This document shows positions 1 through 64,000 of a stretch of 64,000 bases of DNA, piece after piece. Positions within the stretch are counted from its first letter, which is position 1. Every line of letters begins with the position of its first letter. Under the pieces are notes generated by a model that was given only the letters and a program-made list of their open reading frames with translations, did not search any database and was not told the DNA's origin. Position numbers and translations under genes: made by a program. Origin of the DNA: a virus; the IMG/VR virus record IMGVR_UViG_3300045988_142085, positions 96,001 through 160,000 of that record. The stretch is one strand, 5' to 3'.

Positions 1-262
1 TACGTACTAATGTACTAACGATATAATATACATTATTTTGAGGATCCGGTAAGTTTTCAACGCTAGGTTCGCCATAAGCATATTCTACTTGAAATGGGCC
101 GACCATACCGTTATGCATTTTATAATGATCTTTTACACGAACCGGAGGTACGTTATTCTTAGGAATAATAATAATTGTTATACCGTTATCATAAGTGATA
201 TCATGCGGTGTTAAATTAATAATTGTATCGCCATTTAAACTAATAGACTTAAATTTATTCAT
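1..262 (-). CDS. hypothetical protein, N-terminal part (gene starts at 262 and runs off the window start)
   Basis: ATG complement at 260-262 preceded by AAAGGA ribosome-binding site; reading frame open to position 1 on the minus strand. Confidence 0.4.
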   Translation of the reverse strand, partial: MNKFKSISLNGDTIINLTPHDITYDNGITIIIIPKNNVPPVRVKDHYKMHNGMVGPFQVEYAYGEPSVENLPDPQNNVYYIVSTLVR

Positions 263-264
263 TG

Positions 265-687
265 TTATTTATCCTTTCTACGACCATCGATATATCTTTC
301 TTTATATTCGTTAATTAAATGATTATAACATAATGGTAAAAACATACTGAGATCTTTAAAATAATCCTTATCGGTATCGATTTTTACAGTGCCATAAAGA
401 TTGCCATAGCTTTTAGTTTCACGTCTATCTTTAGGAATAACTAAAATATCGTTAATCTTATTATATACTGTATTGTAACAAACCTTTAAAAATATTGTTA
501 ATTGATATCGTTTATTGTTTTTAAATAATGTTAAATAATAGTTACGTTGAATATCGACGCCATTAGCATATTCTTCGACATATGCCGGAGCAGTTAATAT
601 TTGAATAGTAAGCTGTAAATCTTCATCGACATATATATAACTTAAATTAGACCGTTCTGTCTCATATACTAATTCTTCTGACTCCAT
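265..687 (-). CDS. hypothetical protein (140 aa)
   Basis: ORF-track ORF, minus-strand operon context. Confidence 0.5.
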   Translation of the reverse strand: MESEELVYETERSNLSYIYVDEDLQLTIQILTAPAYVEEYANGVDIQRNYYLTLFKNNKRYQLTIFLKVCYNTVYNKINDILVIPKDRRETKSYGNLYGTVKIDTDKDYFKDLSMFLPLCYNHLINEYKERYIDGRRKDK

Positions 688-704
688 TTACAACTCCTTT
701 CTAA

Positions 705-1121
705 TCATAAAAAATTACTATTTTTAATTTTTTTTAACACATGATTAATTAATATAGTAACACGATTTTCCTCATCGAGCATATTAGCTACTCCTACTGT
801 TTCAATTTGAGAGTCACCGATAATTAATTTTTTAGAATCAGGATAATAATAATATACTTGATCTTTTTCTTCTGTCGAACAATAAAAGCACATTACTCCA
901 TATTCAGATGGAACATTTTCTTCTGGTGAAACATGATATCTTCTTTTAAAAGAAAAAACATATTTTTTATTTTTATTCTTTAATTTTACAGGACTAATAC
1001 TTTTATCGTCGACAAAATAATCTATAGGTCCATAACAACTAGGCTCATCTAATGTCTTAACAAAAGTATACTTCGTTACGCCAAATTTTTCTTTCAATTC
1101 TTCTAGTTTCTGATTAATCAT
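705..1121 (-). CDS. hypothetical protein (138 aa)
   Basis: ORF-track ORF, operon context. Confidence 0.5.
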   Translation of the reverse strand: MINQKLEELKEKFGVTKYTFVKTLDEPSCYGPIDYFVDDKSISPVKLKNKNKKYVFSFKRRYHVSPEENVPSEYGVMCFYCSTEEKDQVYYYYPDSKKLIIGDSQIETVGVANMLDEENRVTILINHVLKKIKNSNFL

Positions 1122-1133
1122 ATTTTATTTTCT

Positions 1134-1535
1134 TTATAGAATTTTAGAATAAGAAAAGTTATCTAACTTTTTCTTGAGCTTAATTCTATCCTCTAATGTA
1201 GTTATTAACATATTAACACAAAGATAAGCATAATGTTTATTAAAATAATCTTTTATTTGATCTTCATTAGGATAGCCTGGCCTGTCATCATTAATATAAA
1301 TATCTCTAAACTTTATAATATAAATATTATTTTGATAAGGTTTATGTATTAAAGTAACAGACACAGTTAATTCATAGTCAAAAGACTTGCCGTTTATAGG
1401 CTTATCTAATTTTTTAACAAAGCTAAAAATACAGTTAAGTTGGCAATCTAAACCAAGAGATTCAAAGATTATAAAATTATCTGTATTCATACAAAGCTCT
1501 TCTTTATTGCGATCAAATGAATAAGTTAACTTCAA
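1134..1535 (-). CDS. hypothetical protein (133 aa)
   Basis: ORF-track ORF, operon context. Confidence 0.5.
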   Translation of the reverse strand: MKLTYSFDRNKEELCMNTDNFIIFESLGLDCQLNCIFSFVKKLDKPINGKSFDYELTVSVTLIHKPYQNNIYIIKFRDIYINDDRPGYPNEDQIKDYFNKHYAYLCVNMLITTLEDRIKLKKKLDNFSYSKIL

Positions 1536-1650
1536 ACAGACGCCACCTTTCTTTATTTAACTTTCTATTATAACATAAATAGTCTTTTTTAGCAACAAAA
1601 CCTGCTATTATTTTAAATAAATATTTCTTCTATAAAGCGAACGTTCGTTC

Positions 1651-1812
1651 CTATTTTAAATCGCTCAGCATCCAGTTATACACTTTTTCGACTTGAAAAT
1701 GCTCGAGCTTGCGTAATTTTTTATCGGGATAATATCGATTCATATAATAGTTTAACTTATGAGTTACTTTATTTAAACGATATATCTCCGAAATCAATTC
1801 TTTTCTTTTCAT
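1651..1812 (-). CDS. small basic hypothetical protein (53 aa; MKRKELISEIYRLNKVTHKL...)
   Basis: hand-translated ORF below the track size cut-off; its ATG overlaps the stop of the upstream small ORF (TAATG). Confidence 0.3.
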   Translation of the reverse strand: MKRKELISEIYRLNKVTHKLNYYMNRYYPDKKLRKLEHFQVEKVYNWMLSDLK

Positions 1813-1937
1813 TATTTATTTTTTTTCTTTTTAATTTTCTGTTTTCTATCATGTTTTTTAACAAAACGTTCCCAATCTTTTTGCGATGTTTTATCTAGTT
1901 CTTCAAACATGGTTTTCCAGAAGTCTTGAGTGTCCAT
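1812..1937 (-). CDS. small Lys-rich hypothetical protein (41 aa)
   Basis: hand-translated; its ATG overlaps the stop of gene 1937..2269 (coupled TAATG arrangement). Confidence 0.3.
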   Translation of the reverse strand: MDTQDFWKTMFEELDKTSQKDWERFVKKHDRKQKIKKKKNK

Positions 1938-2269
1938 TAATAATACTCTCTATCGATAAAATACCAGCTACATTTTTCCAAAGATTCTTCTGTTAAATAA
2001 AGACAATATGCACCAAGGTTTTCAATTTGTTCGCCGTCTTCGAAGACTACCGTAATATTCTTAATATTAGACCATTTTCCGTCTTGGCTCCATTCATAGT
2101 CTGTTATTTTACATTGGCGCCCATCTAGATAATAAAAATCGAGATTTTCAAATTCAAAATCATCGATATCGTAATCATCGAAATTATACATTTTATCGTC
2201 AAGACAATATCTTTCATTGATAATTTTGTCGAAAATATCCTGATATTTTAAAATTAAATCGTTGTTCAT
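1937..2269 (-). CDS. hypothetical protein (110 aa)
   Basis: ORF track. Confidence 0.5.
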   Translation of the reverse strand: MNNDLILKYQDIFDKIINERYCLDDKMYNFDDYDIDDFEFENLDFYYLDGRQCKITDYEWSQDGKWSNIKNITVVFEDGEQIENLGAYCLYLTEESLEKCSWYFIDREYY

Positions 2270-2279
2270 ATTTTACTCC

Positions 2280-2741
2280 TTATAAATTATCTAAATCTTC
2301 TAATAAGCAATGAATTTCTTTAAAATAATATTCCAGCTCCATTGCGCTATAATCATTTTCTTTAGTGTATACTCCATATTCTTTCCGAATAGGAATAACA
2401 TCTTTTACTTCTTGACTGAGATCTTTATAATTGAACTTATAATCGAAGTTCCGCAAGAAGCAGTTGAGCATTTGTAAATCAGAATCGAAGTCGCCAGAAT
2501 CTAAATCATATAGCATCTGGTAAAACATATTTAATTTAAATAAAATGCCGTCTTTATAAATAATTTTCTTATCTTTAAATTCAACGACTAATTCTTTTTT
2601 ATGGCGATTATATCCAAGTTTATTGTTAATCAAAGCCAAATCTTTAAAAGATTGATTTCTATCGGTAATTATACAATCGATATTGCCAAGAATTTCGTCA
2701 ATCTTTTTCATGTTTTTATAAGTCATAGTCATATCCTTCAT
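2280..2741 (-). CDS. hypothetical protein (153 aa)
   Basis: ORF track. Confidence 0.5.
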   Translation of the reverse strand: MKDMTMTYKNMKKIDEILGNIDCIITDRNQSFKDLALINNKLGYNRHKKELVVEFKDKKIIYKDGILFKLNMFYQMLYDLDSGDFDSDLQMLNCFLRNFDYKFNYKDLSQEVKDVIPIRKEYGVYTKENDYSAMELEYYFKEIHCLLEDLDNL

Positions 2742-2746
2742 TCTTA

Positions 2747-3244
2747 CTATCTTAATTCTTCTAATAGTTTTTGAATATTGTTTAATCGATCTTGTAAACT
2801 ATAAATATACTGTTCTAGACAATCAATATTGTCATCGTTGTTGCTAGAATATCCTTTCCTTATATTCATATAACTATATAGATCATCATGTAAATCATCT
2901 ATATCAGAGTCAGTATATTCAATATAATTTTGGATTATTCTTAATCCTTTATTTTCTTTAGCTAAGTTTTCTATTAAATATCTTAAATAAACTAATTTGA
3001 ATATAACATCTGTAAATCTATCAGAAGAACCACCATATTCATAAGTCTTATAAATAAATGAAATTGTTTCATCTTCTGGATTAAATTTTACTAACCAAGA
3101 ATTGAAAGTAGTTAATGAATAAAGATGGCCAATAGCGCCATTTAATTCATTAGTAATTTTATCGTTAATTTTCGTTACGTTATTAATCTTTTCATAGAAA
3201 TCAAGATTATCTTTTAATATTCCATAATCCATAATGGGCGCCAA
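2747..3244 (-). CDS. hypothetical protein (165 aa)
   Basis: ORF track. Confidence 0.5.
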   Translation of the reverse strand: MAPIMDYGILKDNLDFYEKINNVTKINDKITNELNGAIGHLYSLTTFNSWLVKFNPEDETISFIYKTYEYGGSSDRFTDVIFKLVYLRYLIENLAKENKGLRIIQNYIEYTDSDIDDLHDDLYSYMNIRKGYSSNNDDNIDCLEQYIYSLQDRLNNIQKLLEELR

Positions 3245-3254
3245 CTTTCTTTAT

Positions 3255-3539
3255 TTAAAACTCTAATAATAATTCACTAATAGGATACATAATAAATGAT
3301 ATATCTTTATAATTAAAATATTCATTTAAACATTCAATTTTAATTTCTCTATTAGATAAGTCTATACTATATTCTTTTTCTTCTTCTTCGTATCTTAATG
3401 TAAACTTAAAACAATAATTATCTTCTTCTTTAAAAGAAGCAATATAATATGAACTAATCATATCTTTAAAGATTATTTGTTTTAAATAACGATATATTTC
3501 CTTCGCTTCGTCGTACGATCTAAATTCAAGTGTTATCAT
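3255..3539 (-). CDS. hypothetical protein (94 aa)
   Basis: ORF track. Confidence 0.45.
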   Translation of the reverse strand: MITLEFRSYDEAKEIYRYLKQIIFKDMISSYYIASFKEEDNYCFKFTLRYEEEEKEYSIDLSNREIKIECLNEYFNYKDISFIMYPISELLLEF

Positions 3540-3855
3540 ATTTTTCTCTTCTAAAATCTTCTAACCATTTTCTTATATCGCATTCTTCAATGGTTCTTTG
3601 TAATACATCTGAAGTACGATAATATGGATCTCTAAAATCCATTCCAATATTTTCTAAATAAACTAACGTCTTAGCTTCTATTATCGCTATATAATATGTT
3701 CTTTTAGTTAATATACATTCGCAATAAGCTGTTTGTATTAAATAAATAAAATTATTATTTTCTGAAAAAACATCGTAATGAAAATGACCGTGATCATAAT
3801 GATAGCGTACTAATACAAAATCCTTATCTTTATTTAATTCGAATATTTTACTCAT
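3526..3855 (-). CDS. hypothetical protein (109 aa)
   Basis: ORF track; overlaps the downstream gene by 14 nt. Confidence 0.45.
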   Translation of the reverse strand: MSKIFELNKDKDFVLVRYHYDHGHFHYDVFSENNNFIYLIQTAYCECILTKRTYYIAIIEAKTLVYLENIGMDFRDPYYRTSDVLQRTIEECDIRKWLEDFRREKYDNT

Positions 3856-3893
3856 AATATTATCTTTTTAACGTAATTTTATTTTGATCCACA

Positions 3894-4166
3894 TTATTTA
3901 AATTTTATATAGTCTTTCTTTCTAATATCTTCCCAGAGATATTCATACATTTTCTCGACAGCATTTGTAGTATATTTCATTCTTTCTATTGATTCTTCTA
4001 TTTCTTTTGGAACAGGCATATTGAGATTATATTCGACGGCAATAGTCTTCTTGTCATAATAATATATTAAATGAGCGAATAGATAGTTAAATATATCGGA
4101 CTTAAATTTTAAATATAAACAAAAGCTTTTAATAAAATATGATTCTCTTTTCCATGTTCTATCCAT
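3894..4166 (-). CDS. hypothetical protein (90 aa)
   Basis: ORF track. Confidence 0.45.
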   Translation of the reverse strand: MDRTWKRESYFIKSFCLYLKFKSDIFNYLFAHLIYYYDKKTIAVEYNLNMPVPKEIEESIERMKYTTNAVEKMYEYLWEDIRKKDYIKFK

Positions 4167-4210
4167 TTGAGATATATGTATTTCACAGTTGCTGTCTTTA
4201 TATAAATAAT

Positions 4211-4227
4211 CGCTCGCTATCGCTCGC
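4211..4227. repeat. CGCTCGCTatCGCTCGCC iteron-like motif (extra copy of the family clustered at 8.0-8.4 kb)
   Basis: GC-rich doubled 8-mer in an AT-rich intergenic gap; same motif at 8025, 8115, 8249, 8384. Confidence 0.5.
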
Positions 4228-4270
4228 CGCCCCTTTCATTATTTAACAATAATATTATTCTAAGACCATA

Positions 4271-4630
4271 TTATCCACCATGGCACGCTAAAACATGTCT
4301 TTTTTTAATAATATTAACATCTTTTAAATTAGTTTTCCATAATTTTTTAGCCGTCACATCTTTAGTTAATTTGCCAAATTCATATGTACTCATTAGTGGC
4401 CACAAATTATCTTCGCCAAATTCATTTAACAAATCTTTTTCCATATAAAAAACATATCCGTCTTTTATTAATATAGCATAAAATGTAATAAAACCATTTT
4501 TATCTTTTTTGCGAACTAATTCAGTATCGGTAGTAAATTTATGAGCAGGAAGTCTCATAATTTCTTTTTTCATTCTTCTATAAATTCTATTTTCTTCTGA
4601 AGAAAATAAATCTAATATAGTATCAAACAT
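4271..4630 (-). CDS. hypothetical protein (start moved to internal Met, MFDTILDLF...)
   Basis: ORF track; the internal ATG overlaps the stop of 4623..4958 by 8 nt, typical coupling. Confidence 0.4.
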   Translation of the reverse strand: MFDTILDLFSSEENRIYRRMKKEIMRLPAHKFTTDTELVRKKDKNGFITFYAILIKDGYVFYMEKDLLNEFGEDNLWPLMSTYEFGKLTKDVTAKKLWKTNLKDVNIIKKRHVLACHGG

Positions 4631-4958
4631 AATTCGTTTCCTCGTTAATAAATGTATAACAGAAAATATCACCAATCATATCTTTGTATTCTTCTTTGAA
4701 TTCATCATAATCTTCAAATTTTACTTCGATGATTTCATAAAGATCTTTATTATTTTTTTGATAATAAATATATAATGTTAATTGATGTTCATTATTTTTG
4801 TCGAATTCGATGCGTTCAATTACTTCTAATTTAACCATTATTTTATTAAGATATAGAAGCATACTACCGCAATTACATTGAGATATCAATACTTCTAATT
4901 TTGATATACGATCATATTTTTCTTTGTCGAATTTTTCTTTACAATATAAATGTTTCAT
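4623..4958 (-). CDS. hypothetical protein (111 aa)
   Basis: ORF track. Confidence 0.45.
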   Translation of the reverse strand: MKHLYCKEKFDKEKYDRISKLEVLISQCNCGSMLLYLNKIMVKLEVIERIEFDKNNEHQLTLYIYYQKNNKDLYEIIEVKFEDYDEFKEEYKDMIGDIFCYTFINEETNYV

Positions 4959-4974
4959 ATGCGTCCTTTCTTCA

Positions 4975-5196
4975 TTAATTTTTTAGTTCAGATTTTCTAA
5001 CATTACCATCTAAATCGACTACAAATCCTTTTGGAATAATCCATTGATCTTTTGGAGCAATCGGTAAAATACCGATTTCGTCGATATATTTAAACTCATC
5101 TTCGGTTAATCCTTTACCGGTCATAATTTGATAATGAGAAATTAATTTTCCGCCCGGTAATATTTTATTTTTAATTACATGGTTATAGTTTTTCAT
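4975..5196 (-). CDS. hypothetical protein (73 aa)
   Basis: ORF track; first gene of the leftward operon, followed by an AT-rich promoter region. Confidence 0.45.
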   Translation of the reverse strand: MKNYNHVIKNKILPGGKLISHYQIMTGKGLTEDEFKYIDEIGILPIAPKDQWIIPKGFVVDLDGNVRKSELKN

Positions 5197-6380
5197 TTTG
5201 TTTACTCCTTTATGATATAATAATATAATTAATTATGTTTGAATTTAAAATAATAAAATCGAGCCGCTATTACACATCTCTTTATTTAACTCTTAATATA
5301 TATTTAATTATAACTACCTATATAATAATAATATAATACTCTATACATTTATTATACTATGATTAATTTACTATTATACTAGTAATATTTATATAATTGT
5401 TTATGTTATATGTTATTATAATAATATATTAGCGTAACTGGTCGGCTTTAGCCGAACTGTTGCTGTCAATTATATTAAATAAGGTTTGAAGTATTGTAGC
5501 TAGTTTATTTTAAAAACAATACGAAAACAAATGAATTAGGTAAGTAGAGATATGTTTCAATATATTAATTAAAATATTAAAATTAACCAAAAACACTTGA
5601 AATAGAACGGTTGTAGAGTGTTTCTGCCCCTCTTTGTCTCAAAAAATAGAAAACACTCAAAAATATCAATAATAAGCAGGGTTTGAAGTATTATAGTAGA
5701 TTAAATGCTTAAAATATTAAAATGAGTAAAAAATATGCAATTAAGGTAGATGTGAGAGTGTTATATATATAGTCTAAAACTTAAAATAGCCTAATATTGC
5801 TTTAAAAACGGTGTGAGATAAGTGTTTCCTACCCTCCTCCCCCACCCAGCAAGCAATACTACACTTGCAGGATGTTGTCGTCGGGGCGCTCGTGAGGCGA
5901 CAGCGGGCTTTATTATTTTTTTTATTTATTATATATATAGTATATATAGCCTAAGTTATATAATAGTATAAGCTACGCAATAATTAAAGGCGGTGCCTCT
6001 AAGACTCTTGTTATTTAAAAGGCATTAATCTGTGTTATAGTATTATATAGACAGCCTTAATATTATATTATATATATGTTAAATAATAATATATCAGTCT
6101 ATATACGAGGCGCCAAGTCCTCTCTTAACACACGGGAATTGGCTCAATCAGGTGACGGTTATTTAAGAAATAATCTATACTTAATAATTATACAACAAAT
6201 GTATAATCCATTTAGGTTATCCTATTATATACTATAGATATAATAAATTAATACTAAGATTAAAAAAGGTTAGATAAAATCTACATTTTTAGCGACGATA
6301 TTTTTTGATAAAAAAATACCAAAAAATATCACGAATTTCTATTATACAAAAATAATGTATAAATAATTATTTTAATATTT

Positions 6381-6505
6381 TTAACCCGCTACACAACCAT
6401 AGATTGTAATATACCGGTGTAACAAGTTACACCGCTCCGCAATTTTTAATATAAAATAATATAACCAAGGCCCCCTGAAATAAATTCAGCAGGGTCTTTT
6501 CTTTA
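6381..6505 (+). ncRNA. candidate small-RNA unit 1: motif TTAACCCGC-N-TGTAATATA, perfect hairpin GGTGTAAC/GTTACACC, then intrinsic terminator
   Basis: conserved 9-mer plus -10-like TGTAATATA shared with units 2 and 3; downstream hairpin 6473-6494 followed by a T-run. Confidence 0.35.
6473..6505 (+). terminator. intrinsic terminator (CCCTGAA..TTCAGCAGGG plus TCTTTTCTTT)
   Basis: hairpin followed by T-rich tract on the plus strand. Confidence 0.45.
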
Positions 6506-6569
6506 TATTATTATATATATAATATAATAAACACTAACAATTAAAATAAAAAAATTATTTTTATTTTTT

Positions 6570-6682
6570 TTAACCCGCGGTGCTAACTTAACATGTAATA
6601 TACCGGTGAACGACAGTTCACCGCTTCCACTCACTTAAATATATAATAATCCTCAGAATAAAATCTGAGGATATTTTTTTTG
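6570..6682 (+). ncRNA. candidate small-RNA unit 2: same promoter-like motif, hairpin GGTGAAC/GTTCACC, terminator CCTCAGA-loop-TCTGAGG plus T8
   Basis: motif identity with unit 1; covarying hairpin; clean rho-independent terminator 6651-6682. Confidence 0.4.
6651..6682 (+). terminator. intrinsic terminator (7-bp GC-containing stem plus T8)
   Basis: perfect stem CCTCAGA/TCTGAGG, loop ATAAAA, then ATATTTTTTTT. Confidence 0.6.
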
Positions 6683-6689
6683 GAATTAA

Positions 6690-6786
6690 TTAACCCGCTT
6701 CGCTAATATACTACGTAATATACTAGTGGACGCAGTCCACTACTTCAGAACCTAAGCATCCTGACCTAACGGCCAGGATTTTTTCA
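6690..6786 (+). ncRNA. candidate small-RNA unit 3: same motif (CGTAATATA variant), hairpin AGTGGAC/GTCCACT, terminator ATCCTGacc..ggCCAGGAT plus T6
   Basis: motif identity; covarying hairpin; terminator 6758-6786. Confidence 0.35.
6758..6786 (+). terminator. intrinsic terminator
   Basis: stem ATCCTG.CC/GG.CAGGAT followed by TTTTTT. Confidence 0.5.
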
Positions 6787-7960
6787 TTATTAAGCATAAA
6801 CAAAGTTGGCCCATTTTAAAAATGCTCCAAACCCTTACTCACGTAATCTGCTGTGAAGATAAACAACTCGCAGAGGATCGTACACGAATAACCGTTTAAC
6901 GTATTCGGGCCTTAGCCCTCGATACTACTTTATATATAATATATATATAATTATTCTAATATTATTTAAAGATTTAAATAAGCGTCACTATTATTATCTA
7001 AATATAATAATTTATTTTAATATAATTAAAAAACCGTTCGCCTAAAATATTCGGTGTTCATTCTCTCTATCCATAACACCTAGTAAAAGAGGTAACAGTA
7101 TAACGCCGGAACCAGAGCAATAAAATTCCAGCTAACTGGTTAGAGCTTTCAAACTCTAACAACTTGGAATGATTAGTACTCGATAATAATTGTATCCTAA
7201 TAATTAATATTAATTATTATAAATTAATCTCGCACTAAGCAGAGCCTTCGTCACGAACTATAACACAGAAAATTGTAATTACGCTACGCTAATACAACCA
7301 GCCAACTTCGCTGCGCTATCTTTCTCTGGATCGGATCAAGACATTCTTTTATAATATATATAATTTAATAAAAGAATCAAAAGGGATTCGCCACCTAATA
7401 TAACCTTCGCCCCTAAATTAAATCCGGGGTCTCAGAACATATATTCCTTCGGAAATAGCCGGCGGCTCAAAATAATTGAATTATTTAAATCCAATTATAA
7501 TCACTGTTGCTCACCTAATTGAATAACTAGCAATAGTGTCCTATATAATATATATACTAATACTTAATTAATAATATACTTCATATATTATTATTAATAA
7601 CTAACATTACTTTTAAATAAAAAGTAATACAAAATACATATGGGGGGCGAAAAATATTCGAAATTTTATAACCTAAAGTTTCAGATTTTTCAGCCCGGAT
7701 TTTCGCTTTTATATATAGTACGACATAGTATACCGCTCACGGTCGTCCTCGCTAACGCTCGTTCCTTACCTACAGCTCAGTCGCAAGCTCCTTTCGCTTT
7801 CGGGATGCGTTTGCTATACGGCCCTCCGGGCCTCCATTATACTATACATATAGATAGCTTAAGGCAGGCGCTTTAATCGGTCGCTCCCGCTCCCTCTTCG
7901 CTTCTTTATCTAACCTATCTATATCCTTACGGATCGTAGCTAAAAGCTTAATACTAATAA

Positions 7961-8324
7961 CTTACTTCTCTTAATAAGAGAAGATAACAAGAGAACTTAA
8001 TATACTATATACATATATAATAAACGCTCGCTACCGCTCGCTTCTAATATAAATATAATATATATAATAATAAATACTTACTTTCTTAGGAAGAAAGATA
8101 ACAAAGAAGATATACGCTCGCTTCGCTCGCTCTTAATATAAATAATAAATACACACTTACTCTCTTAGAAAGAGAGTAACAGAGAACTCTAATAATAAAT
8201 AATAAACTGCTTACTTCTCTAAAGAGAAGATAACAAGAGACACATATACGGCTCGCTTATGCTCGCCTTGTTAAATAAATAAAATGAATATGCTTACTCT
8301 CTTAACAAGAGAGATAACAGAGAA
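7961..8324. repeat. array of 5 covarying hairpin repeats: CTTAC-[pyrimidine tract]-loop-[purine tract]-(G)ATAACA-[purine tract]
   Basis: copies at 7961-7994, 8077-8110, 8156-8186, 8210-8240, 8293-8324; flanks conserved, stems differ with compensatory changes (TTCTCTT/AAGAGAA, TTTCTT/AAGAAA, CTCTCTT/AAGAGAG ...), and the 3' purine tail covaries too. Confidence 0.7.
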
Positions 8325-8410
8325 TATTATAACGGCCGGCTCACGTGCGTTCGCACGGCCTACTATACAAAATAAGAGATCTACGCTCAGCTCGCATTCG
8401 CTCGCTTCGC
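8025..8410. repeat. CGCTCGCT-nn-CGCTCGC iteron-like motifs (4 copies) interleaved with the hairpin repeats
   Basis: copies at 8025-8043, 8115-8132, 8249-8267, 8384-8410; related CGCTC-rich tract at 7747-7765; GC-rich direct repeats in an AT-rich noncoding region. Confidence 0.55.
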
Positions 8411-8531
8411 TTATAGAGCGCTCGTGTGGCTTTATTAAGCAGTAACAACTTCACGCTATAAGTAATCATAGCCACCCAATTAAATATCATATACTGACGC
8501 ATATGATATTCAAAAAAAATAATTTTAGTAC

Positions 8532-8575
8532 ATACATATATATTGGATTAAAACCATACTCCAATATATATGTAT
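8532..8575. repeat. perfect 16-bp AT-rich inverted repeat (8532-8547 / 8560-8575) with a 12-nt spacer
   Basis: ATACATATATATTGGA ... TCCAATATATATGTAT, read directly. Confidence 0.7.
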
Positions 8576-8672
8576 ATATTAAATAAATTTTAAAAGAGCA
8601 AGCCGTCCTTTATATATACAGGACACCGCATCAAAAAAATATAGCTTTAGTCGGGAGCCATATTAATATTAT

Positions 8673-8745
8673 TTATTTAAATAAAAATAAGGTTTAGATA
8701 ACAGATGCGACCCACTCCCGTGTGCTTTTCCATTATCTAAACCTT
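8673..8745 (-). terminator. terminator of the rightward-encoded minus operon: 13-bp inverted repeat AAGGTTTAGATAA/TTATCTAAACCTT then a U-rich tract on the minus strand
   Basis: perfect 13-bp inverted repeat 8689-8701 / 8733-8745 just downstream of the stop of 8752..9234; the loop is long (31 nt), hence moderate confidence. Confidence 0.45.
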
Positions 8746-8751
8746 TAATAA

Positions 8752-9234
8752 CTAGCCTTCAGCTTGAGCTTCTTTAGCTTGGTTAGATACCATAACGATA
8801 TCATCGCTACCATCACCAGTAGAACCGAAAGATTTCTTAATAGAACGAATTTCATCGCTCTTAGTTAATTCGCCCCAGGATGCTTTTGCTTCGTCTACGA
8901 TGACACTAGTGCCACCAATTCCAAGCTCAGCAACCTTTTTAAGGCCACCAAAGAGACCTTTGGATACAACTTTAATACCGCCAATGCCAGCATCTTTAGT
9001 AATGCCAGCAACGATACCTAATTTCTTTCCGCCCCAGTTCACAATGCCACCAGTAGTAGCTTTGAATTTTGCCATTTTGTAGGCAGAAAGAATATCTTCT
9101 ACGACTGCATCGTCGCATTCTACTGTAAGAACTGTGCCATCTTGTGTGACACTTGCGTTGAATTCTTCAGTAGCTTTTTCATTGATATAATTAAGGATTT
9201 CTAAGTTTTCGTTTGTAATCTTAAATTGAGCCAT
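8752..9234 (-). CDS. Gly-rich hypothetical protein (160 aa)
   Basis: ORF track; strong ribosome-binding site; GC-richer codon usage than the flanks. Confidence 0.55.
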   Translation of the reverse strand: MAQFKITNENLEILNYINEKATEEFNASVTQDGTVLTVECDDAVVEDILSAYKMAKFKATTGGIVNWGGKKLGIVAGITKDAGIGGIKVVSKGLFGGLKKVAELGIGGTSVIVDEAKASWGELTKSDEIRSIKKSFGSTGDGSDDIVMVSNQAKEAQAEG

Positions 9235-9290
9235 GATGAGCCCTCCTCTTATTTAATAAAAAATAAGGGAGCCATGTGGCCCCCTTTAGA

Positions 9291-9980
9291 TTAAAATACA
9301 CCAGACACGTCTTCAACTTTCTTATTCGGGATTTCACGAACAAGATTAAATGTTTTGCTAGCCAAAGCATTAATTGCACGGCTAGAAGCACTTTCTGGAC
9401 GTTTAGCATACAAGTCACCATTGTGACGAGTAGCTACAGGGTAAGAGTAGTTACCCTTCATACCATTGGCGAATTTCACGCCATCTTCTGTAATACCATC
9501 TTTGAATACCAGCATTTGACCTTCTTCAAGTGCAACGCCTTCAGGCACTACTAGGTCAAAACCAGATAATTCAGATTGACGTGTGATTCGAAGATTAATG
9601 CCAGCTTCTTTGCTAGCTTCAAGAGCTTCTGCTAAACGAGTATAAGCAGTTGTATGCTCAGGAGTGTCATATTCGCTAGTAGCGAGTTCTGCACTTTCTT
9701 CAGGAGTATTGCCTTTAGCCAACAAGCCCATCAACTGATAAGTCTTGATAGCAACAGAATCAGGCAATACCATTTGTGCTGTCATATTGTCATATTCAGC
9801 ACGACGAGAAACAAAAAGATTTACTGCATCAGCAGTATGAAGAATTGCTACCGGCACAAACGCACCTTCGCGTTTCGCCAATTTAGCAACGTTTTCTTTG
9901 CCCCATGCTTGGAATGCACGAGCAAATCCGCCAAGTTTTGTACCAGCGATAACAGATGTAATGATAATGTTTTTAGCCAT
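9291..9980 (-). CDS. hypothetical protein (229 aa), compositionally GC-richer, possibly abundant virion or early protein
   Basis: ORF track; AAGGAGG ribosome-binding site; plus-strand ORFs overlapping it are spurious. Confidence 0.55.
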   Translation of the reverse strand: MAKNIIITSVIAGTKLGGFARAFQAWGKENVAKLAKREGAFVPVAILHTADAVNLFVSRRAEYDNMTAQMVLPDSVAIKTYQLMGLLAKGNTPEESAELATSEYDTPEHTTAYTRLAEALEASKEAGINLRITRQSELSGFDLVVPEGVALEEGQMLVFKDGITEDGVKFANGMKGNYSYPVATRHNGDLYAKRPESASSRAINALASKTFNLVREIPNKKVEDVSGVF

Positions 9981-10028
9981 GATAATAGCCTCCTTAATTA
10001 AAAAATCCGATGAGGGCCGGATATCCCA

Positions 10029-10040
10029 TTATTTAAATAA
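10029..10040. promoter_or_regulatory. palindromic TTATTTAAATAA motif upstream of gene 9291..9980 (also at 8673 and 10973)
   Basis: exact 12-mer palindrome found 3 times, all intergenic in the 8.6-11 kb region. Confidence 0.3.
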
Positions 10041-10416
10041 AATTACTGCCTCCCTTATAAGACAGTATCCAATATACTAATATATATAATATATATTAAT
10101 ATACTCGATACTGCCGTCGTCTAGTTTTCACCGACGACAGTATTGTAGTAGAGAGGAGGAGAACCAAGCTTTACAGCCTGGATAAATGATACAGTCCTAG
10201 GCTAGGATTGTTTGTACATAGGAGTTCAGAAAGAGGTTTTTTGAGAACCCAAGACTATACCATTTATCCAAACGGTAAACCCGCGAAAAAGATTTCGTGG
10301 CGGAGCCGACCGAATGTCGGAAGGTGCTCTGCCGTGAATTACGCGAAAAAGAAATAGTGATAAAGGAAGAAGCGATATGATATGATATCGGCTTCTCCCT
10401 CGCCACACTGAATTAA

Positions 10417-10542
10417 TTATTTTCTTAATGCTCTGTTAGCTAAATCTGTAATCATATAACCTAGAGCAAAGAACATAATTCTAAAATACCAAGGACGTTC
10501 TTGGTAAAATTTTTCTAAAGATACTACTAAATTGTCTAACAT
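10417..10542 (-). CDS. tiny hydrophobic peptide (41 aa; ...ERPWYFRIMFFALGYMITD...)
   Basis: hand-translated; AGGAGG 8 nt upstream; paralog of the adjacent 36-aa peptide. Confidence 0.4.
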   Translation of the reverse strand: MLDNLVVSLEKFYQERPWYFRIMFFALGYMITDLANRALRK

Positions 10543-10554
10543 AATGAATTCCTC

Positions 10555-10665
10555 CTATGCTATGAATAAACTAACTAAAGAATAACCTAGAGCAAAGAAT
10601 GCAATTCTATAGCTCCATGGAGATACTTGATACCAAAGATTTAAATAATTTTTAACTGCAGACAT
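10555..10665 (-). CDS. tiny hydrophobic peptide (36 aa; ...VSPWSYRIAFFALGYSLVS...)
   Basis: hand-translated; GGAGGA ribosome-binding site; tandem paralog of 10417..10542. Confidence 0.4.
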   Translation of the reverse strand: MSAVKNYLNLWYQVSPWSYRIAFFALGYSLVSLFIA

Positions 10666-10695
10666 GATGTGTCCTCCTTTTAGACAAAATGATGC

Positions 10696-10725
10696 GGGCG
10701 TTAAATATTTATTTATCTAACGCCC
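10696..10725 (-). terminator. hairpin GGGCGTTA-14nt-TAACGCCC, terminator-like
   Basis: 8-bp stem between small genes; weak U-tract on the minus strand. Confidence 0.3.
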
Positions 10726-10732
10726 TTAAATA

Positions 10733-10891
10733 CTAATCAGCAATTATAGTTTTATAGCCATACTCATTACGAGATACAAACTGAGCACCTGGATGCTCTT
10801 TTAAAACAGAGAATACGCTATCATCAGATAGCAAAGATACATATTGGCCGTCAGCCATTTTTAATACATAATTGTAAACCATAGTAATCAT
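10733..10891 (-). CDS. small hypothetical protein (52 aa)
   Basis: hand-translated; GGAGG ribosome-binding site; preceded by conserved leader copy A. Confidence 0.4.
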   Translation of the reverse strand: MITMVYNYVLKMADGQYVSLLSDDSVFSVLKEHPGAQFVSRNEYGYKTIIAD

Positions 10892-10927
10892 TTTTAATTC
10901 CTCCTGTGATTACATATTGAATTGAGA

Positions 10928-10970
10928 TGAGAGGGAAAGCCCCTCAAATAAGATTTCGGGCCGGAGGCCC
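10928..10970 (-). promoter_or_regulatory. conserved 5' leader motif copy A (GC mini-hairpin, CGAAATnTTAT, GAGGG..CCCTC hairpin)
   Basis: 4 related copies (10928, 11287, 11915, 12306), each 30-60 nt upstream of the ribosome-binding site of a small minus-strand gene. Confidence 0.45.
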
Positions 10971-10972
10971 CT

Positions 10973-11257
10973 TTATTTAAATAAATTAATAAAACTTTGG
11001 GGAAGCTTTTTATAATCTTCTTCCTCACATATAAACATAGGATGTCTTTCATAAGAGAAGAAACTCTCTTCTTCTTCGTCCCAAATCTCGGCCCAAGCCG
11101 ATATTTCTATAAATTCTATACCGGAAGTTTGTGTCATACAACCAGCACAAACACAATCAGTATAAAATTGATTAATTATTTTATCGTAAGCCTCTTTGTA
11201 AGAGCCGGCCTCGATAATGACATCTTTATATAACTCACCGAAGAATACGTACTTCAT
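10973..11257 (-). CDS. acidic hypothetical protein (94 aa)
   Basis: ORF track; AGGAGG ribosome-binding site; leader copy B upstream. Confidence 0.5.
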   Translation of the reverse strand: MKYVFFGELYKDVIIEAGSYKEAYDKIINQFYTDCVCAGCMTQTSGIEFIEISAWAEIWDEEEESFFSYERHPMFICEEEDYKKLPQSFINLFK

Positions 11258-11286
11258 AATAATTCCTCCTCATAAGAATAAAGTAC

Positions 11287-11329
11287 TGAGAGAAAGATTC
11301 CCTCATATAAAATTTCGCCCCGGCGGGGC
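11287..11329 (-). promoter_or_regulatory. conserved 5' leader motif copy B
   Basis: TGAGAGAAAGATTCCCTCATATAAAATTTCG plus CCCCGGCGGGG hairpin. Confidence 0.45.
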
Positions 11330-11605
11330 AAGGTCACACTAGTAAACTGATACCGCCGGATTGAATAAATTAAATTAATAAAATAAGTTTAGATAAAAAA
11401 TGTATTAAGGACTACGCCGTAATCCAGAATAAGGTGACAGTCGAATATTTGACGACCAGAGACGAAATGATGCGGGCCACACCCCAATATCATGAGCGTC
11501 GGAAGTCAAATATGGTCCCGTGTGCGGGCGACTGCCACCGTTCTTTATTTAAAAAAATTAAGCTTTAGCTACAAGATATATATCTCATAACTAAAGCTTT
11601 AAATG

Positions 11606-11857
11606 TTATGCTTCGCAATTATAATGATTTACTACTTTCACGTGTTCATTATAAATGCTTTTTCTGTTGTGTGGCCAGAAGTCTGCATGCTCCCAATTTC
11701 CGGAAGCCAAATAAAATTCCACCATATCCTCATATTGTGCTTCGAGTTCTTTTAGTCTGGTGTAAGCCACATTACAGCTGTTTGTGTCTACGACCTCGAA
11801 GCAATCGATGATATAAGAATTTTCAGTAAGTTGTTGAATGCCGATAATAGAAATCAT
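11606..11857 (-). CDS. hypothetical protein (83 aa; start moved to internal Met MISIIGIQQ...)
   Basis: ORF-track ORF trimmed: the internal ATG has an AGGAGA ribosome-binding site and sits downstream of leader copy C, which would otherwise lie inside the ORF. Confidence 0.45.
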   Translation of the reverse strand: MISIIGIQQLTENSYIIDCFEVVDTNSCNVAYTRLKELEAQYEDMVEFYLASGNWEHADFWPHNRKSIYNEHVKVVNHYNCEA

Positions 11858-11914
11858 GATAGTCTCCTCTGCCGGATTATAGTGGTCGGTCGCACTTAAT
11901 ATTAAATAATATAA

Positions 11915-11957
11915 TGAGAGAAAATTTCCCTCATAATAAATTTCGCTCCGGAGGAGC
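11915..11957 (-). promoter_or_regulatory. conserved 5' leader motif copy C
   Basis: TGAGAGAAAATTTCCCTCATAATAAATTTCG plus CTCCGGAG palindrome. Confidence 0.45.
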
Positions 11958-12005
11958 CTTCTATTTTTGTAGAATGCTTGTTCCAGAGCGAAAGTATTCG
12001 GGAAG

Positions 12006-12275
12006 CTATGCTTCCCGAACAAGAATATCATCTGGGACGCACCCAGACGCAAAATGTAGGTAGGTTACGTCTCCGACAATGAAGCCGGGCGCTAACCCAA
12101 CTCCATTATCTAAATTCATAACTACAGGTATACTACCTGTAACATCAATGCCAATAGAAGCATAAGCTTCTTTAACATCATAAACAGAAGAACATGGTTC
12201 TACTGCTTTTAATTCAGCGGAACCTTTAAATACAAAACCCTCGGCATAAGCGCCGTAAATAACGATAGTGTTCAT
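12006..12275 (-). CDS. hypothetical protein (89 aa; start moved to MNTIVIYGAYAEG...)
   Basis: internal ATG with AGGAGG ribosome-binding site; leader copy D upstream. Confidence 0.45.
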   Translation of the reverse strand: MNTIVIYGAYAEGFVFKGSAELKAVEPCSSVYDVKEAYASIGIDVTGSIPVVMNLDNGVGLAPGFIVGDVTYLHFASGCVPDDILVREA

Positions 12276-12305
12276 GATTAAACCTCCTATGAACAACAAC
12301 AATAC

Positions 12306-12347
12306 TGAGGGCAAATTTACCCTCATATAAAATTTCGTAGCGGAGCG
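12306..12347 (-). promoter_or_regulatory. conserved 5' leader motif copy D
   Basis: TGAGGGCAAATTTACCCTCATATAAAATTTCG... Confidence 0.45.
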
Positions 12348-12469
12348 TTTGCTTTCTCTTTAGCTGTGCTCTACTACTAATAAGAAATGGGGCGTATCCG
12401 TTATGGACTAAGGAAAGAACGTTGGATATTCTTTGCCTTAATCCCTAACGGGCCCCGAAGGGGAATCTG

Positions 12470-13531
12470 TTAATCCAATACTGTAAGCATCAAAGCCACA
12501 GATTTGATTTCTTTTCCTCCTTTCTCGAACTGATTAAAGCACATATTATCCACATGTACTCTAACCTTAACAGATCCGTAAAGCTTTGTAATCATTTCAC
12601 GGATTTCGCCTGAAAGAGATAGACCGCACAATTGTACATAGCCTTCACCTTTTAAGCTTTTGACATATAGACCATCAGATGGAGCTTTGCCATCTAAACC
12701 TTTACAAATGTGAAGGTCTTTATTTTTGGCAACAGAACCATCCATTAATATAAACTCTTCATAGCGAGTTACTTCGCCATTAGAATTTTCATTTCGATAA
12801 CCTTGAGCCATCGCAATATTTTTAGCAGCATTAGCAAAGTCTGCAGATTTTACTAACAACTGTTTTTTAGGACGGTCTAATTCCATACCGTCTAATGGAG
12901 TAACAATGATATACAGAGATCTGTTCTCTCTAATGAATAACTCATATGACCCATTTACTGTAGGGTCACAGAATAAATATTCATCAGAGCTAAGGCCCTT
13001 ATTGAAGAAGACGTATTCGCCTTCTTCTTCGTCAAGACCTGTTGCAGGACGATACGCATCTGCAGCGCCCTTAAATCTTGGAGTCACTTCTACTATACGA
13101 AGAGACTCTAGTTGCTTCTCTTCACTAGCATGTTCCCATGCATAGTGAACAAGGTCTTTTTTAAGGCATACACTGCCATAAATAAAACCTTGTTTACGAG
13201 CTTCTTCATAAACATTTGTTTCGTCTGGATTAATGCCCATGCCCCAGATAAGCATGTTGCGAACATAATTCGCAATCTTGGACATTGGAGAGCTCATTAG
13301 CTCTCCTTTAATGTTCTCATTGGAGGACTTTCTAATGTCCTCAATGAGTTCATTTACATAACCAGTAAGGCCTTTAGCGTTACTGGTTTCTTTTTTTAGA
13401 TTGATGCCGTATGCATTTACAACATCTTTAAGTTGCTCAAGAGCTACTTGAGCAACCTCATTTTGAATTTTGTATAATCCAGAAGAAATACCTAAACTTT
13501 TCACTTGTTGGTTATTTTTTACTAATTTCAT
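12470..13531 (-). CDS. hypothetical protein (353 aa), GC-richer block
   Basis: ORF track; overlaps the upstream gene by 4 nt (ATGA); no motif recognised. Confidence 0.55.
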   Translation of the reverse strand: MKLVKNNQQVKSLGISSGLYKIQNEVAQVALEQLKDVVNAYGINLKKETSNAKGLTGYVNELIEDIRKSSNENIKGELMSSPMSKIANYVRNMLIWGMGINPDETNVYEEARKQGFIYGSVCLKKDLVHYAWEHASEEKQLESLRIVEVTPRFKGAADAYRPATGLDEEEGEYVFFNKGLSSDEYLFCDPTVNGSYELFIRENRSLYIIVTPLDGMELDRPKKQLLVKSADFANAAKNIAMAQGYRNENSNGEVTRYEEFILMDGSVAKNKDLHICKGLDGKAPSDGLYVKSLKGEGYVQLCGLSLSGEIREMITKLYGSVKVRVHVDNMCFNQFEKGGKEIKSVALMLTVLD

Positions 13532-14928
13532 TTTGTTTCTCCTTTTAGGTACTCGCGACCAATTTTTACTGCGTCGCTTAATGTTAAAGTACCTTCTTCT
13601 AAATTAAAATCAATACATGCGTATTGTTTTCTACGCATAGAGTGAATACCTTTAAGCATATCGCCCAAAGGATCGAAAGCTGTGCCAGGACCAGCTTTGG
13701 CCATATCAATGATATGACCAATGATACTTGGCGCGATAATTAATACGTCGACCAAGTAATTTAATATGGATTTATCATCCATATTAGAAGCCAAGAAATC
13801 TTCATACATGGCTTTAACTTTATCTGTACAACATTCATCTTCATGAATATCGACATTAGCCATATAATGACGTTGATATTCTGGCTTGGATACATCCACT
13901 TTGAGATCAAGATTCTTGCGAATAATGTCGCAAGACTGATGGAACACGATTGTTCCTCGTGTTCCAACTATTTCAAGAACGAGGGAAGATTTGTTTACAT
14001 ATTTTCCCACATTCATGTCGGTCAAGCCAGACACAAATACGTTCTCGATAAATTCAGCATAACTAGCTGCTTCAAGTAAGCCTTGAGCAGCTACCTCGCT
14101 TTTAATGCCTACCATATAATGGACCTTGCCATCATATAGATCAGCATCAGAACCGACCAACCACAGATGTTTATCTGTGTCATGATCGGAACCGCCTTGA
14201 GACATTTTAAAGTACTCAGAGCCTGTGCAGATGAAACCAGAAATCGGAATCATCTTCAATTCGTCAGCTGCAGCATTAACTAAACCTTGAGCTAACTTTT
14301 CAAGGTTTTTTACCACGCCTTTGGACGCTAAATATTTCATGGCGTCCTTAACGTATTCGTCATATCTGTTATTTAACAGATTAACGAAATGCTGTGCAGG
14401 TAAAATCACAGCGTTGTAAGATTCTCCAGCATGTGGGAATCTTATACCTTCAGCCTTAATACCAAGACCAAGGTTTAGACAAAGTTCCATAAGTTCTTTG
14501 TCATTTTTTGCAGCAATAAGTTCTGCTTTAATTTCGTCAGAAACTTCATTGCCTACAACATCAATGGCACGATATCCGCACTTTCTTAAAGTACGGATAA
14601 ACTTAGTATTAGAAACACCGATTTGGTGTTCCTCTACTAAGCGTGTCAGAGAAAATTTTAATATAGGATCTACCTCTGCAGTAGCCATAAAGCTGCCACA
14701 GTTAGAGTCCCACTTAGAGTCCTCAAACATCTTGTTTAAGGCCTCAACTATATTCTTCACGAAAGATATCCCAATTTGGGAATCTTCTTGAAGTATTTGA
14801 GGCATAAGAGCTACAGCTCTATCTACCTCAGATCCATGAAAGTTGCCATTGAAATGAGCATTAATTTTTGCTGCCACTTCTTTTTTAGCCACTTGAGCGA
14901 TGTACGCTCTATTTAACTTTTTATTCAT
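13528..14928 (-). CDS. hypothetical protein (466 aa), Cys-containing and enzyme-like; function not identifiable from sequence
   Basis: ORF track; GGAGAAAA ribosome-binding site; visibly GC-richer than the phage background. Confidence 0.55.
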   Translation of the reverse strand: MNKKLNRAYIAQVAKKEVAAKINAHFNGNFHGSEVDRAVALMPQILQEDSQIGISFVKNIVEALNKMFEDSKWDSNCGSFMATAEVDPILKFSLTRLVEEHQIGVSNTKFIRTLRKCGYRAIDVVGNEVSDEIKAELIAAKNDKELMELCLNLGLGIKAEGIRFPHAGESYNAVILPAQHFVNLLNNRYDEYVKDAMKYLASKGVVKNLEKLAQGLVNAAADELKMIPISGFICTGSEYFKMSQGGSDHDTDKHLWLVGSDADLYDGKVHYMVGIKSEVAAQGLLEAASYAEFIENVFVSGLTDMNVGKYVNKSSLVLEIVGTRGTIVFHQSCDIIRKNLDLKVDVSKPEYQRHYMANVDIHEDECCTDKVKAMYEDFLASNMDDKSILNYLVDVLIIAPSIIGHIIDMAKAGPGTAFDPLGDMLKGIHSMRRKQYACIDFNLEEGTLTLSDAVKIGREYLKGETK

Positions 14929-14958
14929 TATTTTTTCTCCTCTTTCTGAACAAAGCTC

Positions 14959-16068
14959 CTACACAACATATTGGCAATGTTGCGTGGAGATCCTCCCACG
15001 AGTCTCGTGGAAGAATTGTAAAATACGCCACTCCCATGCTTTAGGAGATGGCGCCAATTCAGGTGTACGTTTCATGCCATTCTCATCAGTAATTGCTAAA
15101 AGCTTACCAGAAGGATTACCAAAGATGGCAACATTATAATTACCTTTCTTATAATAATCACTAAAATGTTCGGCATGGATCACACCATATTCCATACCGT
15201 AAACCATAACTTTGTCCATGGCCAAGAAGGCTTGTTTCCAAGCTTCCATAGACTTAGCATGGAGTGGCTGAGAACCAACCTTAATTGATAAGGCTGTAAT
15301 TCTCATTTGATGGTAGCTAGGTTTACTAGCCGGCATGCCATATGTATCACAAAACCACTCGTGGTTGTGATACGCCATGCCATCATAGCTATCACCAAAC
15401 TCGGTCGAATCGAGCTTAGGTACGATTGCAATGCAATCTTTGTTTAAGTCGATTCCAATAGTTTGTGATGGAGCTGCAAATAGCCCAATATAAGTGTTGA
15501 GCTTTTGCGCTTTACCAGGCGTTAGTGCAATGGCATGGAAGCCTTGTGCACATAACGCTTGTACACGAGCCTCGAACTTTTCACGTTCGGACTCGAATAC
15601 CATTACTACCATCAATTGCCGAATCATTGATGGTGATAATTGTAGTGCATTTAAATAACGAAGCAATGGATGTTTCTTCGTCATTTCAAGCATTGCAATA
15701 ACATCTTGAACTTCTCTTAAGTGAGAAAAGTCCAATTTCGCTATCCCTGGGATATAAGCATTCGTGTCAACGAATACTTTATTTTCCCATCTTACACCAT
15801 CGGATGGGCCATCTAAACAGATGACACCAGTAGCAATACTGGCACGAATTGTATCCCCATGCTCGAGAATACCAGAAACTGGAAGACTGGAAATGCTAGC
15901 ATGCGCTAATGGCACACGAGCCTTTCCCTTCAACTCAAACGTGAAGCTAGACACATTTGCAGTTTCAAACTGCTGTAATGCGCCTAGATCTTCCATATGG
16001 TTATGGAAGACTTGTTTTACTGCCTCTTGAGTAGCACGTTGTTTTCTTAGTGATTTAATTTTATCCAT
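14959..16068 (-). CDS. hypothetical protein (369 aa), GC-richer block
   Basis: ORF track; AGGAG ribosome-binding site. Confidence 0.55.
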   Translation of the reverse strand: MDKIKSLRKQRATQEAVKQVFHNHMEDLGALQQFETANVSSFTFELKGKARVPLAHASISSLPVSGILEHGDTIRASIATGVICLDGPSDGVRWENKVFVDTNAYIPGIAKLDFSHLREVQDVIAMLEMTKKHPLLRYLNALQLSPSMIRQLMVVMVFESEREKFEARVQALCAQGFHAIALTPGKAQKLNTYIGLFAAPSQTIGIDLNKDCIAIVPKLDSTEFGDSYDGMAYHNHEWFCDTYGMPASKPSYHQMRITALSIKVGSQPLHAKSMEAWKQAFLAMDKVMVYGMEYGVIHAEHFSDYYKKGNYNVAIFGNPSGKLLAITDENGMKRTPELAPSPKAWEWRILQFFHETRGRISTQHCQYVV

Positions 16069-16144
16069 ATTTTTATTACTCCTCTTATAAATAAAACAAA
16101 TAAAAATAGTTTAACGTCATTTCGGACAAATGGCATTAACAGAT

Positions 16145-16651
16145 CTACTTAATTTGTTTAAGATCTGTATAGCCTTCAAAAGTTTTGGATGGAGCATGAT
16201 TCTCTCTCATCCATGTTTTAGCTTCCTCTAAGCCATTGAAACCTTTATATTTGGCGCTTTTGCCATTAGTAAGCTCTTTGCATCGAGCCCACTTCAAAAC
16301 AAAACCTGTGAACTCTTTGCTAATAATAGCATAAAAGTTCTTGTTTTGACCTTCCGGTCTTACAAATTCACCGTTGGCTTCTTCAACTTCTTTTTTTATG
16401 GTCGTATGTTTAGACCAGAAAAACTCATTCTTTTCTGGTCCAGCAACGGCCATTAGCTTATCGTTTTTAGAAGAAAATACTCCGCAGAAACGCGGATCTT
16501 TTTTAGAGACTCTCACTTCCGTTTCTATGCCTTTGCTAGCATAGTATTCGGAAGCATCTAAGCAGAACTTCTCTGCAGAACGACTGCTTGTTTCAACTAC
16601 TTTACGATAAGAACCATTAGATAATACTTCGATAAAAATAACGTTAGTCAT
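16145..16651 (-). CDS. protein with a C-terminal RNase H1-type hybrid-binding (HBD/Cauli_VI-like) domain and no recognisable RNase H catalytic domain (168 aa; start moved to MTNVIFIEV...)
   Basis: C-terminus FYAIISKEFTGFVLKWARCKELTNGKSAKYKGFNGLEEAKTWM resembles the HBD consensus; AGGAGG ribosome-binding site 9 nt before the internal ATG. Confidence 0.45.
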   Translation of the reverse strand: MTNVIFIEVLSNGSYRKVVETSSRSAEKFCLDASEYYASKGIETEVRVSKKDPRFCGVFSSKNDKLMAVAGPEKNEFFWSKHTTIKKEVEEANGEFVRPEGQNKNFYAIISKEFTGFVLKWARCKELTNGKSAKYKGFNGLEEAKTWMRENHAPSKTFEGYTDLKQIK

Positions 16652-17102
16652 GACTTTTTCCTCCTCATCATGAATAAAATAAATAAAAATAAAGGGCATA
16701 ATATATCCCTTATATAAGAGCTACATATTGTATATTTTTATATAGCTCTTATATAAAGAATGAGTTAGTATTTATATAGCGTCCTAACTCACGACGCTTA
16801 AACATCTTTCATAATGTTCACCTCCAGATGGCAGCTTTCGATCCTCCAGGAGTTTGCTATATCTTTGTATAGCAATACCGCTGCCACACCTTGTTGCTCA
16901 ATAGATAGATATTTCCTTATGGATATCTATTAAGCCAGAATATGACATCATAGGGGCAGAGTCCTTCTCTGCATCCACCTCCGCCATATTAAAGCCATCT
17001 TTTGCTGTTAATAGCCAGGCAGGTCTTTCCTAGGTAGTTCATAAGGTACCAGCTTTTACATGCATCCATAATAGCATCACCTCCTCATATATGGATACTA
17101 TA

Positions 17103-17489
17103 TTATTTAAAATGATGCCATATTGTCATGGCAGAATCACGACTGGATTCGTGATCCCATACCAAACGATAGGCGTCATTTTTCTTCAAGTATCTTTTAA
17201 ACTTACGGAATCCGTAAGTGTGGAATGATACTTGAAGTTTCTGACCGTTTACTCTGCATGTGAAGTAAACGATCAGGTTTTCATCATTATCGACAACTCT
17301 ATATCGGAAGGAACTGTTCCGATCAGAAACGATCAAGTTCAAAGCCTTCTCGATATAGTTATCTTTTATATCATATCCTTGATACCATGCACTCTTGTTC
17401 ATATGCATGATCTCACGAATACCTTTTCCGCCATCTGATGCTACTTGAGCATCCAATATGGCTTTCGCAACAATACGATCTCTGTTCAT
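17103..17489 (-). CDS. hypothetical protein (128 aa)
   Basis: ORF track; AGGAGG ribosome-binding site. Confidence 0.5.
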   Translation of the reverse strand: MNRDRIVAKAILDAQVASDGGKGIREIMHMNKSAWYQGYDIKDNYIEKALNLIVSDRNSSFRYRVVDNDENLIVYFTCRVNGQKLQVSFHTYGFRKFKRYLKKNDAYRLVWDHESSRDSAMTIWHHFK

Positions 17490-17564
17490 TTACTTCACCT
17501 CCTTTATCTAAACGAACAGAACAACTTAGCTATAGTTTATAGTCATACAGCTGGACTATGTTGT

Positions 17565-17855
17565 TTAGCGATAGATTGGTACTGCAACTCTATCGCCAGG
17601 TTTGATAGAACGAGATGTTGCACCTCCTTCCATCTTCTTGCTTTCAGCTACTGCTGTTGCTGTAGCTTCCCTGATGTCATAATTGACACTAGAGTTAGTA
17701 TTAGCATCATTGATGATGCTCTCAATGCTTTCACCATAAGAAACGGTATGAATCACATACCGCTCTGGTTGTGTTGGTGTTGCAACATAAACTGTTGCTC
17801 CACCTAATACTGCTGTTGCTAATAAAATTGTTGTGAATTGTTTTTTCATGCTCAT
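17565..17855 (-). CDS. secreted LysM-like protein (signal peptide MSMKKQFTTILLATAVLGGATVYVA; start moved to 17855)
   Basis: hydrophobic N-terminus; Y.V..V..GES...I and IKPGDRVAVP segments are LysM-like; AGGAGG at 17864-17869 fits the 17855 start, not the track start. Confidence 0.45.
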   Translation of the reverse strand: MSMKKQFTTILLATAVLGGATVYVATPTQPERYVIHTVSYGESIESIINDANTNSSVNYDIREATATAVAESKKMEGGATSRSIKPGDRVAVPIYR

Positions 17856-18221
17856 TGTCTTTTCCTCCTTGAACATAAAGAAAGCATCAACTCTTTTGTT
17901 GAAGCTATAAATTAAAAAGCAGACATCGTTATGTATGCCTGCACGGTCTCGAGGCCAAGCTCTCCCTCAAATAACACCCTGAATCAAAGCAGGGGGGGCG
18001 AACTTTAGCTCCGAGACCACTTATATATAAAACACTTACCCCTTCGATCCGAAACCAATTTTTAGCTCTATATAGGTCATTCTCAATTAGTAAAACAAAA
18101 ATGAGAAAAGAAATAAAAAACGTATCGTCACACAAACTCTTCAGTGCACAAAATTTAATCTTAAAAATATGCGCACAAAAAATTTCCCTTATATAGCGAA
18201 CATATGTACGCCAAAATAATA

Positions 18222-18264
18222 TAAAAAAATACCCGTGGCTCCTTAGAGTAAGGGTCGCCACGGG
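18222..18264 (-). terminator. intrinsic terminator (CCCGTGGC-loop-GCCACGGG plus U-run) ending the 5-paralog operon
   Basis: 8-bp GC stem directly after the stop of 18265..18609, followed on the minus strand by ATTTTTTTAT. Confidence 0.6.
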
Positions 18265-18609
18265 CTATTTAGAAAATAATATTTTGCTTCGTTTAGTAAT
18301 TGCATTAACAAGCGGGAACAAGAAACTATAATCTTTTTGATGATAGTAAAAAGAAATTAAATTAATAAGCATACGATACCTACGGGGCAAAACGTATTTT
18401 GTATTTTCTTGTAATAAAAGACTTACTTTGATATAACCAAGATTATTTAAAATATGATGGCCAGGCGATAATTTTTTTACGACATCTCTATATATAGAAT
18501 AAATAACAAGCATATTATTGTCGTAAGAACCAATCATATATTTAATTCTATTAGACTCTATAGAGTTTATATATTTAAGTATAGCTATCGTTCTCTTTTC
18601 AGGGCTCAT
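18265..18609 (-). CDS. small-paralog family member (114 aa)
   Basis: ORF track; shares the R(I/M)K(F/Y)..(V/I)(V/I)V.S..Y......L block with neighbours. Confidence 0.5.
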   Translation of the reverse strand: MSPEKRTIAILKYINSIESNRIKYMIGSYDNNMLVIYSIYRDVVKKLSPGHHILNNLGYIKVSLLLQENTKYVLPRRYRMLINLISFYYHQKDYSFLFPLVNAITKRSKILFSK

Positions 18610-18967
18610 ATTTACCTTCTCGTATTATACTACAAATCTTATCTGATAAGCGCCATAGTATTAAAGTATCTGATAATAACTGAGTATATAAAAAATATAC
18701 GATACAAATATAGCGAAGTGCTTCTTTATCGCAAAACAACGAAACATTTGTCTCGTCTAAAATATTAGATATATCTCGTATATTTATATCGAAAAGATTT
18801 GCATAGCGAGGATCAACGTGCTCAGATAATACGTCGAGAAGAATCTTATAAAGATCTGATACAACAACAATCGTTGTTGGTGCGTCGAATTTAATTCGCC
18901 AACGATCATGAGATATTAAATTATTTAAATAGTGTATTAAAGATCTCGTCGTTTCATAATAATCCAT
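18599..18967 (-). CDS. small-paralog family member (122 aa)
   Basis: ORF track; HDRWRIKFDAPTTIVVVSDLYKILL block. Confidence 0.5.
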   Translation of the reverse strand: MDYYETTRSLIHYLNNLISHDRWRIKFDAPTTIVVVSDLYKILLDVLSEHVDPRYANLFDINIRDISNILDETNVSLFCDKEALRYICIVYFLYTQLLSDTLILWRLSDKICSIIREGKYEP

Positions 18968-19329
18968 TATTTAACACTCCATACTTTTAACGCTTCTTTA
19001 AAGAATACTTTAGTTGCGCTACGTCTCATTATATCTTCCTTCTGGTTATATGCATAAAATGCTTGATGTATAATTCGTTTTTCCTCTTTTTTGATCGGGT
19101 ACGAATATTCACTTCGCTCATATTGTTCTAATTGAGTCGACGTAAGTTCGCTCATTTCGGTCTTAGGATGAACCGTTCTTAATAACTTTACATATAAGTT
19201 ATATGTCGCATATACAACGAAATTAGTATTCGTTAAATATTTTCGATATTTCAAATTATACAATACGATATCGCGAATATAATTAATCGTGGATAAAAAT
19301 CGTTTTCTATTCATAGAGCCTCTCCTCAT
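18967..19329 (-). CDS. small-paralog family member (120 aa)
   Basis: ORF track; NLKYRKYLTNTNFVVYATYNLYVKLL block. Confidence 0.5.
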   Translation of the reverse strand: MRRGSMNRKRFLSTINYIRDIVLYNLKYRKYLTNTNFVVYATYNLYVKLLRTVHPKTEMSELTSTQLEQYERSEYSYPIKKEEKRIIHQAFYAYNQKEDIMRRSATKVFFKEALKVWSVK

Positions 19330-19737
19330 TTATCTAAATTTTACCTCGTCGGCAAATTCGCACATCGCTTTAAATACGTTATCATATACTTCGAGAAAAT
19401 GAGTTCCCTCTCCGCATTTAAAATAATATAATATAACGATATTAATAAAAGTCTTGATATCGTTATCTAACGGTATTCTATATTTAAAAAATGTCGTATA
19501 TTCACTAACTTCGACAAAACTAGCATTGTCTAAATTAAAATACCAACCGTCTTTAAAATCGTATAGAAGACGGTGTGCTATATTATATACAACAGAAACT
19601 ATAACATAATGATCTTCAGAGTATTTCATTCTCCATGCATTGCGACGAAGAACACGATCGATATAAAGAATCATATCTTCTTTTAGCTTCGCGCATTGCA
19701 TATCATATTCTTCTTCATTCATACTTTTTTTTAACAT
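19330..19737 (-). CDS. small-paralog family member (135 aa)
   Basis: ORF track; NAWRMKYSEDHYVIVSVVYNIAHRLL block. Confidence 0.5.
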   Translation of the reverse strand: MLKKSMNEEEYDMQCAKLKEDMILYIDRVLRRNAWRMKYSEDHYVIVSVVYNIAHRLLYDFKDGWYFNLDNASFVEVSEYTTFFKYRIPLDNDIKTFINIVILYYFKCGEGTHFLEVYDNVFKAMCEFADEVKFR

Positions 19738-19739
19738 TG

Positions 19740-20183
19740 CTATACTATCCTCGTATTATTTAAAAATATATTCCTTCCCATAACGACACTATCGAAATAA
19801 CCGTTAACTTTATTAAAATTAATATTAAATACTTTCGACTTATAACGATCGAAAGAATTACTATCGCATAAATAACATCCATCCATAAAGAGAGAATGAA
19901 TAATCATAATTATAAAAGCTTTTTCTCGATTGTTTAAAGTAGTATAATCGGGTTCCCGTCCCTCGAACTCTTTTTGTAATCGCCAAGATTTCATATAAGT
20001 CTCTAATTCCATAAAATAATTACGATTATCTTTTTTAGCTTCGCTTACTAGAATATCGATGGCTATATAATTTAAAGTGCCGACGTCGACAGTGCCTCTA
20101 ACATAAGGCAGCATTAATGCTATATAATATCGTATAAATTTTAACGATGCATGTGCTTTCTCATACATAAAAATATCCTCCAT
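19740..20183 (-). CDS. small-paralog family member, divergent (147 aa)
   Basis: ORF track; first gene of the operon. Confidence 0.45.
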   Translation of the reverse strand: MEDIFMYEKAHASLKFIRYYIALMLPYVRGTVDVGTLNYIAIDILVSEAKKDNRNYFMELETYMKSWRLQKEFEGREPDYTTLNNREKAFIIMIIHSLFMDGCYLCDSNSFDRYKSKVFNINFNKVNGYFDSVVMGRNIFLNNTRIV

Positions 20184-20231
20184 ATAATATAATAATTTAT
20201 ATAATATATTATATCATATGGAGGATTAAAA

Positions 20232-21410
20232 TTAAAGTTTATAAACCGAAACATCGTCGCCATTGTGAGCGATGCCACGTAGATACAAAGTATTGTCTTC
20301 GGCTACAAAAATTTTCGGAATATTAGCTCCATCTTTTGCCGCAACAACATCTGTTTTTTGTCCTTTAACCAGGATAGCAAAGCAGTTCGTATTTACAATT
20401 CCGACCAAAGTATCTTGTTCGATCGTAGAATAAACAATAATCTGTTCCCAGTCGCTAGGTAAATCACATATTTTAATTTTGCCATAATTACGACCAGCAG
20501 GTCCTCGGTTATAAACGTGACCACTCCAAATTTTATTAGCCGAGATCTTAGCAAATGTAGTACTACCGCCGCCACCTTTAGGAAGATTGTTTACTTTGTT
20601 ATTCAAAGATTCTATTTCTTCCCGAAGTGCAAACTGTTTAACTTCTTTTGTCGTAGCATTAAACCAGCCTGGACGACTTACACAACATAAATTAGTTTCG
20701 TAAGTATTGCCGTCGTAATCACCTAAATCGAGATGGGCATTACCTGCCGCAATTTCCTCTAAAGTAGAACCGGCGCCAATGCGATGATATTTGCCGGTAC
20801 CTGGGCCTGTTTCCATAAGAATCGGATTGCTATAAGCAAATTTAAGAGGGCCAGCAATAGTATCACCATTTTTATTTAACTTATTATTTAACTCCTGAGA
20901 TAAACTGTCGGCGAGTTTTTCTTTTGTCACAGAACGATCGCGTAGTTTTCGAGTCGTAACACTAGCATCAGGATGATCGATTTCATCTAAAGTGCGATGT
21001 TTAGATAGCTCACTCTTTAAATCGTTTAGTTTTTTAAGTGCTCCACTTCCGGCATCGTCTAAAGAAGATTTCAATTCATTCTTCAAATTATTTAACATCG
21101 CATCAATCTGATCTTTTAAATAATATTTAGCGATAAGATCGCCTAATAAGCCATCAATTTGTTCTTTCGTATAATGGTCTTTTAATAGCCCAGCCTTAGA
21201 CGGGAATAATTTATTTAACAGAAAAGCACTTAATGCTTTATCCTCGCTAAATCCGGATTCGCCTTCGACATATTCATCGGAAGAAATTACTTCTTTTTTA
21301 TCGACATGCTGTACTCGATCTTTCAATCGATTAAGCATCTCAGCTCGTTTAGGTTCGCTTTCTCGAACACTAAATTCGTAATTGTATATCGTATTATTTT
21401 CTTGTGTCAT
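20232..21410 (-). CDS. tail fibre-like protein with N-terminal coiled coil (392 aa)
   Basis: heptad-rich N-terminal half, Gly-rich linker, beta-rich C-terminus; sits in the tail-fibre neighbourhood. Confidence 0.4.
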   Translation of the reverse strand: MTQENNTIYNYEFSVRESEPKRAEMLNRLKDRVQHVDKKEVISSDEYVEGESGFSEDKALSAFLLNKLFPSKAGLLKDHYTKEQIDGLLGDLIAKYYLKDQIDAMLNNLKNELKSSLDDAGSGALKKLNDLKSELSKHRTLDEIDHPDASVTTRKLRDRSVTKEKLADSLSQELNNKLNKNGDTIAGPLKFAYSNPILMETGPGTGKYHRIGAGSTLEEIAAGNAHLDLGDYDGNTYETNLCCVSRPGWFNATTKEVKQFALREEIESLNNKVNNLPKGGGGSTTFAKISANKIWSGHVYNRGPAGRNYGKIKICDLPSDWEQIIVYSTIEQDTLVGIVNTNCFAILVKGQKTDVVAAKDGANIPKIFVAEDNTLYLRGIAHNGDDVSVYKL

Positions 21411-21454
21411 AAGAATATCCTTTATTAATTATTATTAGTATAAGATACTGTTAT

Positions 21455-21489
21455 ATTACAGAAAAAATCCCCGCACATAGTACGGGGAT
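21455..21489 (-). terminator. intrinsic terminator (ATCCCCG-loop-CGGGGAT plus U6)
   Basis: 7-bp stem just after the stop of 21499..24603, followed by an A-run on the plus strand (U-run on minus). Confidence 0.6.
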
Positions 21490-21498
21490 ATATATTTA

Positions 21499-24400
21499 TT
21501 ATAAATGATCGTTAGGTTGTAACGTTACCATTCGCCAAGAGCCAAGGTCGGTGGATTCTGCAATATATAGTGTATTGTTAAGAATAGCCATTTGACCTGC
21601 GAAAGCGGGAGGTTGAGTTACGTCGGTCGTAAAGATTTTATCGATACGAACATATTCTTTTAACTTTTCACCGACATCACTAGCGCTAACAACCCATTTA
21701 GTACCGTTCCAGAATACCGGCATTTCGAGTGTCGTATCGAAATACTGTTGACCGACAACTAAATGTTCAGTCGGACGATTTTCTGTCGGGCCAGAATGAA
21801 TAACCGGAATTGTTTCGTATGTCATATTAGACATAATATTAAGACCGGATTCAGGTTTAAAGTAGATTTCCATATTGAAATCTTCTGGCGCCTTAACGAC
21901 GTCGGCTTTATAAACTTCAGGGATACTAAGCTTCATTGTCTTAGCAGTAGGATCGGCTTCCACGATGGGAAAATTACCTTTACCTAACGCTTCCATAGAC
22001 GCACCGGCTTCGACTGGTTTACCGGCATGAGAACCGTTTTGCCATACTGGATATACGTCGAATCCGACTGTCATAGTTCTGTCGCCATGATTCACGACGG
22101 AAGTCGGTTTATCGTGAACGTACTCTGTTTCAGTCGTATATTTATATGTCGATACATAACCTAAATGACCGGTTGCCTTCGGATCTGATTCGATATATAA
22201 ATCGCCGGAAACACCAGCTGCATAACGGCTATAATCATTATCTTTAACGTCGGTCACTGGCGTTCCCTTAGCGTTAAAGTAGATAGCCGAACCTTCCTCT
22301 TGGAAAAGTTGATTTTTTCTATTATGGCCATCATCGGCATTACGGATAGTACGATCTCGACCGACGAAAACTCTTGTCTTGGCATCTTCTTCGGCACGAA
22401 CTTCGAACCTACGATTTAGATAACCTTTAGCTCCGTATTCATCGGTAGAACCTAAGTTAGTAAATAATTTTAATTTATCGTATTCTTCGACGTTGTTAGG
22501 AGCAATCGAAAATTCAGGAGAGTCGATCCAAGAGAATAAGTATCGATCAGTAAGAGCTGCAAAGTTCTGGGCGAAGTTCGGGAACTTCAATCCATTAATC
22601 TTAATCTCAGCTTTATCGTCGTTAGGAGAATCAAGTTTAATAAATGGAGTCGGATATTCTTCGGCTGGTAAATATTCTTTTTCGCCAGAATGAGTAACAT
22701 CCAAGTGAATATTATTTAACTCGGTCGAAGCGATTGCATTTACATTAAGAAGATTAGTCGCTAAATTCCAACGACCTGTTAATTTAAGATTATTTATTTT
22801 ATTAGCGTAGAAAGTAACGCCCGATAGATTAACTAGATCGATATTATCATCATAGTGAATTAATACGTTATTAATATCGACATAAGAATAAGAACAAATA
22901 CCAAAAGTACAGTTATTAGAAATAACGTTACTGATCTTAGTATTTGATCCTTCTACTTCGATGTATATAGCATATTGACCATAATTAGCTTCGATATTGT
23001 CGATTACGGAGTTATTTAACGGTTTGTCAAAATCGATAATTTGGCCTTGAGCATCTTTTGTGTTAGTCGCTTTAATATTTCTAACGATAAAGTTATAGTA
23101 GTTAGCATTAAGGTCGCCATCATTGCCAATAAATTTAATATAACTACCGTTCATATCTTCTCGTGCTACTTTAAAAGAGAACCCTTCAATAGTCGTATTG
23201 TAAATATCATGATAGTCACTATTGCCATCATCAACACAGCTAAGAATAAAACCGATCGTGCTAACACTAGAATCAGATTCATCGTGGTCACAATTGATTA
23301 CGGCACCATATAATGTTTCAGATTTAACAGTTAAATAACGATTACGATCTAATGGACACAAGATTTTAACTTTGTTGCTAATCTTATAAATACCGTCCGG
23401 GAAGATAACTTCATCATATTTTTCGGCGTTGGCCTTAACGAAAATTTCGTTTAACTTAGCTGTTACGTCGGTAGCACCTGTATTGTCGACACCTTCTGTG
23501 ACTACGTTAAGAGATTTTTTACCACCGGCTAAGGCCGAGATTTCGGCTTTCTTAACAAAGAGTTCATCGGTCTTAGTTTTATTATAAATCGCTTTATCGT
23601 AGTGATAAGTCGTAAGTACCGTATAAGAATTAGTACCATTATAGTGTTTAAATTCTTTGCCCAAGATGGTCGTTAAATTACGTTTGTCGCCGACTTCTAA
23701 ATTGTTATTAGCATTAATTTTAGCCATAACATAGTTAGTAGCTTTATCGACAGATTGACCATGATAACCGACTTGATTGCCGACTACGATACCGTTATTT
23801 AAAAAGTCGTTATTAATATTATTATAATAGCTTCTAGCAAAATCATATTTATAGATACGAATATAATCGTGGCTATTAGCCGCCATATAGATAGCACCGT
23901 CGACTAAAGCAAAGTCTTCGATTTCGGCCTTCGGTTCGAATTCGAGCTCTCTAACAATAGTGGCCGTATTATCGCCAATTTCGACTTCGACGATGCGTCT
24001 CATTAGACTGAATATAACTTTATTACCGACGAACAAAGCACCGTTAGAATCGTTATTTTTCTCATTCACGGTAATGATATATTCTTTACCGTCGGTTAAA
24101 TCGCTGTTAGCGTAGATTTTAATTTTACGAGTGCTATTATCTTCGCCCGGTAAAATACTAACATATTGACCGGTAACATTATTATAACCTACATTATAGA
24201 AACGATCGGTATAATTTTTATATTCACCTGCATTTAAATTATCATCGATCGCGTAAATACGATTACCGTTAGCTGCACCATTAGTAGCTCGTAGTTTGCC
24301 GTCGAAGAATAAAGTATTACAGTGGCCAAGTTTGTCGGCACCTGTGTTTTCTACACTTCGCGCGACAGTAAAATCTTTATTTAACTCATAAAGAATTTGT

Positions 24401-24603
24401 ATCGTGCTATCGGCATTAATACAAGCTACGATAAATTTTTCTGTCTGAGGGTTATATGTAAACCCCTGACACTGATTTACCTTTTCTTTATCGAAAGGGA
24501 CTTCGGCAACGAGAGCGATATTTTCAGCATATTGCATAACAGGCTTTTGGTTTTTCTTGAGGATAGAACTAAGACCTTGAGCAATTTCAGAAATAATAGA
24601 CAT
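21499..24603 (-). CDS. large tail fibre / tailspike-like structural protein (1034 aa)
   Basis: ORF track; Asn/Gly/Thr-rich, beta-rich composition typical of phage fibre or spike proteins; adjacent to the amidase. Confidence 0.45.
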   Translation of the reverse strand: MSIISEIAQGLSSILKKNQKPVMQYAENIALVAEVPFDKEKVNQCQGFTYNPQTEKFIVACINADSTIQILYELNKDFTVARSVENTGADKLGHCNTLFFDGKLRATNGAANGNRIYAIDDNLNAGEYKNYTDRFYNVGYNNVTGQYVSILPGEDNSTRKIKIYANSDLTDGKEYIITVNEKNNDSNGALFVGNKVIFSLMRRIVEVEIGDNTATIVRELEFEPKAEIEDFALVDGAIYMAANSHDYIRIYKYDFARSYYNNINNDFLNNGIVVGNQVGYHGQSVDKATNYVMAKINANNNLEVGDKRNLTTILGKEFKHYNGTNSYTVLTTYHYDKAIYNKTKTDELFVKKAEISALAGGKKSLNVVTEGVDNTGATDVTAKLNEIFVKANAEKYDEVIFPDGIYKISNKVKILCPLDRNRYLTVKSETLYGAVINCDHDESDSSVSTIGFILSCVDDGNSDYHDIYNTTIEGFSFKVAREDMNGSYIKFIGNDGDLNANYYNFIVRNIKATNTKDAQGQIIDFDKPLNNSVIDNIEANYGQYAIYIEVEGSNTKISNVISNNCTFGICSYSYVDINNVLIHYDDNIDLVNLSGVTFYANKINNLKLTGRWNLATNLLNVNAIASTELNNIHLDVTHSGEKEYLPAEEYPTPFIKLDSPNDDKAEIKINGLKFPNFAQNFAALTDRYLFSWIDSPEFSIAPNNVEEYDKLKLFTNLGSTDEYGAKGYLNRRFEVRAEEDAKTRVFVGRDRTIRNADDGHNRKNQLFQEEGSAIYFNAKGTPVTDVKDNDYSRYAAGVSGDLYIESDPKATGHLGYVSTYKYTTETEYVHDKPTSVVNHGDRTMTVGFDVYPVWQNGSHAGKPVEAGASMEALGKGNFPIVEADPTAKTMKLSIPEVYKADVVKAPEDFNMEIYFKPESGLNIMSNMTYETIPVIHSGPTENRPTEHLVVGQQYFDTTLEMPVFWNGTKWVVSASDVGEKLKEYVRIDKIFTTDVTQPPAFAGQMAILNNTLYIAESTDLGSWRMVTLQPNDHL

Positions 24604-24615
24604 AGTGTCTCCTTA

Positions 24616-25209
24616 TTACAAATAATTAATTCCGTTCATTTTAGCAATTTCTCGAGCACGATTACGAATCCAGTTACCACCTGCAGTATGTAAACCGTCT
24701 TCGGTGCGAGTATGACATTCAGGTACAAGAATATCGAGATCCCAACGTTCTGCCGGGTAATCGTATAAGTCTTGACGTGCTAAGCAACGTTCGCCATGAG
24801 TAAATACTTTGCTTAATGGTAAGCCCCAAGATACACAGCATAAATAAATGACAGTCGCCATAGCTTCAAGTTGTAAAGCATTAACGGGCTCCGGCCCCGG
24901 AGCGTAAGTCGAATATCCAGTGAATCCATCACCGTTTAATTCGGAGCTATAATTAGAACATGCCGAGATACCGAAATTGTTTGTATTTTCTCGGTAGCAA
25001 TGGCTCGCTCTATTATCTAAATCTTGCATTACATGCACGTTACCAGATCCATCGATACACATATGATAGTCATCGAACAACTGGTCATAATGACCAGCTG
25101 TCCAATGTAAAGTAATCATGGTGTTCGAAGAACCTTGTTGTTGAATAGTCGGATAAATATTTTTAATTACATTATCACGAACTTGTTTTAACTGTTCTTC
25201 GTATGTCAC
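24616..25209 (-). CDS. N-acetylmuramoyl-L-alanine amidase (amidase_2 / T7-lysozyme-PGRP type) endolysin, no cell-wall-binding domain
   Basis: ITLHWTAG ... YHMCIDGSGNV ... NRASHCYRENTNNFGIS ... THGERC aligns with the T7 lysozyme zinc-amidase motifs. Confidence 0.75.
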   Translation of the reverse strand: MTYEEQLKQVRDNVIKNIYPTIQQQGSSNTMITLHWTAGHYDQLFDDYHMCIDGSGNVHVMQDLDNRASHCYRENTNNFGISACSNYSSELNGDGFTGYSTYAPGPEPVNALQLEAMATVIYLCCVSWGLPLSKVFTHGERCLARQDLYDYPAERWDLDILVPECHTRTEDGLHTAGGNWIRNRAREIAKMNGINYL

Positions 25210-25211
25210 TA

Positions 25212-26303
25212 TTATTCTCCTAAATCAAAAATCATAAAACCATTATCCATGCCACTGTTTTCAATATATTTCTTTTTACCTGTAGAGTCATACAAATATG
25301 TCTCTAACCTGGACGGACATTGATAAGCAGTAATATCTTTAAGATCTTCTGTGGTCACTTGACCACTTGTTATGTAATGTCTATCGGTGTCGACTTTATA
25401 ATATTTAATAGGATTATTGTTTTTAAATTCAATGGGCTTTTTAAAATTAATTTTAGAACTATTATCATTTTTAAGAACAGAATCTTTATCAAAATATAAT
25501 CCATCTTGATTATAATCTTTTGTTTGATTAAATAATTCAATAAATTTTTGACTTATAGAAGAAACAAAATCAGATGGAAAAATATATGAATTGTTAGCTA
25601 ATGTTTTATTGCTCCAATCGCGAATATATCCAAAATAAGTATCACTACTAGTTAATAAATTTTTAACAGTAAGAGGCACTTTTATCGTGGATTTTTTTTC
25701 GATCTTATGACCGTTAACATAAATATCGAATGGCGCCGTATTCTTAATAATAATTTTATTATTTAAAAATTCTGCTTTAAGAATATTTGACAAGTCATCA
25801 TTATATATTTTTTTAGAAATTAAAAATTTGTACAATCTATCTTCTTGTTCATAAGAAAGATCAAATGTTTTATTTTCAATATTTTTTTCTTCAGAAAAAG
25901 TATCGAAAGCTAAAGATGTATCTTTTTCTGCTTTAAATGGCGTAGATTGAATTAATAAATTTAAGAAAACTCCACCTTGAGGAGTTACTTTAGCATTTTT
26001 TAACGTAACGGTAGCTATACCATTATTATCAAAATTAGCATCTTTACCATTAATATTTGCATATGATTTAAATGGGCCAGATAATTTAACTATAATATCA
26101 GGACCATTAAAATCATAAGAAATAACTTCGATATTAGGGATACTTAAAACGCTATTAAATAGTCGTTGTACGTATAAATCTGTTTGGTTCGCAAACGGAA
26201 TATTTTTATCGGCTAAAAATTTCTCGAACTCAGGCTTAAAGCTTTTAGAGAATAAGCTAGCGATTAATTCAGAAATTTCTTGAATTTGATTGTTTTCAGG
26301 CAT
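25212..26303 (-). CDS. receptor-binding / tail fibre-like paralog 1 (363 aa)
   Basis: N-terminus (NNQIQEISELI..KNIPF..LSGPFKSYANINGK) is paralogous to 26321.. and 27951..; C-termini diverge. Confidence 0.45.
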   Translation of the reverse strand: MPENNQIQEISELIASLFSKSFKPEFEKFLADKNIPFANQTDLYVQRLFNSVLSIPNIEVISYDFNGPDIIVKLSGPFKSYANINGKDANFDNNGIATVTLKNAKVTPQGGVFLNLLIQSTPFKAEKDTSLAFDTFSEEKNIENKTFDLSYEQEDRLYKFLISKKIYNDDLSNILKAEFLNNKIIIKNTAPFDIYVNGHKIEKKSTIKVPLTVKNLLTSSDTYFGYIRDWSNKTLANNSYIFPSDFVSSISQKFIELFNQTKDYNQDGLYFDKDSVLKNDNSSKINFKKPIEFKNNNPIKYYKVDTDRHYITSGQVTTEDLKDITAYQCPSRLETYLYDSTGKKKYIENSGMDNGFMIFDLGE

Positions 26304-26320
26304 ATTAAATTATCCTTATA

Positions 26321-27937
26321 TTATAATGAATCAAAATTTGTATCTGTTATAACGAAACCAGCGGCAGCTTCAAGCGTAAAATCATCAATAAAATCACTAT
26401 GCTCGCCAATTTTAAATATCAAATTATCTTGCGTTTCAGTATTATAGTTTATAATAAGATGATATGATCCATTCTTTTTATATACTTTAATAGAATTTGT
26501 CGATTTAATTTTATCGGAACCATTAATAATATTATAGTTATAAGCCGTTGTATATTGTTTATTTTGAGCGAATGGTACAATTCGTAATCCATTAGTATTT
26601 TTTGGTAAGTTTTGAGAACTTATTAAGTCGACAGCGCCAGACTCATCAGTTTCTTCTAATGTCTTAAAAACATTATCGATAACATATACATATTTACTTA
26701 TTTCAGTATTGTATCCATAGTCATTTTTTTGAAGGTTTACTTTGTTGCCATCAAAACCGAATTCTTTTAATTCGTCAAATGTATACCATTGATAAAAAAT
26801 ATCGTCGTTGTTAAATAATTGTTGAATACAATCTTTACTAAGTATTGTATTACTCCGATCATGTCGTTGTTCTTTCATCCAAGGATATTTGAAGTTATTT
26901 TTAATTTTTACTTTTACTTCTGTAGTCCCAGGCTTAATTTTAGACAACATACTTCCACGAATTTTATCGTCAAATTCCATTGATTTTTGCCCGACAGGAA
27001 TCGTAAAAGTTTCACCTAAATATTCTATTTCTAATGGTTCATAATATCGATTAACAATATGATGTGAATAACTAGGATTAGAACTAGAAAACAGTGATTG
27101 ATTTATAAAGAAATATCGCCCAAAAACACTCGGCACAGTATATATTGTTGAACCATCATTAGGAACTGGAATATTCTTTGTAGAATGAAGAGCGTCTTTA
27201 AATTTACCTTTATAGTCGGATACGACATCAATAGTTTCTTTTAATTCATCAAATGTTTCTGCTAATCGAACACCGTCTTCGATCGTTGCAATACCGCCGC
27301 TATCAGCAGTAAATTTTACGCCGTTAATTTCATATTTTTTATTCGGAAGCAATCCACTAACTTTAAGAATTTTAGGATCATCTTGATCAGGATATATAGA
27401 AACATTGTCAGAGAATAAAAGTCCTGATGGCTCTTCATAAAAAATATATCCAAATTTGACATAGTTTTTATTTCTATGTTCACTATCATCTGCTAAAGGA
27501 TAAGTAAAATTTTTAGAACAATTTTCTAGATATTTACTTTCTTCAGGTTTTTCATAGCCTTCAGGAAGATTTTTGTTCATAGGAACCCATAAAATTTTAG
27601 CATACGGGAAAGGATTTTCTGCATCTTGTCTTACTGTAATAGTTAAAGTACCAGATTCAGGAAATCTATACACAGTATCGTTGATTTCGATATAGCTAAA
27701 TGGTTGGCCACTGAACGTTAGAATATAATTATCATCTTGTTCAGTTACAATACCAATATTTACACCAATACCATAAGCGACACCAGCATTATTAAATATT
27801 CTTTTTAAATAATATTTTGTTTCTTCTGGGAATGGAGCATTAATATCTTCTAAAGCAGCTTTAACTAAAGAAAGAGTTGTATATGGTTTATAAGCCGTAA
27901 TTTCGTCAGCTATATTTTGTATTTTATTATCAGACAT
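26321..27937 (-). CDS. receptor-binding / tail fibre-like paralog 2 (538 aa)
   Basis: shared N-terminal module DNKIQNIADEI..APFPEE..FSGQPFSYIEIND. Confidence 0.45.
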   Translation of the reverse strand: MSDNKIQNIADEITAYKPYTTLSLVKAALEDINAPFPEETKYYLKRIFNNAGVAYGIGVNIGIVTEQDDNYILTFSGQPFSYIEINDTVYRFPESGTLTITVRQDAENPFPYAKILWVPMNKNLPEGYEKPEESKYLENCSKNFTYPLADDSEHRNKNYVKFGYIFYEEPSGLLFSDNVSIYPDQDDPKILKVSGLLPNKKYEINGVKFTADSGGIATIEDGVRLAETFDELKETIDVVSDYKGKFKDALHSTKNIPVPNDGSTIYTVPSVFGRYFFINQSLFSSSNPSYSHHIVNRYYEPLEIEYLGETFTIPVGQKSMEFDDKIRGSMLSKIKPGTTEVKVKIKNNFKYPWMKEQRHDRSNTILSKDCIQQLFNNDDIFYQWYTFDELKEFGFDGNKVNLQKNDYGYNTEISKYVYVIDNVFKTLEETDESGAVDLISSQNLPKNTNGLRIVPFAQNKQYTTAYNYNIINGSDKIKSTNSIKVYKKNGSYHLIINYNTETQDNLIFKIGEHSDFIDDFTLEAAAGFVITDTNFDSL

Positions 27938-27950
27938 GTATACTCCTTAT

Positions 27951-29075
27951 TTATCTAATTGATGCTTTTATTAATTTTACGTTATTAGTAACGAAGATTG
28001 TCGGAGTAATTGATTTACCGATCATATTTCCGTCTTTATCGCAAACGAATAATGTTTTATTGTTTTCATCCATAGCAAGAACTTCAGCTTTGGATACAGG
28101 AACACCTAGAACAGCTTCAGTTTGAGGCGGTATTTTTATAACGGAGCTCATGAAATTAATATAATATCCGGCTGCGCCAAAGAAATTAAGATTAACAAGA
28201 TTTGGTCTAATTTTTGCTGGGAACTCTTTATCACTAGTTCTTTCGATATTGGTATTTATACCTAGTCGAACATTATTTAACTCATCTTGAGTTAAAAGAT
28301 TTGCAACAGTAACAGTCGATACATCTGTTCCTTCTGAATTTTTTATAACGGCTTGATTATAGTTAGAATTTTTATAAACCTTTAAAAATTCATCTAAATC
28401 AAATGGTACGTCAACATGATTATTTTCTACGACAATATGCTCTTGAGCATTAAATACTATTTTTACCGGTACATTAGAACTATTTGTAAATCTAATAAAT
28501 CTTTTAATAGTATTATTTTGAGTATCTTTTTCACTTACCCATTGAGCATTAACATTATATTCAGCAACAATGTTATTAATATGTTTCAATACGCCAATAA
28601 CAGGCTCTTCAATCATATCGTAAGTTCTTAATGATTCAGAAATTTCTACAGTATCGATAATATTTTGAGCTGTTTTACTGTTTGTATAACTAGTAGGTTT
28701 TTCTTTTTTATAAGGGAAATTAACTACAGAAAGATAAAAATTAAGAATATCGTCTGCTTTATTTAATGCTGGTACATTAAAATTAATTATTTTACCTTCG
28801 CTATTAAAATGAGTCGGAGTACCATTAATTTCGATATAGCTATCGAATGGACCTGTTAACGATACAATATATTCATTATTTTCTTTTCTAATAGAATTTA
28901 ATGTAACTTCATTAGGTTTTATTAATTCATATGGAAATAATAAATCTAAATAATGAGTAACGTTCTCAGGAAACGGTGCTTTCTTTTCTCTTAAAAAATC
29001 ACTAAAAATTTTAAAGAAAAATTTATTTTTATATTCTAGAATTTCATCAGAAATATTTTGTATTTGCTCGGACAT
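27951..29075 (-). CDS. receptor-binding / tail fibre-like paralog 3 (374 aa)
   Basis: shared N-terminal module SEQIQNISDEI..APFPEN..LTGPFDSYIEING. Confidence 0.45.
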   Translation of the reverse strand: MSEQIQNISDEILEYKNKFFFKIFSDFLREKKAPFPENVTHYLDLLFPYELIKPNEVTLNSIRKENNEYIVSLTGPFDSYIEINGTPTHFNSEGKIINFNVPALNKADDILNFYLSVVNFPYKKEKPTSYTNSKTAQNIIDTVEISESLRTYDMIEEPVIGVLKHINNIVAEYNVNAQWVSEKDTQNNTIKRFIRFTNSSNVPVKIVFNAQEHIVVENNHVDVPFDLDEFLKVYKNSNYNQAVIKNSEGTDVSTVTVANLLTQDELNNVRLGINTNIERTSDKEFPAKIRPNLVNLNFFGAAGYYINFMSSVIKIPPQTEAVLGVPVSKAEVLAMDENNKTLFVCDKDGNMIGKSITPTIFVTNNVKLIKASIR

Positions 29076-29085
29076 ATATATCTCC

Positions 29086-30279
29086 TTAACTTATACGTTT
29101 CCACATATTAACGACGATATATGGAGGCATATTATTATGTGGTTGATTTTTACCGGACGGCAAGAAATTATGAGTATGAGCTCCGCTTTCACTTGTTTCA
29201 CCAGTCCAAGATTTAGAGGCTTTAAACCATACTCTTTGACGTGGGTCTCCTTTGTTGCCAGCCGGACCAATTGTCTCATGTCGTTCATGATAGAATGCAC
29301 CATGAACACCATAATCAAAGTTACTTTGCAGTGCTCCTACAAAATCACCAGTGATATCCATTGTACCACGAGTATGAGTATGGCCACCAGCCATTTCTCC
29401 AGCGCCATGGTTATGAGAAGCTAATTCGTCTTCAGTTAGACGATGTTCTTTTTCGCCGCCAACTTCGTTAAGGTTAAAACCATCGCCGCTGTTAACAAGC
29501 ATACGACCTGCCGGCATTCTTTCCCATGTACCACCAAAAATAGCAGCTGGATCGACATTATTAATATTCATATAAATAGAACCGACCGGATATAATTGAC
29601 CAGCTAATCGGTTTAATTGATCCAAAGCTGAGCTTAATTTTTTATTTAACTGTCCGACAGTTACCACATCGTTAGCTTCGACTCCGTCGGCTACATTACT
29701 AATAATACGTTTAACTTCAGTGTTACCGACCGATATTTGATTAGCAAGCGCAGCAACCGAGTCTGCACCTAACGCAACACTGTTGTCACCAGTTGCCGAA
29801 GCATTAACGCCAACGGAAGTGCCACGACCCAAAATAGAATTACCGATAGACATTGCTTTATCTCGGAGCTTGTACGCAATTGTCGTAGCGATTTTTGGGC
29901 GACCGCTCTCATTAGATATAGAAATATTGTCGCCAGCAATAATGCCATTAATACCTGTTCTTTCATCGATCTCCTCTTTAGTATACGTTTCGTCACGGCC
30001 CATAAATAATTTAGCTGTTTGCGTCTTCGTATAATAAGGACTTAAATCGACTTCGGCACTAATTTCGTTATTACTATTAATGCTAATAGAGTTACCTGCT
30101 TTAAGTTTATTTTGTTTAGATTCTTTTAAATTTTGAATATCTTCAAAATTCTGAATCATCTCGTCGGGATCTTGAATATAGATCTCGCTTTTATTATATT
30201 TATTATTACTCTTAGCAGTCTTTAATTGCAAAGCACTTAAAATATTGACTTTAAGAGATTCAACTTTTAATTTATTCAC
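29086..30279 (-). CDS. tail fibre protein with phage tail-collar-like domain and His-rich (HxH) C-terminal tip (397 aa)
   Basis: LYPVGSIYMNINNVDPAAIFGGTWERMPAGRMLV resembles the tail-collar domain; HNHGAGEMAGGHTHTRG and AHTHNF are HxH motifs as in T4-type fibre tips. Confidence 0.55.
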   Translation of the reverse strand: MNKLKVESLKVNILSALQLKTAKSNNKYNKSEIYIQDPDEMIQNFEDIQNLKESKQNKLKAGNSISINSNNEISAEVDLSPYYTKTQTAKLFMGRDETYTKEEIDERTGINGIIAGDNISISNESGRPKIATTIAYKLRDKAMSIGNSILGRGTSVGVNASATGDNSVALGADSVAALANQISVGNTEVKRIISNVADGVEANDVVTVGQLNKKLSSALDQLNRLAGQLYPVGSIYMNINNVDPAAIFGGTWERMPAGRMLVNSGDGFNLNEVGGEKEHRLTEDELASHNHGAGEMAGGHTHTRGTMDITGDFVGALQSNFDYGVHGAFYHERHETIGPAGNKGDPRQRVWFKASKSWTGETSESGAHTHNFLPSGKNQPHNNMPPYIVVNMWKRIS

Positions 30280-30321
30280 GCTATAATCCTTTCATTAGTC
30301 GATATACATTATATTACAACA

Positions 30322-30972
30322 TTATTTAACTAATCTAAAGAAATTAATGCGATTTGCTAACATACAACGAGATGGATTCTTATAATTATTTAATCCTCTA
30401 AACTTATATCCTAAGTAAATACTTTTTTTAAATAATCGGCACCATCTGCGGTCATCTTTAATACAGAAAATTTTATTTTTCATGTCGACAGCAACATAAT
30501 AATCTTCTTGGTCGACATATACTTTAACGTCTCGAGGATGAACATGCATACCGAATATATAGTAAGCAAAGCCATATCCACAGTTTCGATATAACCAAGC
30601 ACATCGACATACATATCGTTGCCACCATTCTTTACGAGTAAAGTTAGCATCGATTACGTCGACATATCCCGGAATCATATATCCGTCGCCCTTATTTTCG
30701 AAATGGTATAAATAATGTTTATTAAAATCGTATTGAGCGAATTTCGGTACATTATTTTCATAGATCATCCAAGCCACATCGAGACAGTTATCATACGTTT
30801 GCCATAATTTAAAAATCTTAGGAAGATTACCTTTATTGTCGGCAAACAATACGACGAACCAGTTCGTTAAATAACATAGCATCATGCAGAGCAAATTTGC
30901 TCCGCACAACACTAACCATTTTAAATAATACTTATTCAGCATCATTTTTTTCCTTGTATGTACCAACTTCAC
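30322..30972 (-). CDS. Trp/Tyr/Cys-rich membrane-anchored hypothetical protein (216 aa)
   Basis: ORF track; hydrophobic N-terminal segment. Confidence 0.45.
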   Translation of the reverse strand: MKLVHTRKKMMLNKYYLKWLVLCGANLLCMMLCYLTNWFVVLFADNKGNLPKIFKLWQTYDNCLDVAWMIYENNVPKFAQYDFNKHYLYHFENKGDGYMIPGYVDVIDANFTRKEWWQRYVCRCAWLYRNCGYGFAYYIFGMHVHPRDVKVYVDQEDYYVAVDMKNKIFCIKDDRRWCRLFKKSIYLGYKFRGLNNYKNPSRCMLANRINFFRLVK

Positions 30973-31189
30973 TATTATATTTACTATTAATAAATTTATT
31001 AGCGATTTGGGTGGCAGCAGAACCGCCGCCAGTTAAACTAGCGAGAGTTTCATAATGTTGCCAGTTGTGACCGGTAGCAACTAAATATAAAGTTACTCCG
31101 ATCAACAAAAGCAACAAAGAGAAAGAGATGACGCGAGTATAACTTAATTGTTCGTTTTCAAATAACATCATTTTAAATATTTTAGTCAT
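30932..31189 (-). CDS. small membrane protein (85 aa, one transmembrane segment), holin-like or antiholin candidate
   Basis: hydrophobic core SFSLLLLLIGVTLYLVA with charged C-terminus. Confidence 0.4.
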   Translation of the reverse strand: MTKIFKMMLFENEQLSYTRVISFSLLLLLIGVTLYLVATGHNWQHYETLASLTGGGSAATQIANKFINSKYNSEVGTYKEKNDAE

Positions 31190-31703
31190 CTTTTTTTTCC
31201 CTCAATTTTAATTTTAATTCGCCAAAAGATACACTTTCAAATTTATCTAACACAGATTTATCGAGCTTAGAAATAATATCGTGATTATATTTAATCAGCA
31301 TATAGTTTTCTTTAAAGCTCCATAGCTCTGTAAGAACGATTGCAAGATAACACATAATAGATATAGCATCCATTAATTGTCCGAATCCGTTATGAACAGT
31401 GACCGGTATCTTTATAACATCGATACCGAAGGCAAATAAACATAATAAAGAATATTCAAACAACTTAAAAACAAAGCCGCGATAAAACACGCGGCTTGAT
31501 TTTTGTTGGCCCCATCCACCCCAGAACACATTAATTATTGTTTTATAGTGCCATAAGCTATGCTTCGTAACTGTTAAACTAAACAGTTTCATTATCGTAT
31601 CGATAATGATTAAAACAAACGTAATACAAAAAAACATAATTAAGCGTTCTACGGCGTCTGGAGCATAATTGTTTAAGAATATAAAGAAATTAAATAATTG
31701 CAT
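31182..31703 (-). CDS. multi-pass membrane protein (173 aa), putative holin (TcdE / Phage_holin_4_1-like)
   Basis: 3-4 hydrophobic segments and a charged C-terminal tail; loose similarity to Clostridium TcdE-type holins; follows the 1322-aa gene. Confidence 0.35.
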   Translation of the reverse strand: MQLFNFFIFLNNYAPDAVERLIMFFCITFVLIIIDTIMKLFSLTVTKHSLWHYKTIINVFWGGWGQQKSSRVFYRGFVFKLFEYSLLCLFAFGIDVIKIPVTVHNGFGQLMDAISIMCYLAIVLTELWSFKENYMLIKYNHDIISKLDKSVLDKFESVSFGELKLKLREKKDD

Positions 31704-31763
31704 ATTCTTTTCCTTAAGTCTTTAGCGAGAGAAGATTATGAAACCTTAAGGAAAGATTTTAAA

Positions 31764-34700
31764 TTATTCACCCTTCAATGCTTTAATAGCATCGAGAATA
31801 GGTTGCAAGTCGGCTTGAGTAATGAAGCCTTTTTCTTTTAACTTAGTTTCGATATCTTCAAGTTTTAAGAATTTAGTTTCAGCTTCTAATTTAGTTTCGT
31901 ATGGAGTTAAATCGACTGCATGATCTTCGGCAACAATTCTAAGTTTAGATTTATTACCGTCAGCTGCATCTTCGAAAGATTGAACTGTAATGCCTTGACC
32001 GCCAACGATACCGTTAAAGATTTGTTCTTCGAAAGCATCTTTTGTAACGCGTGCTTCGATAGCTGTATCGATAGCAGCTACTTTAGTATCGTAATCGGAT
32101 TTAGTAACAGTTTCTGCTTTCTTAGCATAAGGAGTTAAATCGACAGAAACGCCAGAAGCTGTAACAGTTTTAGTACCTTCGTCATAAGACAAGCCAGAAC
32201 CGAATGTTAATTTATCTTGTTTACCGGCAATAGTCGGATCAGCTTCGATAATATCGGTTACACCTTGAGCTGTTACGTAAGTACCTTTTGGAGCATAAAT
32301 ACCGTCTGCAGTTTCACGATCCAAGAAAGATTTTGCCGTAATTGCATTATTGATAGCATTTGTGAAAGCAGGGCTAGTAGCAACATTATCTAAATCGCCA
32401 CGAGTCATGTAATCACCACGAGCTTGGAATACGTTTTGAGCTGCAGTTAAATCAAGTTTACCGGCCAATGCCGTATTGATTTCGTCGAACTTAGTTTTAT
32501 TTTTACCGATTTGATCGTCGACATATTCGATAGTAGCATAGTTGCCTACGCCTTGATACAAGCGATCAGATTCGTCTTTAGTGATATAACCATCTTTAAG
32601 AGTTTTAGTTAACTCTTCTTTAGTAACGTAGTTACCTTTAAGTTGGAAAATACCTTTAAGAGTTTCCAAATTAGTCGCAAGTTTTGCATCGATAGCAGCA
32701 TCTGTTTCTTGAGCTGTCATCATGTCGTCTTTGATACGAGCAATTTCTGTGCCGTATGTATCACGAGCCCAGTTAGCAAATTCTACTTTAGTTTGGTAAG
32801 CAGCAGCAGCTTCTTCAGATTTGTCGTTAACTAATTTTTCTAATGCAGTTTTAGCAGCAGCTAATGCGTTTTCTTGTGCAGTAATAGCTGTGTTAAGAGT
32901 TTGTTTTGCATCTTCAAAATCGGTAGTAGATACCTTACCAGCAACTTCGTCTTTAGTAGCTTTCTTAGCCAATTCAGCAAGAATAGATTCTACGGAAGAT
33001 TTGTTATCGTTAACGCCAGATTGGATATTAGCGATAGTTTGAACGGCATCTTTAATAGCGCCTAATTTGTTATCGACAATACCTTCGACTTGAGTTTGAG
33101 TCAAGCCAGAACCGCCGGCAGCAATAGTTGCATTATCTAACTGTTGTTTTGTCGCGAATGTATCGTCGGCATATTTTTTAAGTTCAGTAGCTTTTGTACC
33201 GATTTCTGTCGTTACTTCAGCTTTTTTAGCGTAAACATCAGCATCGGCTTTTGCTACGTATACATCGCCAAGACCGGCAACAGCTGCAGAAATATCTTCT
33301 GTTACTTTAGCAGATTTAGCATATGGTTCAAGATCGGCAGTATGTACTAAAGTATTTTTATCGAGACCTTCGATAGCAGCTTTGTTAGCATCGGCGATAT
33401 CTTTAACTTCAGTAAGTTTTTCAGCTGTAGCATATTCACCTTTAGGTTGGTAATCACGATCAGCCGCTTCTTTAGTTACGTATTCGCCTTTTTCTTGATA
33501 ACCAGCGAGTTTAGCAGTAAGTTTAGTATCGATTAAATTAGGAACAGTAGCAGTTTCTAATGTATTTAATTTATTATCGATTTCGGTTGCTTTAGCTTCG
33601 AATACTGTTTTATCAGCTTTGTCAGCAAGAGCAGTTACGTCGGCTTTACCTAACAAGTCTGCAGCAGCTTTATCGGCTTTAGCTTGAACAGCAGTTAATG
33701 CGCTTACGTCAGCTTTATCAGCAAGTTTTTCGTTAAGTTTAGCTTCGCCTACGAATTTTTCTTGAGCTACGATAGCATCGACAACTTCTTTAACTTTATC
33801 GGCTACAGCTTGTGCATCCAGGCTAGCGCCTGTGCCAGTACCGCCGTTAAGAGCAAGGTCGTTAACTTTAGTTGTTAATTTACCGAGGTCTTCGATAGCT
33901 TTTTCGACTTTAGTTTTAGCGTCTTCAAGACCTGCAGCGTTTTCAGTCGCTTTAGCTTTAGCTTGTTGAGCAGTCGTATTTACTTCACGAACAGCAGCAT
34001 CGGCAACAGCTTTAGCAGCTTCGATATCTTCAGCTACTTGTACTTTATCAGCTTTATCTTTAAGTTTAGATGTAACGTCGTTTTTCTCTGCATATTCTTC
34101 AAGAGCAGTTACGTCGGCTTTTGTCGCTAATTTTTCGTTAACTTCGTCTTTAGTAAATACTTTATTTAACTTATCGAGTACGGCAGTTAAATCAGCGTGA
34201 CCAGCTAATTGTTGAGCGAGATCTTTAAGAGATTGCAATGTAGTCGGATCTAAAGAACCAATAGCTTGTACTTCAGCTTTAGTAGCATATTCGCCTTTAG
34301 GTTGATATGCTTCATTGGCTACAGCTTTAGTTACATAATTAACGAGAGCAGCCTCTACTTCTTTAGCTTTAGCATCGGCTTCAGCAGCTTTAGTTTTAGC
34401 TTCAGTTACAGCTTCGCCAGTTTTAGCTTCGGCTTTTGCTTCAGCAGCAGCAGATTTAGCAGCTTCGACAGCTTGAGCTAATTCATCTTTAGCTGCTTTC
34501 AAAGCTTCTTTAGTTGCTAATGGTTCAAGTGCAGTAGCGTCAGCTTTACCTTCCAATGCAGTATTAGCTTTTGCAGCTTCTTTTGCAGCATCGGTCGCAG
34601 CTTGTTTAGCGTCTGCAACATCGGCTACGCTAGCTTTACCTTCGAGTGCTGTATTAACAGCTTCTTGGTCCGCCTTGCGGCTTAACGCTTTTTCATTTTC

Positions 34701-35732
34701 TACTTTAGCTTGAGCCGCATCAATTTTCAATTTAGATACGTCATCAGAGATACCTTTTACTTTGGCATCGTTAAGAGTATCGGCAGCTTTACGTTCAGCA
34801 GTTTCTGCAGTTACGGCAGCTTTATTCGCATCGGCTTCTGCTTTAAGATTATCCAAAGCAGCTTTATCAGCTTTAGTAGCAAGAGCAGTAGCATCGGCTT
34901 TGCTAGCCAACTCTTCTTTAGTAGCTAAAGGAGTTAAATCGCTAGCGTTAGCTTTTTTAGCAAGCTCAGTATCGATAGCAGCTTTATCGGCTTTATCGGC
35001 AAGATCAGATTTTTTAGCATATGTAGCTTCTACTTCGGCAGCTTTAGCAAACGGAGTTAAATCGACAATGGCTTTAACTTTTTCAGTAAGTTCAGCTGCT
35101 TTAACTACGTCGTCGGCAGTAGCCGCTTTAGCAATAGCTTTTTCAAGGTCAGTATCTTTATCGTTAAGTTTTTTAATTAACTTATCGATAGCTTCTTTAT
35201 CGTATACTTTATCTTTATCTGCTTTTTTAGCAATTTCGGCAATGCTATCAGGATTATCGCGAAGCAATTCGATAGCATCTCTAAGTGTTTTAAGGTCTTG
35301 AGCAGATACGCCACCAGTTGCTGTTTCGAGTTCGGCTTTAGTCGCGAATTTAGCATCGGCGGCTTGATCAGCTTTACCTTGAGCTTCAGTAATTTTTTCA
35401 GCTACTTTAGCATCGGTGATGTATTCACCTTTTGGTTGATATTGAGCAGCAGCTTCAACTTTCGTTAAGAAAGTAATAACGTCTTGAGCTTGTTTAGCAG
35501 CAAGATCGGCAGCTACTTTAGCAACGGCAGCTTTATTAGCTTCGGCCAACGCCTTATTAGCAGCAGATGCTTCTTTGTTTGCACTAGCTTGTTTCGTTAC
35601 GTCTTCAACAGCTTTGTTATCGACTGGAGTAGTGGAACCACCTTGATTACCAGAACCACCAATTTCGATACCTTTATCACGTCTTGGATCATATAAACCG
35701 AAATGAGCCTTACCTACAAATTTTTTGGACAT
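31764..35732 (-). CDS. Ala/Lys/Asp/Glu-rich coiled-coil fibrous protein (1322 aa) with internal repeats (DLTPY..K motif)
   Basis: AAGGAG ribosome-binding site; extreme A/K/E/D/T composition with no hydrophobic segments; recurring DLTPYAK / DLTPLATK units. Confidence 0.6.
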   Translation of the reverse strand: MSKKFVGKAHFGLYDPRRDKGIEIGGSGNQGGSTTPVDNKAVEDVTKQASANKEASAANKALAEANKAAVAKVAADLAAKQAQDVITFLTKVEAAAQYQPKGEYITDAKVAEKITEAQGKADQAADAKFATKAELETATGGVSAQDLKTLRDAIELLRDNPDSIAEIAKKADKDKVYDKEAIDKLIKKLNDKDTDLEKAIAKAATADDVVKAAELTEKVKAIVDLTPFAKAAEVEATYAKKSDLADKADKAAIDTELAKKANASDLTPLATKEELASKADATALATKADKAALDNLKAEADANKAAVTAETAERKAADTLNDAKVKGISDDVSKLKIDAAQAKVENEKALSRKADQEAVNTALEGKASVADVADAKQAATDAAKEAAKANTALEGKADATALEPLATKEALKAAKDELAQAVEAAKSAAAEAKAEAKTGEAVTEAKTKAAEADAKAKEVEAALVNYVTKAVANEAYQPKGEYATKAEVQAIGSLDPTTLQSLKDLAQQLAGHADLTAVLDKLNKVFTKDEVNEKLATKADVTALEEYAEKNDVTSKLKDKADKVQVAEDIEAAKAVADAAVREVNTTAQQAKAKATENAAGLEDAKTKVEKAIEDLGKLTTKVNDLALNGGTGTGASLDAQAVADKVKEVVDAIVAQEKFVGEAKLNEKLADKADVSALTAVQAKADKAAADLLGKADVTALADKADKTVFEAKATEIDNKLNTLETATVPNLIDTKLTAKLAGYQEKGEYVTKEAADRDYQPKGEYATAEKLTEVKDIADANKAAIEGLDKNTLVHTADLEPYAKSAKVTEDISAAVAGLGDVYVAKADADVYAKKAEVTTEIGTKATELKKYADDTFATKQQLDNATIAAGGSGLTQTQVEGIVDNKLGAIKDAVQTIANIQSGVNDNKSSVESILAELAKKATKDEVAGKVSTTDFEDAKQTLNTAITAQENALAAAKTALEKLVNDKSEEAAAAYQTKVEFANWARDTYGTEIARIKDDMMTAQETDAAIDAKLATNLETLKGIFQLKGNYVTKEELTKTLKDGYITKDESDRLYQGVGNYATIEYVDDQIGKNKTKFDEINTALAGKLDLTAAQNVFQARGDYMTRGDLDNVATSPAFTNAINNAITAKSFLDRETADGIYAPKGTYVTAQGVTDIIEADPTIAGKQDKLTFGSGLSYDEGTKTVTASGVSVDLTPYAKKAETVTKSDYDTKVAAIDTAIEARVTKDAFEEQIFNGIVGGQGITVQSFEDAADGNKSKLRIVAEDHAVDLTPYETKLEAETKFLKLEDIETKLKEKGFITQADLQPILDAIKALKGE

Positions 35733-35747
35733 AGAATATTATCTCCT

Positions 35748-36167
35748 TTAATTCCAATAAATTAATTCAGCACTAAGTCTGTTTTTCAAATCATTGATAG
35801 ATTTATTTAAATAATCGTCGACTTGTGCATGAATATATTCTTGCAATGCGTCGCCAATTATTCTTAACAACTGGTCTAATGTTGGTTGATAGATACGTTG
35901 ATTCATTTGGTCGACAAATTTTGTTAACTCATCACGAACAGTATCTCGTACCTGATTAAAATCAGGTTTCTTTTTAAGGGCTTCCATTAAATCTGTATAG
36001 GTATTAATAGAGCCATCTTTTTCGAATTGCTTTAACGTATCAGCCCAGTATTCTAAATCATGAATATCTGGTTTATTATTAACGACACGAATAACTTCAT
36101 TTAATTTATAAACCAGGTATTGAATACTCGTTTCATCTAACGAGGCTTGATCGATAAAATGTTTCAT
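35748..36167 (-). CDS. hypothetical protein (139 aa), fibre-associated (possible chaperone or assembly factor)
   Basis: ORF track. Confidence 0.45.
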   Translation of the reverse strand: MKHFIDQASLDETSIQYLVYKLNEVIRVVNNKPDIHDLEYWADTLKQFEKDGSINTYTDLMEALKKKPDFNQVRDTVRDELTKFVDQMNQRIYQPTLDQLLRIIGDALQEYIHAQVDDYLNKSINDLKNRLSAELIYWN

Positions 36168-36171
36168 TCTC

Positions 36172-36747
36172 TTACCTCATAATTACGTTCGTAATAACTG
36201 ACTGTTGATTTCCTGGTTCAATCGAACATTCGTCATCAGTACATTTAATAAGAACTGCAAAATTTCCGTTACCAACAGTAGTGGTCGAGTTCTTCTCTAA
36301 AATAGATACCGGAATAATTAAATCACCGATATTCGATTCTTGATATAAACCAGAAATAACGATTTCAGATTTATTGCTTAATAAGTATGCAGAATAAACA
36401 CCTTCATAACATGAAGTAGAGCAGGTATCATTTTCCAATAATACCTGCTCATCATTCACTAACAATTCATCTGATAAAGATAATGAATTAGAGCCATAAG
36501 AGATTACATCTCCGTCTAATAAATTTTTACCGTTTAGTTTTAATTCTTTTACGAATAAATTGTTAACCATTATCTTATCGTTACGTTGGTTTTTATTAAG
36601 ATACTCGCTATTTATATTACTCAAAGTAATACCATTTTGGTCTAAATGTTCATTAATTTGAGTATGCACTTGATTAATAATTTCGGCCACATTATGATTT
36701 AAACTCATAAGTGAATCATTAATAGCACTTAATGAAATTTCATTCAT
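36172..36747 (-). CDS. small fibre-like protein (191 aa)
   Basis: Asn/Ser-rich; member of the fibre cassette. Confidence 0.45.
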   Translation of the reverse strand: MNEISLSAINDSLMSLNHNVAEIINQVHTQINEHLDQNGITLSNINSEYLNKNQRNDKIMVNNLFVKELKLNGKNLLDGDVISYGSNSLSLSDELLVNDEQVLLENDTCSTSCYEGVYSAYLLSNKSEIVISGLYQESNIGDLIIPVSILEKNSTTTVGNGNFAVLIKCTDDECSIEPGNQQSVITNVIMR

Positions 36748-36761
36748 TGAATAGCATCCTT

Positions 36762-37298
36762 TTATCTTATAAAAATGTTAGAAACCTTTTCGATATTATC
36801 GATAATCAAGTTATTTTCTAGAATAGATACTATAATTGTTTGATCGATATCCTTATAGATACCAGAATTTTTTACGATAAATAAACTAGAGAATTTATTA
36901 TTATTTTTAAAAACAATATTAATTTCATGAGCATGAGATAAATCTATGTTTTGTTTGACAGGGATTTCGACCCAATCATAAGAATTATCGCTTGCGCTCA
37001 ATAATTTTATTCCGTTATATAATTTACCGGACAATTCTCTACCGTTAAGTTCGATAGCATTTTCGTCGATATTTATATTCCCGACAATCTTTTGAGTATC
37101 TAAAGTATCGACAGAATAATCATATCGCTTAGTTTTTTTATAATACTGATTATCGTCGATCGTATAGTTTTCAATATTAAGAAAAACCATATTATCGACA
37201 ATATCATTTTTTCTAGTATTTAAATAATCTTGAATTTCGATAATTTTATTTTGCAAATCGGCAAGGTTAACAGAATCATCATTTATTAAACTAATCAT
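36762..37298 (-). CDS. small fibre-like protein (178 aa)
   Basis: ORF track. Confidence 0.45.
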   Translation of the reverse strand: MISLINDDSVNLADLQNKIIEIQDYLNTRKNDIVDNMVFLNIENYTIDDNQYYKKTKRYDYSVDTLDTQKIVGNINIDENAIELNGRELSGKLYNGIKLLSASDNSYDWVEIPVKQNIDLSHAHEINIVFKNNNKFSSLFIVKNSGIYKDIDQTIIVSILENNLIIDNIEKVSNIFIR

Positions 37299-37301
37299 AT
37301 G

Positions 37302-37796
37302 TTACCTTTTATATACCTTAAATTCTTTATCAGACGTAATAACGTTATCTTTTATTGCAATAAGATCGTTCTTAAAATCTTTTCCGCAATAATTAACAAT
37401 TAGCGGTACGGAATATCCGCCAATGTTAACCAGAATATAATAGTCACCTTTTTCCAAAGTGGAAGAAGTATATTCTTTATATTCTGGCAATGCCATGTCA
37501 TAATTATTTTTAACGGATCGATTATTGTAAGATAATTGTTTGTCGAACGATAATGATTTGTTGCCGACTACTATTTCACTGGCGCCAATCTTATCGTTAT
37601 TTAAAAATATAGTTCCAGCAACATCGACAGTATCAATCGATAAATTATTCAACATTTCATTTGTCGAAATAAAGTTGTCGTAAAAATCTAAAGCATTAAC
37701 ATATTGATCATTGCTAATAATAGTGGATTCTAAATTATTAATCTTGGAGATAAGACTATTAATCTCAATTCTTAGTGTATTAATATCTATCGACAT
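37302..37796 (-). CDS. small fibre-like protein (164 aa) with N-terminal coiled coil
   Basis: ORF track. Confidence 0.45.
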   Translation of the reverse strand: MSIDINTLRIEINSLISKINNLESTIISNDQYVNALDFYDNFISTNEMLNNLSIDTVDVAGTIFLNNDKIGASEIVVGNKSLSFDKQLSYNNRSVKNNYDMALPEYKEYTSSTLEKGDYYILVNIGGYSVPLIVNYCGKDFKNDLIAIKDNVITSDKEFKVYKR

Positions 37797-38680
37797 TTAA
37801 TAATATATCCTCCTAAATCATCCCAATAATCACTATAGCTACTATGATGTTTTTTACGTTGACGCCATATTTCGTGAAGCTCAAATTTCCAATTCCATGG
37901 ATTTTGATCGATACGAGAAATTGTTTGATAGTTCTTATCGCCACCATAATAGTTTTGAAACGATACGGACATATTCGTCATCGGGCTTGAACTATCATTA
38001 ACTTCATATGGATTATATTTTCGTTTATATGCATCTTTGATCATAAAGAATACAGTATGGTAATCATTTTGATATGGATTATATGCAAATACTTCAGACC
38101 AATCATTCTTATTTTGTTCACCGATAAAGTTACCATCTTTCCATTGTGGAAGCTTAATAAATTTACGATAGTTATTCTTCGTAATAATAGTCTTATCAGT
38201 AGCCAATCCATTATTATTTATTTCTAAATACTTATTATTGTCTTTTGCAATAATAAAAGGCCATACAGAAATATCGACACCATCGATCGTAAATAATACG
38301 CCATTAGATTTATTAAATTTAACGGCTGGTTGATCCCCAGAATCAATCGTTAAATTACCGTTAAGATTTAAATCGTCATAACGAAGATAATCGCCGACAT
38401 TATTTTTATTTAAAAACTTATTGTCAGACTCTTGTTTCGTATAATATCCAGAAAGCTTATTATTAATTAAACTTAGTAGATCATCGATAAACGACGGAAC
38501 AGTATTCGTTAAATAATCTTTCATTTGATTAATACGATTAGTATACTGATTAATCAAACCATTGACACCAGTACCTTCAGCAATATCTCTAAAAGATTTT
38601 ATAGCGTCAATTATTTCATTTATTTTTCTTACTTGTAAGAACGTAGTCGTTCTACTTTTTAAATGTTCTATCATCGCCAT
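37787..38680 (-). CDS. tail fibre paralog (297 aa) with shared N-terminal YYTKQESDNKFL module
   Basis: N-terminal about 100 aa alignable with 38671.. and 39544..; divergent C-terminus. Confidence 0.5.
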   Translation of the reverse strand: MAMIEHLKSRTTTFLQVRKINEIIDAIKSFRDIAEGTGVNGLINQYTNRINQMKDYLTNTVPSFIDDLLSLINNKLSGYYTKQESDNKFLNKNNVGDYLRYDDLNLNGNLTIDSGDQPAVKFNKSNGVLFTIDGVDISVWPFIIAKDNNKYLEINNNGLATDKTIITKNNYRKFIKLPQWKDGNFIGEQNKNDWSEVFAYNPYQNDYHTVFFMIKDAYKRKYNPYEVNDSSSPMTNMSVSFQNYYGGDKNYQTISRIDQNPWNWKFELHEIWRQRKKHHSSYSDYWDDLGGYIIKCR

Positions 38681-39534
38681 AACACCTTCATAACATTGCC
38701 GTTATTACGGCTTTGATTATACCCAGTAAACACAGGTCCAGTTTTTTGAGTTAACTTAACATAAGATGCTGTTACTTCGACACCGACCGTAGAATACGGA
38801 GTTAAGAATTTAATCGGAACTTCGGCTCTACACATATATACATAAGCTGGTGCAATACGATGATCGTTTTGTAAATCGTGACCACCTTCATGGTATGTAT
38901 TATCGACAATAAGGACTAAGTCGTTCCATTTTGCCGGTAGCTGAACTGTATCGCCTACATTATTAATAGAGCTATTCGGAATTTCGTTCCAAGCAGCCGG
39001 AATATATTTACGTTCTTTAAGCTGAAAAATATCTTCGCCTAAAGAACGTTGAGTTCCGGTATTAATATTTCTAGAATATAATTCAGATCCATCAGGATTA
39101 ATTAATTTAAGCCAGTCGCCATCGATAATTAATTTAACGCCGTTAAGAGTCATCAATGTATTACCATCTTTATGACCCGTAACTTTATTGTCGCCAGTAA
39201 CTGTAAGCTTATGTTGGTAATCTAAATTTTGATTCTTTAAGATTGCATTATTTAAACTATCTTTCGTTAAATAACGATCATCTTGTTCTTGTTTATTAAA
39301 ATAAGATTTAATAGTTTCATTAAATCCATTTTTAATATTATCTAAAGATTCAGAAAAACTTTTTCTAGCGTTATTATAGATTAAATTAATCTTATTAAAT
39401 TCTTTAATAAAGTCGTTTGTCGAAATCGTCTTATTAGAAGTATCTTTAATAATATCTTTTAAACTATCTATAATTTTATTAATTTCTTGTGTCGCTTTAT
39501 ATGACACAGAAAATTTTTCCATTCGTTTTGCCAT
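38671..39534 (-). CDS. tail fibre paralog (287 aa)
   Basis: shared N-terminal module (SYFNKQEQDDRYLTKDSL). Confidence 0.5.
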   Translation of the reverse strand: MAKRMEKFSVSYKATQEINKIIDSLKDIIKDTSNKTISTNDFIKEFNKINLIYNNARKSFSESLDNIKNGFNETIKSYFNKQEQDDRYLTKDSLNNAILKNQNLDYQHKLTVTGDNKVTGHKDGNTLMTLNGVKLIIDGDWLKLINPDGSELYSRNINTGTQRSLGEDIFQLKERKYIPAAWNEIPNSSINNVGDTVQLPAKWNDLVLIVDNTYHEGGHDLQNDHRIAPAYVYMCRAEVPIKFLTPYSTVGVEVTASYVKLTQKTGPVFTGYNQSRNNGNVMKVLWR

Positions 39535-39543
39535 ATAAAACTC

Positions 39544-40341
39544 CTATCGATAATAAACTGTTTTTATAATACCGTTAAATCCTTCTTTAGTCCAATCAAG
39601 ATTAATGACGCCATTTTGTAAATTAATCGTACAATCTGCATCTCGATAATATGGTTGACCTAAACTTAGTTCAATCAATATATGATTAATGTATAAATGT
39701 CCATTATTATTACCGTCATGATATTGATATACGATTAACATTTGATTAGCGTCATCACCGTAAACTCGAGAATAATTCACGTTTCGAGTATTTTGGCTTC
39801 CTGGTAATTCTACCCATTCGCCAGGTGAAATATAACTAACACCGGTTACAATTTCTTGACCATTGACATAAGTAACGCCGTTTCTAATTTCGATCGGAAC
39901 ATTTCCGTCTGGAGAAATCATTTTAAAATAACCTGGACGAACTTCCCAGCTGCCACTGCCAAATTGAATGATTGGACCGCTAGTGTTATTTAAATTAATC
40001 GTACCGTTAACATTAAAATTATTGTTAACAGTTTCGTCACGATCTTTACGTAAATAATTATTAGCCGTGCTTGCTGAAGCAAATAAATCGTTACTATTAG
40101 CTTTCGTATAATAGTTAGATAATTTATTGGCGATCGTATTTCGAAGATCATTCAATCTACTTTGTAAACTTTGAATTGAATCTTCGATTATTTTTTTATT
40201 AGTATTAATAAAATCTAATAAAGTCTGTTTCGTAACAGTCGTACCAGAAATACGTTTAAGATCTTCGATCTCGGTATCGAATTCGTTGATCTTCGCATTA
40301 ATTTCGCGAAGACCAACAAGCTCTTTTAACTTTTGAATCAT
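39544..40341 (-). CDS. tail fibre paralog (265 aa)
   Basis: shared N-terminal module (NYYTKANSNDLFAS). Confidence 0.5.
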   Translation of the reverse strand: MIQKLKELVGLREINAKINEFDTEIEDLKRISGTTVTKQTLLDFINTNKKIIEDSIQSLQSRLNDLRNTIANKLSNYYTKANSNDLFASASTANNYLRKDRDETVNNNFNVNGTINLNNTSGPIIQFGSGSWEVRPGYFKMISPDGNVPIEIRNGVTYVNGQEIVTGVSYISPGEWVELPGSQNTRNVNYSRVYGDDANQMLIVYQYHDGNNNGHLYINHILIELSLGQPYYRDADCTINLQNGVINLDWTKEGFNGIIKTVYYR

Positions 40342-41078
40342 ACAGAATCACCGTAATTCAATACATCATTTTGTTGAGTATAATATAGAATATATCCACG
40401 TTCTGGGAATACACTATGAAGAATTACTTTATTTGCATTATATTCAGGAGTAATCGTACTAAGTTTCTTAGAAATACCGTCATAAATTACGACCTGAATA
40501 ACTTCAGCATTCGGAATATCCAAGGATAATTCATAATTATCTTCACCTTGTTTAATCCATTTATTAGTGCCGAATTCTAGTTTTTGAATAATAATGCTTT
40601 GATTAATTTTATCAACAACATTATTAGGAAGAACACTCTTACCATTTCTTACTAAGATCTCCCAATCTGTTCCATTGAATCGATATAGAGAACCAGCGGT
40701 GTCTCCACCGTTCACAGCCACAACGTTGCCGATAGTAGCATCAGGATATGTAGTGTATAATTCCGTTACAGAGCCTACACTATTTTTCCAATCGTTATTA
40801 TCGTTAGCTTTAATAATAGCTGCATATAATTCATCACGCAATAAAAAATCTTCGATAGGATGGCCCATGAATTTACGAGTATCTTCGCTAAGGTCACTTC
40901 TATCTGCAGTACCGGCACGATCAGAGAGTAAAGCATGATCGACAATTAAGCGTCGGAATTTTTCTTCTAACGTTTCACCATCGCTAAACATAACTTGATC
41001 GGCCGTAGTTTTTCCGTAAAACGGATCCTTGCCACCTGCGCCATTGTCGACAAGGATATTACCTTTAATATCTGCCAT
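40338..41078 (-). CDS. fibre or baseplate-associated protein (246 aa)
   Basis: ORF track; first gene after the polymerase terminator. Confidence 0.45.
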   Translation of the reverse strand: MADIKGNILVDNGAGGKDPFYGKTTADQVMFSDGETLEEKFRRLIVDHALLSDRAGTADRSDLSEDTRKFMGHPIEDFLLRDELYAAIIKANDNNDWKNSVGSVTELYTTYPDATIGNVVAVNGGDTAGSLYRFNGTDWEILVRNGKSVLPNNVVDKINQSIIIQKLEFGTNKWIKQGEDNYELSLDIPNAEVIQVVIYDGISKKLSTITPEYNANKVILHSVFPERGYILYYTQQNDVLNYGDSV

Positions 41079-41124
41079 TTTATATTATCCTTTTCATAGG
41101 GTTTAAATAACATCGATTACAGAA

Positions 41125-41159
41125 TTATATTACAAAGAAAGCCTGTCTTATGACAGGCT
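41125..41159 (-). terminator. terminator hairpin AGCCTGTC-TTAT-GACAGGCT overlapping the dnaE stop
   Basis: 8-bp perfect stem with the stop codon in the loop; U-rich tract follows on the minus strand. Confidence 0.45.
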
Positions 41160-43100
41160 AACTTTCTTAACAATCATCTTAGAATCAGATTCTTTTTTGC
41201 CAGATAAATAGACTGTTTCGCCATACTTAATATAAGGCAAATTATTTAAATAAATAGAACTGAATACGATCAAATCAATTTCGACGCCGCCACCAACATC
41301 GCCTTTACAAAATGCCATAAGATTGCCGGACTTATCTTTTCGTTCATCGACTTTGGTGATTCTAACTTTAACGTTTTCTACTTCTGTTTTATCTTCCATA
41401 GAAAACCATTCTGGTGTATATGTTACCGGGCAATTTAATGTGTCCATTTCAAAGCTCATAATAAGTTCCTTTCCATAATTATCATTATTTAAACGTTCAT
41501 CTTTATCTTTTCTTAAATCATAAAACTGATTCATTAATTTTAAACGATTACTTTCGATATTAGAGAAAGCACCCGACTTAATTAAAGATGAACCAACACG
41601 TTTATTAAACGCTTTTTTACCAATTTTATTCATAGCATCTTCTAAAGAAGTGTAAGGTCGATGTTCAATTATGGCAGGTATGGAAGATAGACCCACGCCC
41701 TTAATGGACCCAAGACCAAATAAGATAGTGTTTCCATTAGGAGTAAAATCGAGATTTGATACATTAATGTCCGGAACTTCAACGTCGATCCCTTCCTTTC
41801 TAACCAATGGAATATAACGAACTAAATCTTCTAAAGATTGCATCGATAAATATGCAGCAAAGAATTCTACTGGATGATACAATTTAAGCCAAGTAGTAAG
41901 CATACTGGTAAATGAGTAGGCTACAGCATGAGATTTGTTAAATAAATAATTTGAATATCCTTGTATTGTTTCAAAATAATCTTCCATTTCTTTCTCAGTA
42001 TAACCATTAGCAAGAGCACCTTTAATTTCAGGACCATATTTACCTTTAGGGTCATACCAAGGAGCTTTATCGTCTTGTTCCCAACCTTCTGGACCTTCAC
42101 AATTTTTCTTGCCATAAATATGACAACGTTTAAGCATAGGCATTTTATCTGCTTTTTTCTTGGCCAGAATTTTTCTAGAAAGTGAATCTGCTTGGTTATC
42201 ATCAAAGCCAGAAACTTGTTTAGAGATCATCATAATCTGCTCTTGATACGGGATTACAGAATATGTATTACTTAAAATATTATCGATACCGCGTAAAGGA
42301 GCAGTTAATTCCTCTTTACCTTGTTTACGCTTAGCATATTGATGGTGCATATTTGCACTTAATGGGCCCGGTCTCAAAAGTGCCGTGGTTGCCGCAATAT
42401 CGTCGAAGCAAGTTGGCTTCATCTCTTTTAAATAATCTTTAAACATATCAGATTCTAATTGGAACACGCAATCTGATTTAGCTTGTGCCAATAATTTATA
42501 TAATTTTTTATCTTCGATATCGAAGCTATCATATAACCATTGAACATCTTTATTTAAATGTCTTAATGTTGTTTCTATTATGGATAATGTTTTAAGACCG
42601 AGGATGTCGAGTTTTGCTGTACCTAGTTCTTCACATTCAGTACCTGTAAATAACGTAATTGTTACGCCGTCAGCATCAGTACGTGTCGGAAAATAATCAT
42701 CGACACGACAAGGCATTGCTAGAATACCAGAAGCATGAACACCGAAGTTACGTTTAAGACCTTCGAATGCACGAGCCAATCTAAATAATTCTTTATTGTC
42801 GACTTCTAATTTCTGCCATTTAGTATATAAAGATTTTTCTGTTTCGTTGCCATCTTTTAATGCATCATAATGTTTAAACTTTGGTTGAGGAGGTACGACA
42901 TCTTTAAAGTCGTCAATAATTTTAGATAATGCATTCATTTTATCGAATGGAATTTTAAGTGCGCGACCAATATCTTTTAGGCCAGATTTAACGCCCATTT
43001 GAGAATATGTACCAATATGCGCTACGTTACTTTCGCCGTATAAATCTTTAATATGTTCAATAACTTTGTCTCGACCAAAGTAGCTAAAATCTGAATCTAT
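41148..43100 (-). CDS. dnaE: DNA polymerase III alpha (DnaE-like) exon 2; true 5' end at 43100, upstream of the ORF-track Met
   Basis: Aligns to the E. coli DnaE palm and fingers (FQLES, RPGP, NKSHA motifs). The in-frame stretch upstream of the ORF-track ATG reads IDSDFSYFGRDKVIEHIKDLYG, matching E. coli [23 protein letters not shown]. A stop codon lies just beyond 43103. Confidence 0.75.
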   Translation of the reverse strand: MDSDFSYFGRDKVIEHIKDLYGESNVAHIGTYSQMGVKSGLKDIGRALKIPFDKMNALSKIIDDFKDVVPPQPKFKHYDALKDGNETEKSLYTKWQKLEVDNKELFRLARAFEGLKRNFGVHASGILAMPCRVDDYFPTRTDADGVTITLFTGTECEELGTAKLDILGLKTLSIIETTLRHLNKDVQWLYDSFDIEDKKLYKLLAQAKSDCVFQLESDMFKDYLKEMKPTCFDDIAATTALLRPGPLSANMHHQYAKRKQGKEELTAPLRGIDNILSNTYSVIPYQEQIMMISKQVSGFDDNQADSLSRKILAKKKADKMPMLKRCHIYGKKNCEGPEGWEQDDKAPWYDPKGKYGPEIKGALANGYTEKEMEDYFETIQGYSNYLFNKSHAVAYSFTSMLTTWLKLYHPVEFFAAYLSMQSLEDLVRYIPLVRKEGIDVEVPDINVSNLDFTPNGNTILFGLGSIKGVGLSSIPAIIEHRPYTSLEDAMNKIGKKAFNKRVGSSLIKSGAFSNIESNRLKLMNQFYDLRKDKDERLNNDNYGKELIMSFEMDTLNCPVTYTPEWFSMEDKTEVENVKVRITKVDERKDKSGNLMAFCKGDVGGGVEIDLIVFSSIYLNNLPYIKYGETVYLSGKKESDSKMIVKKVSLS

Positions 43101-44294
43101 CTTTTACACCCTAGCTTTCGCTATATTTATTAAGGAATAGACCATATCTTCACCATATTTTTATTTTTAAAATAAAAACTTAGGTTGCTCCATTTCGGGC
43201 TTATCACCCTACGTCCCTTTGGACTGGCCGTTGAACGTTCCCCTATTCGAGGCTTCGCTGCTGATTTTCCAATCTTGTCTTTTTTTAGCATATCACACTT
43301 TTGCTTATTTCATCAATATGTTGTAGCAAGACAAGCTCTAAGGATGTTCCAGCAATTTAGAGCTCTTTAAACTTTAGATTTCTCTAAAGCACGACTATTG
43401 TTTAAATTGCATAAATCTAAATATCTTTGATATTTTCTATTCAAATATATCGTTGCATTTTTATATAATAGATCTAAAATTTTTTGTGTTTTTAAGTTTC
43501 CACCAAATTCTAAAGACATAACTTCTTGATAATCTTTTCTTTTATAATATTTATTAGCAGAAAAGCCAAGTTTTTCTTCTATATAATTATTAACAAAATC
43601 AAGAAATTTTTTAGTTGAAACTAATTTAAAAGCATAACTGTTACTTAATTCTGTGTTGGTGTGAGCAATAGAACCATTCCCATCAAAATATCCTCGTATA
43701 AAATCTGATACATAATTTTCTAATAAAGATATGTCTGGAGGAATTAAAATATTTGTTTTGTGTTCTACTAAGTTATATTTTAATAAATCATTAAACATAA
43801 TTTCAGAATAATATATTATTCTACTATAGCTATTTTTAGAATAAGAGTTTTTAGTTGCTTCATATGTTTTAATGGGATGATTACTCTCTAAACTTTTATT
43901 TAATTTTTCTAAATGAGTATAATCACAAGTAGACAATGTAAGACCTACTTTGTATGAATTATTATTTTTAGAAATATATCCATCAGCCATTAAAAAACCT
44001 AACCAATATGCTTTTTCTTCTGTGTCTATTTTATTGAAAAATTTTTCATTAAAATGATAGCGTGAATTAGCTTCTCTATGAGATCTAGGCGTTAAATTTT
44101 TCTTAATAAAGTATGAAACTTTTCCAGTACTAATACCTAATTCTTTTGCTATATATGGTGATCCATGTTTTTTATTATATAAATCTACAATTTTATTTTG
44201 AATTTCTTTTGATAATTTTGACATATATGTTACCTCATATTTATATTGATTTATAAATATTATAACATATATAATTATCTTATGCAATCATATA
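43101..44294 (-). mobile_element. group I intron (about 1194 nt) in dnaE carrying a LAGLIDADG homing endonuclease gene
   Basis: Exon 1 ends in U (GAU, Asp of LPD) and the intron ends in G, the classic group I boundaries. Joining the exons restores PD-IDSDF in frame. The 3' 266 nt is GC-richer and hairpin-rich (ribozyme-core-like). The nuclease has its own ribosome-binding site. Confidence 0.6.
43367..44224 (-). CDS. LAGLIDADG homing endonuclease (double-motif, about 286 aa) with N-terminal HTH
   Basis: motifs WLGFLMADGYIS and IRGYFDGNGSI; GAGGT ribosome-binding site before the Met at 44224; lies between the dnaE exons. Confidence 0.7.
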   Translation of the reverse strand: MSKLSKEIQNKIVDLYNKKHGSPYIAKELGISTGKVSYFIKKNLTPRSHREANSRYHFNEKFFNKIDTEEKAYWLGFLMADGYISKNNNSYKVGLTLSTCDYTHLEKLNKSLESNHPIKTYEATKNSYSKNSYSRIIYYSEIMFNDLLKYNLVEHKTNILIPPDISLLENYVSDFIRGYFDGNGSIAHTNTELSNSYAFKLVSTKKFLDFVNNYIEEKLGFSANKYYKRKDYQEVMSLEFGGNLKTQKILDLLYKNATIYLNRKYQRYLDLCNLNNSRALEKSKV

Positions 44295-45686
44295 ATCTGG
44301 CAAGCCTGTTCTGTCGATAGTCAAAAAACGACCGAACAGTAAATCATATTTAATAGGATCGATATTTTTAGTGATGCCAATACACCATAATACTAAACTA
44401 CCTGCAGCGCTCCCGCGTCCAGGACCAGTCATTACACCATTATTATCGGCCCAGTTAATATATTCACGAACGATAAGCATATAATCAGCGAAATCTTTAT
44501 AGTTAATAATGTTAAGTTCATACGCTAAACGTTGTTCATATCGTCTAATATCGTTAGCGATATAATCATATCTTTTTGCTAACTCATATAAACCTTTGTA
44601 AGCTAGTTCACGCAATTTACGTTTAGTATTTTTAACGCCAGGAAGTTTAGGCATTAATGGTACATCACTGCCTAATTTATATTCGCCGACTTTATTTGCG
44701 ATTTCTTGAGTATTATGCATTGCTTCTAAATATAAAGCATATTTTTCACGAGCAACACTTACTTCAGTTTCAGACGTATTAATTAAATATTTAAATCCGT
44801 CTTGCATTTCTTCTTCGTTTTTAAGCCAGAAGTTATGATCGTATTTCATACGGTTAGGATTATAAATATCGGTGCCAGTGCCGACACATACTAATACATC
44901 ATGATCTTTATTATCCTCTTTGAGGACATAATGTACATCGCTTGTCGCAACGAGTTTAATATTATGCTTCGTCGACATTGTTAAATAAAAATTATTTACT
45001 TTGACTTGGTCGTCGAATGCATTAGGTTGAACTTCGAGATAGAAGTCGTCACCGAAAATATCTTTATATTCTAAGATAAGTTCTTCGGCTTTTTCTAAAT
45101 CGTCTTTACGAACACGACTTGCTACCATATTCGCAACACATGCTGTCGTACAAATAACGCCTTCGCTATATTTACGAAGCATCGGCATATCGAACAAAAA
45201 GCGCCCGTTGTATGTACATACTTTAGCAGATTCACTTTGTAATTTAATTAAATTATTTAACCCTGTTTGATTTTTAGCTAATAAGATTAAATGATATTGT
45301 CTTGTGTCGTACATATGTTTTTCTGCACGAGCCTTAATATCTTTAATGCCTTTAACGCCTTTTTTGCCGGACGCTAAATCTTCAGCTTCTTTTTCTGTTA
45401 AGTCTCCGGCTTCTTTCGCCTTCAAAGCCGCATCGGCCCAGCGTTCTTCAACAGGTTTAGATAATGAAAGAGTGTCCCATGTTTGATATCCTTCATAACC
45501 TAAGATAGGCTTAACACCTTGTTTTTTACATTCTTGTAAAAATTCATAAATACCGCCCATATGATTATGGTCTGTGATGGCTAAACTTTCCATACCGAGT
45601 TCTTTAGCACGGCTAACTAACTTCGGTATATGACAATAGCCATCTAAAAAGCTATATGATGTATGTACATGTAAATGCGTAAACAT
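44295..45686 (-). CDS. dnaE: DNA polymerase III alpha (DnaE-like) exon 1: PHP domain and N-terminal palm up to GPGRGSAAGSLV...GLPD
   Basis: MFTHLHVHTSYSFLDG PHP motif; GPGRGSAAGSLVLWCIGIT..DP..LLFGRFL matches the DnaE signature; the ORF stops 4 codons into the intron (YMIA*). Confidence 0.75.
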
Positions 45687-45748
45687 TTTATTATTCCTCC
45701 TTATAAAAAATATAATTGTTTATCAACAAATATATAATATTATGTATA

Positions 45749-46987
45749 CTATTCTAACCAATAAATTTTATTAAATTTCCAAATTAATTTACATTTTTGT
45801 GCGTTTACTTTTTTACAGTGTTTAGTTTTTGATTGAAAATTCAAAACTAATTGTTCTGGGTATAAAGCTGTAACATAGCCTGTGTGAATCTCTCCATTTT
45901 TATACGTATAAGAAACTAAATCTCTATGCTTAATCCCTAGTACATTATTAGTTTTTGCTTTTGATTTTCTCCTCATTGGTTTAATAGTCCATTCTTTTAT
46001 ATTGCAAGAATCTGGAATGTCATTTGTAATACATATAGCATCATTACTATGAGATTTTTCTATATTCCATTCAATTCTTTTATTCGCAGTTGCGCCGCCA
46101 TTAGTCAAATGCAATAATCCTAATTCAGATATTTTATTTCGTAAATAATTTTTACCTTGCATAACATGCATTGCATAATCGAATCGTTTAGGCTTAGAAT
46201 TAATTATTTTAAAATATTTATCTTCAAAATCTTTTTCTTTACCTTTTGTTTTGTCATGACATTTGAAACAAAGAGTAATTAAATTTCCAATAGTATCTGC
46301 TCCATGATATTTTCTTGCTCTTATGTGATGTACTTCTAATTTGCAATTAGATTTTCCACATTCTTGACATTTATAGTTATCACGAATAATAGTTGCTTTT
46401 CTAAGATTTTCATCTAAACGATTAGATTTTTGATATTGCCATTTATAAGGTTTATAATCGTCTGTCATTGCACGAATATCAATACAAACATCTTCAAGAT
46501 AATATTCTTTAATATTTATCCATTTATTTAGTTGATATAATACTCTTAAAATAGCATCTTTCTTTTGTTTAATAGTTGGTGTTAATCTACCGACTTTTTT
46601 GGAAGATGAGCGATTATTAAACCTCATTGGTCTATGTCTTTTATGGTAACGATGATATTGTCTATATCTACGTCTAGTATCCATCAAATGTTTCACATCT
46701 TGACGTTGTTCAATAATCCCTTTAAATACTACTTTATTTTTAGTAGAACATTTCTGAACAATAGCTATACCAACATGTATAGAACCATCGTCTATACCAC
46801 AAATTATATAACTTTTATCATTTTCATTAAATTCAACTTTTTTATTTAGTTGAATTACCATTGGGTATTTAGATTTTAATTTTGCTCTGCCTTTTCTAAT
46901 TAGATACCAGCCTTTATTCACTTTTGTTGGCGCTAATGGTTTATTATCTTTATCAATTACAAAGCAATATTCAATTTTATTTTCCAT
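45749..46987 (-). CDS. iscB: IscB RNA-guided nuclease (PLMP, RuvC-I, Arg-rich bridge helix, RuvC-II, HNH, RuvC-III, TID), 412 aa from Met [12 protein letters not shown]
   Basis: Motifs seen: KPLAP with [12 protein letters not shown] (PLMP domain), [16 protein letters not shown] (RuvC-I) and [16 protein letters not shown] (bridge helix). Also YLEDV (RuvC-II), CQECG..HHI..N..LCFKCH (HNH) and HSNDAI (RuvC-III). GGAAGG ribosome-binding site 9 nt upstream of this Met. Confidence 0.75.
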
Positions 46988-47280
46988 TTCTGGAAACCTT
47001 CCTTTCGGAGTATTTTTCGTCTTGCCAATGTCGTGGATGGTGCATGTGTTTCTCTGTTGTCTATACAGGACGTTAGTATAGTTTCTTGATTGGCACTCAC
47101 AGAGCTTCAGACTGACGAGCACATCTAAAGGTGTGTCTTTAACCTTTTCCATAACGTAGTTCATATCTGCAGCATATCTTTCGATAGCAGCAATCACTAA
47201 GGCTAGAAACCTATTATCAAGCAAATACAAATAAGAAATATAATATATATTCGCCCACTTTTTCGTATTTTTATTTATAA
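46988..47280 (-). ncRNA. putative omega-RNA scaffold (plus guide) of the IscB element; coincides with the ORF-track N-terminal extension
   Basis: about 230 nt of markedly GC-richer, stem-forming sequence immediately upstream of and abutting the iscB start, the canonical omega-RNA position; exact ends unknown. Confidence 0.4.
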
Positions 47281-47297
47281 AATAAATTACTTAATAA

Positions 47298-48962
47298 TTA
47301 GTCCTTAATTATACTTTTTACATTTAAAGTATATAGCCTAGGCTTCATGAAGTTTTTCTCGATATCGCCACACATCGTAATTCTATCGCCAACTTTAATT
47401 CCGAGATCTCCTAATCTCCATGCCCAGATACTTAATTTTGTTTTTCCGTCGAATACTGTATACAATATATTATCAGGATTATTTCCGCTCGGTTTAATAT
47501 CGAGAACACTTAAATCTTTTATTCTAACTTGTGGTTTCGTAAAAGTTAAATTGTCGAACGAGAATAAATTAAATGATTTATAAGATTCAACTGTTAAATC
47601 AGACAATTTAAGATCGATATATTCAGGTTCTTTAATCTCGATAGTAACTTCTTCAGGTGGCACATAGGATGCGATTTTTGCGCTCAGAGCGAGTTTAAAC
47701 TCGTTTTGCATATCTTTATATATCGTAAAGCCACAAGCGGCAGCATGGCCACCATATGAAGCTACAGAAGGTTCATTAAACAACAACCAATCTAATGGAT
47801 ACGTATTACTTCGAGCAGAACCATGAACTACTTCACTATCCGACAATCCAACAAAACTAGGTTTGCCGCTATATTCTTGTAAGCGTCCTGCAAGTATACC
47901 GATAATACCGACCGGTATTTCATCGTTAACGACAAGAGCTATTTCGCTATCATCGTCTTGCTTATCGTATTGTTTAATAATCCTTTCGCTAAAATCTTTA
48001 GTCAATTCTTTGCGTCGAGTATTATATTCTTCGACAGTATTACATGTTTCGATCGGTTCTTCACTTACATCGAATAATTTAATAGAAGCACCGATATCGA
48101 ATAATCGAGAACATGCATTTAACCGAGGAGCAATTTGCCAAGATACAAGATCAGCCGTAATAGCTTCCTTAGTTAGCATATCCAAGAATACTCGTAATGT
48201 GTTCGGTATTTGTTTTTTCTGAATCTGATTAAAACCTTTACGAACGATAGCTTGATTAATGTAACTGCTTAACGGCATTACGTCGGCAATAGTACCGATA
48301 GCCGTTAAATAAAGTAATTTATCGCTTTCATAATGATTATAGCCTAATTCATTTTCTATCGCTCTGCAGAAATAATAAGCGACACCAGCGCCGCATATTG
48401 CTTTTGCCCAGTGATCGCTTTCGGTTATATGTTGGTCAACGATAATTGTATCTGGTAAAATTTCTTGCGGTAAATGATGGTCAGTAATAAGAACCGGAAT
48501 ATTGTATTTCTTACAAAGTTCGACTTCTTCGACTTTAGTTATACCGTTATCGACAGTCATAATAAGCGGTTTAATTCGTCGCTCATATTTTTTATTAACG
48601 TCTTCGATAAACTTAACACTTAAACCATATCCATCGCTTCGTTCTGGAAAATATACTTCGCTATGAGTCGGAACAATTTTATTTAAAAACTTTTTCATAA
48701 TCGTTCCGCTTGTCATTCCATCGACATCATAATCGGCATATACATAAATATCTCGACCTTCTTTAAAGCATTGCACTAAAAACTTAGCTGCTTTATCGAT
48801 ATTTACAATCGGTTCTGTTTCATCGATGTTGAGTATCTTATCTTGGTCGTATAGAATATTATATGCTACGTCTAATGGAATTTGTTTTAGGGCGAGTATT
48901 TGCGCCACTAAATCGTTAACTTTTAAAGTTAACCTGTACTTATCTTTATCTATCATAAGCAA
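47298..48962 (-). CDS. recJ: RecJ-like single-stranded-DNA exonuclease (DHH/DHHA1 family)
   Basis: YADYDVDGMTSG (DHH motif I), VLITDHHLP (DHH motif III), C-terminal DHHA1-like region. Confidence 0.65.
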   Translation of the reverse strand: MLMIDKDKYRLTLKVNDLVAQILALKQIPLDVAYNILYDQDKILNIDETEPIVNIDKAAKFLVQCFKEGRDIYVYADYDVDGMTSGTIMKKFLNKIVPTHSEVYFPERSDGYGLSVKFIEDVNKKYERRIKPLIMTVDNGITKVEEVELCKKYNIPVLITDHHLPQEILPDTIIVDQHITESDHWAKAICGAGVAYYFCRAIENELGYNHYESDKLLYLTAIGTIADVMPLSSYINQAIVRKGFNQIQKKQIPNTLRVFLDMLTKEAITADLVSWQIAPRLNACSRLFDIGASIKLFDVSEEPIETCNTVEEYNTRRKELTKDFSERIIKQYDKQDDDSEIALVVNDEIPVGIIGILAGRLQEYSGKPSFVGLSDSEVVHGSARSNTYPLDWLLFNEPSVASYGGHAAACGFTIYKDMQNEFKLALSAKIASYVPPEEVTIEIKEPEYIDLKLSDLTVESYKSFNLFSFDNLTFTKPQVRIKDLSVLDIKPSGNNPDNILYTVFDGKTKLSIWAWRLGDLGIKVGDRITMCGDIEKNFMKPRLYTLNVKSIIKD

Positions 48963-49009
48963 CCGCCTTTCTCATATATTATAACATATAAATAAGAAAA
49001 AGGCGAGCA

Positions 49010-49840
49010 TTATTCGCTCGCCTTCAAAGGTTTTAAATATTTAGTTTTTAAGCCGGTAGCTTTTTCTAATTTTGTTAAAGCTAGTCGTCTATGCTTTCTA
49101 TATTTCGCTTCAGATATTCCTAATTCTTGTTGAATTTCTTTAGGACGTTTAGTCTGTACAAATATCTTAACAATGATATTTCGTTCAAGCTCATTAAGTT
49201 CATCGAATACATCGGAACAAGTTAATCCAGATAACCAGGAATCACTGAAGTTTCCGTTATCATCGATCGTAACTTGATCTTCGATATTCATATGATGCAT
49301 TGAATTGTAACCGTTAAGATTAACTTCTTCAAATGCAGTTCTATCATAGCCGTTATTAATTCGATCACGTAAAAATTTAGAAATGAAATGGAATAAGCGA
49401 TACTTAAAAACATACGTTACAAATGTATTGAAACTACGATTAGTCTTCTTATACGTCAATACCATTTGCGTAAATACATAATGAAGATCAGTCATTACGT
49501 CATTATTTTTACCGTAATTATCTCGAATAAGAGACAAAGATCGATTTACTTCGTTGAATTCAGTTTTAGATAACCGAGTATTCTTAAAGATTTTAAATCG
49601 TAAATTTTTATCGGCAATATATAGACAGATAAAATCACGAGAGACTTTATTATTTAAATATGTCTTTTCGTTAACTAAAAGATCGTAGAACATATTAATA
49701 AATGGCTCGAATCTAATGATTAATTCTTGCAATAACTCATCTTTTCTCTTATTATATTTAGTTTGTTGACACTCTAATACGATTGCGTCAATTTCCTCCC
49801 AAGCTTCTTTTTGTCCTTCGAGAACTTTATAGTCAGACAT
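49010..49840 (-). CDS. phage sigma-70-family RNA polymerase sigma factor (276 aa)
   Basis: C-terminal region-4 HTH (LNELERNIIVKIFVQTKRPKEIQQELGISEAKYRKHRRLALTKLEK); region-2-like segment TDLHYVFTQMVLTY..FNTFVTYVFKYRLFHFI. Confidence 0.55.
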   Translation of the reverse strand: MSDYKVLEGQKEAWEEIDAIVLECQQTKYNKRKDELLQELIIRFEPFINMFYDLLVNEKTYLNNKVSRDFICLYIADKNLRFKIFKNTRLSKTEFNEVNRSLSLIRDNYGKNNDVMTDLHYVFTQMVLTYKKTNRSFNTFVTYVFKYRLFHFISKFLRDRINNGYDRTAFEEVNLNGYNSMHHMNIEDQVTIDDNGNFSDSWLSGLTCSDVFDELNELERNIIVKIFVQTKRPKEIQQELGISEAKYRKHRRLALTKLEKATGLKTKYLKPLKASE

Positions 49841-50370
49841 TATTTTTTCTTGGTTTTCCTTTTTAATTTTTTAACGTCGTCTAGCTGCATCCATTGACCA
49901 TCGTGAAATTGAATGCATTCTAGAGTGAGTTCGGGGAATTTATATTCGAATAATTTTTTCTTAAGATTAAAGTCGACCGTAGTCTTACCTTTAATATCGA
50001 TGACACGAATACTTTTATCTAAATTCTTTACGACAAAGTCTGCCACGTAATTAATAGCCCGAATCGTTTTTTTGTTCTTTTTAAAACTTGGTTGTAATTC
50101 GTAATTAACTTGTCGTTCAAATCCAGAGATCAATTTATCTTTAAGCTGTTGTTTTAAATAAATATAGTAACTAGCTTCCATTAAACTATCGAATTTAATA
50201 TCGTCGACAATAGGCTTATAAGAGAAGTATCGACTTTTCTTAATTCGATCTTTAACTTGAGGAAGTTCGAATGATTTAATTAATTTTTTCTTTTTATACT
50301 CTTTCCATAGAATATGAGTATCTTTTAAGGCTTTAGTCTTATAGACGCAGCCATCTATTTCATAAGGCAT
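49840..50370 (-). CDS. DUF1064-family phage protein (nuclease-like fold)
   Basis: FDSLMEASYYIYL..ERQVNYEL..INYVADFVV..IRVIDIKG..DFNLKKKLF matches the DUF1064 pattern. Confidence 0.5.
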   Translation of the reverse strand: MPYEIDGCVYKTKALKDTHILWKEYKKKKLIKSFELPQVKDRIKKSRYFSYKPIVDDIKFDSLMEASYYIYLKQQLKDKLISGFERQVNYELQPSFKKNKKTIRAINYVADFVVKNLDKSIRVIDIKGKTTVDFNLKKKLFEYKFPELTLECIQFHDGQWMQLDDVKKLKRKTKKK

Positions 50371-50372
50371 TA

Positions 50373-51071
50373 TTATTTTCCCGTAAATGTTCTAGATAAT
50401 TCTGGAATAAATCGACTCTTAGAAGATTCTTCTCGAACCGGGAAGAATATCTTTTGATCGATCCCCCGCAAAACATTATTAGCGATAAAGTTTAATCGCT
50501 CTATCGAGCTTATATCACGATATGCAATAAATGTTTTTCTAGTTTTGGCATAATAAAACATAACGCCGCTTAACTGAAAATCGAATGCATCGTATGCTGC
50601 TTTCCAATGGAGAGTGCAATTAATATTGCTATCACATTCTTCTTGACTGAATGTGTGAGAAAATACTGGATAAAATAAGAAATATTTTCCATTACGATAT
50701 GCGATAGGTCCGATATCGACTTCAATTTCTCCGTGATCAAACTCTAATACATGAGAATGACCGATAGAAATAATATTAAGTTGTTCCTCACTGCAGTATT
50801 CATAAAGACTAGAAAGATAATTAATACCTTTTAATACATCTTTATTATTGATACGATGAGGGGCAGTATTTAAATAATTATCTAACATTTGAGTCATTTC
50901 AGGAATGCCGATAATTTCTTTTTGATAAATACTGCCGAGAAAAGCGTATGCTATATCATGCAAAAACGAGCGTAAGGTACGCTCGTCTGTCGGTATTGGA
51001 GTATTATATTTTATGTTATAGTACCAAGGACTATCGAGATAGTCTAGGAATTGTTCATTAGTTATTTTCAT
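50373..51071 (-). CDS. hypothetical protein (232 aa); GHSH motif hints at a degenerate calcineurin-like phosphoesterase
   Basis: ORF track; IGHSHV resembles the metallophosphoesterase GHxH motif, other motifs not found. Confidence 0.4.
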   Translation of the reverse strand: MKITNEQFLDYLDSPWYYNIKYNTPIPTDERTLRSFLHDIAYAFLGSIYQKEIIGIPEMTQMLDNYLNTAPHRINNKDVLKGINYLSSLYEYCSEEQLNIISIGHSHVLEFDHGEIEVDIGPIAYRNGKYFLFYPVFSHTFSQEECDSNINCTLHWKAAYDAFDFQLSGVMFYYAKTRKTFIAYRDISSIERLNFIANNVLRGIDQKIFFPVREESSKSRFIPELSRTFTGK

Positions 51072-51534
51072 ATAATTGAGTAATGCAACGAGCTACTTCA
51101 TAAGATTCGGCAAATAAAGCATCTGGAGTATTTAGATTAGGACGTAACTGAGGAATTTCAGTTTTTTGACCTAATACAGATTCAGCAGATTGAGCAATCT
51201 TTAATTTAAGATCTTCGATAAGAGCATTGCCTTCAGCAATTTCTTCATCGCTTAATGCGAGAGCAAGATCTTTATTTAAATAATCGCGCACTTTAAATAT
51301 ATCTAAAGTATTATCTACTTCACTATTTAAATCTAGCACCAAGGTGGATACATATTTAGCCGTTAACTTAAGAACGTCGAACACTACAGGAGCTGTAGGA
51401 AAACGTTCATTAGTTAAACCTTTAATAACCGTAATCCAGATACCTAAGAAATTAGATTTCTCAGTAGTCGTAGCTGGAAAACTATTTAATAGGCTTTCAG
51501 AAAATGCTTCGTAGACTTTTTCGTAAATAGTCAT
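51058..51534 (-). CDS. hypothetical protein (158 aa)
   Basis: ORF track. Confidence 0.45.
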   Translation of the reverse strand: MTIYEKVYEAFSESLLNSFPATTTEKSNFLGIWITVIKGLTNERFPTAPVVFDVLKLTAKYVSTLVLDLNSEVDNTLDIFKVRDYLNKDLALALSDEEIAEGNALIEDLKLKIAQSAESVLGQKTEIPQLRPNLNTPDALFAESYEVARCITQLYENN

Positions 51535-51536
51535 AT

Positions 51537-52565
51537 TTAACCTCGAATAATATTATTGAAACGTTCAGTATCTTGTTGATTAGCTTCTGTAGCATAAGAG
51601 AACTCAGGTACAAAATAGAAGAAGCTTCTACCTTTAAATTCACTTCGTTTATTCTTAGCCCAGTCTAATTCTATGACAGGCTGAATGTCGGCATGACCTT
51701 CTCTGTTATAGAATACTTTTGCATTATTTTTGTTTTTGCTTACGTCGTTATGAACAAGGAATACAACGCTCGCATCATATTGATATCGGACTGACTCCTT
51801 AAGATCGTCAAGAGATGGTCGGCCATTATGATTTAATTTTCTTAAATGGGCCGTACCAAATACCGGAATTTGTAAATCGACGTTAGCCAATTTTTTAAGT
51901 TCTTCAGATAATGCCTCATGACGTTCTTGCGGCTTATTAAACGTTCTGTTTTTAAAACGCAAGTCAGATAAGGAGTCAATACCGATAATGATATTATTTT
52001 CCGGATCAATCGATTTGACAAATTCTTGAGCTCGTTTTGCGTGTTCGCAAATATCTTCGAAAGATTGAACTCGAGTTCCGTCGGTCATCATGAATTGATG
52101 ACTCTGCTCCTTTAATAATTGAATACCGTCTTTGCGACGTTGAAGCTGAGCTTTAATTCTTTGAAAATACTCATCTTCTTCTTGGCATCGAGGAGTAATC
52201 GACGATATTTTTTCATAGCGTTTTGGTTTACCGGCAATCGCAATCGGGATTTGTTGATCCATCGCAATAATACGAGGAATAACTTCTCCGACAGTATCGT
52301 CTAGCGTATAGTAAATAGCTAATAATTTATTATCGGGATTCGTTCCCAAATCCTTTAATAAATTAGACATAATAGCTGTTTTACCGCCGTTAGATTCGCC
52401 GGCGAAAATATATAAGCCTTTTGTTAAGCCACTTAGGTTCTTATTGAATGATGGGAACCGTAATGTGTCATAACCTTCTTCTTCGTCTTTTTCGCTCTCT
52501 ATTTCGTATTCTTCATAGATTGTTAAAGACTCTTTATAAAAATCAATACTCATATTTAACTCCAT
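51537..52565 (-). CDS. DnaB-family replicative helicase, RecA-like C-terminal domain only (342 aa)
   Basis: Walker A GESNGGKT inside LYIFAGESNGGKTAIMSNL; Walker B-like IIIGIDSLS; RHEALSEELKKLANVDLQIPVFGTAHLRK resembles DnaB motifs H3/H4. Confidence 0.5.
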   Translation of the reverse strand: MELNMSIDFYKESLTIYEEYEIESEKDEEEGYDTLRFPSFNKNLSGLTKGLYIFAGESNGGKTAIMSNLLKDLGTNPDNKLLAIYYTLDDTVGEVIPRIIAMDQQIPIAIAGKPKRYEKISSITPRCQEEDEYFQRIKAQLQRRKDGIQLLKEQSHQFMMTDGTRVQSFEDICEHAKRAQEFVKSIDPENNIIIGIDSLSDLRFKNRTFNKPQERHEALSEELKKLANVDLQIPVFGTAHLRKLNHNGRPSLDDLKESVRYQYDASVVFLVHNDVSKNKNNAKVFYNREGHADIQPVIELDWAKNKRSEFKGRSFFYFVPEFSYATEANQQDTERFNNIIRG

Positions 52566-53191
52566 CTGTAGAAAACTTTATCTAAACCAGCTCTATGGTT
52601 ATCCCAATAAATAGATTCAACTTTTTCAAGCGTATCTACTTCATAATTAGTTAGGTTAAGTAAAGAACTAACTTCGTATGCATGATCATCGATTAGATAA
52701 AGCAGAATATCTAATGAATCCATAAGTTGACGATTATATCGATTTAGAAGATAGTCAATGGCGCCAACATCTCGTTTTGCATCTCGTATCGTTAAAGGAT
52801 TAGCCTTTTTATAATAATAAGATAGCAACTGTTCTTTAGTGTAAGAAATTTTCATTTCTTTAAAAAACTTAACTTCCTCAACTTGAATATCGAGTCCAAT
52901 ATTAAGCTTAGGTGGTCGTGATAAAATTTGTAATTCTGGATGAAAATAATAAGTATCTCTTTTTATAAGCCCGTTCCAAAGAGAAGATGGCAGATCACAA
53001 TATTTAATATATTCTTTACGAAACGTGGACAAAATTTTTACAATATCGTTTGTACTGTAAAAATTATCGTATAAGTAATCTATCGTATATTGTGTAACAT
53101 ACGTTTTATCTGTTGTATGGCCTAGTATATTTTCTTCGTACCATAATCCACTAACCATAAAATATCCTCCGATTAAAAATAATATCTTCAT
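52556..53191 (-). CDS. hypothetical protein (211 aa), possible helicase partner or loader
   Basis: ORF track; overlaps the helicase gene by 10 nt. Confidence 0.4.
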   Translation of the reverse strand: MKILFLIGGYFMVSGLWYEENILGHTTDKTYVTQYTIDYLYDNFYSTNDIVKILSTFRKEYIKYCDLPSSLWNGLIKRDTYYFHPELQILSRPPKLNIGLDIQVEEVKFFKEMKISYTKEQLLSYYYKKANPLTIRDAKRDVGAIDYLLNRYNRQLMDSLDILLYLIDDHAYEVSSLLNLTNYEVDTLEKVESIYWDNHRAGLDKVFYRWS

Positions 53192-53211
53192 AAACTATTA
53201 TAGCATAAGAA

Positions 53212-53244
53212 TTCAAAAAAGAAAAGGCCCGGACACTAAGTCCG
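53212..53244 (-). terminator. intrinsic terminator (CGGAC-loop-GTCCG plus GGCC, then U-run)
   Basis: hairpin after the stop of 53236..54378; plus-strand A-run 53214-53226. Confidence 0.5.
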
Positions 53245-54378
53245 AACCTTTAAAAATTCTATACTATACATTGCTTTTTTAACCGGGATGTCGGCATAGA
53301 ACACTTTTGTATTTCGAGAAATTTGATTAACGATATCTCGAGCATGAGTTTCGATAGGATATAATAAATTACCGTTAGATAAATAACTGTATAGTTTAAT
53401 ATTCATTTCGCTGCATGTCGTATTATGCTTACTGTATCGATTACCGACTTCATCGGCTGATTGATCAGAAATAATAATGTTATCGTTGATATATTTAATT
53501 AAATTTTTATATTCATTTTTAATAACGATATTACTATTCTTCGTATCGAAGTTTGCATTATATAAATAAATATGACGTAATCCGAATGGATACATACCGA
53601 GATTATTTACGAACGTTAGTTTGAAATTAAGAACCATCGTTTTAATACTATATGTATTATCGAATAGAATTCGCGTATCTTCTAACGGTTGATCATAATC
53701 GATAACGATAGCTTTATTACTCAATTGTGTCCCCGGTGTCGTAATAACCGTAATGTTTTTTAAAATAGATGCACCAGCTAAGAACGGAGAAATTTCGATT
53801 GCGTTACAGGTCGCAGAACCAACGATAGGATTGTCGGGAAATTCGATAGTCAATGTAACAGTATCAGAAGAATACTGATGAAATGTCGGCATCTTATTTA
53901 AAATTGTATCATGTTTTAATACGTCGATATATTCTTCTTTAACTTCTTCATTAATAGAAACCGTTGCTGAATTTTTAAAAATATATCCGGCAGCAGAATT
54001 AAAGTTAAGAAGATTATCTAAATTCCCTACAATCTTAGGATGAATACAATTGCCATATTTTTCGTAATTAGAATTTGCTTCTAATACTTTATTTGTGTCG
54101 GCAAATAAAATCTTATTAGAATTATAAATATTCTTTTTAAGTACTGTTTCACCATCGAAAATAGTTTCGTTGATTCGGTTCCCATCTTTAAGAGAATCGA
54201 TATAGCGAGACATCTGATTATTTAAATAATTGCTATATTCTAATACAGCATTCATAATTTCTAATTTTTTATCGTAAGAATTATGTTGTTTAATAATCGA
54301 CGTTTCTAAATTATTATATTCTTGTTGCATAGACTCAACAAGTTCTGTAAAATACTTAGACGTATTTTTTATTTCCAT
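53236..54378 (-). CDS. structural-like hypothetical protein (380 aa)
   Basis: ORF track. Confidence 0.5.
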   Translation of the reverse strand: MEIKNTSKYFTELVESMQQEYNNLETSIIKQHNSYDKKLEIMNAVLEYSNYLNNQMSRYIDSLKDGNRINETIFDGETVLKKNIYNSNKILFADTNKVLEANSNYEKYGNCIHPKIVGNLDNLLNFNSAAGYIFKNSATVSINEEVKEEYIDVLKHDTILNKMPTFHQYSSDTVTLTIEFPDNPIVGSATCNAIEISPFLAGASILKNITVITTPGTQLSNKAIVIDYDQPLEDTRILFDNTYSIKTMVLNFKLTFVNNLGMYPFGLRHIYLYNANFDTKNSNIVIKNEYKNLIKYINDNIIISDQSADEVGNRYSKHNTTCSEMNIKLYSYLSNGNLLYPIETHARDIVNQISRNTKVFYADIPVKKAMYSIEFLKVRT

Positions 54379-54388
54379 GCCATACCTC

Positions 54389-54604
54389 TTAATAGAAATT
54401 AGAATACTGACGATATGTATTTGATAAGATATTAGACTCTACTAACTTTTTGTAAACATCGTCGATCGATTTATTTTGAGATTCTAATTTTAATAATTTT
54501 TCTTTAAGCAATTTAATTTCGTTAGCTAAATTATAATAATTTAAAACGAACTTATCATACTCCCAAGAACCATTAAATCTGATGTTATATTTGATCATAT
54601 TCAT
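54389..54604 (-). CDS. small coiled-coil protein (71 aa)
   Basis: ORF track. Confidence 0.4.
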   Translation of the reverse strand: MNMIKYNIRFNGSWEYDKFVLNYYNLANEIKLLKEKLLKLESQNKSIDDVYKKLVESNILSNTYRQYSNFY

Positions 54605-55748
54605 TATACCTATTCTGTTTGATTACTAAAGAATTAATTTTAACGTTACCGCCAGAAGGATTATCGATTACGGCAACTGGATTATCGTAATTAACTTCTT
54701 TATCGTAAGTAATGATTTCTAACATATTATCATAAGCACCTTCGTAAAACGTTCTAGAATAAATATGATTATCTTTTATAATGCAATTGTCGACAGCCGC
54801 AAAAATAATGCCGTCAGTATTAAAAGATATTTGACCATAAGGCGGCATTCTAAATTTAAAGTACTGTACTTTATCGGTAATTGTAACTAAATGATTGTTA
54901 ATATTAGTTTTAATAGGATCGAGCGTAAAGCTAAAATCGATATGTGTACCCTTATAAATATAAAATTCTACGTCGTGTTCGAAAGGATTTTGAACGTTGT
55001 TATATTGACTTAACTCAACACATTTATTGTCGACCTTAATCATATTATGTCCAGAGTATAAATAATACTGAGACTTATAAGTATTTTCAAATTTCTGTGG
55101 CAACTGATAGCTGCCAAAATATTTATTACCAGAATCTAATGAGAAAAATTCTGTTTTAGTTGTCGGTTCACCAGGCACTTGATACAATGATTCATTAGAT
55201 TCATAGTTAAGGATGTTTTCTGTCGGTGATAACTCTAATACTACGCTTGCATTATTATCTTCGACATTCGCTAAGAAAGCTAATGTCGATCCAGCATATG
55301 TCGTAAATGCAGGAAGCTTAACATAAGTTTTTCCGTCTTTATTTTGCATGTCGAAGTTATTAGATTGGAATACTAATGTATCGCCGAAAATTGCAATCGT
55401 TTCGAGCTTAGATCGATTATAATACTGATTAGCGATGCGCTCTAAATTATTTAACTTAATATTTACTAAGTCTTTAGTATTATTAAATTCTTCGACTGTT
55501 AATTCATATACAGATCGATATAATATCAATAGATCATTATATAAAACAGATAATTCATTATTAAATTCAGATACGTTTAGTTTAGAACCTTCTTGAATAT
55601 AACGATGTTTAAATAATGCTAATTGTGTATCATATTCTTCTAGCGCAGATTCTAAAGCACTATCGCTAATATATTCGCCAGATTTTAATGCTTGATCGAT
55701 TAATCGTTGGCGATAATATTCTAATTTATAAATCTGATCTTTATACAT
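54585..55748 (-). CDS. structural-like hypothetical protein (387 aa)
   Basis: ORF track. Confidence 0.5.
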   Translation of the reverse strand: MYKDQIYKLEYYRQRLIDQALKSGEYISDSALESALEEYDTQLALFKHRYIQEGSKLNVSEFNNELSVLYNDLLILYRSVYELTVEEFNNTKDLVNIKLNNLERIANQYYNRSKLETIAIFGDTLVFQSNNFDMQNKDGKTYVKLPAFTTYAGSTLAFLANVEDNNASVVLELSPTENILNYESNESLYQVPGEPTTKTEFFSLDSGNKYFGSYQLPQKFENTYKSQYYLYSGHNMIKVDNKCVELSQYNNVQNPFEHDVEFYIYKGTHIDFSFTLDPIKTNINNHLVTITDKVQYFKFRMPPYGQISFNTDGIIFAAVDNCIIKDNHIYSRTFYEGAYDNMLEIITYDKEVNYDNPVAVIDNPSGGNVKINSLVIKQNRYNEYDQI

Positions 55749-57117
55749 TAGATACCTGCTTTCCTAAACATAATTTTAAATTAGCAATATACGGAGAATA
55801 ATCATAAGCGACGGGAACCGATAAAGCAATTTGGAGAGTCGTAATAGGCTCATCGATATATTCTACATATTTTTCTTTAATAGGATTCTTAGAATACTTA
55901 ATTAACTTAATACCTTTTTTGTCACTATTAACAGGAACAACGTTATATGCAATGCCATTAACGATTAGTTGGTATCCTATGTCTTGACGTAAAGCATCTT
56001 GTATAAAATCTGGGATATATTCATTACAGAATATACCAGCACATACTGCCTTACCTGACGTTATAATATTCTGAGTCGTACCGACACCTTCTTTAAATGA
56101 ATTGCGTCGAGCTTGCATCGCATCGATACGAACAAACTTACGATATACTCCGTCTTTTATCTGATCGTTAATTTTTATTTTCTTAGAATCGACAGCATTG
56201 CTATACATCGTAATTCTTAACAGTTGAGTAACTGGGAACACTAATGCGCCGCTGCCATAGATATATGTAAAATCAGAATAGCTATGATCTTGTTTATTAG
56301 GCTGAACATCGCCAGTAAATACTGTACGCCATTCTACATTATTATCGGAAACTTCGACTTTCGTGATATGAGTCGATGCATCATCGTCGAATATAAGTTC
56401 ATTGAAGCCATCTTCAAATTGAGACTCTAACGTAATTTGAACGGTAGCTGGAATATCGTCGATATTAATTAAATCGCTTTTATTAACTGCGTCATAGCTA
56501 AATAATCGGCTATATTCCCAAGCACTATTTTTAACGCCATCAAATACATTTTGCGTATTAGAAGTATCGAATAATTCTTTCTGCAATACATCATGTTGTT
56601 CAGATACAACATAGTCATTACCGGAATAACCGTTACCATTAATATTTACGATCTTAATCGGAATATTTTTTTCGTAGGTCTTACTCGAAGTAATACAATT
56701 TCTATATTGATATAGATTAGATTTAATAGAAAAATGGTTAGACGTAATTGGAATAATAGAATTAAAATCAGAGATATTGCCACAGATCATATTAATATCT
56801 TTTACGCGTTCATCTTCAGCATCTATCTTCTCTTGGATAGAAGCAATTTTTAAATCGACCTCAGATAATAAGTTTTCGATATCGTATGCAGAATCGATGC
56901 AGTTAAAACTTAAATTCATAATATCGAAAATAGATTCTAATGTATTTTGATGTACTTCAGTATACTTTGGTTCATCTTCTTCACTAAGATAGTTAGGTTT
57001 AAATAAAGGGCTTCGGGGATCTTGCAAGCTTTTCTCTTTAAACTTGTCCATGAGCCCTTCATCAGCTAATGCTTGAAGGTACGCATTTTTAACTGTCGTA
57101 TTCTTTAAATCTTCCAA
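55741..57117 (-). CDS. structural-like hypothetical protein (458 aa)
   Basis: ORF track. Confidence 0.5.
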   Translation of the reverse strand: MEDLKNTTVKNAYLQALADEGLMDKFKEKSLQDPRSPLFKPNYLSEEDEPKYTEVHQNTLESIFDIMNLSFNCIDSAYDIENLLSEVDLKIASIQEKIDAEDERVKDINMICGNISDFNSIIPITSNHFSIKSNLYQYRNCITSSKTYEKNIPIKIVNINGNGYSGNDYVVSEQHDVLQKELFDTSNTQNVFDGVKNSAWEYSRLFSYDAVNKSDLINIDDIPATVQITLESQFEDGFNELIFDDDASTHITKVEVSDNNVEWRTVFTGDVQPNKQDHSYSDFTYIYGSGALVFPVTQLLRITMYSNAVDSKKIKINDQIKDGVYRKFVRIDAMQARRNSFKEGVGTTQNIITSGKAVCAGIFCNEYIPDFIQDALRQDIGYQLIVNGIAYNVVPVNSDKKGIKLIKYSKNPIKEKYVEYIDEPITTLQIALSVPVAYDYSPYIANLKLCLGKQVSNV

Positions 57118-57821
57118 TTTAATTTTCCTCCATGAGCATTAATAATAATATTATCTATTTTAATCGGATTTTTACCGAAGTAAATTCTCTTAATTAATTT
57201 TACTGCGATACGATTATCGATCGGCTTAATTCTCTTAGCATCGAACGGAATATAACTAATAACCAATTCTTTGGACTTTTCTTTAAGAATATTATTTAAA
57301 GAATTAATATTCGTAAGATATTCATCGTAATTAGCATATGTATTATATAAGACTAAACCGTCTTTTGTTTTTTCATGAATCGTAATCTGATAGTTTTTAT
57401 TAATTTTAAATCGAGTTTCGAGATTATAGAATAATTTTTCATACAATACTTGAGTTTGGTTATATGGTAAAATCGGAACTTCTTTATTGTTATCCAATAA
57501 GTAAAACTCTAAAGAATATTGTTCATCTTTAGTTTGCTCTTTTAATGAAGTTAATAACGTTAAATAATCGCAGTTTTCTATCGTAATAAACTTAGAAACA
57601 GTACCGCTCACATCAGTCGCATTGTTATAAGAGAACTTAATATTATTTATACCGAAATTATAAGAAACAACAGTAGAATCTAATTGAACATTTTTAATCT
57701 CGTCACGTCGAGGGATTGGTCGAGCAGTCGTACTAATTGTATCTTTATCGTCGAGTACGATACCGATATCTTTAACGGTTAAAGACCTACTTATTTTTGT
57801 TTCTTCTGCCATTAGCTTCAC
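57105..57821 (-). CDS. hypothetical protein (238 aa)
   Basis: ORF track. Confidence 0.5.
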   Translation of the reverse strand: MKLMAEETKISRSLTVKDIGIVLDDKDTISTTARPIPRRDEIKNVQLDSTVVSYNFGINNIKFSYNNATDVSGTVSKFITIENCDYLTLLTSLKEQTKDEQYSLEFYLLDNNKEVPILPYNQTQVLYEKLFYNLETRFKINKNYQITIHEKTKDGLVLYNTYANYDEYLTNINSLNNILKEKSKELVISYIPFDAKRIKPIDNRIAVKLIKRIYFGKNPIKIDNIIINAHGGKLNWKI

Positions 57822-58668
57822 CTATATATTTCGTGACATCATTTTCGTAATAAATTTTAGCCATACGCTCTTCTTCTGTCTTTTCACTACCTTTATCAAA
57901 GTAGGCAATTCCAGCATAAGCGTTGTCCATAAATCCTTTAGATTTTGCATATAATACCTTCTTTTGTTTAACTTCAGGATTGCTAGAATTCAAAGTGACA
58001 ACAATTAAAGATATTTCTTGTGGGTCAAAATAAGAGTTAAAAGAATACTGATTAATACTATTATTAATCGTAAATGAGCCAGTACAGTTTACTAAATCAC
58101 AAGATATATAATTTAACGTGATTGGCTCGCTTAATTTAATCATAAATGTAGCAGTCTTTTTATTTAACTCTGTAACCATATTACGTTCAAAAGATATAAC
58201 TGCAGATCCATGATCTTTATCTATATTAACAGAATAAGCCTTTGTCGAAGAAATATTTTTAAATAAATCTATTTTACCTTCTTGTTGAACGACATAATCG
58301 ACCTGAGATATCTGAGTTCCGTCTCGGTCATAAACAACTTTTGTATCGTCGAAATCTGGAGAATAAGAAATAAAATTTTTATTTTGATATAAAGAATAAT
58401 TATTTTCTAATGCAATTAATTTATCGTTTAATTCTTTATATTTCTTATCGACTATGTCGTTAACATACGTAATCATATATTGATTACAATCTTCTAACGA
58501 TCGTATCATTCCAGTTAAATCGTTAAGAGATTTTTCTATGTCGGCATAATAATTATTATATTCTTCAGAATCCATAATTTTAGAGATATCGTATGCCGGA
58601 ATAGTAATCCCCTGTTTAATTACGTTAAGTTGTTCTAAAAAATCTTTATGATCTATAATCATAGTCAA
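57787..58668 (-). CDS. hypothetical protein (293 aa; true start may be internal)
   Basis: ORF track; overlaps the downstream gene by 35 nt. Confidence 0.45.
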   Translation of the reverse strand: MTMIIDHKDFLEQLNVIKQGITIPAYDISKIMDSEEYNNYYADIEKSLNDLTGMIRSLEDCNQYMITYVNDIVDKKYKELNDKLIALENNYSLYQNKNFISYSPDFDDTKVVYDRDGTQISQVDYVVQQEGKIDLFKNISSTKAYSVNIDKDHGSAVISFERNMVTELNKKTATFMIKLSEPITLNYISCDLVNCTGSFTINNSINQYSFNSYFDPQEISLIVVTLNSSNPEVKQKKVLYAKSKGFMDNAYAGIAYFDKGSEKTEEERMAKIYYENDVTKYIGEANGRRNKNK

Positions 58669-58671
58669 TCC

Positions 58672-58708
58672 TTTAAAATAAAAAAGCCGAGAGCTTTCGC
58701 CCCCGGCT
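58672..58708 (-). terminator. intrinsic terminator (AGCCG-loop-CGGCT plus U-run)
   Basis: hairpin 58685-58708 after the stop of 58720..60777; plus-strand A-run 58675-58685. Confidence 0.45.
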
Positions 58709-58719
58709 ATAACAGTTCG

Positions 58720-60777
58720 TTATTCGAAATCAGAAGCAAAGCTTACTGTAATTTCTTTTAGGGAACCCATTTGTTCTTGTTTGGTGATAGAGCTATCACT
58801 TAATTCAGGATTTTCCCAATATACTTGAACTTCGAAATCATTATAGTCAACGACTTCTTGTCCTTCTTCATATAAAGGTGTTTCAAAGATCAAACGATCG
58901 CTAACGCCATCCATATAGCTATGAACGTCTTTAACGACTTCAGTAAGCGGAACAATGAATCGTTTAAACTGACCTTTAGTAATGATACCGTCTTTAAATT
59001 TATATTCACGTGCTTTAATGGCTACTACGTAGCCAACACGATACACAGGATCATTATCGTTAACCAATACTGGATTAATTGTCGTTACAGATTCCGTATT
59101 GAAACCTTTTACTTTAGTAATGTTTTCACCGATAATAACATCGACAGGCATAGAAATATCGGATGGATCACCACGACGTAATTCCATTGGTTTATTAATT
59201 TCAGTTTTTAAACCTAATTCATGTACTGAATTAATTGTACCATTTTTTGGATTTCTTTTCAAGGTAATTGCTTCAGTCGTGAACAAAGATGGAGAACTTA
59301 ATGTGCTGGCTTCATATAAGCCTTCACGTTTAATTCTTAATTCTACACGAGCTTTAGAAGCACGTTGTAATCTACGATTATAAATATGAGCAGAATATAA
59401 ACCTTCATTTACAGGACTAGGTTGATTTGTTAACTTTTGTTGTGTTTTAAATTGGAAATAAAGATCACGTTTTTTAGTTTCGTCTGTTTCTGTTAACGCA
59501 TGAGCAACAGCAACATCGGATTTACGTTCATAATCATAAAAGATATTATTTAATTGAAGATCGGATTTATTATGATTAATCAATTCGATTTCATAGTAGT
59601 TATCTGTATTAACTTCCATGAATTCTACGATCAAGCAATAACGTGTAGGATCTTGATAATAATTATCTGGGATAATAGGATATTTACCGTCTTGTTGGAA
59701 GCTAAATTTTACATACTGACGTTCAACAGTAGCGCTTACTGCTTTAGGCTGTGTCTTAGCAAAGAATTTAAATTTATCATCTTTATTAGCTTGAGAAGAC
59801 TTATAAGCAGCTTCAGCTTGTTGACCGTTTTTAAATAAATCGACATCTCGTGCGTCGATTAAATAACAATTAACTGGGCCTGGGTTACCGTAAGCCTTTA
59901 GGCAAAGCTCGACAGTTTTTAAATAACCAGTTTTGCCTTCGCTAAATTTTAAAGTAGTCGCATAGCCAAAACCTGGCTTCATCATTTTAACAAACTCACG
60001 ACTAGTATCGTCAGTTTCGCCAGATGCATATTCTTCATCGCCCATTACTGTTTCTAAAGGACGAGCAAATAAGAAATCGCCATTATAAATAGCACCATAA
60101 GATTTATATACTTGATAGTATTCTGCATTTTGAAGAATAACGCTATTTGCAATATTGCGATCTAACGTTAATTTAAAATTAGCCTTATCGACAGCTGCTA
60201 CTTGACGAATACATTCTAAACCAGTATTGCTATTTACAACAGCAATGAAATCATACTGAGAAAATTGATCCATATTAGTATTCGCTGGGAATACTAAAGA
60301 TTTTCTATCGAGCTGAACTGTATTTTTAGTGTTAGCTAATTCTTTATTTAAATGAACTTGGTTAAATTCATGGAAACAATCATAATATCCGTCATAATAA
60401 CCGATATCTTTTACGTAACCATTCTTAGCTAATTGGCCACGAAGTTGATATAATTCATCTCGTAATGCTAAGATATCACTACCAAATTTAGATTTAATAT
60501 TTTCAGTTCTTTTATTAAGACTATTACCGGTCGTAGTAGTCATATAATCAGAAGCTAATTTGCCCCCAAGCTTTAAAGAGTTGGGAACTGTTTCACGATC
60601 ACCGTCGATACTTACAGCGATGTGGTCGGCAGCAATGCCGCCGACTTTATCTACATCTTCTGCTTTAGTATCACTATGATCTCTACGGTATACCAAATTA
60701 CCTTTTGCGATGACTGTTTCAGTAACAGCATCCATATCGATTTGGTTTATTGTAACTTTAGTAAAGTCTTGTGCCAT
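58720..60777 (-). CDS. large virion-type protein (685 aa; baseplate or tail component candidate)
   Basis: ORF track; GGAG ribosome-binding site. Confidence 0.5.
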   Translation of the reverse strand: MAQDFTKVTINQIDMDAVTETVIAKGNLVYRRDHSDTKAEDVDKVGGIAADHIAVSIDGDRETVPNSLKLGGKLASDYMTTTTGNSLNKRTENIKSKFGSDILALRDELYQLRGQLAKNGYVKDIGYYDGYYDCFHEFNQVHLNKELANTKNTVQLDRKSLVFPANTNMDQFSQYDFIAVVNSNTGLECIRQVAAVDKANFKLTLDRNIANSVILQNAEYYQVYKSYGAIYNGDFLFARPLETVMGDEEYASGETDDTSREFVKMMKPGFGYATTLKFSEGKTGYLKTVELCLKAYGNPGPVNCYLIDARDVDLFKNGQQAEAAYKSSQANKDDKFKFFAKTQPKAVSATVERQYVKFSFQQDGKYPIIPDNYYQDPTRYCLIVEFMEVNTDNYYEIELINHNKSDLQLNNIFYDYERKSDVAVAHALTETDETKKRDLYFQFKTQQKLTNQPSPVNEGLYSAHIYNRRLQRASKARVELRIKREGLYEASTLSSPSLFTTEAITLKRNPKNGTINSVHELGLKTEINKPMELRRGDPSDISMPVDVIIGENITKVKGFNTESVTTINPVLVNDNDPVYRVGYVVAIKAREYKFKDGIITKGQFKRFIVPLTEVVKDVHSYMDGVSDRLIFETPLYEEGQEVVDYNDFEVQVYWENPELSDSSITKQEQMGSLKEITVSFASDFE

Positions 60778-60791
60778 TAAAATCTCCTGCG

Positions 60792-63700
60792 TTATACGCG
60801 ATAATCATAAGTGATATAATGTTTTATACTTGTTGTATATTCTGATTTTCCAGTACGCTTTTTCCATGCTTCCATCTTTTCAGGATTTTCATATAAATCA
60901 ATATATAATGGATCATTGGCTAATAACGCAGCGACTTTTCTATCAGTAAACGTAATACAGCTTTTATATTTATTTAAAACATATCCATTTACTATATTAC
61001 GACTCAAACCAGTAAATAGACCATTTATATAGAATAAAACTTCGTCTTTAGATTCGAGAACTTGAGGATCGATTTTATAATCATTAATCGGGAATTCAGG
61101 AACACGATTATATCGCATTTTGAATGTTTCTTCTTTACGTTTATAATCTTGACGAATTTCGATCGTAATTCTATCTGGTTGATGATGATGCACAGTATAA
61201 GAAGTATCTGTTTCTTTTTTATAGAAGGATTCGTTAGGATAATTACTTGCTGTCGTACCGATATAAGGGCGATCAGAATTAATAATCTGAATTGTTTTAT
61301 TGCCGATCAAAGTCCAATCTTCTTTAGGTAAACGAACGCCGTTACGATATACGACCAATCGACCTGGATATAAATATAATTCAGTTTGAGCCGGAATTTC
61401 GTATACATTGGTACCGATAGAATTAGTATTATCTAAAGTAATAACGTCCATTACTTTAGAAGCACCAGTTTCTAGTTGTTCGATAGTATAATGAATCTTT
61501 TCACCAGGTTTAATATCGTTAGCAGGGCCTAAGAATTTAATAGAGGCACCATCTTCATTTTCGACATAATCGATATCGAGAATTTGACGAACGCCGTTAC
61601 GGAACACTGTTAATGCATTTACACGAGGAGAATATTTATCGTATTGCATATAGAAAGAACGATTTGTCGGATCAGTAGAATCCATAATGAAATCACCAAT
61701 CTTAATTGCGTTTTCACTATCGCCAGCAAATTTATATGCAAAAATATCGATGCTATCTTCTGGTAAAACCGGGATATTCATCTTAACTGCCGATACAGTA
61801 TTTTCATAAGACGTACAAATAGTTTTAATATCCTTAAGTTCTTTATCGGTAGCAAGTCTCCAGATCTTTTTATAATCGTCGTAAATTTGAACGGTTGCAG
61901 CATCTGTTAAGTCATCAGGCATAAATAATACGACTTCACCATCTGCAGTACTTTGTTCACGTTCTTTAGGAGATACTGGAGAAATTAATGGTTGTTGGTT
62001 ACATAATAATTTACCGTTATGATAAACTAAACTGTCGCTTAATGCACCAGTAAAATATGTATCCATAGCACTAGCGCCATCGAATAATCGATCGTCAGGA
62101 TCTCGCAATAATAAATATTGTTGACCTGGGAATAAACCATCTTTTAATGTTAAATAATGGTAATCTTTATTCCATTCAATATTCTTAGGATTAATTAACA
62201 TACCGTCTAAGAATAAAATAATTTCATCGGTATTCGTAATTACACGAGGATCGTAATAAATTACGTTTTGTCCGCTGTGGCCGATTTGACCTTGTTGAAC
62301 GATAAGAGAATGTTCACCGTTATTATACAAGGCAGTCGCATCGATATTTGGTGTGCCAGTTTCAGTTGCTAGAGTACGGTTAGTACCAGCAATAATATTA
62401 TTATCAAAGTTTACAGTACCGGCGGCATAAGCATTTTCTTCGCCCGGAATATATGCTTCAATTACTGTCCATGGCATATTAACTTTAGCACGAGGAACGA
62501 AAATTTTATCGTCACGGAAAATTAAACCACCAAATAATGGATGAATTAATTCACCGGCTACGAATACTAATGGAGATTTAAATTTCTTATGTAAATAAAT
62601 AACGCCTTGATTATCGAGGTTAGTTTCTACGATATAACCAGAGTCTTTAATATAATTTTTAAAGACGTGCACTTCATCTTCTTTATAAATCTTATCTTCG
62701 AGTTTTACGAGTTGATTTTTAACGTCGACATCGTAAAACTGTTCTTCGAGCATTAAGCCATCGAAGAATAGATTAATAGATTCTGGAAGATCTGGAATAT
62801 GGAAGCCTTCGAATAGATTGCCATTATTTAACTTCTTTAAAGAACCAGTATAATTAATCCAGTTAAAATCATAAGTAACTGCTAAGATATAATCATAATT
62901 TTGAACGGTACGATAATTCAAAGAAATTTTCTTATGCAAGATAACATAATCGCCGAAACGATTATCTGGGTCATCTTTCATAGAAATATCTCGACGCATT
63001 GTTCTGTTGTCAACAGTTACCTTATCTGGCTTATTATAATTAATTCCAGGATTTAATTGTGCATTAATTTTATCGACACCTGGAACACCTGACGTATTAT
63101 CTAAAGCTCTTGCTGTACTATGTGTTAATCCTGTTTCTACTTTTTCGTAATAAGGATATAAATGATCGCCTTTATTCTCGCCAGCTCTAAAACCATAGAA
63201 CTCAGTATTATTAGGATTAATATCGATAATAGCATTCGTATTGCTATCGTCTTTATTAATTTTAAATAAACGCTTAGTAATATTAGATAATTTTTGAGCG
63301 TTAATATGTAATGCACTTAAATTCTTATTCTGAGCTTTTACAGTCGGATATTGGAAACAAACAGTATTTACTTTTTCATAATCATTAAGTAAACTGTTCT
63401 CCATAAAGATTCTATCATGATTAACGTTAGGAATAACGTATTGTGTTCTATGATTAGGATCGACTAATTTATCATGAGTCGGAGCCGTAAACGGATCTTC
63501 CCATTCAAAGTCGAATGTATCGACTTCTTCGACAGCATTCTTTTTAGAACGTTGATATCCAGTCTTTAATTCGTTTTCATAGCGTTTAGAATCGCCGTCT
63601 TGTAAACTCGGTACAGTAACATGTCCGACAGAAAGTAACGGGCTAACGAGAGCGAAATCGGCAAACGCTGCTTCATTAAATTGTGCGTCGTCAGCCGGAA

Positions 63701-64000
63701 TCGATTTAATCGGCTTCCATTCTCTGCCGTCGAAATATAACATGATACCGTTATAAATCCATAACTGACCTTTAACAGGATTTACCGGAGTCGTTTCTTC
63801 GGTCAAATGTTCGATAATTTGAAATTTATTATCGAATACATTAACCCATTGTTTCTTGACGCCATCATAATATTTTAATTCATTAGTTCTATCTTTACGC
63901 CATAAAGAACCATGAATATTATTGTCAGGAACTGCATTAGCTCCGACAACTTTTTCTTGCTCGGTGATATCTGGGTTAATATCTTTGACAGCAGTAAAGA
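60792..64000 (-). CDS. very large structural-like protein, 5'-partial (more than 1069 aa; continues beyond the window end)
   Basis: The ORF-track start at 63806 is an internal TTG. The same frame stays open, with plausible sequence (...KDRTNELKYYDGVKKQWVNVFDNKFQIIEHLTEETTPV...), up to position 64000. Confidence 0.55.
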   Translation of the reverse strand, partial: FTAVKDINPDITEQEKVVGANAVPDNNIHGSLWRKDRTNELKYYDGVKKQWVNVFDNKFQIIEHLTEETTPVNPVKGQLWIYNGIMLYFDGREWKPIKSIPADDAQFNEAAFADFALVSPLLSVGHVTVPSLQDGDSKRYENELKTGYQRSKKNAVEEVDTFDFEWEDPFTAPTHDKLVDPNHRTQYVIPNVNHDRIFMENSLLNDYEKVNTVCFQYPTVKAQNKNLSALHINAQKLSNITKRLFKINKDDSNTNAIIDINPNNTEFYGFRAGENKGDHLYPYYEKVETGLTHSTARALDNTSGVPGVDKINAQLNPGINYNKPDKVTVDNRTMRRDISMKDDPDNRFGDYVILHKKISLNYRTVQNYDYILAVTYDFNWINYTGSLKKLNNGNLFEGFHIPDLPESINLFFDGLMLEEQFYDVDVKNQLVKLEDKIYKEDEVHVFKNYIKDSGYIVETNLDNQGVIYLHKKFKSPLVFVAGELIHPLFGGLIFRDDKIFVPRAKVNMPWTVIEAYIPGEENAYAAGTVNFDNNIIAGTNRTLATETGTPNIDATALYNNGEHSLIVQQGQIGHSGQNVIYYDPRVITNTDEIILFLDGMLINPKNIEWNKDYHYLTLKDGLFPGQQYLLLRDPDDRLFDGASAMDTYFTGALSDSLVYHNGKLLCNQQPLISPVSPKEREQSTADGEVVLFMPDDLTDAATVQIYDDYKKIWRLATDKELKDIKTICTSYENTVSAVKMNIPVLPEDSIDIFAYKFAGDSENAIKIGDFIMDSTDPTNRSFYMQYDKYSPRVNALTVFRNGVRQILDIDYVENEDGASIKFLGPANDIKPGEKIHYTIEQLETGASKVMDVITLDNTNSIGTNVYEIPAQTELYLYPGRLVVYRNGVRLPKEDWTLIGNKTIQIINSDRPYIGTTASNYPNESFYKKETDTSYTVHHHQPDRITIEIRQDYKRKEETFKMRYNRVPEFPINDYKIDPQVLESKDEVLFYINGLFTGLSRNIVNGYVLNKYKSCITFTDRKVAALLANDPLYIDLYENPEKMEAWKKRTGKSEYTTSIKHYITYDYRV

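Follow-up and report, generated by a model that had tools for sequence, protein, structure and literature searches.

A complete and intact IscB/omegaRNA mobile element (OMEGA, ISC/IS605-type) of 1,604 bp lies on the minus strand of the window, the 64-kb stretch of viral DNA that was analysed. The carrier is a large gut phage with a genome of ~236 kb. The element is non-autonomous and is positioned exactly between the recJ and dnaE genes. It is best explained, with considerable confidence, as an intact OMEGA element which would take its guide from recJ, cut element-free genomes and be copied into them by repair. The features of the locus are as follows.

45702-47305 (-), whole mobile element (omegaRNA scaffold, iscB and right end); sharp conservation limits, segment absent from 16 sister phages
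47306-47325 (-), putative guide-encoding flank (AAATGTAAAAAGTATAATTA), the last codons of recJ directly 5′ of the scaffold; published scaffold boundary and IscB architecture (PMC10055086)
46976-47305 (-), omegaRNA scaffold, ~330 nt, overlapping the first four iscB codons; identity to the HfmIscB-2 scaffold, nhmmer, covariation
47213-47298 (-), 5′ three-helix domain of the omegaRNA, in place of HEARO helix P1; helices 1-3, covariation
47201-47210 (-), 5′ strand of the pseudoknot (GTTT..GCC), pairing with 47019-47026; helices 6 and 7
47019-47026 (-), 3′ strand of the pseudoknot (GGCAAGAC); covariation
46988-47230 (-), apparent 81-codon N-terminal ORF extension, a non-coding chance open frame over the omegaRNA; stops in relatives
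45749-46987 (-), iscB CDS, 412 aa and stop; Pfam RRXRR and HNH, PDB 9k2z match, catalytic alignment to OgeuIscB, dN/dS
45702-45748 (-), right end of the element; family-shared, nhmmer E=7.6e-19
45696-45701 (-), AGGAGG, the dnaE Shine-Dalgarno, also TAM-compatible and located just past the protospacer in empty sites; empty-site sequences
47298-48962 (-), recJ-like gene (DHH/DHHA1); Pfam
44280-45686 (-), N-terminal part of dnaE (PHP and DNA_pol3_alpha), the first gene downstream of the element; Pfam

The IscB protein

The window contains an ORF of 493 codons at 45749-47230 (-), in which Pfam recognises an RRXRR domain (E=8.3e-43, residues 90-268 of the long ORF) and an HNH domain (E=3.1e-10, residues 288-327). 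Numbered from the internal Met at 46987, the motifs occur in the order PLAP (17), GIDDG (64), RFNNR (122), YLEDV (163), CQEC (207), EVHH (218), CFKC (240) and SHSNDA (312). That order fits the IscB plan of an N-terminal PLMP region and a RuvC fold in three segments, with an Arg-rich bridge helix behind RuvC-I, HNH placed between RuvC-II and RuvC-III, and no REC lobe. Searches with phmmer matched the protein to the solved structures of HfmIscB (9k2z, E=1.8e-235) and OgeuIscB (~1e-22), and also to TbaIscB. The predicted catalytic residues of the RuvC (D66, E165, H313 and D316) and HNH (H220/H221 and N235) domains are all intact in the alignment to OgeuIscB. The gene is under purifying selection, with a dN/dS of 0.06-0.18 (~0.11) against 41 distinct relatives, and the iscB ORF is uninterrupted in 63 of 69 family members. 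By analogy with HfmIscB-2, to which it is 81.6% identical over 397 aa, the window IscB is predicted to carry out RNA-guided, TAM-dependent cleavage of double-stranded DNA.

The N-terminal extension of the ORF is not protein, as an earlier note on this DNA, made from the sequence without database searches, had proposed. In-frame stops interrupt it in 39 of 40 distinct upstream sequences, the window being the sole sequence without one, and the start chosen by gene callers, like that of the PDB construct, is at or close to the internal Met. The region belongs to the omegaRNA.

The omegaRNA scaffold

Over the same span, the scaffold and that published for HfmIscB-2 are 86.4% identical, and nhmmer with the family alignment locates a single copy in the window (E=3.5e-98). 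Conservation across the family is above 90% within the scaffold and drops to background directly 5′ of the AGGAC at its start, beside at least 26 unrelated flanks. The G+C content upstream of iscB is 0.36-0.42, against ~0.25-0.30 nearby. A whole-window Rfam scan at the gathering threshold returned no HEARO match. The HEARO model (RF02033) does align below that threshold to 47010-47218 (-), with 31.3 bits (E=3.8e-4) against a gathering score of 83. This match spans all 211 model positions, with helix P1 deleted in the alignment.

The structure comprises 83 pairs in 17 helices and was assessed for covariation in 40 distinct relatives. The 5′ helices were not recovered by RNAalifold; they were specified by hand and then tested. 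Pairing is found in 95.7% of cells, compared with 32-47% in slid controls, and double-sided changes occur in 55 of the 83 pairs, a level reached by 0 of 500 shuffles. The 5′ domain is built of an outer stem (47298-47289 with 47222-47213) and two hairpins, one short (47287-47283 with 47277-47273) and one long (47270-47258 with 47235-47223). In these three helices pairing is 89-92%, GC<->AU exchanges occur and U.G pairs are numerous. Helices 6 and 7, the pseudoknot, are 99-100% paired and coincide in position with the pseudoknot brackets of the HEARO model. Copies L041 and L050 carry a compensatory change here, GCC->GGG together with GGC->CCC. The last hairpin of the omegaRNA includes the iscB ATG.

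A fixed internal guide is very improbable on these data. It would require transcription to start within the element, at a promoter-like GTGTATAAT located in the loop of that domain's long hairpin, so that the RNA begins ~25 nt before GGTTTCNAGCC and has a constant target. The -10-like motif is indeed conserved in the loop, with a similar one in the right end, and conservation extends from the boundary through to the HEARO-like core, where a guide beside the scaffold should be variable. However, these 88 nt fold into three helices, and compensatory and U.G changes are found to either side of the putative start; the full 5′ region is therefore selected as one RNA. In addition, a sigma-70 scan of the window gave no promoter there, and the active HfmIscB-2 scaffold, as listed in PMC13180657, starts at AGGAC with the guide 5′ of it. 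The internal guide was rejected on the covariation and the published scaffold.

Several statements of the earlier note can be set against these results. The IscB domain order was borne out: the listed motifs were found, and Pfam and phmmer searches returned RRXRR and HNH and solved IscB structures, respectively. The proposed omegaRNA upstream of iscB agrees with the 86% identity to the published scaffold and with the covariation, the higher G+C content of the region was confirmed, and the anticipated pseudoknot is present and conserved, with compensatory changes. Assignment to the Rfam model held for the full length of HEARO and fell short in score. A structured RNA had been correctly placed upstream of iscB, but with a 5′ limit that was too short; it reaches 47305 and therefore overlaps the recJ stop codon.

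Extent and insertion of the element

The limits of the element were placed where conservation begins and ends sharply in more than 60 copies. The element opens with AGGACTAATT, as do the scaffolds published for HfmIscB-2 and QtwtIscB1. Helices abound in the left end and are explained by the omegaRNA. Within the right end, a conserved 8-bp hairpin (45750-45729) overlaps the iscB stop codon. This hairpin covaries (AATGTGTA/TACACATT <-> AATATATA/TATATATT), and its wobble counts are 22 G.T and 12 A.C, with no strand assigned. The 62 nt which separate iscB from dnaE had been read as a sign of a truncated or domesticated right end. They consist of a normal 47-nt right end, the same as in more than 60 copies, followed by the ribosome-binding site and spacer of dnaE itself. 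Truncation is ruled out by the family-shared right end and its nhmmer match.

Insertion is proven by 16 sister phages (RecJ 93-96% identical) with an empty recJ|dnaE site. In 16 of 16, recJ abuts dnaE as ...AAGGAGGAATAG(TAA)AATG and the exact segment is missing, the empty sites reading ...ATAATCA|AGGAGGAATAG. The junction is therefore polymorphic for presence and absence, occupied in the window and empty in all of the sisters. In the window, the last codon of recJ (GAC, D) and its stop codon (47298-47300) fall within the element, and the RecJ C-terminus reads ..KD*, compared with ..KEE* in the empty sites. The start codon of dnaE is 9 nt past AGGAGG. The sister phages confirm the location between recJ and dnaE given in the earlier note, which had seen the element but assigned it to 45749-47297 in place of 45702-47305.

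Elsewhere, the same family is found at a variety of sites. Elements that are 98.8% identical sit at two unrelated sites, and sister phages bear the element at four different ones. The closest copies in IMG/VR are ~90% identical to that of the window. Each related locus or contig has one copy; nhmmer found one omegaRNA and one right end in the window, which holds no extra or orphan omegaRNA copies. No match to near-identical DNA was obtained in the phage collection, and no second phage with the element at the recJ|dnaE junction was found in IMG/VR. Five degenerate-pattern matches in IMG/VR were rejected as occupied recJ|dnaE junctions; all are without an omegaRNA and were attributed to chance.

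Insertion rule, TAM and guide

Across at least 26 sites the element is co-oriented with the downstream gene and lies immediately 5′ of its Shine-Dalgarno. Five more occupied/empty pairs at other sites obey the same rule. At all distinct sites the sequence directly past the element is A(G/A)G(G/A)(A/G)N, a purine hexamer compatible with RNRRRD. The element itself opens with AGGAC, and each insertion has an AGGA core on either side. The TAM of HfmIscB-2 is given in PMC13180657 as RNRRRD, on the 3′ side, and that enzyme cleaves DNA in vitro with its scaffold. AGGAGG fits this consensus. The occupied site reads AGGACT, with a C at the purine-only position 5.

The guide would correspond to the last codons of recJ, with a candidate length of 16-20 nt. 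The flank that would encode it has no second match in the window. The geometry needed for read-in transcription is found at 23 of 26 sites, where a co-oriented upstream ORF ends at the junction and a co-oriented downstream ORF begins 5-12 nt past the motif. Neither a promoter nor a terminator was found on the minus strand in the interval from recJ to the scaffold.

A search of IMG/VR for a perfect guide and TAM target returned none. Similarly, none of the 16 empty sites is a perfect match to the window guide. They differ from it at 1-4 positions within the 7 nt beside the TAM, mainly in TAM-proximal bases, and present-day targets may therefore be poor. The variable TAM-proximal positions fall in the final codons of recJ, which are probably unconstrained.

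The right junction is less regular than the rule itself. The 1-6 nt just ahead of the motif are often the same as those which close the left flank, and sites L007, L008 and L052 have fuzzy junctions, with longer diverged duplications or a truncated right end. Breakpoints are consequently not nucleotide-exact. A true target-site duplication was rejected as a general rule, as the repeat varies in length (4-9 nt) and is absent beyond AGGA at several sites.

That the element is an inactive relic persisting between recJ and dnaE is scarcely credible. The lack of a perfect IMG/VR target and the distance to the closest copy would suit a relic. Against this, the catalytic residues are intact, dN/dS is ~0.1, omegaRNA pairing is kept by compensatory changes and both ends are intact.

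Proposed mechanism of homing

Under the favoured explanation, transcription reading in from recJ would yield an omegaRNA with the last 16-20 nt of recJ as its 5′ guide. The ribonucleoprotein would recognise the guide target only when AGGAGG follows, as in the element-free allele of a co-infecting sister phage or in a copy from which the element has been lost. The phage's own allele would be spared, because AGGACT places a C at a purine-only TAM position. A double-strand break between two essential replication genes would then be repaired from the element-bearing genome, resulting in homing, or the rival genome would be lost. Presumably, reaching new sites would need Y1 TnpA supplied in trans, or rare illegitimate recombination. 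Both cleavage and sparing are predictions from sequence, and self-avoidance would hinge on a single TAM position taken from a consensus. The role in homing or phage competition suggested in the earlier note is consistent with the evidence. A group I intron (59.4 bits) and a LAGLIDADG ORF also occur near the element, in agreement with the neighbouring intron and homing endonuclease of the earlier note.

Some observations do not sit easily with this explanation. Each phage contig has a single copy of the element, whereas an IS is typically multi-copy, and the fuzzy or duplicated junctions at L007, L008 and L052 are not predicted by a clean TnpA reaction. The HEARO score is far under the gathering threshold, and the imperfect guide match of all 16 empty sites also counts against it, as does the failure to find a Y1 TnpA. 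A Pfam search for Y1_Tnp gave no match among 20 window ORFs of 120-229 aa or the gene calls within ±8 kb, within the 64 kb covered of the ~236-kb genome. As ~98.5% of iscB genes are without a nearby tnpA (PMC10055086), this absence says little.

The same observations allow for a free-standing RNA-guided homing element that is independent of TnpA and spreads only via IscB breaks and recombination between co-infecting phages, a reading considered possible but doubtful. New sites would be reached through microhomology-mediated repair at AGGA(G)-type ribosome-binding sequences, not HUH transposition. The absence of TnpA from the window and the single copy per contig are in keeping with this. So are the AGGA core on both sides, the 1-6 nt of the left-flank end repeated at the right junction, and the diverged duplications or truncated right end of the three irregular sites. 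However, the conserved right end has a covarying hairpin, as at IS200/IS605 ends, and the pairing of AGGAG, which resembles a TAM, with AGGAC inside the element parallels the TAM/TEM scheme of IS605 (PMC10055086). Moreover, the absence of tnpA says little for the reason given above, and the search covered 64 kb of a ~236-kb genome.

In a related reading, put forward tentatively and with a rather low probability, the element is a transposase-independent RNA-guided gene drive whose TAM has converged on the Shine-Dalgarno. Such convergence would allow it to slot harmlessly between any co-transcribed genes. It would borrow the transcription of its neighbours for the guide, return a ribosome-binding site to the downstream gene, and spread by cutting element-free genomes in co-infection. 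If this is true, the TAM-adjacent differences clustered in all 16 empty recJ|dnaE sites would be resistance alleles.

Less probable again is that the element is mainly an inter-phage weapon for superinfection exclusion or competitor killing, kept because the ribonucleoprotein destroys relatives with an intact recJ|dnaE junction. Two essential replication genes flank the target, the guide is expected to match the sister phages and not the carrier, and the empty sites differ mostly at TAM-proximal bases, as escape alleles would. Competitor killing by phage homing endonucleases has been discussed in a review (PMC13565253). On the other hand, homing follows from the same molecular steps, and occupation of many unrelated sites in different phages points to selfish spread in place of defence of one locus. 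The TAM-proximal variation also falls in codons at the end of recJ that are probably unconstrained.

Relationship to known systems

The closest known system is HfmIscB-2, from an infant faecal metagenome contig (Kannan et al. 2025, PMC13180657, Supplementary Table 1; PDB 9k2z). The two belong to the same family and begin with the same bases; in both the scaffold end overlaps the start codon, and RNRRRD fits AGGAGG at every empty site. The window copy is a different copy with its own insertion site and guide, and the 9k2z construct has EVAH in place of EVHH. No phage context, ribosome-binding-site insertion rule or empty sites are described in the available part of that paper or in the PDB entry. 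QtwtIscB1 (Ruminococcus sp. AF18 contig QTWT01000019.1; Altae-Tran & Kannan 2021, tabulated in PMC13180657) shares the N-terminus MENRIEYCFVVDKNN... with the window IscB, and its scaffold start, AGGACTAATTGTTAAGCGG, is that of L013/L022-type copies. It differs in that its TAM is entered as '-' in that table, and its source is an isolate assembly, not a phage contig.

In the IS605-family IscB of Geobacillus stearothermophilus (Meers et al., PMC10055086), the scaffold comes from the transposon end and the guide is the 5′ flanking DNA. These elements depend on read-in transcription out of an upstream gene in the same orientation. The TAM is found past the opposite end, the site targeted is the excised or empty one, and most copies are without tnpA. 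The layout of scaffold, guide and TAM is common to these elements and that of the window. The Geobacillus elements are multi-copy chromosomal IS whose TAM, TTCAT, is AT-rich and whose TnpA partner has been demonstrated, whereas the window element has one copy per phage genome, a purine-rich TAM which is also a Shine-Dalgarno, and no partner transposase found in the window. OgeuIscB and its omegaRNA (PDB 7UTN, 7XHT) have the same domain order, aligned catalytic residues and a pseudoknot at the equivalent place. The protein match is confined to two local stretches (E ~1e-22) and OgeuIscB is ~496 aa. The window omegaRNA has an enlarged three-helix 5′ domain, in contrast to the single P1 hairpin of the Rfam model.

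T4-like phages have free-standing homing endonucleases for intronless homing (SegF, Mob and others; PMC13565253). These are likewise encoded between conserved essential genes, vary in presence and absence among close relatives, and are expected to target the element-free allele of a co-infecting phage. Their specificity lies in protein-DNA contact, whereas the window element is predicted to use an RNA guide and TAM. Self/non-self would be set in the window system by the insertion itself, unlike in the T4-like endonucleases. The HEARO/IscB loci of Staphylococcus Herelleviridae (for example vB_SsapH-Golestan101-M and CIFT_MFB_MRSA phages; PMC13346280) encode an IscB with 51-59% identity and a HEARO-type RNA upstream. 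They are carried by lytic myophages, with a ribosome-binding site and co-oriented gene downstream of them, as in the window. They belong to another phage family and host, and are annotated just as 'HNH endonuclease' and 'HEARO', with no functional reading (PMC13346280).

Significance for phage biology

The enzyme class, its RNA and the TAM of this ortholog are already known, and nothing is therefore added to the genome-editing toolbox. The value of the locus is in natural history. Its family supplies a clean series of alleles, occupied and empty, at multiple sites in large gut phages that are closely related, and one phage lineage bears the element at several alternative sites. This allele set shows where an OMEGA element inserts, namely immediately 5′ of ribosome-binding sites, co-oriented and within operons, and how self/non-self can rest on one TAM position. 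With it, the 'non-restorative homing' that has been proposed for OMEGA elements in co-infecting phages can be tested directly. More widely, many phage 'HNH endonucleases' are in fact RNA-guided nucleases.

The IscB/omegaRNA element and its phage context

The element lying between recJ and dnaE belongs to an IscB/omegaRNA family that has already been characterised, of which it is a new copy. The finding reported in the earlier note is real, and its interpretation is essentially correct. The window is phage DNA, encoding tail and virion proteins, with 66 of its 68 ORFs on one strand and no tRNAs found along its whole length. The features are as follows.

45702..47305, minus strand: the element, 1,604 bp, both ends intact (left and right conservation boundaries)
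45749..47230, minus strand: iscB long ORF, with Pfam RRXRR (8.3e-43) and HNH (3.1e-10)
ORFs flanking iscB: recJ (DHH/DHHA1 RecJ-like protein) and dnaE (PHP/NTPase part of DnaE), both by Pfam
42999-44279, minus strand: group I intron in dnaE, core 43119-43414, Rfam Intron_gpI 59.4 bits (gathering score 50)
43367-44287, minus strand: LAGLIDADG ORF in the dnaE intron

The intron and homing endonuclease noted close to iscB are thus present and split dnaE; the intron was missed by the whole-window Rfam gathering scan. Three sister phages (L074, L077 and L081) share it, and 10 others lack it. Another, L075, has approximately 300 extra nt at the intron position, and in L078 and L080 another insert, ~1.4 kb long, lies deeper in dnaE. 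Elsewhere, an OTKONC RNA match (6792-6962, minus strand; 170 bits, Rfam gathering score 141) falls inside a 3.5 kb stretch, ~5200-8750, with almost no ORFs.

The identity of the protein is supported by both Pfam domains and by matches to solved IscBs. Read from an internal Met, it is 412 aa long and matches PDB 9k2z ‘HfmIscB’ (E=1.8e-235), with further matches to TbaIscB, OgeuIscB and IsrB. The catalytic positions of OgeuIscB align with D66 (GIDDG), E165 (YLEDV), H220/H221 and N235 (HNH), and H313/D316 (SHSNDA). The dN/dS against 41 distinct relatives is 0.06-0.18 (median 0.11) and the ORF is unbroken in 63 of 69 relatives, which indicates purifying selection and predicts an active nuclease.

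The suggestion that the N-terminal extension of the long ORF is RNA rather than protein holds. Among 40 distinct upstream sequences, the 81 codons before the ATG are free of stops only in the window copy, the other 39 containing in-frame stops. The internal Met is also the start chosen by gene callers on the source contig, and the match to the PDB chain begins about 3 residues from its position, after about 125 unrelated residues.

Insertion between recJ and dnaE

Sixteen sister phages in IMG/VR (L070-L085), with RecJ 93-96% identical to that of the window, provide the empty state. In every one recJ abuts dnaE directly, as ...AAAGTATAWTYAAGGAGGAATAG(TAA)AATGTTTACG. This sequence had been predicted from the junctions before the loci were fetched, and was found as predicted in 16/16. 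These empty sites prove that the element was inserted. RecJ ends in ..KEE* in the empty allele, overlapping the dnaE ribosome-binding site, and in ..KD* in the window, where the D codon and the stop come from the element. Four of the 16 sister contigs carry an IscB element at other genome positions. Five further occupied/empty pairs among the loci in hand follow the same rule.

Empty state: flank, then (A/G)GGAG...
Occupied state: flank, then AGGAC-TAATT...element..., then (A/G)GGAG...

A scan of IMG/VR gave 67 loci with IscB 76-92% identical, together with a few at ~60%; in none of these loci does IscB lie between recJ and dnaE. Alignment of the upstream regions shows conservation setting in ~319 nt 5′ of the ATG, at (A/G)GGAC followed by TAATTRTTAAG, beside at least 25 unrelated left flanks. 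On the right it runs ~47 nt past the stop codon, stopping just short of the AAGGAG-type Shine-Dalgarno and start codon that belong to an unrelated gene. The right end is therefore intact, and the truncation thought possible earlier is rejected. The element occurs once in the window and once per related locus. Its first bases (AGGACTAATTATTAAG) give stop codons to upstream ORFs that formerly reached the downstream ribosome-binding site, in the window (47298-47305) and likewise in L009, L012, L032, L051, L058 and L062.

The omegaRNA scaffold

G+C is higher 5′ of the internal ATG (46987) than around it. The upstream omegaRNA expected there was recovered by covariance model only below threshold: HEARO, the sole meaningful Rfam match in the area around iscB, aligned full-length at 47010..47218 (minus strand; E=3.8e-4), at 31.3 bits and so below the gathering score of 83. 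The HEARO family has since been recognised as the IscB omegaRNA (PMC13565253; PMC10055086). Its helix P1 is replaced in the window by an enlarged 5′ domain, which probably explains much of the low score.

The fold and pseudoknot were borne out by covariation. In an alignment of 41 upstream regions, the RNAalifold core had compensatory changes in 43 of 61 pairs. The 5′ domain (an outer stem and two hairpins) and the pseudoknot were added by hand, and the whole structure was then tested. Paired cells reached 95.7%, against 32-47% with partners slid by 1-3 columns. Double-sided changes were found in 55 of 83 pairs (shuffle mean 20), a count reached in 0 of 500 shuffles. In two related loci, L041 and L050, a change of GCC to GGG is matched by one of GGC to CCC ~190 nt away, precisely where the HEARO model places its pseudoknot. 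Pairing in the 5′ helices is 89-92%, and their GC-AU swaps and many U.G pairs point to selection on the iscB-sense RNA. The scaffold fills all of the space between the left boundary and the start codon, the latter lying inside the last hairpin.

A -10-like motif (family consensus GTGTATAAT) occurs at ~47243-47252, where the long 5′ hairpin forms its loop, and at ~45737-45745, within the hairpin of the right end. It is a possible promoter element for iscB or for the gene downstream. Both copies in the window are degenerate, and a sigma-70 scan gave no promoter at either.

Guide and target

As the published assay design has the guide 5′ of AGGAC, the phage guide would be the flank of the element: in the window, the putative guide is AAATGTAAAAAGTATAATTA (47325-47306), the last codons of recJ. 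The hexamer after the protospacer in empty sites is AGGAGG, AGGAGA, GGGAGG or GGGAGA, all compatible with the TAM RNRRRD published for the ortholog HfmIscB-2, and A(G/A)G(G/A)(A/G)N stands directly 3′ of the element in 28 of 28 distinct left-flank contexts. The same positions in the occupied allele read AGGACT, with C at the purine-only TAM position 5. The ‘AC’ of AGGAC is nearly invariant across the family. A simple self/non-self distinction through position 5 is suggested.

Since the TAM coincides with the Shine-Dalgarno, insertions fall in short intergenic spacers within operons. A co-oriented upstream ORF ends at the junction in 23 of 26 sites, and another begins 5-12 nt past the motif at nearly all sites. 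No promoter or terminator was found between recJ and the scaffold. This co-oriented context matches the read-in transcription required for IscB omegaRNA (Meers et al., PMC10055086).

The guide was sought in related phages, where all 16 empty sites hold a near match and none a perfect one; IMG/VR yielded no perfect guide and TAM target. The 1-4 differences (L070-L085 ~5640-5665) all lie within the 7 nt adjoining the TAM (window 47306-47312), with ATAATTA in the window and ATAATCA, ATATTCA, ATGTTTA, ATATTAA or ATATTGA in empty sites. They could be alleles that escape cutting, or simply reflect drift at the end of the recJ coding sequence.

Mobility

Elements 98-99% identical stand at two unrelated sites in L031 and in L032/L039 (element ~5683-7285 in each), a sign that the element moved to a new site recently. 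Within one phage lineage it occupies four alternative positions. Neither the 64-kb window nor the gene calls within 8 kb on either side of the element yielded a Y1 TnpA. Several junctions are inexact. At L007 (5660-7330) the usual right end is missing and there is a 14-nt diverged copy of the left flank. Compared with the ‘empty’ L009 (140-175), L008 (4400-6080) has the element and 31 nt more, in which a ribosome-binding site, an ATG and five codons are re-created. At the site shared by L052 and L053, the right junctions differ just before the TAM. In view of that TnpA search, of one copy per contig and of such junctions, new sites may arise either through a trans-acting TnpA or through recombination.

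For spread between phages, the best-supported route is homing into empty sites, in which an element-free site would be cut and the element copied in during repair. PMC13565253 has proposed such a route as ‘non-restorative homing’.

Relationship to known IscBs

Supplementary Table 1 of Kannan et al. 2025 (PMC13180657) contains two members of the family. HfmIscB-2, from an infant faecal metagenome contig, has a scaffold running from AGGACTAATT... to ...CCAGAGATGGAAAATGAA; that of QtwtIscB1, from Ruminococcus sp. AF18, begins AGGACTAATTGTTAAGCGG. HfmIscB-2 is 81.6% identical to the window in protein and 86.4% in scaffold, over the same span, and its published scaffold 5′ end is the left boundary mapped here.

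The large contigs that hold close relatives in ‘bacterial’ MAGs are probably of phage origin. IscB and omegaRNA 82-90% identical occur on MAG contigs labelled as different genera: L086 (USNF01000001.1, ‘Gemella’), L091 (‘Veillonella’), L087 and L088. The 208-kb L086 probably represents a phage genome that was binned among bacteria, making MAG genus labels unsafe for host assignment.

Relatives at 53-64% identity come from Bacillaceae and Clostridiaceae assemblies. Relatives in this identity range (L089, L090, L092, L093 and L067) have a different end within ~110 nt after the iscB stop, a AAGGAGGTGA motif followed by long CCTGGTTA...TAACCAGG inverted repeats. These resemble classical IS605-type end hairpins, whereas the close family is without them.

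Staphylococcus myophages encode 51-59% homologs annotated as HNH endonucleases. One, vB_SsapH-Golestan101-M (L001), has two ‘transposase’ genes, 1569-1934 (121 aa) and 8661-9770 (369 aa), both <5 kb from the IscB homolog. RAGATH-18, a guide RNA of the TnpB type, is also listed in the Silviavirus paper, so that several OMEGA-type elements may be present in these phages.

The phage setting, the targeting of ribosome-binding sites and the set of empty sites together make this a good natural system in which to test RNA-guided homing.
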